IMG/VR virus record: IMGVR_UViG_3300017766_003321 | Span: 1 to 48,624 of that record | Length of the DNA stretch: 48,624 nt | Origin: a virus | Taxonomy: Duplodnaviria; Caudoviricetes | Strand: one strand, 5' to 3' | Shown: piece after piece, positions 1 through 48,624 of the stretch | Position numbering within the stretch: the stretch's first letter is position 1 | Layout: the number at the start of each line of letters is the position of its first letter | The notes under the pieces: generated by a model | What the model was told of the DNA's origin: nothing | The model's input: only the letters and a program-made list of their open reading frames with translations | The model's database searches: none | Translations under genes and position numbers: made by a program

Positions 1-150
1 ATGAGAACAGTCGGTCATGTGCAAACGGCCGGTGAGGATGCGCTCCACCCCCTGGGGCCTTTAGCATGCCCGGCCCACGATGAGCGCGCCACGATGGCTG
101 CGGCATGGCTGCTGCGCCTTCCGTGAGGGTGCGTGAGGTGGCTCAATGGC

Positions 151-480
151 CTACTTTTGGCGCCAGTGGTGGCCGGGGTCTAGCGGCATGCCGTCGGCAT
201 CATGGCCACGCATCCGGCCGCCGCGCTCCAGCTGTGCTTTTCGGGTGTTGTGGCATGTGGTGCACAGTGCCTGCCAGTTTGAGCGCGACCAAAACAGGGA
301 AAGGTCTCCTCGGTGAGGTTTCACATGGTCGACGACGGACGCAACAACACGGGGCGCGCCTGCAGCTGCGCACATCACGCACCACGGGGAGCCGCGCAAA
401 AATTCGCGCCTGGCCTTGCGCCATTTCTCACCATAGCCGCGCGCCGCAGTGGTGAGGCCGTCGCGCCAGCTATTGGCCAT
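151..480 (-). CDS. Terminase-associated HNH endonuclease (HK97 gp74-like)
   Basis: RGYGEKWRKAR, CVMC, VVDHVKPH..NWQALCTTCHN motifs; lies directly upstream of terS across the contig junction. Confidence 0.9.
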   Translation of the reverse strand: MANSWRDGLTTAARGYGEKWRKARREFLRGSPWCVMCAAAGAPRVVASVVDHVKPHRGDLSLFWSRSNWQALCTTCHNTRKAQLERGGRMRGHDADGMPLDPGHHWRQK

Positions 481-491
481 GGCGCGCGCCT

Positions 492-587
492 GGTGAGGTG
501 GGTGAGGTGGGTGAGGTGGGTGAGGTGGGTGAGGTGGGTGAGGTGGGTGAGGTGGGTGAGGTGGGTGAGGTGGGTGAGGTGGGTGAG
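492..587 (+). repeat. Perfect tandem repeat of GGTGAGGTG, 10 full copies plus a 6-nt partial
   Basis: Read directly; units start at 492, 501, ... 582. Confidence 0.98.
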
Positions 588-715
588 CTCACTACACCAG
601 GCGCGCGCCGAGTAAGCGCGGCTATCTGCAGCTGCAGTAAATGCGCCTTGCGTTTGATCCATTCGCGCCTGGCGCTACAGCCACCACATGCCATACATCA
701 TCCGATAAACGGTAC

Positions 716-744
716 TTGTATGTACTCACCTAGAAGAGTACATT
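716..744 (+). promoter_or_regulatory. Sigma70 promoter (TTGTAT-17-TACATT) overlapped by inverted repeat ATGTACTC-N8-GAGTACAT, a putative Aca-type operator
   Basis: -35 at 716-721, -10 at 739-744; IR arms at 720-727 and 736-743; AGGAG RBS and ATG 782 downstream. Confidence 0.75.
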
Positions 745-781
745 TATTCCGTCGACTCACCCACCGCTAGGAGCACTCACC

Positions 782-964
782 ATGACCGACCGCCAACTGA
801 ATAAATTGTCCTTGCAAGACATGGACATGACCCCGGACGCGCTGAGCATCGCACGCCAGGAAGCCGCGCGCAAGCTCGCACCCCGCAAACCCGCACCCCG
901 CAAAGCCTACGAAGCACCGAAACCCGCGCGCCGTGGTTTCTTTGCCCGCCTTTTCAACATCTGA
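782..964 (+). CDS. Hypothetical 60-aa protein with C-terminal amphipathic RRGFFARLF tail
   Basis: AGGAG RBS; first gene after the promoter. Confidence 0.75.
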   Translation: MTDRQLNKLSLQDMDMTPDALSIARQEAARKLAPRKPAPRKAYEAPKPARRGFFARLFNI

Positions 965-971
965 GGTCAAC

Positions 972-1448
972 ATGAACGATTCAAACACTCTCGCTCAAAC
1001 CTTGCGCGCTGCAGGTCAAACCCTTTTCTCTGACCGCGCCAGCATGCCCAAAAATAACGCGCAAGCCGCGCTCGACGGTCGCACCCACTACGCGGAGGAT
1101 TCGACACTCCGCTATTTTCACGCGCGCATTTTGAGCGCGCATGAATGCCGCAGTGGCTGCTTTTTTTACATTATCGAGTCTTGCGCGCTTGACGCTAACA
1201 ACACGTCACGCGGATTCCGAGCAGTCGTTTTTGATGTATTTGGGACCGTGGTTTATCGGCCTGACTTGCAAAGCACCTACCGCACAAACGGGCAGGCGCG
1301 CAAAGCCATGTGGGCGTGGTTTGACGCGTTTGACGAAGTGCAGCACTACGCCGATGCCTTGCGCCGCAAAGCCGCGCGCCTTGAGCGCGAAGCCGCAGAG
1401 ATGCGCGCCGCGGTGGCCACGCTTGAGAGTGCTGAGGTGGCCGCATGA
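972..1448 (+). CDS. Hypothetical early protein (158 aa)
   Basis: GAGGT RBS before ATG 972; ATGA coupling to next gene. Confidence 0.8.
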   Translation: MNDSNTLAQTLRAAGQTLFSDRASMPKNNAQAALDGRTHYAEDSTLRYFHARILSAHECRSGCFFYIIESCALDANNTSRGFRAVVFDVFGTVVYRPDLQSTYRTNGQARKAMWAWFDAFDEVQHYADALRRKAARLEREAAEMRAAVATLESAEVAA

Positions 1449-1879
1449 CTACAACATTTCACACATACGCTCAATACCTGCAGGCTTGCACCGAGCGCGC
1501 GGTTAATTCACACCGGCCACCTGCAGCGCCTTACTTTTGGGTTTGTGCTGGGTGCGGAAAATGCGCGCCGCACAGCGAAAGCTACGGCACCGACGGGAAA
1601 ACCGAGATGGTCTGTTATGACTGTTGCGCCGCGCGTGATGTCGAGCAGATGCTAGACCGGTCTAAGCCTTTTTACGCTTACTTGTCGTGCGACGGGCGCG
1701 AGCTGGTCAACTGGCCCGGACGCAGTCTCGGGCACGTGCTGAATTATTCAGAATCGCGCGCTGGGTGGAATGGGGGAACTATCGCGCGGTTTCGGGTGCT
1801 AGACGTGCACGGGCAATTGTGGGCGGGGCGTGGAGCGGGTAAAGGCATGTTTTGCACCTTGCGTGCGATGAAAGGTTGA
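1445..1879 (+). CDS. Hypothetical Cys-rich protein (CAGC, CYDCC), probably metal-binding
   Basis: GAGGTG RBS, coupled ORF. Confidence 0.8.
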   Translation: MTTTFHTYAQYLQACTERAVNSHRPPAAPYFWVCAGCGKCAPHSESYGTDGKTEMVCYDCCAARDVEQMLDRSKPFYAYLSCDGRELVNWPGRSLGHVLNYSESRAGWNGGTIARFRVLDVHGQLWAGRGAGKGMFCTLRAMKG

Positions 1880-1884
1880 TCCCT

Positions 1885-2292
1885 ATGGAACTCAACATTA
1901 CTCAATTTTTCAACACGTGCGCGCCGCGCGACTTTAGCGCCAGCGTGGCCGAAATAGGCCAGGATGCTGGCGCCGCCACCTGGCAAGCCGCGTGCGAAGA
2001 AGAGACGCAAATTCTTGACACTGAAGAGAAGCGCGAAGCCTTCCGGGAATTTGTGCGCGGTGCTGGCGCCTGGTCTGACGAAGAAATAGCCGCCATGAGC
2101 GACGCGCATTTGAACGCGCTGTGTGTTCAATGGATCTCAGGCGATATGCGCGAACCCGTCGGGTTTGAGCTCGGCGCGCACAGTGACGACGAACAGTGGG
2201 CGGAATATGAACGCCAGTCAAACGCGGGCAATGTGGCCGGGCGCCTGTTCAAAGGCACCGACGGCGAAATTTACTGGGACTGCGCATGTTGA
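1885..2292 (+). CDS. Hypothetical strongly acidic protein (135 aa)
   Basis: AAAGG RBS; about 27 D/E versus about 9 K/R by hand count. Confidence 0.8.
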   Translation: MELNITQFFNTCAPRDFSASVAEIGQDAGAATWQAACEEETQILDTEEKREAFREFVRGAGAWSDEEIAAMSDAHLNALCVQWISGDMREPVGFELGAHSDDEQWAEYERQSNAGNVAGRLFKGTDGEIYWDCAC

Positions 2293-2456
2293 GCGACCTG
2301 GAGTCGCGCGCCTGGTCGCGCATGTGCCGCAAGCCTGCGCCGCTGGATCACTCCCCGCTGAGCTATGACCGAATGCTCGCACGCGCGCAAGCGTGGCGCC
2401 TGTTGCAGCGTCTGCAGGGGCGCCGCGTCTCTCTGTACCAAGCCATCAAAGAATGA
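2286..2456 (+). CDS. Hypothetical 56-aa protein (MLSDLESRAWSRMCRK...), not in the ORF track
   Basis: Manual translation; overlaps the previous stop and fills the operon gap. Confidence 0.6.
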   Translation: MLSDLESRAWSRMCRKPAPLDHSPLSYDRMLARAQAWRLLQRLQGRRVSLYQAIKE

Positions 2457-2521
2457 AGGTCAATCCCTGCGCATGCTGTGCGCAGTGGTGGGCGATTTTG
2501 CCTTTTCACCTGGAGCTAATC

Positions 2522-2944
2522 ATGCTTACCGAATTGAACGCCATCAACAGCGCGCGCACGCAGTACCGCGCTATGTTTAAGAGCATGGCGCGCGCTGGCG
2601 TGGCGTGGAATATCCACCGTGGTTCGTGCAATGTTGTTTTGCTGCAGCAAGGCGCGCCGATGGACGTGGAGCTTCCGATTTTGCTTCGCAACGTGCACGC
2701 CATGGGTGAGCAAACGATGGTTAACGCGCTGAGCCAGGCGCTGCGCTCGCAGGTGCAAACAGCCACTTATCCTAGAATCGTTCGCGGTCCGAATATTGAA
2801 GTGGCTCGACCACGCAACGGCTGCCCGAGGTATGCATGGGTGCAAGGTTGGATAGTCGAATATGCCCCGGACCGCACCAGCACGCCCGAACGACTGAATG
2901 ACGCGCGCCATCTGCTCAAGCACGCGCAACAGGTGCAAGCATGA
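2522..2944 (+). CDS. Hypothetical protein (140 aa)
   Basis: GGAG RBS before ATG 2522; ATGA coupling. Confidence 0.75.
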   Translation: MLTELNAINSARTQYRAMFKSMARAGVAWNIHRGSCNVVLLQQGAPMDVELPILLRNVHAMGEQTMVNALSQALRSQVQTATYPRIVRGPNIEVARPRNGCPRYAWVQGWIVEYAPDRTSTPERLNDARHLLKHAQQVQA

Positions 2945-3156
2945 GAAAAGCCGATTACCTGATCCTGGCGCGCGCCCTGCGTGAGCGCGTCGCAAAGTGG
3001 AGCCCCGCAGAACATACCGCCGGCCAGCTGCAAAGTGAGGTGCAGGCGCGGATGTCTGAAAGCCTGCAAGCCGCAAGCCTGGCGCGCTACCTTGCGCAGC
3101 ACCTCAGCGTCGACCGCGTGGAATTCCTCAAAGCCTGCGGGGTGAAGCCAGACTAG
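2941..3156 (+). CDS. Hypothetical helical protein (71 aa)
   Basis: Coupled ORF ending FLKACG. Confidence 0.75.
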   Translation: MRKADYLILARALRERVAKWSPAEHTAGQLQSEVQARMSESLQAASLARYLAQHLSVDRVEFLKACGVKPD

Positions 3157-3205
3157 ACCCGCACCCACTCACCGTCGACGCGCGACGTTAAACCGCAGAG
3201 ACGCT

Positions 3206-3247
3206 AGGGCGCCACCTTCAATCGAGGGTGGCGCCCTTTTGTTTTTG
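3206..3247 (+). terminator. Intrinsic terminator-like hairpin between the early genes and the HTH gene
   Basis: AGGGCGCCACC..GGTGGCGCCCT stem followed by TTTGTTTTT. Confidence 0.7.
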
Positions 3248-3258
3248 GAGCTCACCCC

Positions 3259-3477
3259 ATGACCCCGCAAGCCTTTGAAGCCCTGCGCACCCTGACGCGC
3301 ATGCGAGAAACCCCCAGCACTCAGGCCGCGCGCCTGGTCCTCACGCAGGGGGCGCGCCCGGTCGACGCAGCCCCGGCCGCCGGGATCAGCGTGCAGGCAT
3401 GCCGCAACGCGGTGCAGCGCGTGCGCAAGGCGCTGCAGCTGGCGCGCGTGGCCGCGGGTGGCGATTCCGCACCATGA
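3259..3477 (+). CDS. aca4: TrfB/KorA-type HTH protein resembling anti-CRISPR-associated Aca4
   Basis: MTxxxFxALxxLxRxR..AARLVL..G..P.DAA...GI..QA pattern matches the Aca4/TrfB family as I recall it; GGAG RBS. Confidence 0.75.
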   Translation: MTPQAFEALRTLTRMRETPSTQAARLVLTQGARPVDAAPAAGISVQACRNAVQRVRKALQLARVAAGGDSAP

Positions 3478-3629
3478 TGGCGCGCGCTGCACCAAATCGG
3501 TGCGTTCGTGCACCATTTTGGGTTGTTGCGACACATTCTCGTGCATTGCATCGGACCCCCCTCCCGGGGATTTTTTGGGCCTTCCGGGGGTTGGTGGCCA
3601 CGGTCTGGCGTTTTTGGATTTTTGGATGG

Positions 3630-3905
3630 CGCACCCCGCACGTTTTGACCACGGGGTACCGAGGGGTGCGCTAAGTTGTTGATTTGATTGATTTACCCCG
3701 CATACCCCGTATACCCCTTATATAAAGTTAAATAGTATGGGTGTATCGTATAAACGATGGTGGTTTCATCATGATGGTAGCCGTCATCCACCAGCGCCGC
3801 CGTACGGTCTGGACCTACGGGGTATGCGGGGTGCGGGGTATTCCCTTATAAATCAAGCACTTAGCGTACCCCGCACTTTTTGTCAGGGGTACCGCGGGGT
3901 ACGAT
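3630..3905. other. Putative replication origin: AT-rich core flanked by ACCCCG/CGGGGT iteron-like direct and inverted repeats
   Basis: Non-coding; IR at 3663-3685/3850-3872; IR at 3694-3711/3816-3833; DR at about 3632-3670/3867-3903; AT-rich 3715-3755. Confidence 0.6.
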
Positions 3906-3926
3906 GGCTAAATCATGGAGAAAATT

Positions 3927-4253
3927 ATGGAAATAATCACACGCAAGGCCGCTCATGATTCCGCCATGGTGCATTATTTTACGGGTGTGCCGTGTATCCG
4001 CGGCCATGTGGCACCACGATACGTAATCACGGGGAATTGTGTGGAGTGCAACCGCACAGCGCGGCCAATGCGCAAGCTCGATGCGGAAACCATCAAAAAG
4101 CGATCTGCGATGAAACCGCCACCATCGCAATTTCTTAAAGTGACCCTTACCCTGCCCCGGGGTCACGTCACGGCCATGAAGGAATTGGCCCGGGCGCTGT
4201 GTGCCGCCGAGCACCCGCCCCCACCCCCTTCGCTACAGACCCGGCAACCCTAG
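3927..4253 (+). CDS. Zn-binding phage protein (YFTGxPCxRGH..RY..GNCxEC domain)
   Basis: Motif usually seen N-terminal in phage HNH endonucleases; GGAG RBS. Confidence 0.75.
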   Translation: MEIITRKAAHDSAMVHYFTGVPCIRGHVAPRYVITGNCVECNRTARPMRKLDAETIKKRSAMKPPPSQFLKVTLTLPRGHVTAMKELARALCAAEHPPPPPSLQTRQP

Positions 4254-4604
4254 CTGGGCTTCAGGCATGTCGGGCCACTCCCATGCGCCCTTGAGTAGGT
4301 TGGCGCGCCAGTGGAACACTTGGAGGTTGTTGGCCACGTGCAGGCCGCAGACTAGGCGGGATCTTTTGGGCACGATGTGATCCACGACGTGGAGCTCGCC
4401 CGTCTCCCGGGTGCGCCGTTCGGCTTCGGCGTAGACCCGGGCGATGGCGGCCATGTCAGCCCACCCCGGGGTTGCTCGTGCTATGCGAGCGAGGTGCACG
4501 CGCCCCTCTTTGCCTGGTGGAATCACGAGAGGTCGGGTGATGCACGCTGGCGCAAAGAGCGGCCCGTTGCAATGGCCGCCCTCCAGCTGCAGTTGCTGCT
4601 GCAT
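4233..4604 (-). CDS. HNH endonuclease (ATPxWA-type)
   Basis: ATPGWAD..TGELHVVDHIVP..VCGLHVANNLQ..NLLK. Confidence 0.85.
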   Translation of the reverse strand: MQQQLQLEGGHCNGPLFAPACITRPLVIPPGKEGRVHLARIARATPGWADMAAIARVYAEAERRTRETGELHVVDHIVPKRSRLVCGLHVANNLQVFHWRANLLKGAWEWPDMPEAQLGLPGL

Positions 4605-4615
4605 ACCCCACCCCC

Positions 4616-5361
4616 TCACATCACGCACTCGACCCAGATTTGCGCGGCGTGCGCGTTGACCGCGTTGCCGTAGGCGCGCAGTCGTCCCACGCGGCTGGTA
4701 GCCCCATGAGCCGGCGGGAATGTGCCGGGTTCAACTGGCCGCCACTTGTCATCCCGGCAGATTGGCCTGCCTCGGAAGCTGGTCGAATCGTTCTTTCCCC
4801 GTGTCGCCCCGCGGCGTGATGTCCGCCCCCGAGTCCTTCCAGTCGCGCGTCGTGGGTGTGACCCACCCAGTACGTTCGGTCTCGGATGTGCGGAGCACCG
4901 ACGCCCGCAGACGGAAACGCGATGGCCCCGAAGGCGTAACCCATTCCTTCCAGGTCAGCTTGTACAAGGTCGATCCAAGGGTCTGCGTCTTTGCTCGCAA
5001 CCTGCTCTCCAAGCACTGCTGGAGGTCGGCACTGTGCGATGAGCCACTGGAGGTGCGGCCAGAGATGCCGCTCGTCATCAAACCCAGCGCCTTGGCCTGC
5101 CGTGCTGAAAGGCTGGCAAGGACATGAGCCAGTCCAGACAGGTCGGGAGTCTGGCCACCCGGCGTTGCGCAGGGCGTGGGACCACACCCCGATGCCGGCG
5201 AAGAAGTGGCATTGGGTGAATCCGCGCAAATCGTTGGGTGTGACATCTTCAATGCTCCTTGTGTCGACAATGCCTGGCGCGATGTGGCCGGCGATGATGA
5301 GGTTGCCCAGCCACTCAGCGGCGTAGGGGTCGATCTCGTTGTAGTAGGCCATGTGCGTCAC
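4616..5361 (-). pseudogene. C5-cytosine DNA methyltransferase of the overlapping-frame two-subunit type, alpha chain, frame-disrupted near 4760
   Basis: FFAGIG (motif I), SCPCQPFS (IV), GEQV (VI), PHIRDR (VIII); expected C-terminus [12 protein letters not shown] is in another frame, ending at 4616. Confidence 0.75.
4749..5270 (-). CDS. Overlapping beta chain of the C5 methyltransferase, truncated
   Basis: LYKLTWK..TPSG..RLRAS..[12 protein letters not shown]; its usual LNP.HSR.LMG end is read in the alpha frame. Confidence 0.6.
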
Positions 5362-5684
5362 GCAGGCACCCCCTGCACGCGAGGCCGGCGCAGCAAGCGC
5401 ATCGTCTCTTCACTCACCACGGGCCGCCGCGGCCTGATGGGCTGCAGGCACTCGTCCATGATGGTGAGGCGGTACCCGTGGTCGGCCAGCGCGTCGTCGC
5501 TATGCACCCACCCCTGCGGTCGATCTGGGTCGCCGACGTTGAGGGGGCGCGACGCCTTCTCAAAGAGCCACGCGTCACTGCACGCCGGCTGCGTCACCGT
5601 GAGAAACGTGCCGATGTAGCGCTCGCCCTCAGCCCCGTCGAACGTGCGCACGATCACGCACAGATCCCCAGCTTCGCAGCGCAT
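5358..5684 (-). CDS. Hypothetical protein (MRCEAGDL..)
   Basis: TGATG coupling. Confidence 0.7.
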
Positions 5685-6091
5685 CACAGCACCACCGACA
5701 CACGCACTTGAGAGGTGCGGCGCTCCATGCCCTGCGACTCGATTGTGGTGACGCCCACGCTGCACGTGTCGACGTCGGCGACCGTTGCCCCTGTGTTCCG
5801 CTCAAACTGCTGGATGAGCGCAAGGATGTCGGCTTGCAGGTCTAAATGCAGCTGCCTCACCTGTCCCAAAGTAAGCGTGGTGGGGCCGGGCGTCGGGTAC
5901 TCCAATTCCATCCTCGGGTCGCTCTCAATGGCGGCGAAGCTGCGTGGCTTACCGGTCCACGGGTCAAAGCTCCAAGGCGCTCCGTGTTGGCGTAGCTCAG
6001 CAAGCGTGGGTGCAAAGCCACCGATAAAAGCGGACGGCTCGTAGCGATTGCCGGTCAAAGGAGAAAAGTTGACGGGTTCATTCATGATCAC
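5684..6091 (-). CDS. Hypothetical protein (135 aa)
   Basis: AGGAG RBS, coupled. Confidence 0.7.
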   Translation of the reverse strand: MIMNEPVNFSPLTGNRYEPSAFIGGFAPTLAELRQHGAPWSFDPWTGKPRSFAAIESDPRMELEYPTPGPTTLTLGQVRQLHLDLQADILALIQQFERNTGATVADVDTCSVGVTTIESQGMERRTSQVRVSVVL

Positions 6092-6324
6092 ACTCCTAGT
6101 TGGTCAAGCAAAATATCAATCACGTCATCCAGCGTAGCGCCCTCGCGCACCGCTCGCGCCACCGCGGCGCTGTTGTTGCGCTCGCAGCATGGCGAGCCAG
6201 GTCGATGGGGGTAGTGGTAGCCGCCGCACTCGCACGGCCCGTGATGCCGTGCCCCCGCCATGTGCGCCCAAAGGCTCGGCCAAGTGGCGCGTCGGCTGCG
6301 GCATACGGGGCAGCGGGGCATCAC
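6088..6324 (-). CDS. Small Cys/His-rich zinc-binding protein
   Basis: CPVC, CECGGYHYPHRPGSPCC. Confidence 0.7.
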   Translation of the reverse strand: MMPRCPVCRSRRATWPSLWAHMAGARHHGPCECGGYHYPHRPGSPCCERNNSAAVARAVREGATLDDVIDILLDQLGV

Positions 6325-6512
6325 GCACCGCGCAGCGACGCGCGAGCCCTGCGCAGCATGTGCGCGAAGTAATCCCGGCCCACCGCTGAGTCGCGCAGTA
6401 GATCACCGGTGGCGTACACGCGTTGGGTAACAACTGTGCCGCACGGAAACCCACGCTGCATCACCCAGCGCACACTGCCATCTTTGAAACGGGTCCGTTG
6501 GTTGATGATCAT
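6321..6512 (-). CDS. Hypothetical protein (63 aa)
   Basis: Coupled ORF. Confidence 0.6.
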   Translation of the reverse strand: MIINQRTRFKDGSVRWVMQRGFPCGTVVTQRVYATGDLLRDSAVGRDYFAHMLRRARASLRGA

Positions 6513-6685
6513 GCGGAGCCCCTATTGAATGCGGCGCGTTTGAGCGCCACTTTGCGCTTGCGTGCACCGCTGACGGGTGGGTGCGCCAGGTTGCGTGCGA
6601 GGTGCACTGCAAACCAGCGACGATCGCCCAACGCGCGTATTTCTGTCGCGCTAAGCGGGCTTTGCGTGATGTAGATGATTTGCAC
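6509..6685 (-). CDS. Hypothetical 58-aa basic protein (MQIIYITQSPLS...), not in the ORF track
   Basis: AGGAG RBS, GTG start, ATGA overlap with next gene. Confidence 0.6.
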   Translation of the reverse strand: MQIIYITQSPLSATEIRALGDRRWFAVHLARNLAHPPVSGARKRKVALKRAAFNRGSA

Positions 6686-6697
6686 CCCAGGCTCCTA

Positions 6698-6726
6698 TTG
6701 ACATTGATGTAAATTGGCTGCACTAT
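6698..6726 (+). promoter_or_regulatory. Sigma70 promoter with palindromic operator, copy 1
   Basis: TTGACATTGATGTAAA; TTGACA-17-CACTAT. Confidence 0.8.
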
Positions 6727-6753
6727 GCCCCCACCCCTCAACTGGAGTCAACC

Positions 6754-7200
6754 ATGCTTAGATTTTTGCTTCTCCCTCTTTTGCTCAGCGCTTGCGGTGG
6801 CGGCGGGCCTGACATCATCAGCGCCAGCCAGGCTGCAGCGCCACCTACGCCTGTGGTGCACCAGCTTCACGCCATCGTGAGGCCCGCCGCGAATGGTCAG
6901 TGGTTCGTGCAAAACGATGTCGACCATTCGCCGTCCGGCATCTCCAGCGTCACTCAAACCGGCGAGTATCTGGAGGTGGTGTTTGACCGCAGCTACAGCC
7001 ACGCGGGGTCCATCCAGGTGTCGATGGATGATGACTTCAACGGCTTTTGCACTGCCGGCACCAACCTCGGCCTGTCGGCAACCCGTGTGCGTATCAAGTG
7101 CAACGGCACGCAGATCAACCCCACCAACATCTACAGCTACGCGCCGATCACCCCCGGCTCGGGCAACCTCTGGATCAACGTCACCATGGTGCAAAAATGA
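6754..7200 (+). CDS. Lipoprotein, candidate superinfection exclusion
   Basis: MLRFLLLPLLLSAC lipobox; beta-rich body; GGAG RBS. Confidence 0.8.
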   Translation: MLRFLLLPLLLSACGGGGPDIISASQAAAPPTPVVHQLHAIVRPAANGQWFVQNDVDHSPSGISSVTQTGEYLEVVFDRSYSHAGSIQVSMDDDFNGFCTAGTNLGLSATRVRIKCNGTQINPTNIYSYAPITPGSGNLWINVTMVQK

Positions 7201-7367
7201 TGAAACTCTTTGCCAAACCCACCGTCTCCGAGGTCATCGCAGCCGAGTTGGAAGAACTCAAGCGCGAGCTCTACAAGCAAGACCTCTTGCGTGATCACCA
7301 CGCTGCCCAGTGCGCCGCCATCACGAAGCGCATCGCCAAGCTGGAACAGAAGGGAGAGACGGCATGA
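7197..7367 (+). CDS. Small coiled-coil hypothetical protein (56 aa)
   Basis: ATGA overlaps at both ends. Confidence 0.65.
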   Translation: MMKLFAKPTVSEVIAAELEELKRELYKQDLLRDHHAAQCAAITKRIAKLEQKGETA

Positions 7368-8407
7368 GCCCCGCAGAGATCGACGCCCGCGCCGACTTCG
7401 TGGACCCGGATCAACTCTGGCGTCTGTCGCACTGGGACCAGTGCACCCTGTCCGACGAGCGACGCAAGCAACTCGACGCCGGTGTGATGCTGCGGCGTCA
7501 CGCCCACCACATGCGCCGCCTGGACGCTCTGCGCGCCGCCGGCAAGAGCATGCTGATCACGCCTCTCAGCGAAAGCAGCGCTGCCTACAAGGATGTCGAG
7601 ACGCCCGACGATCACAGGCAGATGCGGGAGCGCAGCCGGGCGCGTGCAGCGCTGTGCCCCGAGACCGAGCAAGTGTGCAACGTGTGCCCGTCGGAGGGCA
7701 CGCCCTGCCAGGCGGCACACGAGGTAGTGGCACCCCCGGTGCCCGAGCTGACGATCAGCACCGAGCACGGCCCGTGGATTCCGTCAAATTACAGCGCTGA
7801 GGAAGGCGAGAAGTATTGCCAGCGGTGCCTGATGCGCCACAAGTTCTTGGGCGCGAAAGACTGCACGCCGCACATCGTCTATCCCACCGAGGCAACCCAC
7901 ACGCGGCCAGCGAGTGAGCCTGTTGCTGGCGACAACTGGGTGGGCGAAATTCTTGCAGCCTGGAATCAAGCGCACCCACGCATGGACATCTACTCGAAGC
8001 CGGGCACGCTTGTTGTTTTTGATGCCATGGGCGGTCACGACTTCGAGAAAAAGAGGGCGGAAACCGTGCTCAAAAAGCGCCACGCCTACGAAGTCTCCAT
8101 GATCGACGTTGACTCTTGCTCCAGCGCTGTGCGGCTAAAGGGGGTTGATGGTTGGTTCAATACTTGCCTGTTTGCTGCCACCCCGCAGCCAGCAGTTAAG
8201 CAGGCAGAGCCAGTGGCGCGTGATGGGTGGAAGCACGCCCCCGAGTGCGCGGCCAACATCCACCAGATCAACGCGGGCATTTGCACATGCGGGTTGCTCG
8301 CAGCCTCGCCCGCCCAGCCACGACCGCAGCCGCTGTACCCCGAGCGCGTCACGTGGACGATCGCCGAAGCCCACCACGGCATCGCTGCATGGGGGCCAAC
8401 AGAATGA
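7364..8407 (+). CDS. Mosaic hypothetical protein with several Cys clusters (347 aa)
   Basis: GGAG RBS, coupled; EPVA-type linkers. Confidence 0.7.
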   Translation: MSPAEIDARADFVDPDQLWRLSHWDQCTLSDERRKQLDAGVMLRRHAHHMRRLDALRAAGKSMLITPLSESSAAYKDVETPDDHRQMRERSRARAALCPETEQVCNVCPSEGTPCQAAHEVVAPPVPELTISTEHGPWIPSNYSAEEGEKYCQRCLMRHKFLGAKDCTPHIVYPTEATHTRPASEPVAGDNWVGEILAAWNQAHPRMDIYSKPGTLVVFDAMGGHDFEKKRAETVLKKRHAYEVSMIDVDSCSSAVRLKGVDGWFNTCLFAATPQPAVKQAEPVARDGWKHAPECAANIHQINAGICTCGLLAASPAQPRPQPLYPERVTWTIAEAHHGIAAWGPTE

Positions 8408-8502
8408 ACAGCGAATTTCTCATGGGTTTTATTGTGGGCGTGGCCTTTACCTGTTGTGCCCTCATGTTGTCCGTCGCACTTCTTACAGCGAGGTTGCCAT
8501 GA
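8404..8502 (+). CDS. 32-aa membrane peptide
   Basis: Single hydrophobic stretch; ATGA overlaps at both ends. Confidence 0.55.
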   Translation: MNSEFLMGFIVGVAFTCCALMLSVALLTARLP

Positions 8503-8723
8503 GTGGCCCTAACCAAATCGCCGTGCTGGCGTACATGCAAGCCAACCCCGACGGCGTGACGATCCCGCAGCTGCGTCGAGCAATCGGGCGCGGCACGCGC
8601 TGCGTGACCCGGGCGCTCAACGCCATTCCGCACAAGTACATTGATCGGTGGGACGGCGACACGCCTATCTACTGCCTGGCGAACGTGCCGCCGGACATGC
8701 CTCACCCCTGCGCAGCTGAGTAA
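8499..8723 (+). CDS. Small winged-HTH-like protein
   Basis: VLAYMQANPDGVTIPQLRRAIG pattern; GAGG RBS. Confidence 0.6.
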   Translation: MSGPNQIAVLAYMQANPDGVTIPQLRRAIGRGTRCVTRALNAIPHKYIDRWDGDTPIYCLANVPPDMPHPCAAE

Positions 8724-11101
8724 GCCCTGGCGATCTCCGCAGGCCCGACGAGACCCACTTGAGGGTGATCGGGCTTGACGAAGAGCCGGGGCTTTCCGCC
8801 GTCTGGCATCACGTCGTTGTTGACGCGACCGTTGCCCAGCCCGGGGTGCCAGATGTAGCCCATCCCCTCCAGCAACTCGCGGCGTGCGTTGCGTGGGATC
8901 CGGCCGTCGTTGCGGGTTCGCGCCAGCAGCGCGTCCAGCGCCATGCTCGACACCCACCCCCCTTTGAAGCCCGGCACGCCCTGGTCGATGGCCTCCAGCA
9001 CCTCGGTCTCCACATTGCCCATCGTGGCCGCCACGGCTTCGTCGCTGGTGCTGGTCTGGGGCGCACGCTGGCACAGGCCGGCGGGGTTGAACTCGGGGTC
9101 GATGGGGTAGGTGGCTAGGAAGTGCGCGACGACGCTGTAGCCGTAGCCGCGGCCAAGGTGCGCACAGGACTGCTCGCCCTTGAGCCAGTCGTAGAGGCGC
9201 CCGAAGTAGGCGCCGTCCATGCCGGCACGCGCCACGTCCTCGGCGGTCTGCTGGGCGGTGTAGAGGATGGCCAGGCGCCGGTCATTGCGCGTCTTTTGCA
9301 CGGCGCGGCGGTGGTTGGAGTTGAGCAGGAAGTTGCACACCACGTTGCGGGTGTCGGAGTCCACCCCCTTGGGCTCGATCTCCTGCATGTCACCCGTGAT
9401 CATCGGCTTGAGTGTTTCCCACACCTCGCGCTTGGACTCAGGCACATAGATGTCCTCCACGCCGATGAATATGCGGTTGAGCATCCACGAGTTGAACTGC
9501 GCATTGATGCGGTCGGCGCGTGCCCAGTGGGTGTAACGCTGGCCCACGGCCTCGGCCACGCAGCGGGTGAACAGCGTCTTGCCGTTGCCCTCGGCGCCCT
9601 GCACGAGCGGGCACCACTGGAACTTGCGGCCTTGGTACTGCACGATGGCGGCCATGTAGCTCAGCAGGATGCGCCGGTCGCGCTCGTTGGGCAAGACGAG
9701 CTCCATGTGGCGCAGGAAGAGCGCTGGGTCGCCAGGCACGTGCGTCACGTCGGCGGGCCACCAGACGTTCACCAGCGTGCGTGAGCCCTCTTGCACGATT
9801 GCCGCGGGGGGTAGGTCAGGGCGGAAGCATGTGCGGTCTGCGCGAGGCGCGCGGAATGCCTGATTCTGCGTGAAGGCCTCCCACGCATCGCGGCTAGTGC
9901 GCTGGTTGAGGTTGTCCATCATGAAGGTGTACCCCCCGTAACGGACCCGGAACCGCTCGGGGGCCAGCGTGTTGCCGCCCGGCACGAGCACGCGGTGGAG
10001 CTCGTAGATGTAGACGCAGCCCTGGAAGAAATCAACTTGGTCTGATGCCGAGAGAAAGGTGTTGCCCGTGACCAGCGTTGGCTTGTGGTGCTCCACCCCG
10101 GGCGCTGGCGGCACGCCGGGCTGCTGGAGGGGCACAGGCGCGCCGGCCACGGGTTCGATGGCCTTGTCCTGCAGCACCTGCGTCTGACGCGCCACGGCCC
10201 CGAGAATCGTGCGCTGGAGGTAGTCCTCGCGCTCCCACTTGTCGCGCTTGAGCTCTGACTGGCGCATCAGGCTCAGCATCCGCTCGCAGTTACAGCCGGT
10301 CCAGAAGGCCAAGTGGGCGGCCAGTGCAGCGTCGGCGCTGGATGCGTCGTAGGCGCGCACCGGATCGGGGTACACGGCGGTGAGCACGGTCTCGTTGCGG
10401 CTCCAGAGATCTTCAAAGGTGGCGCGGTTGGCGCCGAAGGATGCGGCGATGCTGCTCGACTGCCTGGCGCGGCGCAGCAAGTCAGTGTCGCTGGTCGGAC
10501 CACGCCACTCTGGGCGGGGCTCGGTGGTCCAGTCGGCCTCGGGCATGCCGTCACCGGCACGGGGCGGGAAATACTGCGCGACCAGGCCGGCCAGCGCCGC
10601 GGTGTGGTCAGTGCTTGCGTCACCCGCTGCCTGCGCGCCGGTGAGCGCCACAAAGCGGTACTCGGTGTAGAGCTCGATGTGCAGCGCGGTGTTTTTGCAG
10701 GCGTGGGGCGGCGCAGTGCCGCGGCCAATGATGTGCAGGCCGGTACCGGATTGCGAGACCTCCACCGCGGCGCCAGCGAATCGAGCGCACAGGTCCACCG
10801 CCAGCGGCGACCACTGCCCCGTGGAGAGGTCCAGCGCGCCGTCGATGTCGACAAAGAAAAGATCGTTGCCGGGCTGGAAGCTGAAGGCCACGCCGTAGGG
10901 TGCGCCGAGCCCGGTGGCCAGCGTGCAGGCCGTCGCAGCGTCGACCCAGGCAGACGAGTCGTGCGCGCTGATAGCCTCAAGCGAGTAGGGGTGAACAGGG
11001 ATCTTGCGCGGCTTGGGTTCGCCTGCAACGTGAGTGAGCTTGTAGAGCAGGAACTGGCGATAGGCGGCCAGATGCGCAAGGGCCGGTGGTAGCGTCAGCA
11101 C
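8702..11101 (-). CDS. Primase-polymerase (NrS-1-like) fused to a DUF5906/SF3 helicase
   Basis: FVDID, EVSQSGTGLH, IELY, DASSADAALAAHLAFW helical bundle, Walker A GAEGNGKT. Confidence 0.85.
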   Translation of the reverse strand: MLTLPPALAHLAAYRQFLLYKLTHVAGEPKPRKIPVHPYSLEAISAHDSSAWVDAATACTLATGLGAPYGVAFSFQPGNDLFFVDIDGALDLSTGQWSPLAVDLCARFAGAAVEVSQSGTGLHIIGRGTAPPHACKNTALHIELYTEYRFVALTGAQAAGDASTDHTAALAGLVAQYFPPRAGDGMPEADWTTEPRPEWRGPTSDTDLLRRARQSSSIAASFGANRATFEDLWSRNETVLTAVYPDPVRAYDASSADAALAAHLAFWTGCNCERMLSLMRQSELKRDKWEREDYLQRTILGAVARQTQVLQDKAIEPVAGAPVPLQQPGVPPAPGVEHHKPTLVTGNTFLSASDQVDFFQGCVYIYELHRVLVPGGNTLAPERFRVRYGGYTFMMDNLNQRTSRDAWEAFTQNQAFRAPRADRTCFRPDLPPAAIVQEGSRTLVNVWWPADVTHVPGDPALFLRHMELVLPNERDRRILLSYMAAIVQYQGRKFQWCPLVQGAEGNGKTLFTRCVAEAVGQRYTHWARADRINAQFNSWMLNRIFIGVEDIYVPESKREVWETLKPMITGDMQEIEPKGVDSDTRNVVCNFLLNSNHRRAVQKTRNDRRLAILYTAQQTAEDVARAGMDGAYFGRLYDWLKGEQSCAHLGRGYGYSVVAHFLATYPIDPEFNPAGLCQRAPQTSTSDEAVAATMGNVETEVLEAIDQGVPGFKGGWVSSMALDALLARTRNDGRIPRNARRELLEGMGYIWHPGLGNGRVNNDVMPDGGKPRLFVKPDHPQVGLVGPAEIARAYSAAQG

Positions 11102-11105
11102 GCGC

Positions 11106-11432
11106 TCACCCCCGAGGTGCAGCTTGATGCGAGAGGTGTGCGGCGGCGAGTTCACGCAGCGCATCGTCGGCCTTGAGCGCGTGCGGATCACGCAGCGCAA
11201 TGCCCCGGGCCACGATGGGCACGATGCGTTCCTTGACGGCTGCGCGCATCACGTCGCGGCGCAGTTGCGTGACGGTGCCGAAGTAGTGGATGACCAGGGT
11301 GTGGGTAACGCCGACGCGCTTCGCAACATCTGCCTGCGTGACTTTATCCACGCCTTTGGTCTCGGCGATGTCCAGAGCAGCCTGCAAAATCTCGGCGCGG
11401 CGTTCGCCTTTGGGGAGTCGTTGTTGTGTCAT
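11106..11432 (-). CDS. TetR-like HTH transcriptional regulator
   Basis: RRAEILQAALDIA..G...VT..DVAKRVGVT..LVIHYF. Confidence 0.85.
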   Translation of the reverse strand: MTQQRLPKGERRAEILQAALDIAETKGVDKVTQADVAKRVGVTHTLVIHYFGTVTQLRRDVMRAAVKERIVPIVARGIALRDPHALKADDALRELAAAHLSHQAAPRG

Positions 11433-11439
11433 GGTGCGC

Positions 11440-11468
11440 AGTCTATTGCTTATTTACATCGGCGTCAA
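11440..11468 (-). promoter_or_regulatory. Promoter/operator copy 2, in front of the TetR-like gene (likely leaderless mRNA)
   Basis: Minus-strand TTGACGCCGATGTAAA; TTGACG-17-TAGACT ending 8 nt before ATG 11432. Confidence 0.7.
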
Positions 11469-11823
11469 TTGCGACGGGGTGCCAGATAGGTATGCCGGCT
11501 CGCGTGAGCCTGGCGGTCATGTCGCGGGTGCCGGGTCCGCCCGGAAATCCGACAGCGTAAGTGGGCGCAGCGTACTCGATCATCCAGCCGTTGCGCACCG
11601 ACCCCGCCGCGCGGCCCATCGCTCCCCACGGTGCGTCCATCGTGATCACGGGGTATCCGCGCCCGAGGCCCCACTCGCGGCACAACGAATCGGCGCCACG
11701 CGCCCCGCCGTTGATGATGAGGTAGTCGGAACCCCAGAGCGTCGCCAGGTACATCAGCGCACCGTGCACCGTGGCCGCGTCGGAGTAGGTACGCCCGCCG
11801 TAGCAGAGCACGCGCTGGATCAT
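11443..11823 (-). CDS. SLOG-family protein (DUF2493/YspA-like)
   Basis: VLCYGGR, GGARGAD, AGSVRN, FPGGPGT motifs. Confidence 0.85.
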   Translation of the reverse strand: MIQRVLCYGGRTYSDAATVHGALMYLATLWGSDYLIINGGARGADSLCREWGLGRGYPVITMDAPWGAMGRAAGSVRNGWMIEYAAPTYAVGFPGGPGTRDMTARLTRAGIPIWHPVAIDADVNKQ

Positions 11824-12302
11824 GACGGTCTCCAATCCAAAAGCGGCGTGCCATACGCCAGCATCAACGGGTGGCGGGGTTCGCCCAGGCTGGTGCACCC
11901 CAGCGCCTTGAGTCGAAAGCCCGCATTGAGCAGCGTGATCGCCATCGCCTCGGGCTCAGGTCGACCGCGCAGCACCGCGCCCCACGCGCAGATCACGCTG
12001 CCGTCTCCGCGGCATGCGGCGTCTATCACGTGCGCATCATTGCTGGGACTGCGGGGATACCCAGCGGTCTTGAGGTCGGCGGGGTCGGTCGCGATGTAGT
12101 CAAACACGTTGACAAAGATTTGGCCGCCGTATCCGAGGCGCTTGGAGAACCCCACGCCCTTCCTCCACGTCGGGTCCGTCACATCTTCCGATGCAAGACT
12201 GGGGTTGGCCAGCACCCACACTGCCGGCCGACGCGACGCATCCCAGATCTCGCTGATCTCGTGTCGGAAGCGTAGGCAACCTGAGAACACGGCTTGCCTC
12301 AC
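11820..12302 (-). CDS. DUF1643 family protein
   Basis: LANPSLA..DPT, N.F...ATDP, ICAWG, PRHPL motifs. Confidence 0.85.
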   Translation of the reverse strand: MRQAVFSGCLRFRHEISEIWDASRRPAVWVLANPSLASEDVTDPTWRKGVGFSKRLGYGGQIFVNVFDYIATDPADLKTAGYPRSPSNDAHVIDAACRGDGSVICAWGAVLRGRPEPEAMAITLLNAGFRLKALGCTSLGEPRHPLMLAYGTPLLDWRPS

Positions 12303-12772
12303 AGCGTCCCCCTCTCGGTCACGAATCGCGCATCGCCACCCCACGCGTTGATGAGGTCGGCCCATCGCTGCTGAGCCTGCTCGCGCTCGGTGCCGGTGTA
12401 GCGCCACCCACCGGGCTTGACCTCACGCGAGACGAACCGGCCTATCACCGTGCCCACCATGCTCGGCTCGATGAGCACACGCTTGATGCCGATGAGGTCG
12501 CCCGATTTGAATCGTGCGTTGAGTTGCTTGGAGTCGTTGCACAGGCCGTACCGAACCCAGCGCCCGCTCTCGTCCTGGAGTGCTCCGACATTGTTGCGCC
12601 ACAGCTGCACCTGCTTCTCGCCGGCTTCCAGTCGCACCTGTTGCTGCACGGCGGCCTCACTGAGCGCCGTAGCGTGCGCGCCTGGTCCCGGCGGCATCAC
12701 ACCCATGCGCATGCGGAGGTCAATCAGTGCGGCCTCGGTGATGCCCCAGTCTTTGGCCCATTGGTCGATCAT
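12299..12772 (-). CDS. VRR-NUC domain nuclease
   Basis: SEAAVQ, LWRNNVG, SGDLIG, REVK, Q..W. Confidence 0.85.
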   Translation of the reverse strand: MIDQWAKDWGITEAALIDLRMRMGVMPPGPGAHATALSEAAVQQQVRLEAGEKQVQLWRNNVGALQDESGRWVRYGLCNDSKQLNARFKSGDLIGIKRVLIEPSMVGTVIGRFVSREVKPGGWRYTGTEREQAQQRWADLINAWGGDARFVTERGTL

Positions 12773-12909
12773 TTGAGTGCCCCTAGAAGCGCCAACCCGA
12801 AGCCAGTCAGGAGCCATGCGATCGCAACATTCTGGGCCAGCTTCTTAGGGACGCCGGAATGCAGGATGTAGAGCGTCGACATGAGTAGGCAAAATTGAAC
12901 GCTGGTCAT
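12769..12909 (-). CDS. Small membrane protein (46 aa)
   Basis: Two hydrophobic stretches; coupled at both ends. Confidence 0.55.
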   Translation of the reverse strand: MTSVQFCLLMSTLYILHSGVPKKLAQNVAIAWLLTGFGLALLGALK

Positions 12910-13328
12910 CGTGCCCACACTCTCTGCTCTTGACCCGTAAAGGGGTTGATGAAATCGCTTTCGTGGTTCTTCCACATCGCCGCTACATTCTTGCCGATCG
13001 TCGTGCGCCACGCTTCTGCAATCTCGCGAGCTATGCACCAGCCGTGATGCTCCGCGTGCGCTTTTTCCACGGCGCCCTCAATCCACTCGGCGAGCCTGGC
13101 ACGCGCCGCATCGCACTCGGCGTCAAGGTCAAAGGCTTTGGGCGCCGGCTCGGGCTCAATAGGCGTCAGCGTGAATTGCTGCGTGACCGTCTCGTCATAA
13201 CCCGGCTGCAGATACTGCACAAGCGTGACGCGCGGCAAGTCGTTGACTCGCAGCCGAATATCGCATTCGAGGATGTACTTGCCTTTTATGCCGAGCGCGT
13301 CGAGCACGGCTTGATTGGGGTTGGTCAC
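12906..13328 (-). CDS. Hypothetical protein (140 aa)
   Basis: Coupled ORF. Confidence 0.7.
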   Translation of the reverse strand: MTNPNQAVLDALGIKGKYILECDIRLRVNDLPRVTLVQYLQPGYDETVTQQFTLTPIEPEPAPKAFDLDAECDAARARLAEWIEGAVEKAHAEHHGWCIAREIAEAWRTTIGKNVAAMWKNHESDFINPFTGQEQRVWAR

Positions 13329-13540
13329 AGCGCCCCCAGTTCCGCACGAGCGGCGTTGAGTTGGTTCGTGAGGTCGGCGCGCAGCAACGTGCGCACGGCG
13401 GCTTGCGTCTCGGGCGTCGCGGCGTCAAAGCAATCGCCGGGTTCTCGCATGTCCGCGGTGTCGACACCCTTGACTTGATTTGCGAGCCCACGCATGCGAT
13501 AGGCAATGTTGTTGGCGTTGGACAGTTGTTGCTCGGTCAT
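13325..13540 (-). CDS. Hypothetical protein (71 aa)
   Basis: GGAG RBS, coupled. Confidence 0.65.
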   Translation of the reverse strand: MTEQQLSNANNIAYRMRGLANQVKGVDTADMREPGDCFDAATPETQAAVRTLLRADLTNQLNAARAELGAL

Positions 13541-16220
13541 GACAATTGCACTCCATGGTTGGTTAAGTCTTGCACGATGCGCTCGCGCAGCGTCTCAGCC
13601 TCGGCCCGGGGAAGCGCCCACGCACTCATCAGGTCGATGCCGAATTTAAAATAGAAGCGGGCTTCGGCCTCGGGCTGGTCGCGCCCCTGGTGCGTCTGCC
13701 ACCCGCCCCACGTGGTCATAGCGCGGCGCAGATTGTTCTGAGCCATCTGGCGCTCCCAGTGTGACTTGCGGTTGGCGCCAGCGATGATGGCGGGCAGGCC
13801 CGGCTGCGGCGAGTAGGGCGCGTCCAGCAACTCCACCTCGCCCCGCATGCGTGCAAGCACTGCCGGGTCCAACTCGCCCAGCACACCGTCGACTTGCTCG
13901 GGTGAGCCACGCCCGGCGGGCTCGTGACGGTAGCCACAGTGTGGGCATTGCAGGCGGTAGCGCTCGTAGGCCGAGGTGCACCCAAGGCACACGCGCATCG
14001 GGATGACGTCGCTCGGGCCGCCGTTGCTGCGGCGTTCGCGTCGATCCAGTGACCAGACCCGGGGCCGGTCGGGTAGCCCGTGGCGCATCACGTTGCCAAC
14101 GTGGTCCAGGATGATCGCGCGGTCTTTGCCTTCCATGGGGCGCAGTGCACGACCGAACTGCTGGGCGTACAGCGCGTAGCTCTGCGTGGGGCGGGCCATG
14201 CTCACCACCTCAATGGCCGGCAAGTCGAAGCCCTCGCCGAACAGATCGACGTTGACCAGCTGCAGCACCTCGCGGTTGCGGAAGCGGCGCAGCACCTGCG
14301 CGCGCAGCAAGTCCGGCGTCTCGGCGCTCACCACCTCGGCAGGCACCCCGGCGTCACGGTAGGCCCGTGCAAGCTCGCCAGCGCTCTCCACATCGACCGC
14401 AAAGGTGACGCCGAGCTTGCCCTGCGCCACGCGCAAGTAGTGCGCCACGACATCCCCCGTGATGTGCGACTTGTGCACGGCGGCGCGCAGCTTGGGCGGG
14501 CTGTAGTCACCCCCGGCGCTCACCGGCACGCTGGACAGGTCCAGGTCGCTCACCGGCGGCGCAAACACGCGGTACTCGGTGAGGTAGCCGTCGATGATCA
14601 ACTCGCGCATGGTCGGGCCTTCAACCATCGCATCCATGATGCCGTCGGACGACGCGCCGAGCCCTTTGCCGTCAGCGCGCACCGGTGTGGCCGTCACACC
14701 CAGCGTGCGCGCGTTGGGGAACATCTTGCTCGCGGTGCCCCACTTGTTGTCTTTGAGCACGTGGTGCGCTTCGTCCTGCACCACCAGGCCTACTTGCGCA
14801 AACCACGGGTCGCTATTCTTGTCACGCCGCACAAGCGTGTCGACACCGGCCACGGCGCAGCGCCCGCTGGGGTCAAAGTACGATCGGCCCACCTCGGCGA
14901 GGTGCAGCGCAACGCAGGCCTTGGCGACGTTGCTCGGGCCGATGACGCGGTGACGCACGCCGTTGCGAGCCAGCGCCAGGCTCATCTGCGTGACGAGCTC
15001 ACTGCGGTGAGCGATGGCCACGGTGGCGCCACGCTCACGAGCCAGCATGTGCGCAAAGATGACGGTGTTGTGGGTGACGGTGAAGTCGCCCAGCAGAAAA
15101 AGCCGATCGGTTCCGTCAATCTCAAAACCAAAGTAGTCGCCAACCCCAATAGGCTCGACGCTCAAACCCGTGAGCAACACGTCTTTGATCTGGCGGCGCG
15201 GCTCGGCTTGCTTGCGCAAGACCCGGCAGGGAATGTCCTCAATGTCTCCCGAGATCGTGCACCGAAAATAGTTGCCAGAAACGCCGTTGTTGTGGCATTT
15301 CTTGACGCACTTTTTCTTGGTTGCAGCGAACCCGAGCGAGCGAGCTAAAAACACAATGTCGTCAAACAGGCTTCATTCGACAGGGTGAGGTCGTAGGAGC
15401 CGTGCGCCAAACTGCCATCAGCGTCAAGCAAACCGGCCAGCACTAACGAACGCGTGGCCCGACTTGCCGTTTTGTAGATGTGTGGCACGTGTTTGTTGTG
15501 CAACACGCCCATTGTTCTCAGCCAGTTGTTGGGCTTTGCGCCTTTGCGGCCAGACCAACCCGGGGCGCCAAGCCGCTCGACGACATGCAGCACTTGCGAG
15601 TTTTCGGAATTGGGTTCGTAGCGAATCTGCAGGCCATTCATGCGCGCAAAAAGCTCTACCTCGCGCACGATCTCAACGTCTCCGGTCGTGATGCTCAGAC
15701 CTTTGCTGTTTCCGTCACCGAGCCACAGGCCGAAGATGTAGGGGTCCAAAGCGTAGTCGGGGAGCACGCCCCAAAAGTCAACGCCCGTGCGCCAGCCCTT
15801 TGCGCAATGCCGAAAGGTCGGAGTTGCAGCAAGGTAGTCACGCACCGAGATGTTGACAATTTTTCCAGCCTTGATGCCGCACGATCTTTTGGAACCGCCG
15901 GTCATCTTAAACGACAGAATGTGCGACTCGTTGACTACGTATGGGTCGCCTTTTTTGGGCGTCACGCGGTAGAGCATTTCCCGGCCTTGACACGTGGAAA
16001 CCACGCGGCGCGGCCAACTGTCCGGCCCCATGAGCAGTTCGCCGGGTTGTATAGTTTCGACAGCCCGAATCGTGCCGTCAAACATGAGTACAGGCGTGCC
16101 GCGCCCGAGGCACTTGCCCGACCCCGTGGGTGCCACGGCCAGCACGTTGCGATGGCCTTTGGCCCACTCAACGTCGACACCGCCGACGATGGCTTGCTGA
16201 TAGCTGCGGAGAGTAGTCAT
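13537..16220 (-). CDS. SF2 DEAH helicase interrupted by an intein, with a frameshift near 15370
   Basis: LRSYQ, APTGSGK/T, DEAHH, TATP, EGFDLP, QQFGRALR, C-terminal CxxC..CxxC; split over ORFs 15345-16220 and 13537-15354. Confidence 0.9.
15067..16112 (-). mobile_element. Intein with LAGLIDADG homing endonuclease inserted in Walker A
   Basis: GK|CLGRGTPV, block B VNESHIL, FGLWLGDG and LAGLLDADG, YFGFEIDG, THN|T. Confidence 0.95.
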
Positions 16221-16441
16221 TTGGTGGAGGCGCGAGTGTTCCAGCGGGCCAAGGCTTGCTCTTCCACCTTGGAATTGTCGGCGTACCCGCCTTTGGAATG
16301 GTTCCCGATGACGCAGAGCCGAAAGCCGCAAGCGGCGCAGCCGTAGCAAACCTGATCCGCGTAGGAAAAGCGTTCGTCAAGATGTTGCTTTTCTTTTTTA
16401 GCGGGGCCGCCACAGAACGGGCACGCTTCGGGTTTGCTCAT
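16217..16441 (-). CDS. lar: Lar-family restriction alleviation protein
   Basis: CPFCGG..CAACG..ALARWNTRA. Confidence 0.75.
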   Translation of the reverse strand: MSKPEACPFCGGPAKKEKQHLDERFSYADQVCYGCAACGFRLCVIGNHSKGGYADNSKVEEQALARWNTRASTK

Positions 16442-16452
16442 AATTGTTCCTG

Positions 16453-16482
16453 TTGACATGGATGTAAATTATGCGGCATACT
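16453..16482 (+). promoter_or_regulatory. Promoter/operator copy 3, in the divergent intergenic region
   Basis: TTGACATGGATGTAAA; TTGACA-18-CATACT. Confidence 0.8.
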
Positions 16483-16518
16483 GGCCGCCCCTGCAACAAC
16501 TTTCTTGAGGAGCCTTTC

Positions 16519-17532
16519 ATGCAAATCATCTTTGACAGCAGCACTGGAGGCAAAGACGAGCTCCGCGCGTTCATCGCTGCCATCCAGGCCTACAACACCA
16601 CGATGTGGGGCAACGGAACGCCCGTGCCGCAGGTGCTGCCGCATCCCACGACGCATCAAGTCAACGCCGAGACTCACCGTGGTGAGAATCCGCAGTTGCT
16701 CGCCTACGCGGCGGGGTCTCGGGAGAATGAAGCGCTGCGTGAAGTTGCGCCCGATCTCAGAGGCGTCAGCGTTACCCCCGGGGCGAGCGATGTCGCCAGC
16801 GCTGCCCAGCGCGCCGCAGACACCTTGGCTTTCCAGCCGGGCAACGTGGCAGCCGTTGTCCCCTCGGCTGTCGCTGCCGCAGCATCCCCAACTGTCCCCG
16901 AGGCGCCGCAGGTTGGCGTTCCACCGCCGCCGAACGTGTCACAAGCCCCTGCACCGGCGCCCACTGCGCCAGTGGTCTCTGCGGCCCCCACGACCCCTGC
17001 GCCTGGCGTGGACTCGACTGGTCTGCCGTGGGATGAGCGGATCCACGCAGCCAACAAAGGTACGAATACAGACGGCCGGTGGCGCAAAAAGAAAGGCCTC
17101 AACGACGCGGCGTTCATCGGCGCGGTGGAAGCTGAGTTGCGCACGCGTGCAACCGTAGCCACATCCCTCGCTCAGCACGCGCCGCAATTCGCTGCGGACT
17201 CCGGCGTAGCCGCCGCGCCACCCGCAACCGTGCCGCCTCCACCCGTGCTGACCGACGTTGTTGTGCCCCCACCACCCGTGGTCGCCGCTGTTGCGCCCAC
17301 CACGCCCCAGCCACCCGCAGCGCCGCCCGGCCCGGTCGCGCCTGACACGAGCACGTTCCGCGGCTTGATGGAATGGCTCACGCCACTGATGACCACGGGC
17401 AAACTCACCTTTCCGACCGTCACCGCCGCGGTGCAGTCTCACGGCCTCAGCGTGCTTTCGGACATGGCGCAACCGCAGAACGCGCACCTGGTGCCGTCGG
17501 TCTACTCCACGTTGGCTGCGAGCGTCAAATGA
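16519..17532 (+). CDS. Pro/Ala-rich replication-module protein with a D..GLPWDERIH..WRKKKG domain
   Basis: GAGGAG RBS; position upstream of DUF2800/SSB. Confidence 0.8.
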   Translation: MQIIFDSSTGGKDELRAFIAAIQAYNTTMWGNGTPVPQVLPHPTTHQVNAETHRGENPQLLAYAAGSRENEALREVAPDLRGVSVTPGASDVASAAQRAADTLAFQPGNVAAVVPSAVAAAASPTVPEAPQVGVPPPPNVSQAPAPAPTAPVVSAAPTTPAPGVDSTGLPWDERIHAANKGTNTDGRWRKKKGLNDAAFIGAVEAELRTRATVATSLAQHAPQFAADSGVAAAPPATVPPPPVLTDVVVPPPPVVAAVAPTTPQPPAAPPGPVAPDTSTFRGLMEWLTPLMTTGKLTFPTVTAAVQSHGLSVLSDMAQPQNAHLVPSVYSTLAASVK

Positions 17533-17750
17533 GGGGCTTGGTCGGACCATTCCCGGCGAGCGTCAAGCCCGCTCGACCGGGCGTGTACCGGGTCAAGGTG
17601 CCTTTTTGGCGTCGCCCATGCTATGCGCTTTGGACTAAGACGGGGTGGCGTTCTTATCGAGGCTCAGTGCCGGACGCGGCACGCGTTGTCACCTATTCCG
17701 TGGCAATGAGTGAGCCCGGCGCCCTTTGGTACGGAAGGCCCTCACCATGA
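17529..17750 (+). CDS. Hypothetical 73-aa protein (KPARPGVY..W family)
   Basis: ATGA overlaps at both ends. Confidence 0.7.
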   Translation: MRGLVGPFPASVKPARPGVYRVKVPFWRRPCYALWTKTGWRSYRGSVPDAARVVTYSVAMSEPGALWYGRPSP

Positions 17751-18862
17751 GCAAGCACGCCCTCATCCAGCCCAGCGCCGCGCACCGGTGGACGCCGTGC
17801 CCCGGGTCCATCAAGCTCGAAGCGCTCAACCCCGAGGTCGAGCAGACCGAAGAGCAGCGCGAGGGTGAGGCGGCGCACTGGGCGGTCGAGCAGGTGCTGG
17901 CCGGGCAGCTGGTCGCGCCGGGGCTCATCGCCCCCAACGGCTGGGTGCTCGACCAGGACATCTGCGACGGTGCGGAGCTTATGCCCGAGGCCATCCCCTC
18001 GCGCCTGCGCCCGCTGGTGTTTGTCGAGTCGCGCGTCAGCATGGCGCGGCGCATCCACCCCGAGAACTGGGGCACGCCCGACGCGTGGGCCTACGACGCA
18101 CCCGACCGCACCATCTACCTGTGGGACTACAAGTTCGGCCACGGCTTCGTGGACGTGTTTGAGAACCTGCAGCTGGCCGACTACGCGGCGGGCATCTGCG
18201 AGACGCTGGGTCTCAACGGCCTGGATGAACAGAACCACCGCATCGTGTTTTGTATCGTGCAGCCGCGTTGCTGGCATCGTGACGGGCACATCAGGCGCTG
18301 GACCACCACCGTGGCCAACTTGCGCGTGTTGTGGAACCGCCTCCAGATGTCCGCAGCCGTGGCCATGGAGCCGAACCCGCCCGTGAACCCCGGCGATCAC
18401 TGCGACAACTGCCGTGGTCGCCACATCTGCCCCGGGCTGCACAAGGACGTGTCGCGTGTCGCCACAACCTTTGAACTTGCGGTGCCACTGGACCTGACCG
18501 AGAACGCTCTGGCCTTTGAGATCCGCCATCTGCGCAGGCTCCATGCCAAGGTTGAGGCGCGGCTCACGGGGCTGGAGGGTGACGCGACGATGCGTATGCG
18601 TTCTGGCAAAAGCGTGCCTGGCTTTGCTCTCACAAGCAAGCCGAGTGCGCTGGCGTGGACCGTGCCCGACGAGACGGTGATTAGTTTTGGGCAGGTGTAC
18701 GGCAAGTCGCTTGCCAAGCCTCAGAAGCCGATCACGCCCACGCAGGCACTCGCTGCGGGGCTTCCCGAAGAGGTCATCAAAGGCATCGCCAAGCGTGAAC
18801 AGACGGCGCCCAAGTTGACGCCAGTTGACGCTGCAGAGATGCGGCGAACATTTCTCTATTGA
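17747..18862 (+). CDS. DUF2800 Cas4-like PD-(D/E)XK exonuclease
   Basis: HALIQPSAAHRW..CPGS, EG.AAH, WGTPD, DYKFG, QL..Y, NPGDHC..C..C. Confidence 0.88.
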   Translation: MSKHALIQPSAAHRWTPCPGSIKLEALNPEVEQTEEQREGEAAHWAVEQVLAGQLVAPGLIAPNGWVLDQDICDGAELMPEAIPSRLRPLVFVESRVSMARRIHPENWGTPDAWAYDAPDRTIYLWDYKFGHGFVDVFENLQLADYAAGICETLGLNGLDEQNHRIVFCIVQPRCWHRDGHIRRWTTTVANLRVLWNRLQMSAAVAMEPNPPVNPGDHCDNCRGRHICPGLHKDVSRVATTFELAVPLDLTENALAFEIRHLRRLHAKVEARLTGLEGDATMRMRSGKSVPGFALTSKPSALAWTVPDETVISFGQVYGKSLAKPQKPITPTQALAAGLPEEVIKGIAKREQTAPKLTPVDAAEMRRTFLY

Positions 18863-18888
18863 CATTCATGTAAATTGTGCTGCACAAT
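18859..18888 (+). promoter_or_regulatory. Promoter/operator copy 4, upstream of SSB
   Basis: TTGACATTCATGTAAA; TTGACA-18-CACAAT. Confidence 0.8.
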
Positions 18889-18916
18889 GCAGCGTCACTC
18901 AACCACAGGAGCCACA

Positions 18917-19861
18917 ATGGCACAGCAACAGACCCCTTTCCTTCTCCCACCAGGCCGCATCGTCTGGGGCGATCTTCACAAGGCGCGCACCACCGACTTC
19001 GAGGGCCGCCCGCTGGTGTACAAGAGCGGACCCGACGCCGGCAAGCCGCGCTCGTCCATCGACTTCGGCGTGGCCATCCCCAAGGTGCCCGGCCAGCACT
19101 GGGCGTCCAGCGAATGGGGCGCGAAGATTTGGCAAGCCGGCCACGCTGGCGTGAGCAACGCCGGTCAACTGCCCGACTTTGCCTGGAAGATCGTGGACGG
19201 CGACGATGCTCGCGTGCCCCCGCTCAAGCCCAACAAGCCTCAGGGCAAAGCGCCCAACCAGCGCCCCGGCTACCCCGGCCACTGGGTGCTTTCGCTCTCC
19301 AGCAGCTTTGCGCCGCAGATCGTGGACGGCACGCAAGGTGATCGCTTCCCCGCCATTACGCAAGTGGGCGCGGTGGTGTGCGGCGACATCGTGCAGGTGC
19401 GGGGCAACGTGCAATACAACAACTCAACCGGCAACCCAGGCGTGTTCCTCAACCACGAGGTGGTGTGCTTCTCGGGCTACCACCCAGATGGCCGCATCGC
19501 CAGCGGTGGCGTCGACGTTGCGAGCGTGGGCTTCCAGACGGGCCTTGTTGCTGGTGCGCAGGCTGCGCCGGCTGGAGCGGCTGCGGTGCCCGGCGCTGTT
19601 GCGCCTCCTGCTGTGGCAGCACCCCCCACGGTCGTTGCGCCGCCTGCGGCCTACGTTGCACCCGCACCAGTTGCTGCACCACCTGTGGCCGTCGCGCCCA
19701 ACCCCAACTTTGCGCCGCCTCCACCGGTGGTCGCTGCGCCGCCCGTGGCCACGCCAGCGCGCGTGATGCTGCCGGCGGCCGGTGGGCTCACCTACGAGGC
19801 GTTCATCGCTGCGGGGTGGACCGACCAGCAGTTGATCCAAGCCGGGAAGATGGCGGCGTGA
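18917..19861 (+). CDS. ssDNA-binding protein (DUF2815/gp2.5-like) with Pro/Ala linker
   Basis: GRIVWG, DGD, GYPGHWVL, GVFLN; synteny with DUF2800 and the polymerase. Confidence 0.7.
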   Translation: MAQQQTPFLLPPGRIVWGDLHKARTTDFEGRPLVYKSGPDAGKPRSSIDFGVAIPKVPGQHWASSEWGAKIWQAGHAGVSNAGQLPDFAWKIVDGDDARVPPLKPNKPQGKAPNQRPGYPGHWVLSLSSSFAPQIVDGTQGDRFPAITQVGAVVCGDIVQVRGNVQYNNSTGNPGVFLNHEVVCFSGYHPDGRIASGGVDVASVGFQTGLVAGAQAAPAGAAAVPGAVAPPAVAAPPTVVAPPAAYVAPAPVAAPPVAVAPNPNFAPPPPVVAAPPVATPARVMLPAAGGLTYEAFIAAGWTDQQLIQAGKMAA

Positions 19862-20066
19862 ACCCGCCCGACACCCGACCACCAAGCCCCGGGCTTTACG
19901 AAGTGGGGGCGCCGATTCCGGCGTACCGCACCACGTCGAAGTTCTACGCTTGGTGGTCGGGATCTCTGTGGAGTCCAGCCTCTCGCAGTCGTGCGAAGGC
20001 TGCGGACCCAATGCGTTTGCGGTCGCTGCCGTCGTTCAAAACAAACCCTGGAAGGATGTCGAATGA
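19858..20066 (+). pseudogene. Paralogue of 17529-17750, apparently one base short near 20037
   Basis: RPPSPGLYEV..YAWW..W; a plausible end QNKPWKDVE* (TGA overlapping ATG 20063) is in the -1 frame. Confidence 0.55.
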
Positions 20067-20245
20067 CTGCCTACCTCATTCTCAGCTTGGTGATGCGGTC
20101 ACTCTCCGCGTGGGTTTGCTTCACGACGGTGCCCGACACACCTGGCGGCCTTCGGGCCTCCTACATCCTGCTGTTTTTTATCTACTGCTTCATGGCGGCG
20201 GGCTCGTTCGTTTTCCTGATCAACATTTGGGAGGTGCAACCGTGA
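20063..20245 (+). CDS. Small two-TM membrane protein (60 aa)
   Basis: AAGGA RBS; hydrophobic. Confidence 0.6.
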   Translation: MTAYLILSLVMRSLSAWVCFTTVPDTPGGLRASYILLFFIYCFMAAGSFVFLINIWEVQP

Positions 20246-20424
20246 AATTTACAGTCTACAAAGATGCCAAGGGCGAGTGGCGCTGGCGTCTCAAGGCCCG
20301 CAACGGCAACATTGTGGCCGACAGCGGCGAGGGGTACGCGCGCAAGGGTGGTGCGGTCACCGCGGTGTCCAAGCTGCGCAGCAACCTCAAGACCCGCGAC
20401 ATCCCGGTGGAGGTGCAAAAATGA
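20242..20424 (+). CDS. YegP/DUF1508 family protein
   Basis: FTVYKDAKGEWRWRLKARNGNIVADSGEGY. Confidence 0.9.
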   Translation: MKFTVYKDAKGEWRWRLKARNGNIVADSGEGYARKGGAVTAVSKLRSNLKTRDIPVEVQK

Positions 20425-21023
20425 TCTGGCGCATCATCGCGTGGATAGTCACGCAGCCCCGCATCTTTGACGCCATTCGCGAGCGTGCGATGTTCACACC
20501 CTACTCGCACATCAAGAGCGCCGACGGCACTGATCTCTACATGGGCCGCTGGTGGATCTTCAACCCCTACGCGACCGAGCGCGGTGGGCGTAGCGAGGGG
20601 AGCGAGACCAAAGACACGCGCGTGTGGTGGCGCCGCGTGCTGCCCAGCATTCGCCTGCACTACATCGCGCGCCCTGACCGTGACCGCCACCTCCACGATC
20701 ACCCCTGGAACGCACACACGATCATCGGCGAGGGCTGGTACCGCGAGGAACGCTACCATGATCTGTACGAAGATCCGCAAGTGCGGCAAGACCTTGCTGC
20801 GCGAAAGCCTGGCACGCCCCCGTGGGCGCCGAGCAAGTTGCGCAAGCAAGGCTACACCGGCGCGCTCAAACACGGCGAGTTCCACCGCATTACGTCGGTG
20901 TCCCCAACTGGCGTGTGGACCATCTTCATTACCTGGCGCAAGCGCGGCTCGTGGGGCTTTGATGTCGACGGCGTGAAGGTGCCGTGGCGTGAGTACCTTG
21001 CAGAGCGTGAAGGGGGTCAATGA
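20421..21023 (+). CDS. Cupin-fold metal-binding protein
   Basis: RLH..PD.DRHLHDHPW, G.Y.E, FHRI, WT.F, WGF. Confidence 0.75.
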   Translation: MIWRIIAWIVTQPRIFDAIRERAMFTPYSHIKSADGTDLYMGRWWIFNPYATERGGRSEGSETKDTRVWWRRVLPSIRLHYIARPDRDRHLHDHPWNAHTIIGEGWYREERYHDLYEDPQVRQDLAARKPGTPPWAPSKLRKQGYTGALKHGEFHRITSVSPTGVWTIFITWRKRGSWGFDVDGVKVPWREYLAEREGGQ

Positions 21024-21229
21024 TGGCGCTTACCTACAACGACATTCTCGACGCACGCAACGCTGCACAGCAAGACATTGAGCGCGCAGATCAGGCCACG
21101 CGTCAAGCGGTGCGGTTGATCCGTGGTCGGCTTCGCGCTGCGCAGGTGGACCCGTATGACCTCAAGGATTTGAAGCGCGAGCTTGCGGAGTTTGACGCGG
21201 CGAAGCGCGTGTGGAAGGCGGTGAAGTGA
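21020..21229 (+). CDS. Hypothetical protein (69 aa)
   Basis: Coupled ORF. Confidence 0.7.
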   Translation: MMALTYNDILDARNAAQQDIERADQATRQAVRLIRGRLRAAQVDPYDLKDLKRELAEFDAAKRVWKAVK

Positions 21230-21633
21230 TGGGCTGTACCAACATACGCGTCGCGGGCGTGGTGCTTGCGGACATGATGCATCTGCCTGACGGCACTGAA
21301 ATTCTCGACATTCAACGAAGCGGTCGAGACGATGGAACTTACCTCATGACCGTCGTGGGGCCTGAAGTGCCGAACACCGCTGAGTGCCACGCGGTCTACA
21401 CCAGGCAAGCGCCCGTGCTTGTGAACTTCAAACCGATCATGCTTGACCCGCCCGCCCCTCTTTTAGTCGGCGAGGGCGAAGCCGCCGAGTTGCTGAAATG
21501 GGCGGCAGAACTTGCGGATAGTCACGTGTCGCAGGAGTTGTCCGACGGTGGCTGCGGTGCTGAAATTACTTCGGACGTGAATCGTTTGCAGCGCTTGCGC
21601 GCTTACCTAAAGCAACTTGAGGGCGGCAAGTGA
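21229..21633 (+). CDS. Hypothetical protein (134 aa)
   Basis: TGATG coupling. Confidence 0.7.
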   Translation: MGCTNIRVAGVVLADMMHLPDGTEILDIQRSGRDDGTYLMTVVGPEVPNTAECHAVYTRQAPVLVNFKPIMLDPPAPLLVGEGEAAELLKWAAELADSHVSQELSDGGCGAEITSDVNRLQRLRAYLKQLEGGK

Positions 21634-23957
21634 CCCTAGTTCCCCCACCGCCCCCGGCGCTCGCTCGCGATCTCCCGATTGGCACCCGCCTTGTTGCAGG
21701 CCTAGGCTATTCCACAGTCATCCCCTCGATCGACTTCGAGACCTACAGCGAAGCGGGTCACGAGTGGAGCGAAGAGCGCCAGCGCTGGGTGCAGCCGAAG
21801 GGCGCAGCCGGCACCGCCAAAGGCCTCGGGCTTGTGGGCACCGCGGTCTACGCCCAGCACCCGAGCACCGAGGTACTGTGCATGGCCTACAACCTCAAAC
21901 GTGGTGAGGGGCCGAAGCACTGGCGCCCCGGCTTGCCGATGCCGCTTGACCTCTTTGAGTACCTGCAGTTTGGCGGGTTGATCGAAGCCTGGAACAGCCC
22001 ATTTGAGGAATGGATCTGGAACGAAGTGTGCGTGCGCCTGTACGGCTTCCCGCCCATACACCCGCACCAGTTCCGCTGTGCCATGGCCAAGGCGCGTGCG
22101 TGGGGCCTGCCAGGCAAGCTGGAGGAAGCGGCGCGAGTGCTGGGTGTGCCGATCCAAAAGGACGCCGACGGCAAGCGGCTGCTCGACAAATTCAGCGTGC
22201 CGCGCAACCCGACCAAGACCGACCCACGCCGGCGCATCAGGCCCGAGGATGATCCATTCGACGCCGCGAAGCTCTACGCCTACAACATCACCGACATCGA
22301 CACCGAGGATGAGGTGGCGGCGCGTGTGCCTGACCTTGAGGGTGATGAGCTCAAATTCTGGTTGGCCGACCAAGCGATCAACAAGCGCGGCGTCCACGTG
22401 GACGTGCCGAGCATCGACGCGTGCTGTGATCTGGTCGACCAGGCTCTGGAGCGCTACAACACCGAGCTCTACACGCTCACCGGCGGCACCGTGAGTGCTG
22501 CGAGCGAAGTGCAAAAGCTGCTGGGGTGGCTGGGCGCGCAAGGCGTGCACATGGGCAGCATGGACGAGGATAGCGTTGAGGCCGCTCTCAAAGAGCGTGA
22601 GCGCTGGCCGGCGCCAGCTGTGCGTGCGCTGGAGATCCGCCAAGCCGTGGGCAGCGCCAGCGTCAAAAAAGTTTTTGCGATGCGCCTGCGCGCCGCGCGT
22701 GGCGACCGCCTGCACGATCTGTTCGGCTACCACGCGGCCCGCACGGGACGCCCCACCGGCAATGGCCCTCAGCCGACCAACCTGCCCAAGGCCGGACCCG
22801 AGGTCGCGAGGTGTGGCTGGGCCGGCAAGAAGCAGTTTGCGATGGGCTGTGGCCGCTACCACGGTACGCACCTCGCCGCGTGCCCCTGGTGCGGCGTGGA
22901 AGGCCCGCCGGGGCGCAAAGCTGAATGGTGTGCAGCCGCCGCCGTCGACGCGCTGGAGGTGATCGCCTGGCGCAACCTGTCGCTGCTGGAGCACTTCTTT
23001 GCCGACGCCATGCTGGCCATCTCAGGGTGCCTGCGGGGCCTGTTCAACGCAGCGCCAGGGAAGGTGCTGGTGTCGAGCGACTACACCGCCATTGAAGCCG
23101 TCGTGATCGCCGCGCTGGCCGGCGAGGAATGGCGCCTGCAGGTGTTCCGCGACAAGACCGACATCTACCTCGAATCCATCGGCCGCAGCACGGGCACGCC
23201 CGTGGCCGACATGGTGGCGTTCAAGGCCGCGCAAGGCATGCACCACCCTCTGCGCCAGAAGGGCAAGATTCAAGAGCTCAGTCTGGGCTTTGGCGGGTGG
23301 CTCGGTGCACTGCGCGCGTTTGGCGCCGAGGGCAACGACGAAGAGTTGAAGCAACAGATCTTGGCGTGGCGCAAGGCGAGCCCGGCCATCGTGGAGTTGT
23401 GGGGCGGCCAGACGCGCGACTTCGGACGCAGCACCGAATACTTCGGTCTTGAGGGCGCGAGCGTTCAGGCCATGCTCAACCCCGGCGTGCGCCAGCACGT
23501 GAAGAGACTCAACGGCACCGACACAGGGCTCTCCTACCTGCTCCACGCCGGTGTGCTGTACCTGACGCTGCCCAGCGGTCGCCACATCGCCTACCAGCAG
23601 CCTCGCCTGCGCGCGACCGGCACGTGGCGTGGCTATCGGCTCACGTTCATGGGCTGGAACACCAACCCCATGAAGGGCGCGCCAGGTTGGCTGGAGATGG
23701 ATCTGTACGGCGGGCTCGACGCTGAGAACGCGACGCAGGCCTTGGCTCGCGACGTGCAGCGCAACGCCATCATCAACTCGGAAGAGGGCGGCTATCCCAT
23801 CGTGCTCCACGTCTACGATGAGGACGTGGCCGAGGTGGACCCACACCAGACTGTGGAAGGCCTTGAGGCCCACATGAACGCCATGCCGCCCTTTGCGCAG
23901 GGGTGGCCGATCTCAGCAAGCGGGGGCTGGCGCGACCCCCGGTATCAGAAGGCTTGA
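21630..23957 (+). CDS. Family A DNA polymerase with 3'-5' exonuclease
   Basis: IDFETYS exoI, YNITD exoIII, ARTGR, motif A DYTAIE, motif B RQKGKIQELSLGFG, ENATQALARD, motif C HVYDE. Confidence 0.92.
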   Translation: MTLVPPPPPALARDLPIGTRLVAGLGYSTVIPSIDFETYSEAGHEWSEERQRWVQPKGAAGTAKGLGLVGTAVYAQHPSTEVLCMAYNLKRGEGPKHWRPGLPMPLDLFEYLQFGGLIEAWNSPFEEWIWNEVCVRLYGFPPIHPHQFRCAMAKARAWGLPGKLEEAARVLGVPIQKDADGKRLLDKFSVPRNPTKTDPRRRIRPEDDPFDAAKLYAYNITDIDTEDEVAARVPDLEGDELKFWLADQAINKRGVHVDVPSIDACCDLVDQALERYNTELYTLTGGTVSAASEVQKLLGWLGAQGVHMGSMDEDSVEAALKERERWPAPAVRALEIRQAVGSASVKKVFAMRLRAARGDRLHDLFGYHAARTGRPTGNGPQPTNLPKAGPEVARCGWAGKKQFAMGCGRYHGTHLAACPWCGVEGPPGRKAEWCAAAAVDALEVIAWRNLSLLEHFFADAMLAISGCLRGLFNAAPGKVLVSSDYTAIEAVVIAALAGEEWRLQVFRDKTDIYLESIGRSTGTPVADMVAFKAAQGMHHPLRQKGKIQELSLGFGGWLGALRAFGAEGNDEELKQQILAWRKASPAIVELWGGQTRDFGRSTEYFGLEGASVQAMLNPGVRQHVKRLNGTDTGLSYLLHAGVLYLTLPSGRHIAYQQPRLRATGTWRGYRLTFMGWNTNPMKGAPGWLEMDLYGGLDAENATQALARDVQRNAIINSEEGGYPIVLHVYDEDVAEVDPHQTVEGLEAHMNAMPPFAQGWPISASGGWRDPRYQKA

Positions 23958-23959
23958 CC

Positions 23960-24361
23960 ATGGACGACAAGGACACCGAGGAAGCGCTGCAGTTGCTGGA
24001 GTCGACCGCCAACATGCTGCGCGGCATGACGCTCGACCCCGCGATCCCGAAGCACGCCAAAGATGCAATGCACCAGCGCATCAAAGAACTTGAAGGGTTC
24101 GTGGAAAGGCACGTGAGTGACTTTGCGCGACGCATCGCGGGCAGTAAGTTCCGACCGGTCAACTGGGCGGACCTCAGCAAGCCCGGGGCGCCCGTCATTG
24201 GCTGGGGCCTTGAGCAGAAAAAGCTAGGAGAACGGTTGTACCGGCCAGTAGGATATGACGGCAAGATTCACCCGTTTGCTAGCAAAGCCGAAGCCCAGAC
24301 CAAGTGCGACGAGCTCAACGGGCTAGCGCAGCAGCCCGACACTCCCGATACACCCCGCTGA
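23960..24361 (+). CDS. Hypothetical protein (133 aa)
   Basis: ATG immediately after the polymerase stop. Confidence 0.65.
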   Translation: MDDKDTEEALQLLESTANMLRGMTLDPAIPKHAKDAMHQRIKELEGFVERHVSDFARRIAGSKFRPVNWADLSKPGAPVIGWGLEQKKLGERLYRPVGYDGKIHPFASKAEAQTKCDELNGLAQQPDTPDTPR

Positions 24362-24557
24362 GCGCCACCAGCTTGTCGAGCACTTCCCCGAGGCTCACGG
24401 TGCCGTCAGGGCTTGGGGTCAGCGGCGTCGGCTCGGGGCAACTCGCCACCACCAGCGGGCTCGGGCCGCCCGGTGAGGGCTTCGTTGGCGAGGCGCACCC
24501 CAGAAGCAGGAACGCGGCACTCGCGATACACAGTGTTGGTTTGGATCTCACGTTCAA
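24315..24557 (-). CDS. Rz1: o-spanin lipoprotein
   Basis: LLLGC lipobox, Pro-rich, CPEP..Y.EC; overlaps the i-spanin in another frame. Confidence 0.85.
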   Translation of the reverse strand: MNVRSKPTLCIASAAFLLLGCASPTKPSPGGPSPLVVASCPEPTPLTPSPDGTVSLGEVLDKLVALSGVYRECRAAALAR

Positions 24558-24771
24558 GCTCCTGGCGAATGGTGACGTTGCGCGGCTTCAGCTTGGCGAT
24601 GGCATCCGCTGCACCTTGCTGGGCGGCCTCACGCGTCTCGCGCACCGCATTGTCGATGCCGGCCTGCTTGGCGATCTCGCCCTGCGCGCCGATCTCTTGG
24701 CCGTAGAAGAATGCCCCGACCACGGCGGCCACGGCAAGCGCGCCGGCTGCAAGCAGTGCGTAGGGGTTCAT
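24406..24771 (-). CDS. Rz: i-spanin
   Basis: N-terminal TM, helical region, YREC. Confidence 0.85.
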   Translation of the reverse strand: MNPYALLAAGALAVAAVVGAFFYGQEIGAQGEIAKQAGIDNAVRETREAAQQGAADAIAKLKPRNVTIRQELEREIQTNTVYRECRVPASGVRLANEALTGRPEPAGGGELPRADAADPKP

Positions 24772-25250
24772 GCCTCACCCGTGGTCTTTGGGGCCGAGCC
24801 GATGATCAGCCCGCCATTCTCAGGCACCGGCACCGCGGTGGGCCACCGGTAGCCCGAGACGCGATCGAGCGTGAACTTGCGGATGTTGACCTCGTTGCCC
24901 TGATTGCCGCCCAGCACGAGCAGCTGGCCGTCAAAGGTGATGCCGGTCACAAAGCCCACGTGGCCGCCGCCCGAGCGCGTGAACACCACGACGCAGCCCA
25001 GCACCGGCGCCTGCAGCTTCTGGCCCCAGGTGAGGTAGGACTTGGCCGACTCGAAGCGACTGGACACGATGCCCACGTTCTCTAGGCAGAAGCCCACGAA
25101 CGCCGCGCACCAAGGCGTCTCGTCGTCCTTGATGCCGCCGCGCTTGATGGCCTTCCACATGGCCACGATGAGCGGGTGGTGGTTGACGCCGGGGATCTCG
25201 CGCACGCCGAGGTGCTTGCGGGCTTCAGCGAGCCAAGTGGGTTCGTTCAT
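24768..25250 (-). CDS. Endolysin, TIGR02594/NlpC-P60-like
   Basis: DETPWCAAFV, GGHVGF, LGGNQ, YRWP. Confidence 0.88.
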   Translation of the reverse strand: MNEPTWLAEARKHLGVREIPGVNHHPLIVAMWKAIKRGGIKDDETPWCAAFVGFCLENVGIVSSRFESAKSYLTWGQKLQAPVLGCVVVFTRSGGGHVGFVTGITFDGQLLVLGGNQGNEVNIRKFTLDRVSGYRWPTAVPVPENGGLIIGSAPKTTGEA

Positions 25251-25870
25251 GGTGTGGTCCTCTCACAAAGGGCGACGATACCCGGGTTGGGTCCGAAAGG
25301 CGCCCACAGGTCTTTGCCGCTGGCCAGCGTCGGCTTTGTGGCGTCACAGGCAGCCCCTACAGCCGCGCGAGCCACCTCGCGGGTACCTCGCACCCCGCCG
25401 ACCAGCGCAAACGCCGGGCGCGTGGCGCTGAGGCCGTTGCTCTTGACCTTCCAAGGGCTCAAGGTGCGGGGGAAGTCTGCGAGCCAGGCGTCGCGCTGAG
25501 TGAGCAGCGCCACCTTGCGCTCTCGGCATATCGGATGCTCCCCGGCAAATTCATCCCACCGGGAGTAGTCGCACTCAAACTGCATGTACTCGCGCCAGGC
25601 AAGCTCTGGCGTCATCTTGCCCGTCAGTACCTCGTTGGCCGCGTCTTTGAAGCTCTGGAGGTCGCAGGCCGCATGCGCGCACGAAAACCCGTGGTGGTCG
25701 ATACCGCCGGTGGTGGGGTTGCGCACAAACCAGAAAAGGTGCGTGGCCAGCGGACCCTGCACGGCCTTTGTGGTCAGCGGTTTGCATTCTAGGTAGGGCA
25801 CGCAGGCCGGGGCTGCGCGCGCACCCAGAGTGCACAGGGACAAGAGCAGGGAGAGAATGAGCAGTCTCAT
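25247..25870 (-). CDS. Secreted Cys-containing hypothetical protein in the lysis cassette
   Basis: Sec signal MRLLILSLLLSLCTLGARA. Confidence 0.75.
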   Translation of the reverse strand: MRLLILSLLLSLCTLGARAAPACVPYLECKPLTTKAVQGPLATHLFWFVRNPTTGGIDHHGFSCAHAACDLQSFKDAANEVLTGKMTPELAWREYMQFECDYSRWDEFAGEHPICRERKVALLTQRDAWLADFPRTLSPWKVKSNGLSATRPAFALVGGVRGTREVARAAVGAACDATKPTLASGKDLWAPFGPNPGIVALCERTTP

Positions 25871-26109
25871 GGTTGATCCTTGATGGCGTCGTGCAGCCGG
25901 TCGATCGCTGCGTTGATGACGCGGGTGTTGCCTGAGTTGCGCGCCGTCTTTGCTGCGGCTTTGAGGAAGTGCAGCGATCGTGCATTGCTGGGCGCCACGA
26001 AAGGGTACAGATCAAGCACGCGCGATTCAAGCTCGATGTTTGACCAGGATACCGCCACGCGCGCCTTGAGGTCGGCGAAGGCGTTATCAATTTCTCGCGC
26101 GCTGCTCAC
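25867..26109 (-). CDS. Hypothetical protein (about 80 aa)
   Basis: ORF fills the gap and is coupled to the next gene; start uncertain. Confidence 0.55.
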   Translation of the reverse strand: MSSAREIDNAFADLKARVAVSWSNIELESRVLDLYPFVAPSNARSLHFLKAAAKTARNSGNTRVINAAIDRLHDAIKDQP

Positions 26110-26524
26110 GCTTGCCGCCTTCGGGTTCCAACGGAGCCGGGGCACTGTCCGCGTTGAAGAGGTGCGCAAGATCGTGCACGGGCTCAGTGATGCGGCGCAT
26201 GATGGCCCGGGTCATGGACTCGTGGCCACACGGGGTGTCGATTTTGGTTTGCAGGCGCTCGACGTACTTGCGGGCTCTCACGACCAGCCCGATGCAAACG
26301 ACAAGGATCGAGCACCGCGTCACAAAGGAAGCGCGCCAGTAGGCCTCCCACTCGCGACTTTCGTTGAAGGTCAATGCGAATGTCACGAGCAACGAGATGA
26401 TCATGCCGATAAGTCCCACCTTGATGATCACGCCCTCGTGGATCCCCCGGTTCAAAACGATCAGGCACAAAGCCAAAGCGGACAGGAGCGACACAACGCC
26501 GCTCGCAAAATGCCAAGTACTCAT
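26087..26524 (-). CDS. Three-TM membrane protein (holin/antiholin candidate)
   Basis: Three hydrophobic helices; GGAGGTG RBS; lysis position. Confidence 0.7.
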   Translation of the reverse strand: MSTWHFASGVVSLLSALALCLIVLNRGIHEGVIIKVGLIGMIISLLVTFALTFNESREWEAYWRASFVTRCSILVVCIGLVVRARKYVERLQTKIDTPCGHESMTRAIMRRITEPVHDLAHLFNADSAPAPLEPEGGKREQRARN

Positions 26525-26877
26525 TGCTCACCTCCAGACTGGTCCGGGTTGCGCTGTGCGGCGCTGCGCATCCAAGGAATGTAGTCACTGAGCTTGACGG
26601 TCTTGGTCCAGTCAAGCGCGGCGGCCATCAGGTTCAAGCCAAACAGGCCCACGGCAAACGACATCGCGGACTGCATGGCCGGCGTGGTCATCCCGAAGTA
26701 TTCGGAAAGGGCGGGGCTGAAAAAACCCGACAGCAGTGCGCCCGTGAGCACGCCGATTGCCCGTTGGAGAATCGTGGTGCCTGGCACGGCGCGTCCCATG
26801 GCGACGAGGCCGCCGAGTGCGCCCGCTAGCCAGGGGCTTTTTACAGCCTCTTCTGCGGCTTGGGGATCAAAGTTCAT
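26521..26877 (-). CDS. Holin-like membrane protein
   Basis: GALGGLVA, G.L.SGF.SP, AF.VGLFG TM pattern. Confidence 0.7.
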   Translation of the reverse strand: MNFDPQAAEEAVKSPWLAGALGGLVAMGRAVPGTTILQRAIGVLTGALLSGFFSPALSEYFGMTTPAMQSAMSFAVGLFGLNLMAAALDWTKTVKLSDYIPWMRSAAQRNPDQSGGEQ

Positions 26878-26879
26878 GG

Positions 26880-27656
26880 TCAGGAGTCCGGGAATTGAGC
26901 AGTGGGCGGCGTAAAGCCGGCGGTGTATCGGGCCACTCCCTTGGTGATGCGCACGTCGTCGATCCAACCGTTGTAGAAAAGATCTCCCGCATTTTGACGC
27001 CGACCGATGTTGAGCGCAATGCCCGACGAGTCGCCACACGTCATTGAGGTGTTCGTGTCCACCTGAGTTCCGCTTACAAAAATGCGGTTGGTGGTGCCCG
27101 ATCGAGTCCACGCAATGTGCTGCCAGGCCCCCCGTGTGATCACGCTGCTGGCGCTCTCAAGAAAGTTGGGCGAGCCGCCGGTGCCCTGCAGGATCAGGGA
27201 GTTTGTCGACGAGATATAAAAAGCCCACCCGGTGCCGCCGCCGTCTCGGTTGTCGATCACGAAGTCTGTGCTCGACCCATCGGGGCGGATCCAGCATTCG
27301 ACAGTCAGGTTGCCGGTTTGGAAATTCCAGCTAGAACTTGCAGGCACAGAAAGGAAGTCGCCCGCGTCATCAAAGTAGCCCGAGGCGCCTCCAAACTTGC
27401 TTTGCGCGGTGCTGATTTGCACGCCCCCGTTCGCCGTGACGGGCTTGCCGAAAGAACTGGAGTCCGTGAAGGTAGTGCTGCCGTTGGTTCCGTTCATGTG
27501 CAGGAGCAGCTGCACGCTCGCAAAGTCTGGGTCCGTGGCACCGCCGCCCGACGGCTTGCTCGCCCCCAGGCCCCCGGGCATCGTGAAGAATCCCCGCTGG
27601 CGTCCCGGCATGGCCAGGCGTTCGCGTAGTGGGGGAGGCGTCCAGATCTTGCTCAT
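26880..27656 (-). CDS. LamG/concanavalin-like tail (receptor-binding) protein
   Basis: LLLHMNG.NGST.FTD, SKFGG.S, TVECW, WQHIA, G.IDDVRITKGVARY. Confidence 0.85.
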   Translation of the reverse strand: MSKIWTPPPLRERLAMPGRQRGFFTMPGGLGASKPSGGGATDPDFASVQLLLHMNGTNGSTTFTDSSSFGKPVTANGGVQISTAQSKFGGASGYFDDAGDFLSVPASSSWNFQTGNLTVECWIRPDGSSTDFVIDNRDGGGTGWAFYISSTNSLILQGTGGSPNFLESASSVITRGAWQHIAWTRSGTTNRIFVSGTQVDTNTSMTCGDSSGIALNIGRRQNAGDLFYNGWIDDVRITKGVARYTAGFTPPTAQFPDS

Positions 27657-28456
27657 GCTGCCGTGTCCCCGCCAAACACAAAGACTGCGTTGCTGCCGCT
27701 GTTGCTGCGCACGTAGACCGCGCACATGGCGTTCTGGCCGGCGGTCTTGAATTGGCTTTGACGGTTGACCACGGAGCCAGAGCCGCTGGAGGCGATCGTC
27801 ACCTGCCCCGCAGCAGCTTGAACGATCGTGCAGGCAAAGCCTTTGGGAAGCGCTGGGTCAGCGGTGAGGGCGATGGCGCCCGCGTTACTGAGCTCCACGA
27901 TCTTGCCGCTGTCTGCCGCCACCAAGGTGTAGCTCGTGCCAGTCTGGGTGTTGATGTTGCCCTTGTAGCCGCTGATCTCGTCGTCGTCGCTTACCGTCAC
28001 GCCGCTGCCCTGAATGAGCTTGCCGGTGGTGGTGTTGAAGCGCGGGAGCGTGTTGTCGACTGAACTGCCCGGACCGACCACATCGCCCGATCCAGCACCG
28101 GCCGGCGGGAAGCCGTAGGACTGACGGTGGTCCGTCCAGGTGAAGGTGCCGCTAGCGGCCACGCCGATGCCTAGGCGGACGTAGTCGGTCGAGTTGTTCC
28201 AGTTTGTGGTGCTGGTGGCCGCACTCACCACGCCGTCCGAGCGCTTGGCCACCACGTAGTTTGTGGCCGAGTCTGTGAGCGTCACCGTGCCGTTGGGGAT
28301 GGTCAGGCCGTTGAAGATGCCGCCGTAGTAGGCAAAGGTCAGGCCGGTGGTGGCTGGCTGGCGGATGCCGTACAGAGCGGCCGGGTCCACGCTGACGAAG
28401 TTCTCATTGATCGCCACTTCGGCGTTGGCTTGCGGTGGGCTGGTGATGTTCTGCAT
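27653..28456 (-). CDS. Tail fibre-like protein
   Basis: QANAEVAINE N-terminus, GDVVGP.SS.DN..RF, SYTLVAAD.GK. Confidence 0.75.
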   Translation of the reverse strand: MQNITSPPQANAEVAINENFVSVDPAALYGIRQPATTGLTFAYYGGIFNGLTIPNGTVTLTDSATNYVVAKRSDGVVSAATSTTNWNNSTDYVRLGIGVAASGTFTWTDHRQSYGFPPAGAGSGDVVGPGSSVDNTLPRFNTTTGKLIQGSGVTVSDDDEISGYKGNINTQTGTSYTLVAADSGKIVELSNAGAIALTADPALPKGFACTIVQAAAGQVTIASSGSGSVVNRQSQFKTAGQNAMCAVYVRSNSGSNAVFVFGGDTAA

Positions 28457-28464
28457 GGCGTGCC

Positions 28465-31400
28465 TCAAATTGTGGCTTGAAGGGGGAAGCCTCTCCCCAC
28501 CGCCTCGCTCATCTGGTAGATGCGCACGTACAGCACGGTGCGGTTGCTTCCGAAGTCGGTCACTTGCTGGGCGCTCGTGTAGGTCACGCTTGGAGTGGTG
28601 CCCACGATCGTACGCACGACGGTTGTAAAGGTGTTGTCGCTGAAGATGTCGACCTCGTATGCCTCGACCCGCTCGCCCAACGGAACGCTGCTGGAAAGCG
28701 GCCCTAAAAATCGCGTCTCCATTCTTGTACGGCGGTCCCAGGTGATGCCGGTGTTCGTGGTGGCACGATTGGCGCGTACGTTGACCCCGGCAAAGGGCTT
28801 CACGCTCACGCCAGCGTTGATCACTTGCTGAGCCGATGCTGAGGCCAAAGAGCGGCCCAGAGACACGCCGCGGAAATAGCGCAACGCCCCGAGATCTGCA
28901 ACTCCCTGCGACACGCGGCGCATGCCTGGCGGCTGAAGCAACACAAACCTTTCGACAAAAGCGTGGCCGGTCATCGCACGCTCGGTACCTCGGCGACCGC
29001 GCAGAAAGCCGGACAGCATATACACGCCTGGCGAGTCCAGTGTTGCGTCGCGAAACTGGACCACTTCGTTGCCCACGAGTGCGGCGTTAAGTGCGGTGCT
29101 GTCCAGCAACTGATCCCGAGTCACGCTGGAGAGCGTTGCGTTTCCAACGCTCACGCTGAGAATGCTCACCTCGTCAAAGACGTTGTTGATCTCCCAGTCC
29201 CCGAGCGCAGTCAGCGTGGCCCCAAGAACCGCAGACTCGGTGACGGTGGCGCGCGAAACATATGCCAAGTCGTCTGTGCTCTCGAACACCTCGGCGCCGG
29301 GCCAACCCGCTGCCCGCCCACGGGTTGCAAGGTACAGGCCTACACCATCATCTGCGTCACGCAACTGCGGTATGTCGAGCACGTAGAGCAAAGTGCTAGG
29401 CGTGGCCACCACTTCGGTCTGAGGGCTGTAGTTGCCGCCGGTAACTCCCGCTTGAGTGAACACTGTAGGATCTTCCAGCCGGGCCTCGAAGTTCATGACG
29501 CCTGACCCCGCGTCAAGTCGCCCAAGCAGCATACGGTAAACGCTCCCGTCGTCGGCCTCCACAAGTACCGAGTCGCCCGGGGTGAGCGCCGCGTACTGCC
29601 GCGGCAAGCTAAGCGCTGTGCTCCACGCTCCAATTGCACCGTCGGTGACTAGGGCGTCGGCGATAGCTTTAGCTTCCGTGGGCAAGAAAGCCATCGGCAC
29701 TTCAGTGGTGCCCGTGTTCACCTGCTCCGACAAAAGCCGGTCACTATATTGCGTGTCGGCTTGGTAGTCGTCGTCCAGGTTGGCGTAGCTGATCGCTTCT
29801 TGAGCGGGGATTTCAAGGTCACTGCGCAGCGTGAGTTTTAACGGCTCCGGCGTTGCCGCCAAAGGCATCGCCGTGCCGAGCGAGTCATAGGGAATAGTGG
29901 CCACGACTGACTGCGCACGCGGGATGAAATAAATCTTGTCTGTGCAGATCGCTTGGAAAAAATACATTTGCCCGAGTAACTCCAGCGTGACCCGGGTTCC
30001 CCCAACCTGTGACACGGCTAGAGCACGCACGGGCTTGGTGATGGCGTCAAGGGCGCTGGCGTCGTAGGTGCCCGGAGGCATGCCTGCGCGAGCGCACAGC
30101 CGCTCAACCACGGTACGGATAGTCTCGTAACCACGTTGCACTGTGTCGGCGTAGTAGAACGGGACGTAAAGCAGCGTCTGCGGGCCGGGCTCAAAAGGTG
30201 CGGTGGGCGGCGTGTAGTCGACGATGTTGCCGCCGCCACTCTCATAAACAAAGTCGTCAATGTACCCCTGCCACGGGACTCCAAAACCGTAGCGTGAACC
30301 TATGCAGAACTGGCCCGGGCGGCCGTAGATGTCGGCCCCGTCAGGGGACAGACCGGTCTGCGTGCCGGCCAGAACTCCGTTTATGAACATTCGAGCGACC
30401 GCGCCCGACTTGGTGATCTCAAAGTAAAACCACTCGTTACGCGGATGATCGAGGCTTGAGGTGATGTCAAGAGTCGCTGGACCCCGGTAGCTGGCGCGCA
30501 ACTTTGAACCCGGCCCGAGGTTGCCGCGCGTCACAATGAGCCCTTCGTTGAGGCCATCGTCAGAGCCGAAGGCCAAAAGGTTGTTGGTCACGTCGGAATC
30601 GCCGGTGTCGTAAGCCCAGCAGCGGATCGACCAATCCACCGGGAAAAGCCGAAAGGTGTCGTTTTCGAAAACGCGCAGCGCGTCACCGGGGGTCACGATG
30701 TTGCCGCCATTGAACTTGCCTGCGGCGCCGAACTTTGCCGGCGACTCTACGCAACCGCCCCAGCGATTTAACGTCGGCGTGCTCGGAAGGGCAATCGTCA
30801 CCGGGACGTTGTTGCCCGAAAAGTCTTGAAAGTTCTGCAGCGTGTCGGGCGACAGGTTTGTGCCCACCTCAAAGCTGAGGTTAAGCATCTGCCCGCTTTG
30901 GCCCAGCTGCAAGCCCTCAATGAACACCGTGGTCATGCCTCGGTACGCGGGAGCGTTGCCGGCGCCGACGGCGGCTTCATACGTCGGGTCGGGCAGTTGC
31001 GTCGGGCCGCCCCCGTAGAACGTGATCCGACGCCACAGGTCGGTCTCGGTGCTTGCCACAAGGGACGTGTCGCTTGCGCTTGCATCAGCCGTGAATGCCA
31101 GCTTTCCGTTGTTCCACACGCGCAGCATGCCTTCAAGTTCATTCGTCGCGATCAGAAAGAGACAGTCCACCTCGTAGGCGTAAGTAGTGCTCTGCGACTT
31201 GGCGCCGCCCTTACCCTGCTTGACGGTCGTGGCGATCTCGCGTCGGTCGCTTGAGTAGATCAACTGCCCGGCGCTGCGGTGGGTCGCCTGAATCCATGGT
31301 ATGGGTTGGCCGTAAGCCATGCCCGTCACGGTGAGGTCATCAAGCCGGGGGCCTTGAGTTTTTTGACCTGGTGCAAAGGCCGAGCCGATCAACGACCCGA

Positions 31401-31485
31401 GCGCCCATCCCCACTGCGCGCCAGCGGGGCCTCCAACCACGAAGCCGATGGCCGCACCCGCTGCTGAGACGACAAGATCAGCCAT
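28465..31485 (-). CDS. Tail tip/central spike protein (GTA-like) with inserted LamG domain
   Basis: GPRLDDL..YG.PIP, PAYRG, L.RGRRGTE, W.RR.R. Confidence 0.85.
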   Translation of the reverse strand: MADLVVSAAGAAIGFVVGGPAGAQWGWALGSLIGSAFAPGQKTQGPRLDDLTVTGMAYGQPIPWIQATHRSAGQLIYSSDRREIATTVKQGKGGAKSQSTTYAYEVDCLFLIATNELEGMLRVWNNGKLAFTADASASDTSLVASTETDLWRRITFYGGGPTQLPDPTYEAAVGAGNAPAYRGMTTVFIEGLQLGQSGQMLNLSFEVGTNLSPDTLQNFQDFSGNNVPVTIALPSTPTLNRWGGCVESPAKFGAAGKFNGGNIVTPGDALRVFENDTFRLFPVDWSIRCWAYDTGDSDVTNNLLAFGSDDGLNEGLIVTRGNLGPGSKLRASYRGPATLDITSSLDHPRNEWFYFEITKSGAVARMFINGVLAGTQTGLSPDGADIYGRPGQFCIGSRYGFGVPWQGYIDDFVYESGGGNIVDYTPPTAPFEPGPQTLLYVPFYYADTVQRGYETIRTVVERLCARAGMPPGTYDASALDAITKPVRALAVSQVGGTRVTLELLGQMYFFQAICTDKIYFIPRAQSVVATIPYDSLGTAMPLAATPEPLKLTLRSDLEIPAQEAISYANLDDDYQADTQYSDRLLSEQVNTGTTEVPMAFLPTEAKAIADALVTDGAIGAWSTALSLPRQYAALTPGDSVLVEADDGSVYRMLLGRLDAGSGVMNFEARLEDPTVFTQAGVTGGNYSPQTEVVATPSTLLYVLDIPQLRDADDGVGLYLATRGRAAGWPGAEVFESTDDLAYVSRATVTESAVLGATLTALGDWEINNVFDEVSILSVSVGNATLSSVTRDQLLDSTALNAALVGNEVVQFRDATLDSPGVYMLSGFLRGRRGTERAMTGHAFVERFVLLQPPGMRRVSQGVADLGALRYFRGVSLGRSLASASAQQVINAGVSVKPFAGVNVRANRATTNTGITWDRRTRMETRFLGPLSSSVPLGERVEAYEVDIFSDNTFTTVVRTIVGTTPSVTYTSAQQVTDFGSNRTVLYVRIYQMSEAVGRGFPLQATI

Positions 31486-31916
31486 TACTCAATCCCCCGA
31501 AAGCGGTAAGCCGCCACAAACCGAAAGCCGCGCATAAACACTAATCGAGACTCAATGACTTCTTTGCGACTGGAGTTGGAAGCGTGCACAACAGACAGCC
31601 CTCCGTGAAGGTAGTCGGCCACGATTCCCAAATGCTGCGGTTGGTGCTCAACCATAACAACAACGACATCGCCGGGCAGCATGTCGCTCTGACGAATAGG
31701 GTCCATGTGCTCGCTACACAGCTTGAGGATAGTGCCGTTCGGCTCGCGCCCGTAGTCCTGCACCTTGAGCACTGGAGACACAAACCCGCACGCCTGTGCG
31801 ACCGCAATCAAGTGCTGAGCACAGTCTACTGCCACACCCTTCGTTTGGTGCTGGTGCACCCAAGGCGTGCCCAGCCACGAACGGGCTTCTGCGACAACTT
31901 GCGCACGTGTGGTCAT
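31485..31916 (-). CDS. NlpC/P60 tail-associated peptidase
   Basis: ARSWLGTPW.HQ, VDC, PGDV, HLGI, HA. Confidence 0.88.
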   Translation of the reverse strand: MTTRAQVVAEARSWLGTPWVHQHQTKGVAVDCAQHLIAVAQACGFVSPVLKVQDYGREPNGTILKLCSEHMDPIRQSDMLPGDVVVVMVEHQPQHLGIVADYLHGGLSVVHASNSSRKEVIESRLVFMRGFRFVAAYRFRGIE

Positions 31917-32788
31917 ACAACGGGGTCCGGTGCGCTGGTGATCTGGTCGACGCCAGGGCGGTGGGGCTCTCCCCGAAAGTTCAAGATGTTGTTGAACTTG
32001 TCGATGCAATCGCTGACGCCCGAAGGGTTGGCCAGAGTGCGGTCATGACGCTTACGGCACCCGGCGATCACCGAGTAGGTATCTCCCACGGTGACTGCAG
32101 AGAACATGGGCAACGACAGCGTGAATGTGCCGTCGGCCCCGTAGGCCTTGACCTTCTGCGTAAAGCCCGCGCAATCGCCGCTGGTGAACGTGAAAAGTCC
32201 TTCGCTGTACCAGTCCTCGGCCTCGGTGCGCGCGCTGTCACGAAACAACTGCTTGCTGTCCACGCTGGTGAGGGTGCCGGTCTGGGTGAACGGGCCGAGA
32301 TCCACACCACAGCGGAAGTCGCCTAGGCGGTTGCGGCAATTCTTGCTGGAGGCTTCACCGATCGGCTGTTGCAGGTACTGCATCAAGTCTCGCAGCTCCA
32401 CGACGATCAGGCCGCGCTGAATGACAATCTGCCCAAACACGCCGGCCACAAGTGGGTTTCTGCCGCCGTCGGGGCTCTTGCGGTTGTACTCAAAAATCAA
32501 AAAGCGTGCGTTGTCCCAGATGTTGCCAAAGATCTCGGCTCGGTTGAAGTGCTCGCCGTCATCAATAGTGCTGAGCTCTAGGTTGCCGACCGACATATCC
32601 GATGCCGTCACCACGTCTGACAGTCGCAAGCCTGAGCGCTCGTACACCACGCCGTTGATGCGTGCAGGGGTCTGAGCCGAAGTGAACGCGAACACCTGCC
32701 CGTCGGTACGCTCAATGTAGATGGCCTGCGACAGCGTGGTGGTGCCTTGCGCGTAGTGGGCCGCTAAAGGGGCATCAAAAGTTTTCAC
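31913..32788 (-). CDS. DUF2163/BR0599 tail hub protein
   Basis: RTDG..F.FT, C...LGD.RCGVD, GC.K, C..KFNN..NFRGEP. Confidence 0.9.
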   Translation of the reverse strand: MKTFDAPLAAHYAQGTTTLSQAIYIERTDGQVFAFTSAQTPARINGVVYERSGLRLSDVVTASDMSVGNLELSTIDDGEHFNRAEIFGNIWDNARFLIFEYNRKSPDGGRNPLVAGVFGQIVIQRGLIVVELRDLMQYLQQPIGEASSKNCRNRLGDFRCGVDLGPFTQTGTLTSVDSKQLFRDSARTEAEDWYSEGLFTFTSGDCAGFTQKVKAYGADGTFTLSLPMFSAVTVGDTYSVIAGCRKRHDRTLANPSGVSDCIDKFNNILNFRGEPHRPGVDQITSAPDPVV

Positions 32789-33726
32789 TCTGGCAACTCC
32801 AGAATCTGCATCAAACGGGCGGACGGACCCGCCACTAGGCGGCTCTCTTCGTCGCCGGGTCGCACCATCTCCCAATCAAGCTCGTCGTTCGCGAAGTGCA
32901 CCGGCACGTAGAACTCGCCACTCCACGTGAGCGCGTCTGAAACCTGGGGGTACTTGTAGGCCGTGCCGCCCGTTGCGGTGAGCCCCGTGGTTGTCGTGCT
33001 GATCGTCAGCGTGAAGGCAACCGTGTCCTTGGCGGTGATCACGTGGCTTTTGCCGTTCAAGATCGACGCGGCCGAGCCGGCGATGCCATTCAAGTAGACA
33101 CGCTGGCCGACGGCGAGGGCCGCCACGATGCCAGTGTTGTTGGGAAAGGCAAGCTCCGTGCCGACCCCAACTGTTGTAGTGGAAATGTTCTGAAGCGTGT
33201 CCGCCACAAAGGTGACTTTGCCCGTGTCTTCGTCAAGCGAGATCTCGCCGGGGTCGGTGCCCAAGTCCACGGGCGTTCCGTTGCGCCGGATCACAGCGTT
33301 GAAGGGGCGCCCGATGGGGCGGTCGCGGTACTGGGCGCTGCCTACCGAGGTGTACCGCTTGAACAGGTAGAGCACGGGCTCGCCATATCCACTGCCCATC
33401 GAGCCTTGGGGAAAGCCACCGTTGTAGGCAATCAACTTTCCCTCGGTGACGCCGACGATCGAGTCTTTGGGGTCGATCATCAGGAAGCCAAACGCACCGG
33501 CGTCCGTGACTTCGTGTAGCCCTTCCAACTCGGCCCAGACCTCAAGCAGCATCGCGATAAAGCCCACCTCATACTCGCGAAGGGTGTAGTCCCACTGGAC
33601 ATTCACCTGGACCTCGCCGTTGATTGTTTGAGTGCGCTCATTGCGGCGCACGTTGCGACCTCGCACTCCTGCACCGACCACGGTGCAAGGCATGATCACG
33701 TCGGAGAGTACGGTGATGCGAGTCAT
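32785..33726 (-). CDS. DUF2460 distal tail protein with inserted beta domain
   Basis: GF...DP.D, L.KRY, G.F.VPV.F..D. Confidence 0.82.
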   Translation of the reverse strand: MTRITVLSDVIMPCTVVGAGVRGRNVRRNERTQTINGEVQVNVQWDYTLREYEVGFIAMLLEVWAELEGLHEVTDAGAFGFLMIDPKDSIVGVTEGKLIAYNGGFPQGSMGSGYGEPVLYLFKRYTSVGSAQYRDRPIGRPFNAVIRRNGTPVDLGTDPGEISLDEDTGKVTFVADTLQNISTTTVGVGTELAFPNNTGIVAALAVGQRVYLNGIAGSAASILNGKSHVITAKDTVAFTLTISTTTTGLTATGGTAYKYPQVSDALTWSGEFYVPVHFANDELDWEMVRPGDEESRLVAGPSARLMQILELPE

Positions 33727-36695
33727 AGATTGCGCGTTGCTGTCCGCAAGCCCCGTTGCGCCGCTGCGGCGATGTTGAGTTGAGTGCGGTTGTCGACCGG
33801 CCCCGAGATCGTGAAGTTGTTTTGTACCGTCATGCCGCCCGAAGTGCCCCCGTTGGGCGTGACCGTTCCGCCTTGCGAGCCCATCATCAGCACTTGCTTG
33901 TTGCCCACGGTCAATAGCTCGGGGCCATTCTCGTTTACTTGGTACGCGCTTCCTGCGTTGACCATGCCGCCGGATGCTCGACCAAAGAGCCCCGACACAA
34001 AGTTGATGGCTGAGCCAATAAAGCCCCCTCCACCACCGCCCGTAGCAGCGGAGGCAACCGAAGATCCTCCCAAGCCACTAACTGCGCTGTAAGCCGCGGC
34101 AGCAAGCGCGCTGAGCGCAGAGGTAGCCACGGTTGACCCCGTGGCCAGCGCGGCAAGCCCTGCGCCTGCGCCAGCCTCTGCGGGGTTGTTGCCGGTAGAT
34201 CCAAAGATGCCACCGAGCACAGAGCCCAGCGCCCCGCCAATGCCGGTACCGGACTCAACCTGACCCTGCAAGAATTTGGCGGCGGGTCCGGTGATCTGCG
34301 TGCGCACAAGTCCGCGCGTGATCTCTTCACGGATGCTGGTGCCCAGGCTGGCCACGTCGAGCTTGCCCGTCGTGATGAACTTGGTCAGCGAATCCTCTGC
34401 GCCTTTGAACGCGTTGGTGAACACCTCGCCCACCTGCTCAGCCACGTTGCGCGAGGACTCGTAGTAATTTTCAAGCGCTCGCGTGGCGCCGACCACCCAG
34501 TTACCCTGCAACTCGCGCAGGCGCTCAAAGTATTCGGCTTGTGCTGCAAGCTCCTGCTCACGGGCTTCCTGCAGCGCCTGCTGGCCTTTCTTGAACTCGG
34601 GAGAGTCGAGCGACACGCCGTTGCGCGCTGCGCTCTTGGCCAACTGCGTTTCGTACTTTTCGTATTCGCGATTCAACTGGCGCTGGGCTTCCAACTCTTC
34701 GCGAGCACGATCACCGCGGCCAACGCCGGTGAGGCTCGACGTGCGGCCCTCAGCCCGACCTTCGGCAGCGTTGGCCACGCTCAAGGCGATGGCCTCGGAG
34801 GCATCGCGGAAACGCTTGAGGGCTTCCTCTTGGCGCTTGATCGCCTTGGCTGCTTCCTCGCGAGCCGCGACCTCTTTGTTGACCGTGACGTTGAGCTCCA
34901 GCTGTTTGAGAATGGCTTGCTCTGACGCAAGCAGGCTCTTCTGGTCAGCCGTGAGAATCTTTTTGTCCTTGAGGTCGGCGATCTGCTGAATGAACCGAGC
35001 GCGTTCCTTCTCGGCCTCGGTCAATTTCTCTTCGGTCTGGGTCTGCGCGGTGAGCGCGGCGTTGATCTCCCGCAGGCGCAGCAAGTAGCGCGTGGCCTCG
35101 TTGTCCTGCACTGCAGCGGGGGCGCGGCGCGCAGGGTCTTTGTACTTTTCGTTGATCGCTTTTTCAAGAGCGTTGATCTTCTCCGTCGACAGCCCGATGA
35201 GAGCAGCGTCCTTGCGCAACTTCTCAATCTCTTTGGAGCGCTTCTGAGCGTTGGACAGCGTTTGCTTCTCCAACTCGTTGATGCGAGTCTGGGCTTCGAT
35301 CTGAGCCTTGGCGTTGCGTGCACGCTCGCCCTCTGACGCGGCAGCGCTGGAGGCCAGGCGGGCCTGTTCTTGCAACGAGGCCAGGCGGGCCTGCTCTTCC
35401 TCAAGCGCTGCGCCAGCACGACGGCGAGACTGCGCACCGGCTGCTCCGCCGCCACCTACGATGTTGTTGCCGGCTTGGCCACGTAGGCGCTCCACCTCTT
35501 GAAGGCTGCTTGTGATGCGCTGTTGCAGTGTGTCGGCGCGACCGATGCCCAGAAACTCATCCCACGCTTCGGCTGCAAACCCGGCGACTGCTTTCCAGCC
35601 GCGCTCGATCACGCCAAAATTGTCCTGGAGGCGCGCGGTGCGCTGGTCCATCGCGTTGGCGTAAGCGCGCTGTGCCACCTCGCCGGCTTCAGTCTCACGG
35701 CCTTGCTCGACCAACGCTGTGATCTGGCGATAGGTCTCCAGCGTGAGGAAGTTCATCGACTCGTTGAGGCGCTTGACTGCGGCCACAGGGTCTTTGCCGA
35801 GATCTGCAAACTGCTTCGCGGTGTCGGCTACGCTCGTGCCCAGCGTCTTTTGAATGCGGATCGCCGTCGTTGCAAACGCCTCCAGGTCGCCGCCTGAAAC
35901 AAGCCCCGTGGCCGCAAGTGCAGCCAGACTTTCCGCGGCTTGAGCCTGCGTGCCGATGACCCCGTCAATGCGAGCCGCCGCGTCGGCAAGCTGGCCCGCC
36001 GTGCGACCGGCAGCGTTGCCCGTGGTGATCAGTGACGCGTTGTATTTTTCGGCCTCGGCCTGACCCTTGACGTAGCCAAACGTGAGCAGCGCCACCGCAC
36101 CGGCGATCACGGTAAAAGGGTTGATCAGCCCGAGGACTGCGCTGGCCAAAGCCTTGGCCGCCGGCACGACGCCGCCAAACACGTCCTTGAGCTGACCACC
36201 CTGCTGGAGCAGCACAGTGAGCGGCGCTTGGCCGCCCTGCAAGCTGACCACGATGTCGGTCAACTGTGCAGGCACCTGGCGCAGCGCAGCGGCTTGCCCT
36301 TTGGCGGTCAGGCCGTAGGCGTTGAGCGTGGTGGTCTGCTGCTTGAGAGCCGCCTCAGTGGCCTTGATGGCGCCAAGCTGCGTCTGCATAGCCGAACTCA
36401 AGCCCAAAGCCTGCGCACGGGCTTCCAGCACCTCGCCGCGCGTCTTGCCGACGCTTTGGGCGTAGCGCTCAATCTGAGCAGTGAGGCGGTCTTGCTCGCG
36501 GGCGAGCTTGATGGCCTCGGCGGCGGCGCGCGTGGACCCAGCGGCCAGGCTCTCACCAGCTTGGCGCCCGGCCTGAGTGGCGGTCTGCGCAAACTGCTTG
36601 ACGCTTTGGGTGGCTTGGGCGATACCGGCAGTGAGGCCCGACGCATCCGCCGTGACCGAAATTACCGCCGCGCCAATTTCTTCACCGCTTGCCAT
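33723..36695 (-). CDS. Tape measure protein (lambda H-like)
   Basis: PAQLTDIVVSLQGGQ.PL.VL.QQGGQ, DP..A...LN; RASGG.V..Y.V.E.GPEL. Confidence 0.95.
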   Translation of the reverse strand: MASGEEIGAAVISVTADASGLTAGIAQATQSVKQFAQTATQAGRQAGESLAAGSTRAAAEAIKLAREQDRLTAQIERYAQSVGKTRGEVLEARAQALGLSSAMQTQLGAIKATEAALKQQTTTLNAYGLTAKGQAAALRQVPAQLTDIVVSLQGGQAPLTVLLQQGGQLKDVFGGVVPAAKALASAVLGLINPFTVIAGAVALLTFGYVKGQAEAEKYNASLITTGNAAGRTAGQLADAAARIDGVIGTQAQAAESLAALAATGLVSGGDLEAFATTAIRIQKTLGTSVADTAKQFADLGKDPVAAVKRLNESMNFLTLETYRQITALVEQGRETEAGEVAQRAYANAMDQRTARLQDNFGVIERGWKAVAGFAAEAWDEFLGIGRADTLQQRITSSLQEVERLRGQAGNNIVGGGGAAGAQSRRRAGAALEEEQARLASLQEQARLASSAAASEGERARNAKAQIEAQTRINELEKQTLSNAQKRSKEIEKLRKDAALIGLSTEKINALEKAINEKYKDPARRAPAAVQDNEATRYLLRLREINAALTAQTQTEEKLTEAEKERARFIQQIADLKDKKILTADQKSLLASEQAILKQLELNVTVNKEVAAREEAAKAIKRQEEALKRFRDASEAIALSVANAAEGRAEGRTSSLTGVGRGDRAREELEAQRQLNREYEKYETQLAKSAARNGVSLDSPEFKKGQQALQEAREQELAAQAEYFERLRELQGNWVVGATRALENYYESSRNVAEQVGEVFTNAFKGAEDSLTKFITTGKLDVASLGTSIREEITRGLVRTQITGPAAKFLQGQVESGTGIGGALGSVLGGIFGSTGNNPAEAGAGAGLAALATGSTVATSALSALAAAAYSAVSGLGGSSVASAATGGGGGGFIGSAINFVSGLFGRASGGMVNAGSAYQVNENGPELLTVGNKQVLMMGSQGGTVTPNGGTSGGMTVQNNFTISGPVDNRTQLNIAAAAQRGLRTATRNL

Positions 36696-37119
36696 GTGGT
36701 CCCCGTTTCCCGGTTACTTGCCCGCCAAGGCCGCCAGCATTGGCCACGGCGGTTGTGCTGGTCTCCGCCCGGCTACTCAGGTAGGTCGAGTCGATCAGAC
36801 AGATTGTATCGACCTCCCAAGGCTCTGGCGAGATGCCGCGCAGTTGGAAGAAAGCCCACATATCGGTCCAGCTGATCGCGTTGATAGAAAAGCCTGCGCT
36901 GCGTCGAGCCGACAGGTCCAGGTACCAATTCCAGATGTACTCCGTTTCCGGCGGTACCGACTTCATGTTGCGCAATTCAGAGCGCACCACGCCTGTCTGC
37001 TTGCGGATGTCGAGAAAGGTCTGGAGTTGGGACTTGCCCGTCTTGGGGTCGAGCTTGTCCAGCGCAAACCGCTGACGGGCAAACTCCAGCAAGGCCCCCG
37101 TCAGGCCGCGTCGAAATTT
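36682..37119 (-). CDS. Tail assembly chaperone T segment, reached by -1 frameshift
   Basis: Slippery A AAT TTC at 37119-37113; the -1 frame reads FRRGLTGALLEFARQ into the 36682 ORF. Confidence 0.85.
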   Translation of the reverse strand, partial: KFRRGLTGALLEFARQRFALDKLDPKTGKSQLQTFLDIRKQTGVVRSELRNMKSVPPETEYIWNWYLDLSARRSAGFSINAISWTDMWAFFQLRGISPEPWEVDTICLIDSTYLSSRAETSTTAVANAGGLGGQVTGKRGPHGKR

Positions 37120-37520
37120 GTGGCGGTCTCGATCTCAGCAACCAGGCGCTTGGCCCAGTGGGGGCGTGAACGCAAAACGGCCTTCAGGTTGTCCCGGTTG
37201 AAAGGCGCCTCTTCAGCGCCCTTGCGGAAGCCGAACCAGCCCACCACGCAGTGCTCCAAGAGCACTTCACGACGAGACTCCATGCCGTCAAACATCTTGC
37301 CGGCGTCCTCTTCGCGCGAGAGGTCCAGCGAGACTTTTCGCTTCTCGGCTTCGATGATGTTCTGGATCGAAATAGCGCGCTCGGCTGCGCGAAATTGATC
37401 GCTGGCGGGACCGACCACGATGAACCCGACGGGCTCAGGCACGTCGCCGGGGTTGTGGCCAATGATCACGCGATAGCTCCGCTCGGTGGTCTCGGAAAGT
37501 TGGTCGATGTCAAAGCTCAT
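37101..37520 (-). CDS. Tail assembly chaperone G
   Basis: Position before TMP, VVGW.G, ends in NF at the slip site. Confidence 0.85.
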   Translation of the reverse strand: MSFDIDQLSETTERSYRVIIGHNPGDVPEPVGFIVVGPASDQFRAAERAISIQNIIEAEKRKVSLDLSREEDAGKMFDGMESRREVLLEHCVVGWFGFRKGAEEAPFNRDNLKAVLRSRPHWAKRLVAEIETATNFDAA

Positions 37521-38317
37521 TTCAAATGCTCCAGGTTGGTGAAAGGTGTTCCGCGTGCAATCTCTTCAACGCGCCACTGCCGCCAGGCCAAGTCCCACGC
37601 CCAGCGCTCACGTGGCGGGGTATGAACCTCGCCGATGCGGTGTGCCGCAACGTCCCACGCCATCGAGCCACGGTTGTCCACCACGGTCGGCACACCGGCC
37701 AGCACCGACTCGACACCGGTGTTGCTGTTGTAGGTGATGCACACCTCGGCGTCGGCCAAGGCCTGGCCCAGCGTGCCGGTGCAGGGCTCGGTGTAGTTCG
37801 GGCTGCGCTTGTAGCCACGCTCCAAAGCCACCGGGTGCTCGCGAAAGCGAACAGGTAGGCCGTAGCGTTCGGCGGCCAGCAGCGCGGTCCCCGAGTACCA
37901 ACGTGTGAGGTCTTTGCCGGCCAGGCTCATGTCGCCCGGCACCTGCCCGATCAGCAGCACGTGCTTCCCGGTGCCCGGCTTGCGCCAAGGCTTCAAAAGC
38001 CCTGCGTGGTGCGCTCGGAAGCGCTCGCCGTTGTCCGTGAAAGGTGGGAAAGTAGCTGCCCCGTTGAGGCCGTCCCAGCCGAGTGAATACCACTCAAAGC
38101 GGTTGCCGAGATAGCCGCGCTCCATAACCAGCACGCGGTGGCCCTGCTTGCGGTATTCCGCCCCGGCCCTCCAACCCCAGCAAGCCACGATCGGTGTCGT
38201 GACGTGCTGGCCGCGGTGGATCTGAGTGACGTTGTGACCGAGGTGCCGAAGTCCAGCCGCGACTGACTGCCCGCACGGGTTGGTGCGGGAGGTCTGCTGG
38301 ACAACGGTGACGCGCAC
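37517..38317 (-). CDS. GT-B glycosyltransferase-like protein (KpsC/KpsS capsule-synthesis type)
   Basis: MERGY, GQVPGD.S, FREHP, ITYNSNTGVESVLAG.P. Confidence 0.78.
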   Translation of the reverse strand: MRVTVVQQTSRTNPCGQSVAAGLRHLGHNVTQIHRGQHVTTPIVACWGWRAGAEYRKQGHRVLVMERGYLGNRFEWYSLGWDGLNGAATFPPFTDNGERFRAHHAGLLKPWRKPGTGKHVLLIGQVPGDMSLAGKDLTRWYSGTALLAAERYGLPVRFREHPVALERGYKRSPNYTEPCTGTLGQALADAEVCITYNSNTGVESVLAGVPTVVDNRGSMAWDVAAHRIGEVHTPPRERWAWDLAWRQWRVEEIARGTPFTNLEHLK

Positions 38318-38320
38318 AGC

Positions 38321-38773
38321 TTACGCGCCAGAGGCTGGCACTTCTTCCACCGCGCCGGTGAGGCGAATGGTGAAAGTGCCCGTGACCACGCCGTCAACGG
38401 CTGCGGAGAACGAGCGGCTGGCCACGAAGCCCAGCACGGAAAAAGCGGAACCATCTTCAAAGATCACCGTGAACAGCCGGGTGAGCTTGTCAGAAGCCGC
38501 AGTGCGCAGCACGGCTTGTGCAGCGTCGGTCATGACCCAGTGGCCGTTGATCGTGAACTGGCCGGGGTCTTCCAGGCCCAGACGGAACTCTTTTGCCGTC
38601 GAGCAAAAGGTCGTCACGTCGATCTCAGCGGCGGTGCCGCCCTGGTAGTTGATCTCGCGAGCCGTGCAGTCCATGGAGACCATGATCGGCGCTGGCGAGG
38701 GATTGAGCTCCGTCACCGCAGTGGTGGAGATCTGAAGCTGCGTGCCTTGCACGAGAACGACTTGAGAGGGCAT
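38321..38773 (-). CDS. Tail tube (major tail) protein
   Basis: QGT.L.I, GG.A.EIDVT.F.S.AKEF..GL.DPG. Confidence 0.9.
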   Translation of the reverse strand: MPSQVVLVQGTQLQISTTAVTELNPSPAPIMVSMDCTAREINYQGGTAAEIDVTTFCSTAKEFRLGLEDPGQFTINGHWVMTDAAQAVLRTAASDKLTRLFTVIFEDGSAFSVLGFVASRSFSAAVDGVVTGTFTIRLTGAVEEVPASGA

Positions 38774-38785
38774 GATGCTTTCCTT

Positions 38786-39133
38786 TCAGGGGCGGTACCA
38801 AAAGCTGATGTCTTGACGGGCGCCGTAGGCCTTGGTCGGCGAATTGTACTCCGCCACTAGGCTACCAAGCGATACCCCCCGCAGCGGCGCCGCGGTGAGC
38901 AAAGCCTCGATCGCGCGCATCATCGTGTTGGCCTCAGAACGGCGCTTTGACCAGGTGTTGAACTGGATGCGTGCGTTCTGCCCGTTGGCGTTGCCGCACA
39001 ACGTGTCAGTCGGCTGTCCGCCCACTTGACTGTACGTGACGTAGGGCATGGGCGCACCGAGCTCGGCGGTGTCCGGGTACACCTCGTAGCCCAGCGTGGC
39101 AATCAGCGTCTCAATGTCGGTCTCGATGGTCAT
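38786..39133 (-). CDS. Tail terminator (DUF3168)
   Basis: VYPD.A....PYVTY.QVGG, RIQ...W. Confidence 0.85.
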   Translation of the reverse strand: MTIETDIETLIATLGYEVYPDTAELGAPMPYVTYSQVGGQPTDTLCGNANGQNARIQFNTWSKRRSEANTMMRAIEALLTAAPLRGVSLGSLVAEYNSPTKAYGARQDISFWYRP

Positions 39134-39690
39134 GATTGCCCTGCCTGAATTTCACGGAAGCGCTCAGCCATGCGTTGCTTCATGGCGGTGATCGCGATCT
39201 TGCGTTTGCTCTCCCACGTTGGGCGCACGAAAGGCTTGGGCGGAACGAACACCGGCACCTTCAGCGCCCCCGGAAGAGTGTGCGCACCAGGACCGCGCGC
39301 ATTTTTAGATTCCTTGCTGCGCTGCCACTTGCCGTCAACGAGCCGGTTGTAGAGCCAGTGCCCGTATTCGATGAAATACCAATGCGGCGCCTTGCGCTTG
39401 TTTGGCCCGATGAAATAGGTTTGTCGGTTGGCGGTGGACTTGTCGTCGTGCCACTGGTAGATGGCGCCATAGAGAGTTCCCTCTTTGACCGGGACGCGCA
39501 TGCGCATCTCAAGGTAGAACACGTTGGACCCGGCGAACGCGCCAGAGCGCAACACCTTCTCGCGCACAGCGCGCTCCAGCGCCTGCAGGCCCGCCACGGC
39601 GTCGTTGACCTCAGCGTACATATCGACGGGGTACTTGACCGCGCGTGACGCGTTGCTGCGGCCTTGGCGCGGGTTGCGACCGTTAGCCAT
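39130..39690 (-). CDS. HK97 gp10-like tail completion protein
   Basis: PV.EG.L, HW.FIEYG, P.PF.RP. Confidence 0.85.
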   Translation of the reverse strand: MANGRNPRQGRSNASRAVKYPVDMYAEVNDAVAGLQALERAVREKVLRSGAFAGSNVFYLEMRMRVPVKEGTLYGAIYQWHDDKSTANRQTYFIGPNKRKAPHWYFIEYGHWLYNRLVDGKWQRSKESKNARGPGAHTLPGALKVPVFVPPKPFVRPTWESKRKIAITAMKQRMAERFREIQAGQS

Positions 39691-40039
39691 CGTTGGCTCC
39701 CTGCGCGACGCCGATGTCTAGGTATCGGTTGTCCTGCACGTCCGGCAGCACCACGCGGATCTCATAGGTGATGCCCTGCACAATCACGCGCATGTCGGCC
39801 GTTGGCCACGCTCGCCGGTTGCGGATGCGTATGCTGGCGGTGGCGCGGCTCACCTCTTTGTCGGCAGCGATGACCTCCTGATTGACGAAGCCCGAGCCGG
39901 TTATGGTCTTGACGCTGGCCCAGCACTCAAAGGCGGGCTCCCAGTTGTCGAGAGGCTGGCCCCAGTCGTCCTTGCCCCCCGCCTTGCGCTCAAACTTGGC
40001 GCGGCGGTTGAGCTTGTGGGCCTGGACGTATTTGCTCAT
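39683..40039 (-). CDS. Head closure protein (SPP1 gp16-like)
   Basis: L.RR..F, D.WGQP...W, WA, IRIR, DMRV. Confidence 0.85.
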   Translation of the reverse strand: MSKYVQAHKLNRRAKFERKAGGKDDWGQPLDNWEPAFECWASVKTITGSGFVNQEVIAADKEVSRATASIRIRNRRAWPTADMRVIVQGITYEIRVVLPDVQDNRYLDIGVAQGANDG

Positions 40040-40045
40040 GACCGG

Positions 40046-40699
40046 TCAGAAGTTGTGCACGCGGAACGACGAAATCAGATCCTCGCGCGTGCGCATGATG
40101 TCGGCTTTTTCGTTCGGGTCAAAGCGGTCGGCCAGCACCTGCACGGTCAAGCAAATGGCGTCTTTGAGCGGCGCGGGAATGGCGTTGGTGTACTCGGCCG
40201 GCGAATCGCTCCAGGGGTAGCCAGCGGTGTAGGTGATGCGCAGGGCGTCGGGGCGTTCGTACATGCACGGGGCGAACCACGAGTCAACGAATCGCAGCTG
40301 TGGCACGTAGTCCTCGGCGAGGAAGTAGTTGGCCGGATCAATCACCTGAGAGGCGTTGAGCCCGTCAAAGTAGTCGACCGACTCGATGCTGGCCACGGGG
40401 GGCCGAAGCAGGTCGATCCCGCGGGGGCGACCCCAGCCCCCGATGCGTCCGAAGCCAACGAGGTACGGGTGCTCGACCGCGCCCATCTGCAGCCGCAGTG
40501 TCTGCTTGACCAAAGCACGACGCGTGGCCTGTTCAATCCAGATACGCGCCGTGCGGATGTGGCGCTCGATCGTGCTCTGGAGGGGGTAGACAAGCGCTGG
40601 TGGCGAGCCCTCTTCCTCGGCGTCCCACCGCAGAAACTCATACACCTCGGCCACGGTGACTGGCTCGACTGGCGGCTCGACGAGAGTGACGATGTTCAT
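40046..40699 (-). CDS. Head-tail connector (gp6/phiE125 gp8-like)
   Basis: PP.EPVT..E...FLR, AR..IE..T.RAL..QT, Y.AGY, IP..LK.AI. Confidence 0.88.
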   Translation of the reverse strand: MNIVTLVEPPVEPVTVAEVYEFLRWDAEEEGSPPALVYPLQSTIERHIRTARIWIEQATRRALVKQTLRLQMGAVEHPYLVGFGRIGGWGRPRGIDLLRPPVASIESVDYFDGLNASQVIDPANYFLAEDYVPQLRFVDSWFAPCMYERPDALRITYTAGYPWSDSPAEYTNAIPAPLKDAICLTVQVLADRFDPNEKADIMRTREDLISSFRVHNF

Positions 40700-41268
40700 G
40701 GCGTGTCCATCAAAACGCAGCCAATACCCATGAGGGAGCCTGGCGCAACAAACTCGACGGTATTGTAGCCTTGCGACTTTAAAACGCGCCAGAAAGTCGG
40801 CACCTCCACTGGCCGCCCGCCCTGCTTCTCGCGCTGGCCAACGCCCACGATGTCGTGGAAGGCAACGATGCGCGCCATGCTGCGGTAATTGCGCCAGTCG
40901 GCCGTCACGCCTTCTAGGGTGTGGTCGCCGTCGATCAGTAGCGCGTCATAGGGGCCGCGGCCTTGGAACAACCGCACGGTGGCCGCGGTCTTGCTGTCGC
41001 CAAACAGGCATGAAGCTCTCGGCCCGATGTCAGCCACGGCTCGTTCCAGATTCACCCGAGTCCGGGGGTTGCCCCACAGGCCGCCCGGCAAGTCCAGCGC
41101 AACGCCGCGCGCCGCAGGCAAAGCCGTGAGGATGTGGTGAAACGTGTCCCCGTCACGCGCACCGATCTCGCCGTAGGACTTCACTTTGTGCTCGCGCAGA
41201 AACTCCACGAATGCTGTGAGCTCGTCGGGGTGTTGCGAGGGCTTACGGCCTGAAAAGGTGGTCAGCAC
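40696..41268 (-). CDS. Class I SAM-dependent methyltransferase (Methyltransf_24-like)
   Basis: EIGARDGDT motif I, LIDGDH, AFHDI. Confidence 0.85.
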   Translation of the reverse strand: MLTTFSGRKPSQHPDELTAFVEFLREHKVKSYGEIGARDGDTFHHILTALPAARGVALDLPGGLWGNPRTRVNLERAVADIGPRASCLFGDSKTAATVRLFQGRGPYDALLIDGDHTLEGVTADWRNYRSMARIVAFHDIVGVGQREKQGGRPVEVPTFWRVLKSQGYNTVEFVAPGSLMGIGCVLMDTP

Positions 41269-41837
41269 AGGGCATTCTCCAAGTCTTGTTGCGGGAAGCA
41301 CGTCAGCAACGAGCCTGGCGTGCAGTTGATGATCTCGGCGCCCCGTCCTTTGAGCGCTGCGAAGCGGACAATCCAACGCTCGAAGGTAGCCGGGTCGGTG
41401 TTACGCAGCGGCGGGGCGTGGCGGCCGAAGAAGTGCGAGCCCTTCATGTCGAAACCCAGCAACAGCACACGCTCGGCGCCTTCTGAGATGGCCAAGTGCA
41501 GCGCCTGGTACCCACCGTTGCCACCTGTGCGCACATGCCCCGGGGCTGGGTCGTAACCCTCCAGGCCCGTCTGCTTCAGCCGCTCCACCGCGCGGTAGGG
41601 CACCTGCTGATCACATGACGCCTTGCGCCCGGCAAACGCCAGCGCCTCTTGCTCATTGACCCGCCACCAGGCGGCGTCTGCCGCGTACAGCAGATCCGCC
41701 CAAGGCGCGAGTTTGAACGCGTCATTTACGACGGTTACCGCCGCTCTTTTTTGCTGGTGCGCTGCGTGCACTCTTTGCAGCTGGGCGGACGACAGGCTCG
41801 GCCCGGTCGCCAGGATGATCGTTGTCTTGGGCTGCAT
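41262..41837 (-). CDS. Sialyltransferase-fold/DUF115 (Maf, MptE-like) glycosyltransferase-like protein
   Basis: IILATGPSL, VVND, YAAD, GGNGGYQALHLA, LLGFDM, IINCT. Confidence 0.72.
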   Translation of the reverse strand: MQPKTTIILATGPSLSSAQLQRVHAAHQQKRAAVTVVNDAFKLAPWADLLYAADAAWWRVNEQEALAFAGRKASCDQQVPYRAVERLKQTGLEGYDPAPGHVRTGGNGGYQALHLAISEGAERVLLLGFDMKGSHFFGRHAPPLRNTDPATFERWIVRFAALKGRGAEIINCTPGSLLTCFPQQDLENALC

Positions 41838-42078
41838 CGGTGGGCTCCACGGGATCGGCTGCGGGGGTCTCGGGGTCAGCAGGCGGGGCTGGAGGCTCCA
41901 GCGGCGCCTCGGGTGGGGCTTCGGGTGCAGCAGAGCCTTGCGCGGCCTCCACGGCTCCGCGCAAGAGCCAATGGCGCAGTGCAGCGCCGCTGAGCTCAAC
42001 GACTTCGCCGGCTTTGTGCTCGACGCGACCTTCGCGCAAGGTGGTGTTGCGGATGAAACGATAGCTGGGCATGGTCAT
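41722..42078 (-). CDS. Small post-capsid protein with Pro/Glu-rich tail
   Basis: AGGAG RBS; GEVVEL..A..W..RG motif; overlaps the downstream GT by 116 nt. Confidence 0.65.
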   Translation of the reverse strand: MTMPSYRFIRNTTLREGRVEHKAGEVVELSGAALRHWLLRGAVEAAQGSAAPEAPPEAPLEPPAPPADPETPAADPVEPTDAAQDNDHPGDRAEPVVRPAAKSARSAPAKKSGGNRRK

Positions 42079-42084
42079 CTCCTG

Positions 42085-42123
42085 AAATAAAAAGCCGGAA
42101 CGGCGGGTGAGCACCGTTCCGGC
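42085..42123 (-). terminator. Intrinsic terminator after the head genes
   Basis: GCCGGAACGG-loop-CCGTTCCGGC followed by a T-rich run on the minus strand. Confidence 0.85.
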
Positions 42124-42151
42124 CTAAGTGGCACTGCGAAGTAGCCGGAAA

Positions 42152-42598
42152 TTAAACGCTGACGATCTCATCCACCGTGGCAGCGTCCAACGCGCTGGCA
42201 GGCGCGTAGAGGGGATCGAAGCCCAGCACCACGGCGCTCATGTCGGCACCGGCCACGGTGAGGGTCGCAGACAGGCGGAAGTGGGTGAAAGCCGTGCCGG
42301 CCAGGGCATCGGTGTTGAGGTTGATGACCGCCTGCTTGTCGGAGTCGGTGCCGGCCTGCGTCAGGGGCGTGATGGCTGCACCGGGGATGTCCGTGGCGCC
42401 GCCGCCAGCGCCGTCGGTGTAGCCGATCAGCTTGGCGTTGAGCACGCCGGTGGAAACGATCTCACCGACCAGAATCGCCGCCATGAAACGGCGGAAGTTC
42501 TTGAGGGGGATGTAGCCGGTCACGTAGGTGCCTGCGGCGTACGCATCGGGGTCGATTGCGCCAACCAGGGCAACCGCTTCGGTGGGGAGCTTGTTCAT
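42152..42598 (-). CDS. Probable capsid decoration protein (148 aa)
   Basis: Directly after MCP, same 20-nt initiation region, beta-rich. Confidence 0.7.
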   Translation of the reverse strand: MNKLPTEAVALVGAIDPDAYAAGTYVTGYIPLKNFRRFMAAILVGEIVSTGVLNAKLIGYTDGAGGGATDIPGAAITPLTQAGTDSDKQAVINLNTDALAGTAFTHFRLSATLTVAGADMSAVVLGFDPLYAPASALDAATVDEIVSV

Positions 42599-42635
42599 GA
42601 TGGTTCCTTCAGGGATTTGGGGGTGGGGGACTGAA

Positions 42636-42655
42636 GGCGGGGCCGAAGCCCCGCC
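42636..42655 (-). terminator. GC hairpin with cTTCGg loop after MCP (weak terminator or stabiliser)
   Basis: GGCGGGGC-TTCG-GCCCCGCC with short U tail. Confidence 0.6.
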
Positions 42656-42662
42656 ATCCTGA

Positions 42663-44153
42663 TCAGCTGCGTGCGCCCAGAGCCGCGAAGAAGGCACGGG
42701 GGGTGCCGTTGTTCGGGCGGACGATCGGAGCGTTCCACTTGGGCTGACCGCCCACGCGCATCACGAACCGGAAGGCCGTCATGTCGTAGTCGAAGAACAG
42801 GTGGATCGACACGTCCTGGCGGATGCCGCCGGTTTTCATCAACGTGTGGTACTGGCTCCAGTCACCAAACATGATGTCGCCAGTGTCGCCGAGGCCGGGG
42901 ACGGCTTCAGACGGCACGATCGGGCGGCCCAGCAGGGTGCCGTACTGCGCGGTCGACAGGCCGCCTGGCGGCAGGTAGATCGGCACAGCGTTGCCCGAAC
43001 CCTGGTCGATGAACTTCATGTAAGGCAGCTGCTTTTCAGCGTCCTCGTTCATCAGCCACACTGCGCGCGAGCGGTTGCCGCGGGGCACAGCGTAGTAGAG
43101 ATCCATGATGTTCTGCATCACCACGCTGTCGGCGTTCTGACCGCTCACCGGGTCCACGATCAACGTGCCGGGCGAGTTCAAGATGCCCAGAGGTTGGCCG
43201 ACGCCAGTGCCGCTGATCATGGCTTGGTTCACGCGGAAGTTGATTTTCTCGGGCGCTTTGCCGTTGATGTAGGCGGCCATGGCCGGTGCATCTTCCAGCA
43301 ACTCGTCGGTCACGGGTACCAAGGCGATGATCTTGTTCGCCTTGATGGTGGTCTCGCCGAGTTCCGGTTTGGACTGCTGCTTTTGGCCGCCTTCCGATTC
43401 CCAGTAGGCCTGGATGCCGCCGCTGGTTTGCCACGGGGTCGTGGAGTCGGTTGGGAAGGTGATGCTGTTGCCCGAGGTGGTCAGCTGGTCGGTGCGACCC
43501 ACCAACGACTCTTCGGCCATGACCTTCTGCATGATCTGCGTGCGGAAGTCAGGCGGCACTGCAAAGCCACCGTCCTGGCCGACGCCTTCACTGCCCCAGG
43601 TCGTGGGCGCGTTTTGGATCAGGCGGGGATCCGGCGTGGCGCCGCGGGCCGAAGCCTGCACGACAGCGCGGGTGTAGTCGGCAAAAGAGCGGAAGCCCCA
43701 GCTGCCCACGTCGCGGTTGTCGCGGGGCTGGGCCGGCACCGAAGCGCGGGCTGCAGCTTGCGCACGAGTCGCGTTGGGGTTGGGCGTGACCGCGGCCTGC
43801 TGGCCACCACCGTTGGCGTTGGGCTCGGTCTGGCGACCGACACCAGAGCGCACCTGGCTGTTCATCTGCTCGTTGCGCTGGTAGCGAGCCACGTCGCCTT
43901 CCAGGGTCTCGAACTCGGCGAACAGGGCGTCGAAACGCGCGCGCTCGTCATCGGTCATGTCGCGGTTGTCCGCATTGACCGTGGCGGTGATGTTGTTGAC
44001 TTCCTCGTTGATCTGCAGGATGCGGTTTTGCATCTGTTCGATCGTGGCCGAGATCGGGCCGCCTTCGTTGCGAACGTCGGCGTGGGCAGCAAAGCCGAAC
44101 GCAGTGGCGACTGCCATTGCGGTGACGGCCAGCATCAGTCGGGAGTTTTTCAT
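42663..44153 (-). CDS. HK97-fold major capsid protein
   Basis: Coiled-coil delta domain, DGGFAVP.DF, W..EG, VTDELLED, G.G..QP.GI, LLGRPI, GDWSQY. Confidence 0.95.
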   Translation of the reverse strand: MKNSRLMLAVTAMAVATAFGFAAHADVRNEGGPISATIEQMQNRILQINEEVNNITATVNADNRDMTDDERARFDALFAEFETLEGDVARYQRNEQMNSQVRSGVGRQTEPNANGGGQQAAVTPNPNATRAQAAARASVPAQPRDNRDVGSWGFRSFADYTRAVVQASARGATPDPRLIQNAPTTWGSEGVGQDGGFAVPPDFRTQIMQKVMAEESLVGRTDQLTTSGNSITFPTDSTTPWQTSGGIQAYWESEGGQKQQSKPELGETTIKANKIIALVPVTDELLEDAPAMAAYINGKAPEKINFRVNQAMISGTGVGQPLGILNSPGTLIVDPVSGQNADSVVMQNIMDLYYAVPRGNRSRAVWLMNEDAEKQLPYMKFIDQGSGNAVPIYLPPGGLSTAQYGTLLGRPIVPSEAVPGLGDTGDIMFGDWSQYHTLMKTGGIRQDVSIHLFFDYDMTAFRFVMRVGGQPKWNAPIVRPNNGTPRAFFAALGARS

Positions 44154-44199
44154 GATGGTTCCTTCAGGTTGATGATGTGGTCGCGCTCTGGTCCGCCCA

Positions 44200-44883
44200 T
44201 TACGCCTTTGCGGGACTTGCCCCGCGAATCTTCGTTGCACCCATGTTGACGCGCGCCATTCGAGCGCTGATCGACTTTGCATGCTGACGAAGATTGTCCG
44301 GTAGTTTAGCGAATTTTTCCAGCATGTCGAAACTTGCTTCCATCTCGACCGAATCGGTGATCTCGTCGGTGAATCCACGAGCCTTGGCTTCCGTCGCGTT
44401 CATCCAGGTCTCTTCGCCCATCCAGTCGCTGATCTTGGCGCGATCACCGCCGGTGCGCTTGACGTAGGTGTCGAGCAGCTGCTCGCGCGTGAGGTCGAGC
44501 GAATCAGCCATCTTGCGCATGTCTTTGGCCGTGCCGCCAGCGAAGGCCCACGGGTCGTGGATCATCACGGTGCCGTTGGAAGCCATTTTGATTTTGGTGC
44601 CGGCCATCAAGATGATGCTTGCGATCGAGGCCGCGATGCCGTCGACGTGCATCGTCTTGTTCTTTGCCGGGTGACGCACGATCTGGTTGTAGATGGCGAT
44701 GCCGTCGAACACCCCGCCGCCGGGCGAGTTGATGTAAATGTCAAGGTCGTCCACGTTGCCGAGGCCGCGCAGTTCCTTGCTGAATGAGTCGGCGCTGATG
44801 CCCCAACGGCTGATCTCGTCATAGACGAACATCTCGCCTTTTTTGGCGTTGGCTTTGGCGAAAAAAGTGCCTGCGCGTTTCAT
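44200..44883 (-). CDS. ClpP-like prohead protease
   Basis: INSPGG.VFDG.AIYN, AASIAS, MIHDP, ETWM.A.EA...GF. Confidence 0.95.
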   Translation of the reverse strand: MKRAGTFFAKANAKKGEMFVYDEISRWGISADSFSKELRGLGNVDDLDIYINSPGGGVFDGIAIYNQIVRHPAKNKTMHVDGIAASIASIILMAGTKIKMASNGTVMIHDPWAFAGGTAKDMRKMADSLDLTREQLLDTYVKRTGGDRAKISDWMGEETWMNATEAKARGFTDEITDSVEMEASFDMLEKFAKLPDNLRQHAKSISARMARVNMGATKIRGASPAKA

Positions 44884-46415
44884 GGTTTCTTCTCCAGTGC
44901 CGCTCGCGCAGCGGTTGACGGGTCGATGCCCTGATTGATGACTTGAAGCGCCCAGTGGTGCGCATGCGGCAAAGAGGGCAGCACCTGCGCCAGGTCGTTG
45001 ACCACGATGTAGGCGAACATCGTCGCCTTCTGCCGGGCCAACTCGATGCCCTCGCGCTCTTTGGTGTGCTCAACGCGGTTTTGCACCCGGGCGTAGGTCG
45101 CCGTGAGCCAAGCCTCAAGCCCCGGATCGTTGGATTCATCTTCGGGGTCCGGCGGCTCCTGGTTCGTACCGCTCTTGCCGTCGCCGGCCTTGGCGGCGTA
45201 GGCCGCGCCCACGTCCTCCAGAGGGACGTTGGCGCCCTGCACCACGCGAATGTCGCCGTCGGGGCCGATCGTGTTCTCGCCCAGCTTGCGAAGCACATCG
45301 TTGCCCGAGAACACGCCGATGTTGCGCAGCGCGGCGTAGGCCTCGGTGCGACTCTTGTAGTCGCCCTGCTCGGCCCAGTCGAGGTCAACCTCAAAGAACT
45401 TGGAGGGGCCGCGCACGGAAATCATCTTGTAGCCGAGCTCTTGCTCGATCTCGACCTTCCAGGGGCGCAGCGTGTCGCGGGAGAACTCCAAACCCTGGTG
45501 CTCGATGTTGTTGTTGGTCGAGCGGGTCAGGTGCGCGATCTTGTGCGGTGGCACGTGGAAGAAACGGCAGATGTCCTCAATCGTGAGGTTTTTGAGCTCT
45601 GCCGTGGCCGCCTGTTCGTTGTTGGCACCAAACGTTTTGATGTCCCACTCGCCGGTAAACAGGCCGGTGGTGTAAGCGTTGCGAGGGCCGTTGTGCTTTT
45701 TGCCCAAGCTCTCTTTGGCGCGCGTGTAATTCGCGTCGTCCATGTTGCCGCCCTTGTAGACGAACACGGTGCCGAGTTGAGCGTTGTTGTTGAAATAGGC
45801 CTCGGTGTAGGAGTCCAGCGCGAGGGCGGTGGCCACGGTGCGGATGGCTCGCGAGATCGTGTTGTCGCCGGCAAAGCCGACCAAGCTGGCGCCGCGAATG
45901 ACCAGCATGTCGGCCGGGTCCATGTCGACCCAGCCGCCGCTGTATTCCTGCGTGACTTTGTAGTAGAGGCGACCGGTGTTGAGATCTCGGCGAGGCTCGA
46001 CGCGGCTGCTTTGAATAGGCCACAGAGCCACAGGGCGGCCCGCCATGTCACGCTCGATCTCGGCGTAGCCGTTGCCCCAGCCCACGGCGTTGAGCAGCAT
46101 TGCGCGCTTGCCTGACTGGGCCGTCATCTCGTCGTTGAAACGGTCGTTGATGACGGACTGCAGGCGATCGCGGGGTAGCGCTTCCTTCTTGTCCTCACCA
46201 CGCACCCCGCCGTAGATGTTCCAGTCGCTGGAGGACAGCGCGCCAGCGATCACGTCCATGCAAGCCCAGATGGCGGCAACCTGCGTTGCGGTCTCAGGAT
46301 TGACGGCCAATCCGCCCGGGCCACGCATCGTGACCGGTTGCCCAAAACGCTGGGCCTCGGGGTCTGCGCGCTTGATGCGCAGCGCCGCCATGATTCGGTT
46401 GAGTGTTAGAGCCAT
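44880..46415 (-). CDS. HK97-family portal protein
   Basis: WAC...IA, GNGYAEI.R, ICRFF.VPPHKI, NNIEHQ, L.PW...IEQE. Confidence 0.95.
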   Translation of the reverse strand: MALTLNRIMAALRIKRADPEAQRFGQPVTMRGPGGLAVNPETATQVAAIWACMDVIAGALSSSDWNIYGGVRGEDKKEALPRDRLQSVINDRFNDEMTAQSGKRAMLLNAVGWGNGYAEIERDMAGRPVALWPIQSSRVEPRRDLNTGRLYYKVTQEYSGGWVDMDPADMLVIRGASLVGFAGDNTISRAIRTVATALALDSYTEAYFNNNAQLGTVFVYKGGNMDDANYTRAKESLGKKHNGPRNAYTTGLFTGEWDIKTFGANNEQAATAELKNLTIEDICRFFHVPPHKIAHLTRSTNNNIEHQGLEFSRDTLRPWKVEIEQELGYKMISVRGPSKFFEVDLDWAEQGDYKSRTEAYAALRNIGVFSGNDVLRKLGENTIGPDGDIRVVQGANVPLEDVGAAYAAKAGDGKSGTNQEPPDPEDESNDPGLEAWLTATYARVQNRVEHTKEREGIELARQKATMFAYIVVNDLAQVLPSLPHAHHWALQVINQGIDPSTAARAALEKKP

Positions 46416-48157
46416 TCCATCCCCGGCGCGGTTGTAAGTTGATCGGCCCGGTCGACAGTTCCGACAGCCATGGTGGCTGCCACGATGCCGTCGATGCGGC
46501 CCGTCGCTTTGGACTTGTCGAGCTTGCGGTTTCCTGCGGGGTCGGTCACAACCACGGCGTTCGCCGCGTTCGCGTTGAAACATGGGTTGTTGGGATGCCG
46601 CATTTTCTTCTCCACAAGGGCGGTCTCGAACGAATCCCACGCCGGCCCCATGCTGACGAAGCCCTGACCGTGCGGTTCAAGCGGCCATTCTACGCCTTGC
46701 CGCGCGCAGGCCGCCACCAGCACGTCGATACGGTGGCGGTCAAACGGTGCCTTGTCCAGGGTGATGTTGTATTCGGCAAGCAGCTTCTCAACGTAGTTCA
46801 CTACAAAGTCCTTGTCGATCGCCGCGCCAGGCGTGGTTTGCACGAACCCCTTTTTGACCCACACATCGTAGGGTACGCCGTCCTTTCGGGAGCGCTTGGC
46901 CAACTCGTCGCCGGGGATGAACAGAATCGGCCAGAGCCAGTGCACCCCGTCGATTTTCACGTCGAGCACCGCGGCGGTCAAGTCGGTGGTCGCGGAGAGG
47001 TCCAGGCCGAGCGTGCCGCTGAGCCCCCGGAACTTCTCGAGCCCGTACTCGGCTTTTGCTTCCATCCACTTCTCGTAGCTGATTGCGGGGTTGTAGGCCT
47101 CCACCCACTCGCAGAAGTTGAGCCGGCGCACCGTGCTCTCTTTGCTGGGCATACCCTTGGCGGCGTTCACCTCGTCGCGCAGGTACTGCGGGTCGATGAT
47201 TGGCCCGAGCAGGGGGTTTGCCTTGATCCAGCACGACTCGTCCACCAGCGGGTCGTCGCCCTCGTCCATGGCGCAGATATAGGCGAACAGCGTGTCGTCG
47301 TCGGCGATGCGATCGCACACCTGGATGCCCTTCTCGCGATACTCCCAGCACACACTCTTGCGGTCGGTGCCGCTGTTGGTGATGGCCACGATCAGCGGTT
47401 GCCGGCGCCACTTCCGGCCGGCAGACATCATGTTGATGACGTTGGCCGTCTTGTGCTCGTGGAGCTCGTCGATGAGGCCCATGTGTGGCCGCGGCCCCGA
47501 CTGGCCGTCGTCGGCGCTAATCGGCCGAAAAAAGCTGTTGCTGCGGTCATCAAACAGGTTCCACACCTTGTCGTCTTTGCCCGACTTCTTGATGCGGCGG
47601 TCGAGTGCTGGCGACTGGTTGACCATGGCCACGGCGTCGCGGAACAGGATCATCGCCTGGTCCTTTTTCGTGGCCGCCGCGTAGATCTCCGCACGCGGCT
47701 CGTTGTCCGCAACCATGCCGTACAGGCCGATGCCCCCCACCAGCGGCGACTTGCCGTTGCCTTTGCCCATCTCGATGTAGGCCACGCGGAAGCGGCGCGT
47801 GCCGTCCATGCGAATCCACCCGAAGAGCGAGCCCACGATGAACTCTTGCGCCGGCTGCAGCGTGAAGGGGATGCCCTCAAACTGGCCACCGTTCAAACGC
47901 AGCACGGTTGGGAAAAAGCCCAGCGCGTGATTCATGCGCCCGAGGTTGAACTCCAAGCCGCGCAGGTGGCCCACGAGCAAGTCATCCAGGTGCCGGCGGC
48001 ACGCGGCGCGCACGTGCGGACCCGCCACGATCTCCCCGTCGGCTACCTTGCGTGCGTAGCGGGTGACGGGATCGAGATCAGTGGAGGCCGTAGGCGGCGA
48101 GGGGGTCTGTGCCTTTGGGGGCTTCTGGCGCGATGGGGGCTTTTCCGCGACTAGCAT
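46406..48157 (-). CDS. terL: Terminase large subunit
   Basis: RRFR.AYIE.GKGNGKS, DELHEH, ITNSG, GLDLS...DLTA, RIDG.VA. Confidence 0.96.
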   Translation of the reverse strand: MLVAEKPPSRQKPPKAQTPSPPTASTDLDPVTRYARKVADGEIVAGPHVRAACRRHLDDLLVGHLRGLEFNLGRMNHALGFFPTVLRLNGGQFEGIPFTLQPAQEFIVGSLFGWIRMDGTRRFRVAYIEMGKGNGKSPLVGGIGLYGMVADNEPRAEIYAAATKKDQAMILFRDAVAMVNQSPALDRRIKKSGKDDKVWNLFDDRSNSFFRPISADDGQSGPRPHMGLIDELHEHKTANVINMMSAGRKWRRQPLIVAITNSGTDRKSVCWEYREKGIQVCDRIADDDTLFAYICAMDEGDDPLVDESCWIKANPLLGPIIDPQYLRDEVNAAKGMPSKESTVRRLNFCEWVEAYNPAISYEKWMEAKAEYGLEKFRGLSGTLGLDLSATTDLTAAVLDVKIDGVHWLWPILFIPGDELAKRSRKDGVPYDVWVKKGFVQTTPGAAIDKDFVVNYVEKLLAEYNITLDKAPFDRHRIDVLVAACARQGVEWPLEPHGQGFVSMGPAWDSFETALVEKKMRHPNNPCFNANAANAVVVTDPAGNRKLDKSKATGRIDGIVAATMAVGTVDRADQLTTAPGMEWL

Positions 48158-48551
48158 CGGTCAGTCCAAACTCAGTGAGCCACGCCCTCAAACGGCGATC
48201 GGCGTCCGCCAACATGCCGACCTGGGGTCGGGCTTTTTCAACGTGTTCGCCCGTCGTCGTGGTCGCCCAGTACGAGCGGCCATCGTCTCGAATGTCACGG
48301 GCCAGGGCCACCCACTCACCGTAGCATTGACACAGCGCCACGAGGGATGGGCCGCTGTCTTGCGACAGTTGGCCGCGTGCTTGAAGCAGCATGCCGACAT
48401 CAATCCAACAGGTCATTTCATCGGCGCCAAACCATTCGGGAGGTGATGGCAAGCCCGCCACGCGTGGCGGCGCCGTCGCAGCGCGTTCGGCAGCACCTTC
48501 GGTGCCCCGAGCGATCGCTTTTTCCAGTGGGTTTGCAGGGCGGCCTCTCAT
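48078..48551 (-). CDS. terS: Terminase small subunit (P27 family)
   Basis: MRGRP, PP.W, C..Y, P.V, EFGLT.ASR. Confidence 0.92.
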   Translation of the reverse strand: MRGRPANPLEKAIARGTEGAAERAATAPPRVAGLPSPPEWFGADEMTCWIDVGMLLQARGQLSQDSGPSLVALCQCYGEWVALARDIRDDGRSYWATTTTGEHVEKARPQVGMLADADRRLRAWLTEFGLTDASRGKAPIAPEAPKGTDPLAAYGLH

Positions 48552-48624
48552 AGGTCAAATGTTATCAGTATTTCCCGGATTTTGCGCAAAGAGGAGAACA
48601 GTCGTCCTCTCTTTCCCAGATCGG

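What the first reader, a model, noticed from the sequence alone, without database searches (positions are those of the whole stretch)
716..3477. Aca4-like repressor capping seven unknown genes: candidate new anti-CRISPR/anti-defence operon
Seen: a sigma70 promoter whose -35 and -10 are both covered by a perfect 8-bp inverted repeat (ATGTACTC-N8-GAGTACAT), then seven small co-oriented genes of no recognisable family, then an HTH gene. Known: acr operons end in an aca HTH gene that represses the operon through promoter inverted repeats. The 72-aa protein follows the Aca4/TrfB pattern as I recall it. The operon lies at the genome end opposite terS, the end lambda injects first. Inference: the cargo genes are uncharacterised inhibitors of CRISPR-Cas or other defences.
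Basis: partly seen in the sequence, partly recalled or inferred. Interest (0 to 1): 0.82.

Follow-up and report, generated by a model that had tools for sequence, protein, structure and literature searches.

The report
Aca4-type repressor caps phage early operon
A freshwater phage carries seven small genes of unknown function behind a palindromic promoter site and ahead of a repressor gene of the kind that controls anti-CRISPR genes, so the cluster is likely a self-limiting early operon holding new counter-defence genes, though no link to CRISPR was found.

Summary
Observation confirmed: a perfect 8-N8-8 palindrome (720-743), seven co-oriented small ORFs and a 72-aa TrfB/KORA-type HTH. The HTH is an Aca4-family protein (51% and 45% to Pseudomonadaceae Aca4-family proteins). 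Aca4-family loci carry TACAC-N8-GTGTA between -35 and -10 (10 of 26); this phage has the symmetric variant TACTC-N8-GAGTA at the same place, so autorepression is likely. Three facts temper 'anti-CRISPR'. Genes 2 and 4 are widespread phage early-region families, found without Aca4 in 220 of 220 loci and with no known Acr among the scanned neighbours (ArdC and an anti-restriction-like family do occur). Identity lies in the published 'solo Aca4' range. The repressor gene is 73.5% GC against 59.5% for the cargo, suggesting it was grafted onto an existing early operon. Gene 4 is acidic, models confidently and matches no solved fold. Verdict: likely an Aca4-autoregulated early operon of an apparently lytic siphophage; at least one counter-defence gene about 60%, an anti-CRISPR about 28%. 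New variant of a known kind.

The parts
716..744 (+). Predicted sigma70 early promoter, TTGTAT-17-TACATT (7 of 12)
   Evidence: not listed by the consensus scan; same layout as Aca4-family promoters
720..743 (.). Predicted operator: perfect 8-N8-8 palindrome with core TACTC-N8-GAGTA, a symmetric variant of TACAC-N8-GTGTA
782..964 (+). Gene 1, 60 aa, basic (pI 10.9), AGGAG ribosome site; no relative found in the loci held
972..1448 (+). Gene 2, 158 aa; widespread unnamed phage family (135 relatives); confident alpha/beta model with long C-terminal helix, fold search not run
1445..1879 (+). Gene 3, 144 aa; CxxC pairs at the N-terminus; relatives in Rhodococcus phage Mbo2 and directly upstream of gene-4 relatives in 4 loci
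1885..2292 (+). Gene 4, 135 aa, acidic (pI 4.1); PHROG 24784; 394 relatives incl. Xylella phage Salvo gp05 and XacN1; model pLDDT 96.8, best Z 3.1 against solved folds
2286..2456 (+). Gene 5, 56 aa, basic; weakest ORF, no relative found
2522..2944 (+). Gene 6, 140 aa, basic; one partial relative near a gene-4 homologue (45 bits)
2941..3156 (+). Gene 7, 71 aa; one weak relative near a gene-4 homologue (30 bits)
3196..3247 (+). Terminator-like hairpin (14-bp stem at 3206-3237 plus U-rich tail); an outer stem can pair the tail and reaches the first base of the HTH ribosome site
   Evidence: -38.4 kcal/mol, z -8.5
3259..3477 (+). Aca4-family (TrfB/KORA-type) HTH protein, 72 aa, 73.5% GC gene

Best explanation
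This is likely the first-expressed early operon of an apparently lytic siphophage: seven small genes sit behind a palindromic promoter site, and an Aca4-family repressor encoded at the end is predicted to bind that site and shut the operon off after an early burst, with at least one cargo gene likely acting against host defence. Steps: (1) shown: palindrome, ORFs, hairpin and an Aca4-family HTH. (2) Inferred: host sigma70 polymerase fires the 716-744 promoter as this end enters the cell. (3) Inferred: most transcripts stop at the 3206-3246 hairpin, so cargo is made in excess and the repressor only by read-through, which delays shut-off. (4) Inferred from homologous loci and from published reporter work on Aca families: the HTH dimer binds TACTC-N8-GAGTA and blocks polymerase. 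(5) Inferred: the repressor was grafted onto an existing early-gene run. (6) Inferred, weakest: cargo includes counter-defence proteins, as likely against restriction or other systems as against CRISPR; acidic gene 4 is the first candidate.
For: HTH: 34 of 67 identical to the HTH of Stutzerimonas stutzeri locus L085, whose promoter is in the trained acr-aca promoter set of PMC9410906; 30 of 67 to L101, which reads the same as an Aca4 hit in the AcaFinder supplement (compared by eye); 53 of 68 aligned relatives hit Pfam KORA, Aca4's best Pfam family. Operator: TACAC-N8-GTGTA with at most 1 mismatch in 10 of 26 Aca4-family loci (two are one sequence; 3 loci had under 200 nt upstream), between a TTG -35 and a -10 in 9 of the 10; exact TACNC-N8-GNGTA 9 times in 247,977 nt against 1 in 1,077,246 nt and 9 in 1,673,453 nt; the window's only match is this site. 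Both arms changed together; divergent HTHs L113 and L115 have other N8 palindromes at the same place. Grafting: HTH gene 73.5% GC, cargo 59.5%, genome 63.2%; 0 of 220 cargo loci carry the HTH. Relatives of the HTH, gene 2 and gene 4 each list a 6,964-nt longest contig, likely one sister phage. Cargo context: relatives lie in runs of small genes (median 91 aa, 174 loci) that include ArdC (L410) and a family hitting an anti-restriction PHROG in 8 loci. PMC13551039 predicts that Aca proteins regulate many unannotated, possibly anti-defence genes.
Against: No binding, transcript or activity data. The promoter is only 7 of 12. The window-type operator was not found beside an HTH elsewhere: 0 of 79 large loci. 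16 of 26 Aca4-family loci lack the canonical operator within the range scanned. The HTH scores below the KORA cut-off (19.5 against 26.7 bits), falls outside the supported core Pseudomonas Aca4 clade in a poorly resolved tree, and its identity is near the 42% mean of 'solo' Aca4 homologues rather than the 72% of acr-linked ones. No cargo gene hits any named family. Acidity is common here: 477 of 1,669 neighbours have pI under 5. The hairpin may cut the HTH off from this promoter altogether.
Confidence: 0.6

Rival explanations
1. Narrower version: a true acr-aca4 operon in which at least one cargo gene is a new anti-CRISPR, most likely against type I. This is a subset of the best explanation.
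For: Aca4-family HTH with a cognate-type operator. At L103 the same operator precedes AcrIF11; acr-linked HTHs can be as divergent (L103 34 of 66 to L100). New Acrs were found by aca4 guilt by association. Genes 1, 5, 6 and 7 have few or no relatives, as Acrs often do.
Against: 0 of 220 gene-2/gene-4 loci carry Aca4 or the three Acr reference proteins used; 0 of 150 neighbours hit an NCBIfam Acr model, although that library recognised AcrIF11; no Acr among 64 neighbour families in Pfam or PHROGs. Most aca-like genes have no acr nearby. The acr-linked loci seen here hold 1-2 cargo genes, not 7.
Confidence: 0.28
2. The repressor controls an ordinary host-takeover operon (toxic early proteins that redirect the host), with no counter-defence gene; Aca4 was co-opted only to limit a strong early promoter.
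For: Genes 2 and 4 are conserved, widespread families of phage early regions across very different phages, unlike most Acrs. The genome carries its recognisable anti-restriction genes elsewhere (Lar-like 16217-16441, C5 methylase 4621-5361).
Against: The same gene pool holds ArdC and an anti-restriction-like family; Aca4-type operators elsewhere precede Acr genes.
Confidence: 0.25
3. The HTH is a solo regulator outside this operon; the palindrome is chance or is bound by another phage protein such as the TetR-like gene at 11106-11432.
For: Strong terminator before the HTH; any 8-bp palindrome arises in 47 of 2000 shuffles; two core bases differ from the canonical operator; a TetR-family gene exists; solo Aca4-family genes without cargo occur (L095, L097, L108, L111).
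Against: Spacing, position and 8 of 10 core bases match the family operator, at the only such site in 48.6 kb; no promoter-like site of 7 of 12 was found between 2499 and the HTH start.
Confidence: 0.12

Closest known systems
acr-aca4 operons of Pseudomonadaceae (AcrIF11-Aca4; AcrIC6/AcrIC7-Aca4)
   Same: TrfB/KORA-type HTH of about 70 aa at the end of small co-oriented genes; N8 palindrome between -35 and -10.
   Different: Operator core TACTC/GAGTA instead of TACAC/GTGTA; seven cargo genes, none a known Acr; terminator-type hairpin with U tail before the HTH; apparently lytic phage with its own DNA polymerase and no integrase hit rather than a prophage; HTH only 45-51% identical.
Aca-regulated putative anti-defence operons (PMC13551039)
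   Same: Aca operator upstream of unannotated genes proposed as anti-defence; aca4 operons are among those discussed.
   Different: No acr gene in this locus; the cargo families here were not seen in the passages read; supplements of that paper were not opened.
'Solo Aca4' homologues (PMC9410906)
   Same: Identity near the 42% mean; no known acr nearby.
   Different: Normal size, and it keeps a family-type operator in front of a small-gene operon, whereas solo proteins are described as often larger and often lacking the motif.
Leading-end early regions of lytic phages, e.g. Xylella phage Salvo gp01-gp08 next to cos
   Same: Run of small hypothetical genes near the genome end; Salvo gp05 is 46% identical to gene 4.
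   Different: No Aca4-family HTH in the Salvo stretch or in any of 220 cargo loci.
TrfB/KorA repressor of IncP plasmids
   Same: Pfam KORA resemblance and predicted fold.
   Different: Below the Pfam cut-off; covers only profile positions 1-59 of 84; phage context.

Membership tests
Aca4 protein family | About 67-73 aa HTH with KORA/TrfB resemblance | tested here: met
   72 aa; KORA E 0.0012, below cut-off; the L085 Aca4-family protein is also below cut-off at 25.3 bits; Atlas feature and structure hits to KORA clusters
Aca4 protein family | Sequence homology to acr-linked Aca4 over the whole length | tested here: met
   34 of 67 to L085, 30 of 67 to L101
Aca4 protein family | Falls within the clade of acr-linked Aca4 | tested here: inconclusive
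   Outside the starred core clade, but so are acr-linked L103 and L184; 24 of 43 branches open
Aca4 protein family | Hit to the curated Aca4 HMM (AcaFinder) | not testable with these tools
   That HMM is not among the libraries held
acr-aca operon | Inverted repeat in the core promoter | tested here: met
   720-743 over TTGTAT-17-TACATT; family-type N8 operator
acr-aca operon | Short-gene operon: same strand, gaps under 250 nt, proteins under 200 aa, HTH at the end (AcaFinder criteria ii-iv) | tested here: met
acr-aca operon | At least one known Acr or Acr homologue in the operon | tested here: not met
   No hit for the seven genes in Pfam, PHROGs, NCBIfam or PADLOC; gene-2 and gene-4 profiles find no Acr among solved structures. 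dbAPIS and AntiDefenseFinder models were not available, so the test is not exhaustive
acr-aca operon | aca co-transcribed with the cargo | tested here: inconclusive
   Terminator hairpin between them; no transcript data to hand
acr-aca operon | Aca binds the repeat and represses; cargo inhibits CRISPR-Cas | not testable with these tools
   Needs EMSA, reporter and interference assays
TrfB/KorA plasmid repressors | Full-length KORA domain above the curated cut-off | tested here: not met
   19.5 of 26.7 bits, profile 1-59 of 84

The most novel reading that the evidence does not exclude
A lytic phage has captured an anti-CRISPR regulator, re-tuned its operator in both arms, and placed its whole leading-end operon under it; this marks two very widespread, unnamed phage families (gene 2, and gene 4, whose confident model matches no solved fold) as new counter-defence proteins used by hundreds of phages.
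Probability: 0.3. Interest if true: 0.8.

Novelty: new variant of a known kind. Interest (0 to 1): 0.52.

Why it matters
Aca genes are the main handle for finding counter-defence proteins, but most were mined in prophages. One small cloning panel would give them a function. The operator series (TACAC, TACTC, TAAC, all N8) with matching changes in the predicted recognition helix is a ready test of how Aca4 specificity shifts, and the hairpin before the repressor suggests a timing device for the early burst.

Tried and rejected
No DNA-level relative of 600-3600 and no HTH hit among cultured phages. Single-protein locus scans with the HTH and gene 4 found nothing. The 80 HNH loci held no cargo or HTH relatives and served as background. 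HTH alignments were too variable for locus scans. Genome surveys: 6 of 401 family genomes and 2 of 401 class genomes matched; two of the six family hits covered only the HTH core and were left out. Operator as a search key works poorly: 4 of 79 large loci for the canonical pattern had the HTH (two are the L103 contig, two are new) and 0 of 79 for the window-type pattern, so most matches are chance. Gene 3: low-confidence Atlas model, no named hit. Gene 4: no solved-fold match above Z 3.1 among 48,161 chains, which does not prove a new fold; the Foldseek searches did not complete. Gene 2: model made but no fold search was answered. A recalled likeness of gene 2 to DUF7447 was not supported by Pfam. 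No RNA holder listed. No earlier findings of this scan. Paper searches for Aca4 with promoter, repeat or terminator terms gave 0 hits; PMC12658196 does not mention Aca4. The helicase frame break could not be checked against the run. No complex prediction was run.
Full report
Setting. The window is a whole 48,624-nt virus record, rated complete, with no end repeats. It encodes a siphovirus head and tail, DNA polymerase, primase, helicase and lysis genes; no integrase was hit among the 62 proteins scanned against PHROGs, so it is apparently lytic. Its terminase is at most 53.5% identical to cultured phages, and 600-3600 has no DNA match among them. HNH lies at 151-480 and terS at 48078-48551. 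That such phages eject the end opposite terS first is recalled from lambda biology and comes from no call.

Observation. The palindrome is exact at 720-743. Any 8-bp palindrome arises in 47 of 2000 shuffles of 601-781, so alone it is only modestly unusual. The promoter TTGTAT-17-TACATT scores 7 of 12, is missed by the consensus scan and ties with four other sites. Seven ORFs follow with tight gaps; gene 3 scored poorly on codon use but has relatives; genes 1 and 5 have none in the loci held and were not searched in the large protein collection. A contig of freshwater run X1 covers 558-4690 with 3 differences; it may be the source sample.

The HTH. Pfam KORA matches below cut-off; 160 relatives were found; 53 of 68 aligned ones hit KORA; the Atlas agrees. 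Aca4's best Pfam family is KORA (AcaFinder supplement; table 1 of PMC9410906). A genome scan with one relative returned Stutzerimonas stutzeri locus L085: 94-aa and 144-aa genes, then an HTH 34 of 67 identical to ours. Naming those two genes AcrIC7 and AcrIC6 rests on recall plus the statement that both lie by aca4 in P. stutzeri; no library hit them. The L085 promoter is in the trained acr-aca set of PMC9410906. Identity to L101 is 30 of 67. That paper gives 72% mean identity for acr-linked Aca4 and 42% for solo homologues, and found Aca4 only in Pseudomonas. A 46-row tree leaves our protein outside the core clade, as it does acr-linked L103, with 24 of 43 branches open.

The operator. L085 has TACAC-N8-GTGTA between -35 and -10. 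Of 26 Aca4-family loci examined, 10 carry it with at most one mismatch; L089 and L103 are the same sequence, three loci had under 200 nt upstream, and in L118 it lies just downstream of the HTH. Left out of the 26: L086 and L094 (copies of L085), L087, L088, L092 and L093 (core-only hits), L116 and L117 (no HTH hit). Exact TACNC-N8-GNGTA occurs 9 times in 247,977 nt, against 1 in 1,077,246 nt of other loci and 9 in 1,673,453 nt of cargo loci; the pattern was drawn from L085 and the window, so one of the 9 is circular. The window's only match is this site, TACTC-N8-GAGTA: both arms changed at the same position, with a 17-nt spacer instead of 16. At L103 the operator precedes AcrIF11. Divergent HTHs L113 and L115 have TAAC-type N8 palindromes after TTGACA. 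The predicted recognition helix reads QACRNA here against QAVSNA or QGVCNA at canonical loci; tying that change to the base change is inference. The reverse search was weak: 4 of 79 large loci for the canonical pattern had the HTH, 0 of 79 for the window type, 0 of 80 controls. PMC9410906 reports that Aca proteins repress such promoters by about 90% and that scrambling the repeat usually abolishes this; its figures were not visible, so I cannot state its Aca4 motif or confirm that Aca4 was among the ten pairs.

The cargo. No named family for any gene; gene 4 hits unnamed PHROG 24784. Gene 2 has 135 relatives, gene 4 has 394, including Salvo gp05 near cos and XacN1. In 220 loci (80 gene 2, 140 gene 4; the best 80 of 101, all 60, and the best 80 of 187), none has an Aca4-family HTH or any of three Acr references; 61 of 80 and 77 of 140 reach far enough downstream for a fair look. 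Genes 2, 3 and 4 recur together in 9 loci, genes 6 and 7 weakly in one each. Neighbours form small-gene runs: 1,669 ORFs in 174 loci, median 91 aa, by a rough caller. Sixty-four cluster representatives gave no Acr in Pfam or PHROGs; one family in 8 loci hits an anti-restriction PHROG at E 3e-5. 150 proteins, drawn from 149 of 837 clusters plus one picked by eye, gave no Acr in NCBIfam. The picked one is ArdC, in the same run as gene-4 and gene-2 relatives in L410. Gene 4 is acidic, as are 477 of 1,669 neighbours; its model has pLDDT 96.8 and best Z 3.1 among 48,161 chains. The gene-2 model has pLDDT 95.8 and was not fold-searched. A passage in PMC6739867 describes 17 genes near putative aca4 loci tested against Cas9, apparently negative (the passage is cut).

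Synthesis. The cargo belongs to a common pool of phage early genes that usually travels without Aca4. The HTH gene differs in GC (73.5% against 59.5%), which fits a graft. Relatives of the HTH, gene 2 and gene 4 all list a 6,964-nt contig, likely a sister phage with the same cassette; I could not read it. The likely working: early promoter fires, cargo is made, read-through of the hairpin slowly supplies repressor, repressor closes the promoter. Odds: repression at this site 0.85; at least one counter-defence gene 0.6; at least one anti-CRISPR 0.28. It works like an acr-aca4 operon, and the protein is Aca4-family, but the locus fails the test of holding a known Acr, so it is not filed as an acr-aca operon.

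What is in print. Seen: PMC9410906 (passages, sections 18 and 19, supplement searches); PMC13551039 (passages, section 21; supplements not opened, and they may list this or similar loci); PMC9765179 (passages, supplement search); bioRxiv 2020.06.15.151498 (passages; supplements closed); PMC6739867 (one passage); PMC12658196 (term search, no Aca4). The idea that Aca proteins regulate unannotated anti-defence genes is published. In five searches I saw no description of this operator variant or of these cargo families under Aca4. Verdict: new variant of a known kind, interest 0.52.

Noticed in passing
window 481-609: About 11 tandem copies of a 9-mer (GGTGAGGTG) at 492-590, enclosed by 20-nt inverted arms (481-500 and 590-609), between the HNH start and the early promoter. 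The unit resembles a ribosome-binding site; its complement CTCACC recurs in the promoter and before genes 1 and 8. Contigs of X1 break here, so the copy number is unsure.
   Followed up: partly
window 3660-3915: AT-rich gene-free tract with nested inverted repeats (perfect 17-nt arms at 3695-3711 and 3816-3832; 23-nt arms at 3663-3685 and 3850-3872); likely the replication origin.
   Followed up: no
window 13537-16220 (-): Helicase interrupted by an intein with a Hint domain; the frame changes inside the intein's endonuclease region near 15345-15354, giving two ORFs.
   Followed up: partly
window 4621-5361 and 4749-5270 (-): Two overlapping frames both hit DNA methyltransferase families (E 1e-71 and 5e-18): possibly a two-chain C5 methylase encoded in overlapping frames.
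   Followed up: no
window 3-13 and 48594-48604: The same 11-mer lies near both ends of the record, between HNH and terS on the circle; possible terminase sites around cos.
   Followed up: no
L104:5622-6207, L109:5588-6192, L102:5355-6219, L135: Aca4-family HTH with the canonical operator and one to three small unnamed genes, in L104 and L109 within Mu-like head gene blocks; the L104 and L109 genes have no NCBIfam hit. Cleaner anti-CRISPR candidates than this window's cargo.
   Followed up: partly
L113, L115: Divergent Aca4-family HTHs with TAAC-N8-GTTA palindromes in the promoter core: a third operator type.
   Followed up: partly
window 16217-16441 (-), 11106-11432 (-): Lar-like restriction alleviation protein above the Pfam cut-off and a TetR-family regulator.
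   Followed up: no
window 40696-41837 (-): Genes inside the head-tail block, one hitting a sialyltransferase-named PHROG; possible virion glycosylation.
   Followed up: no
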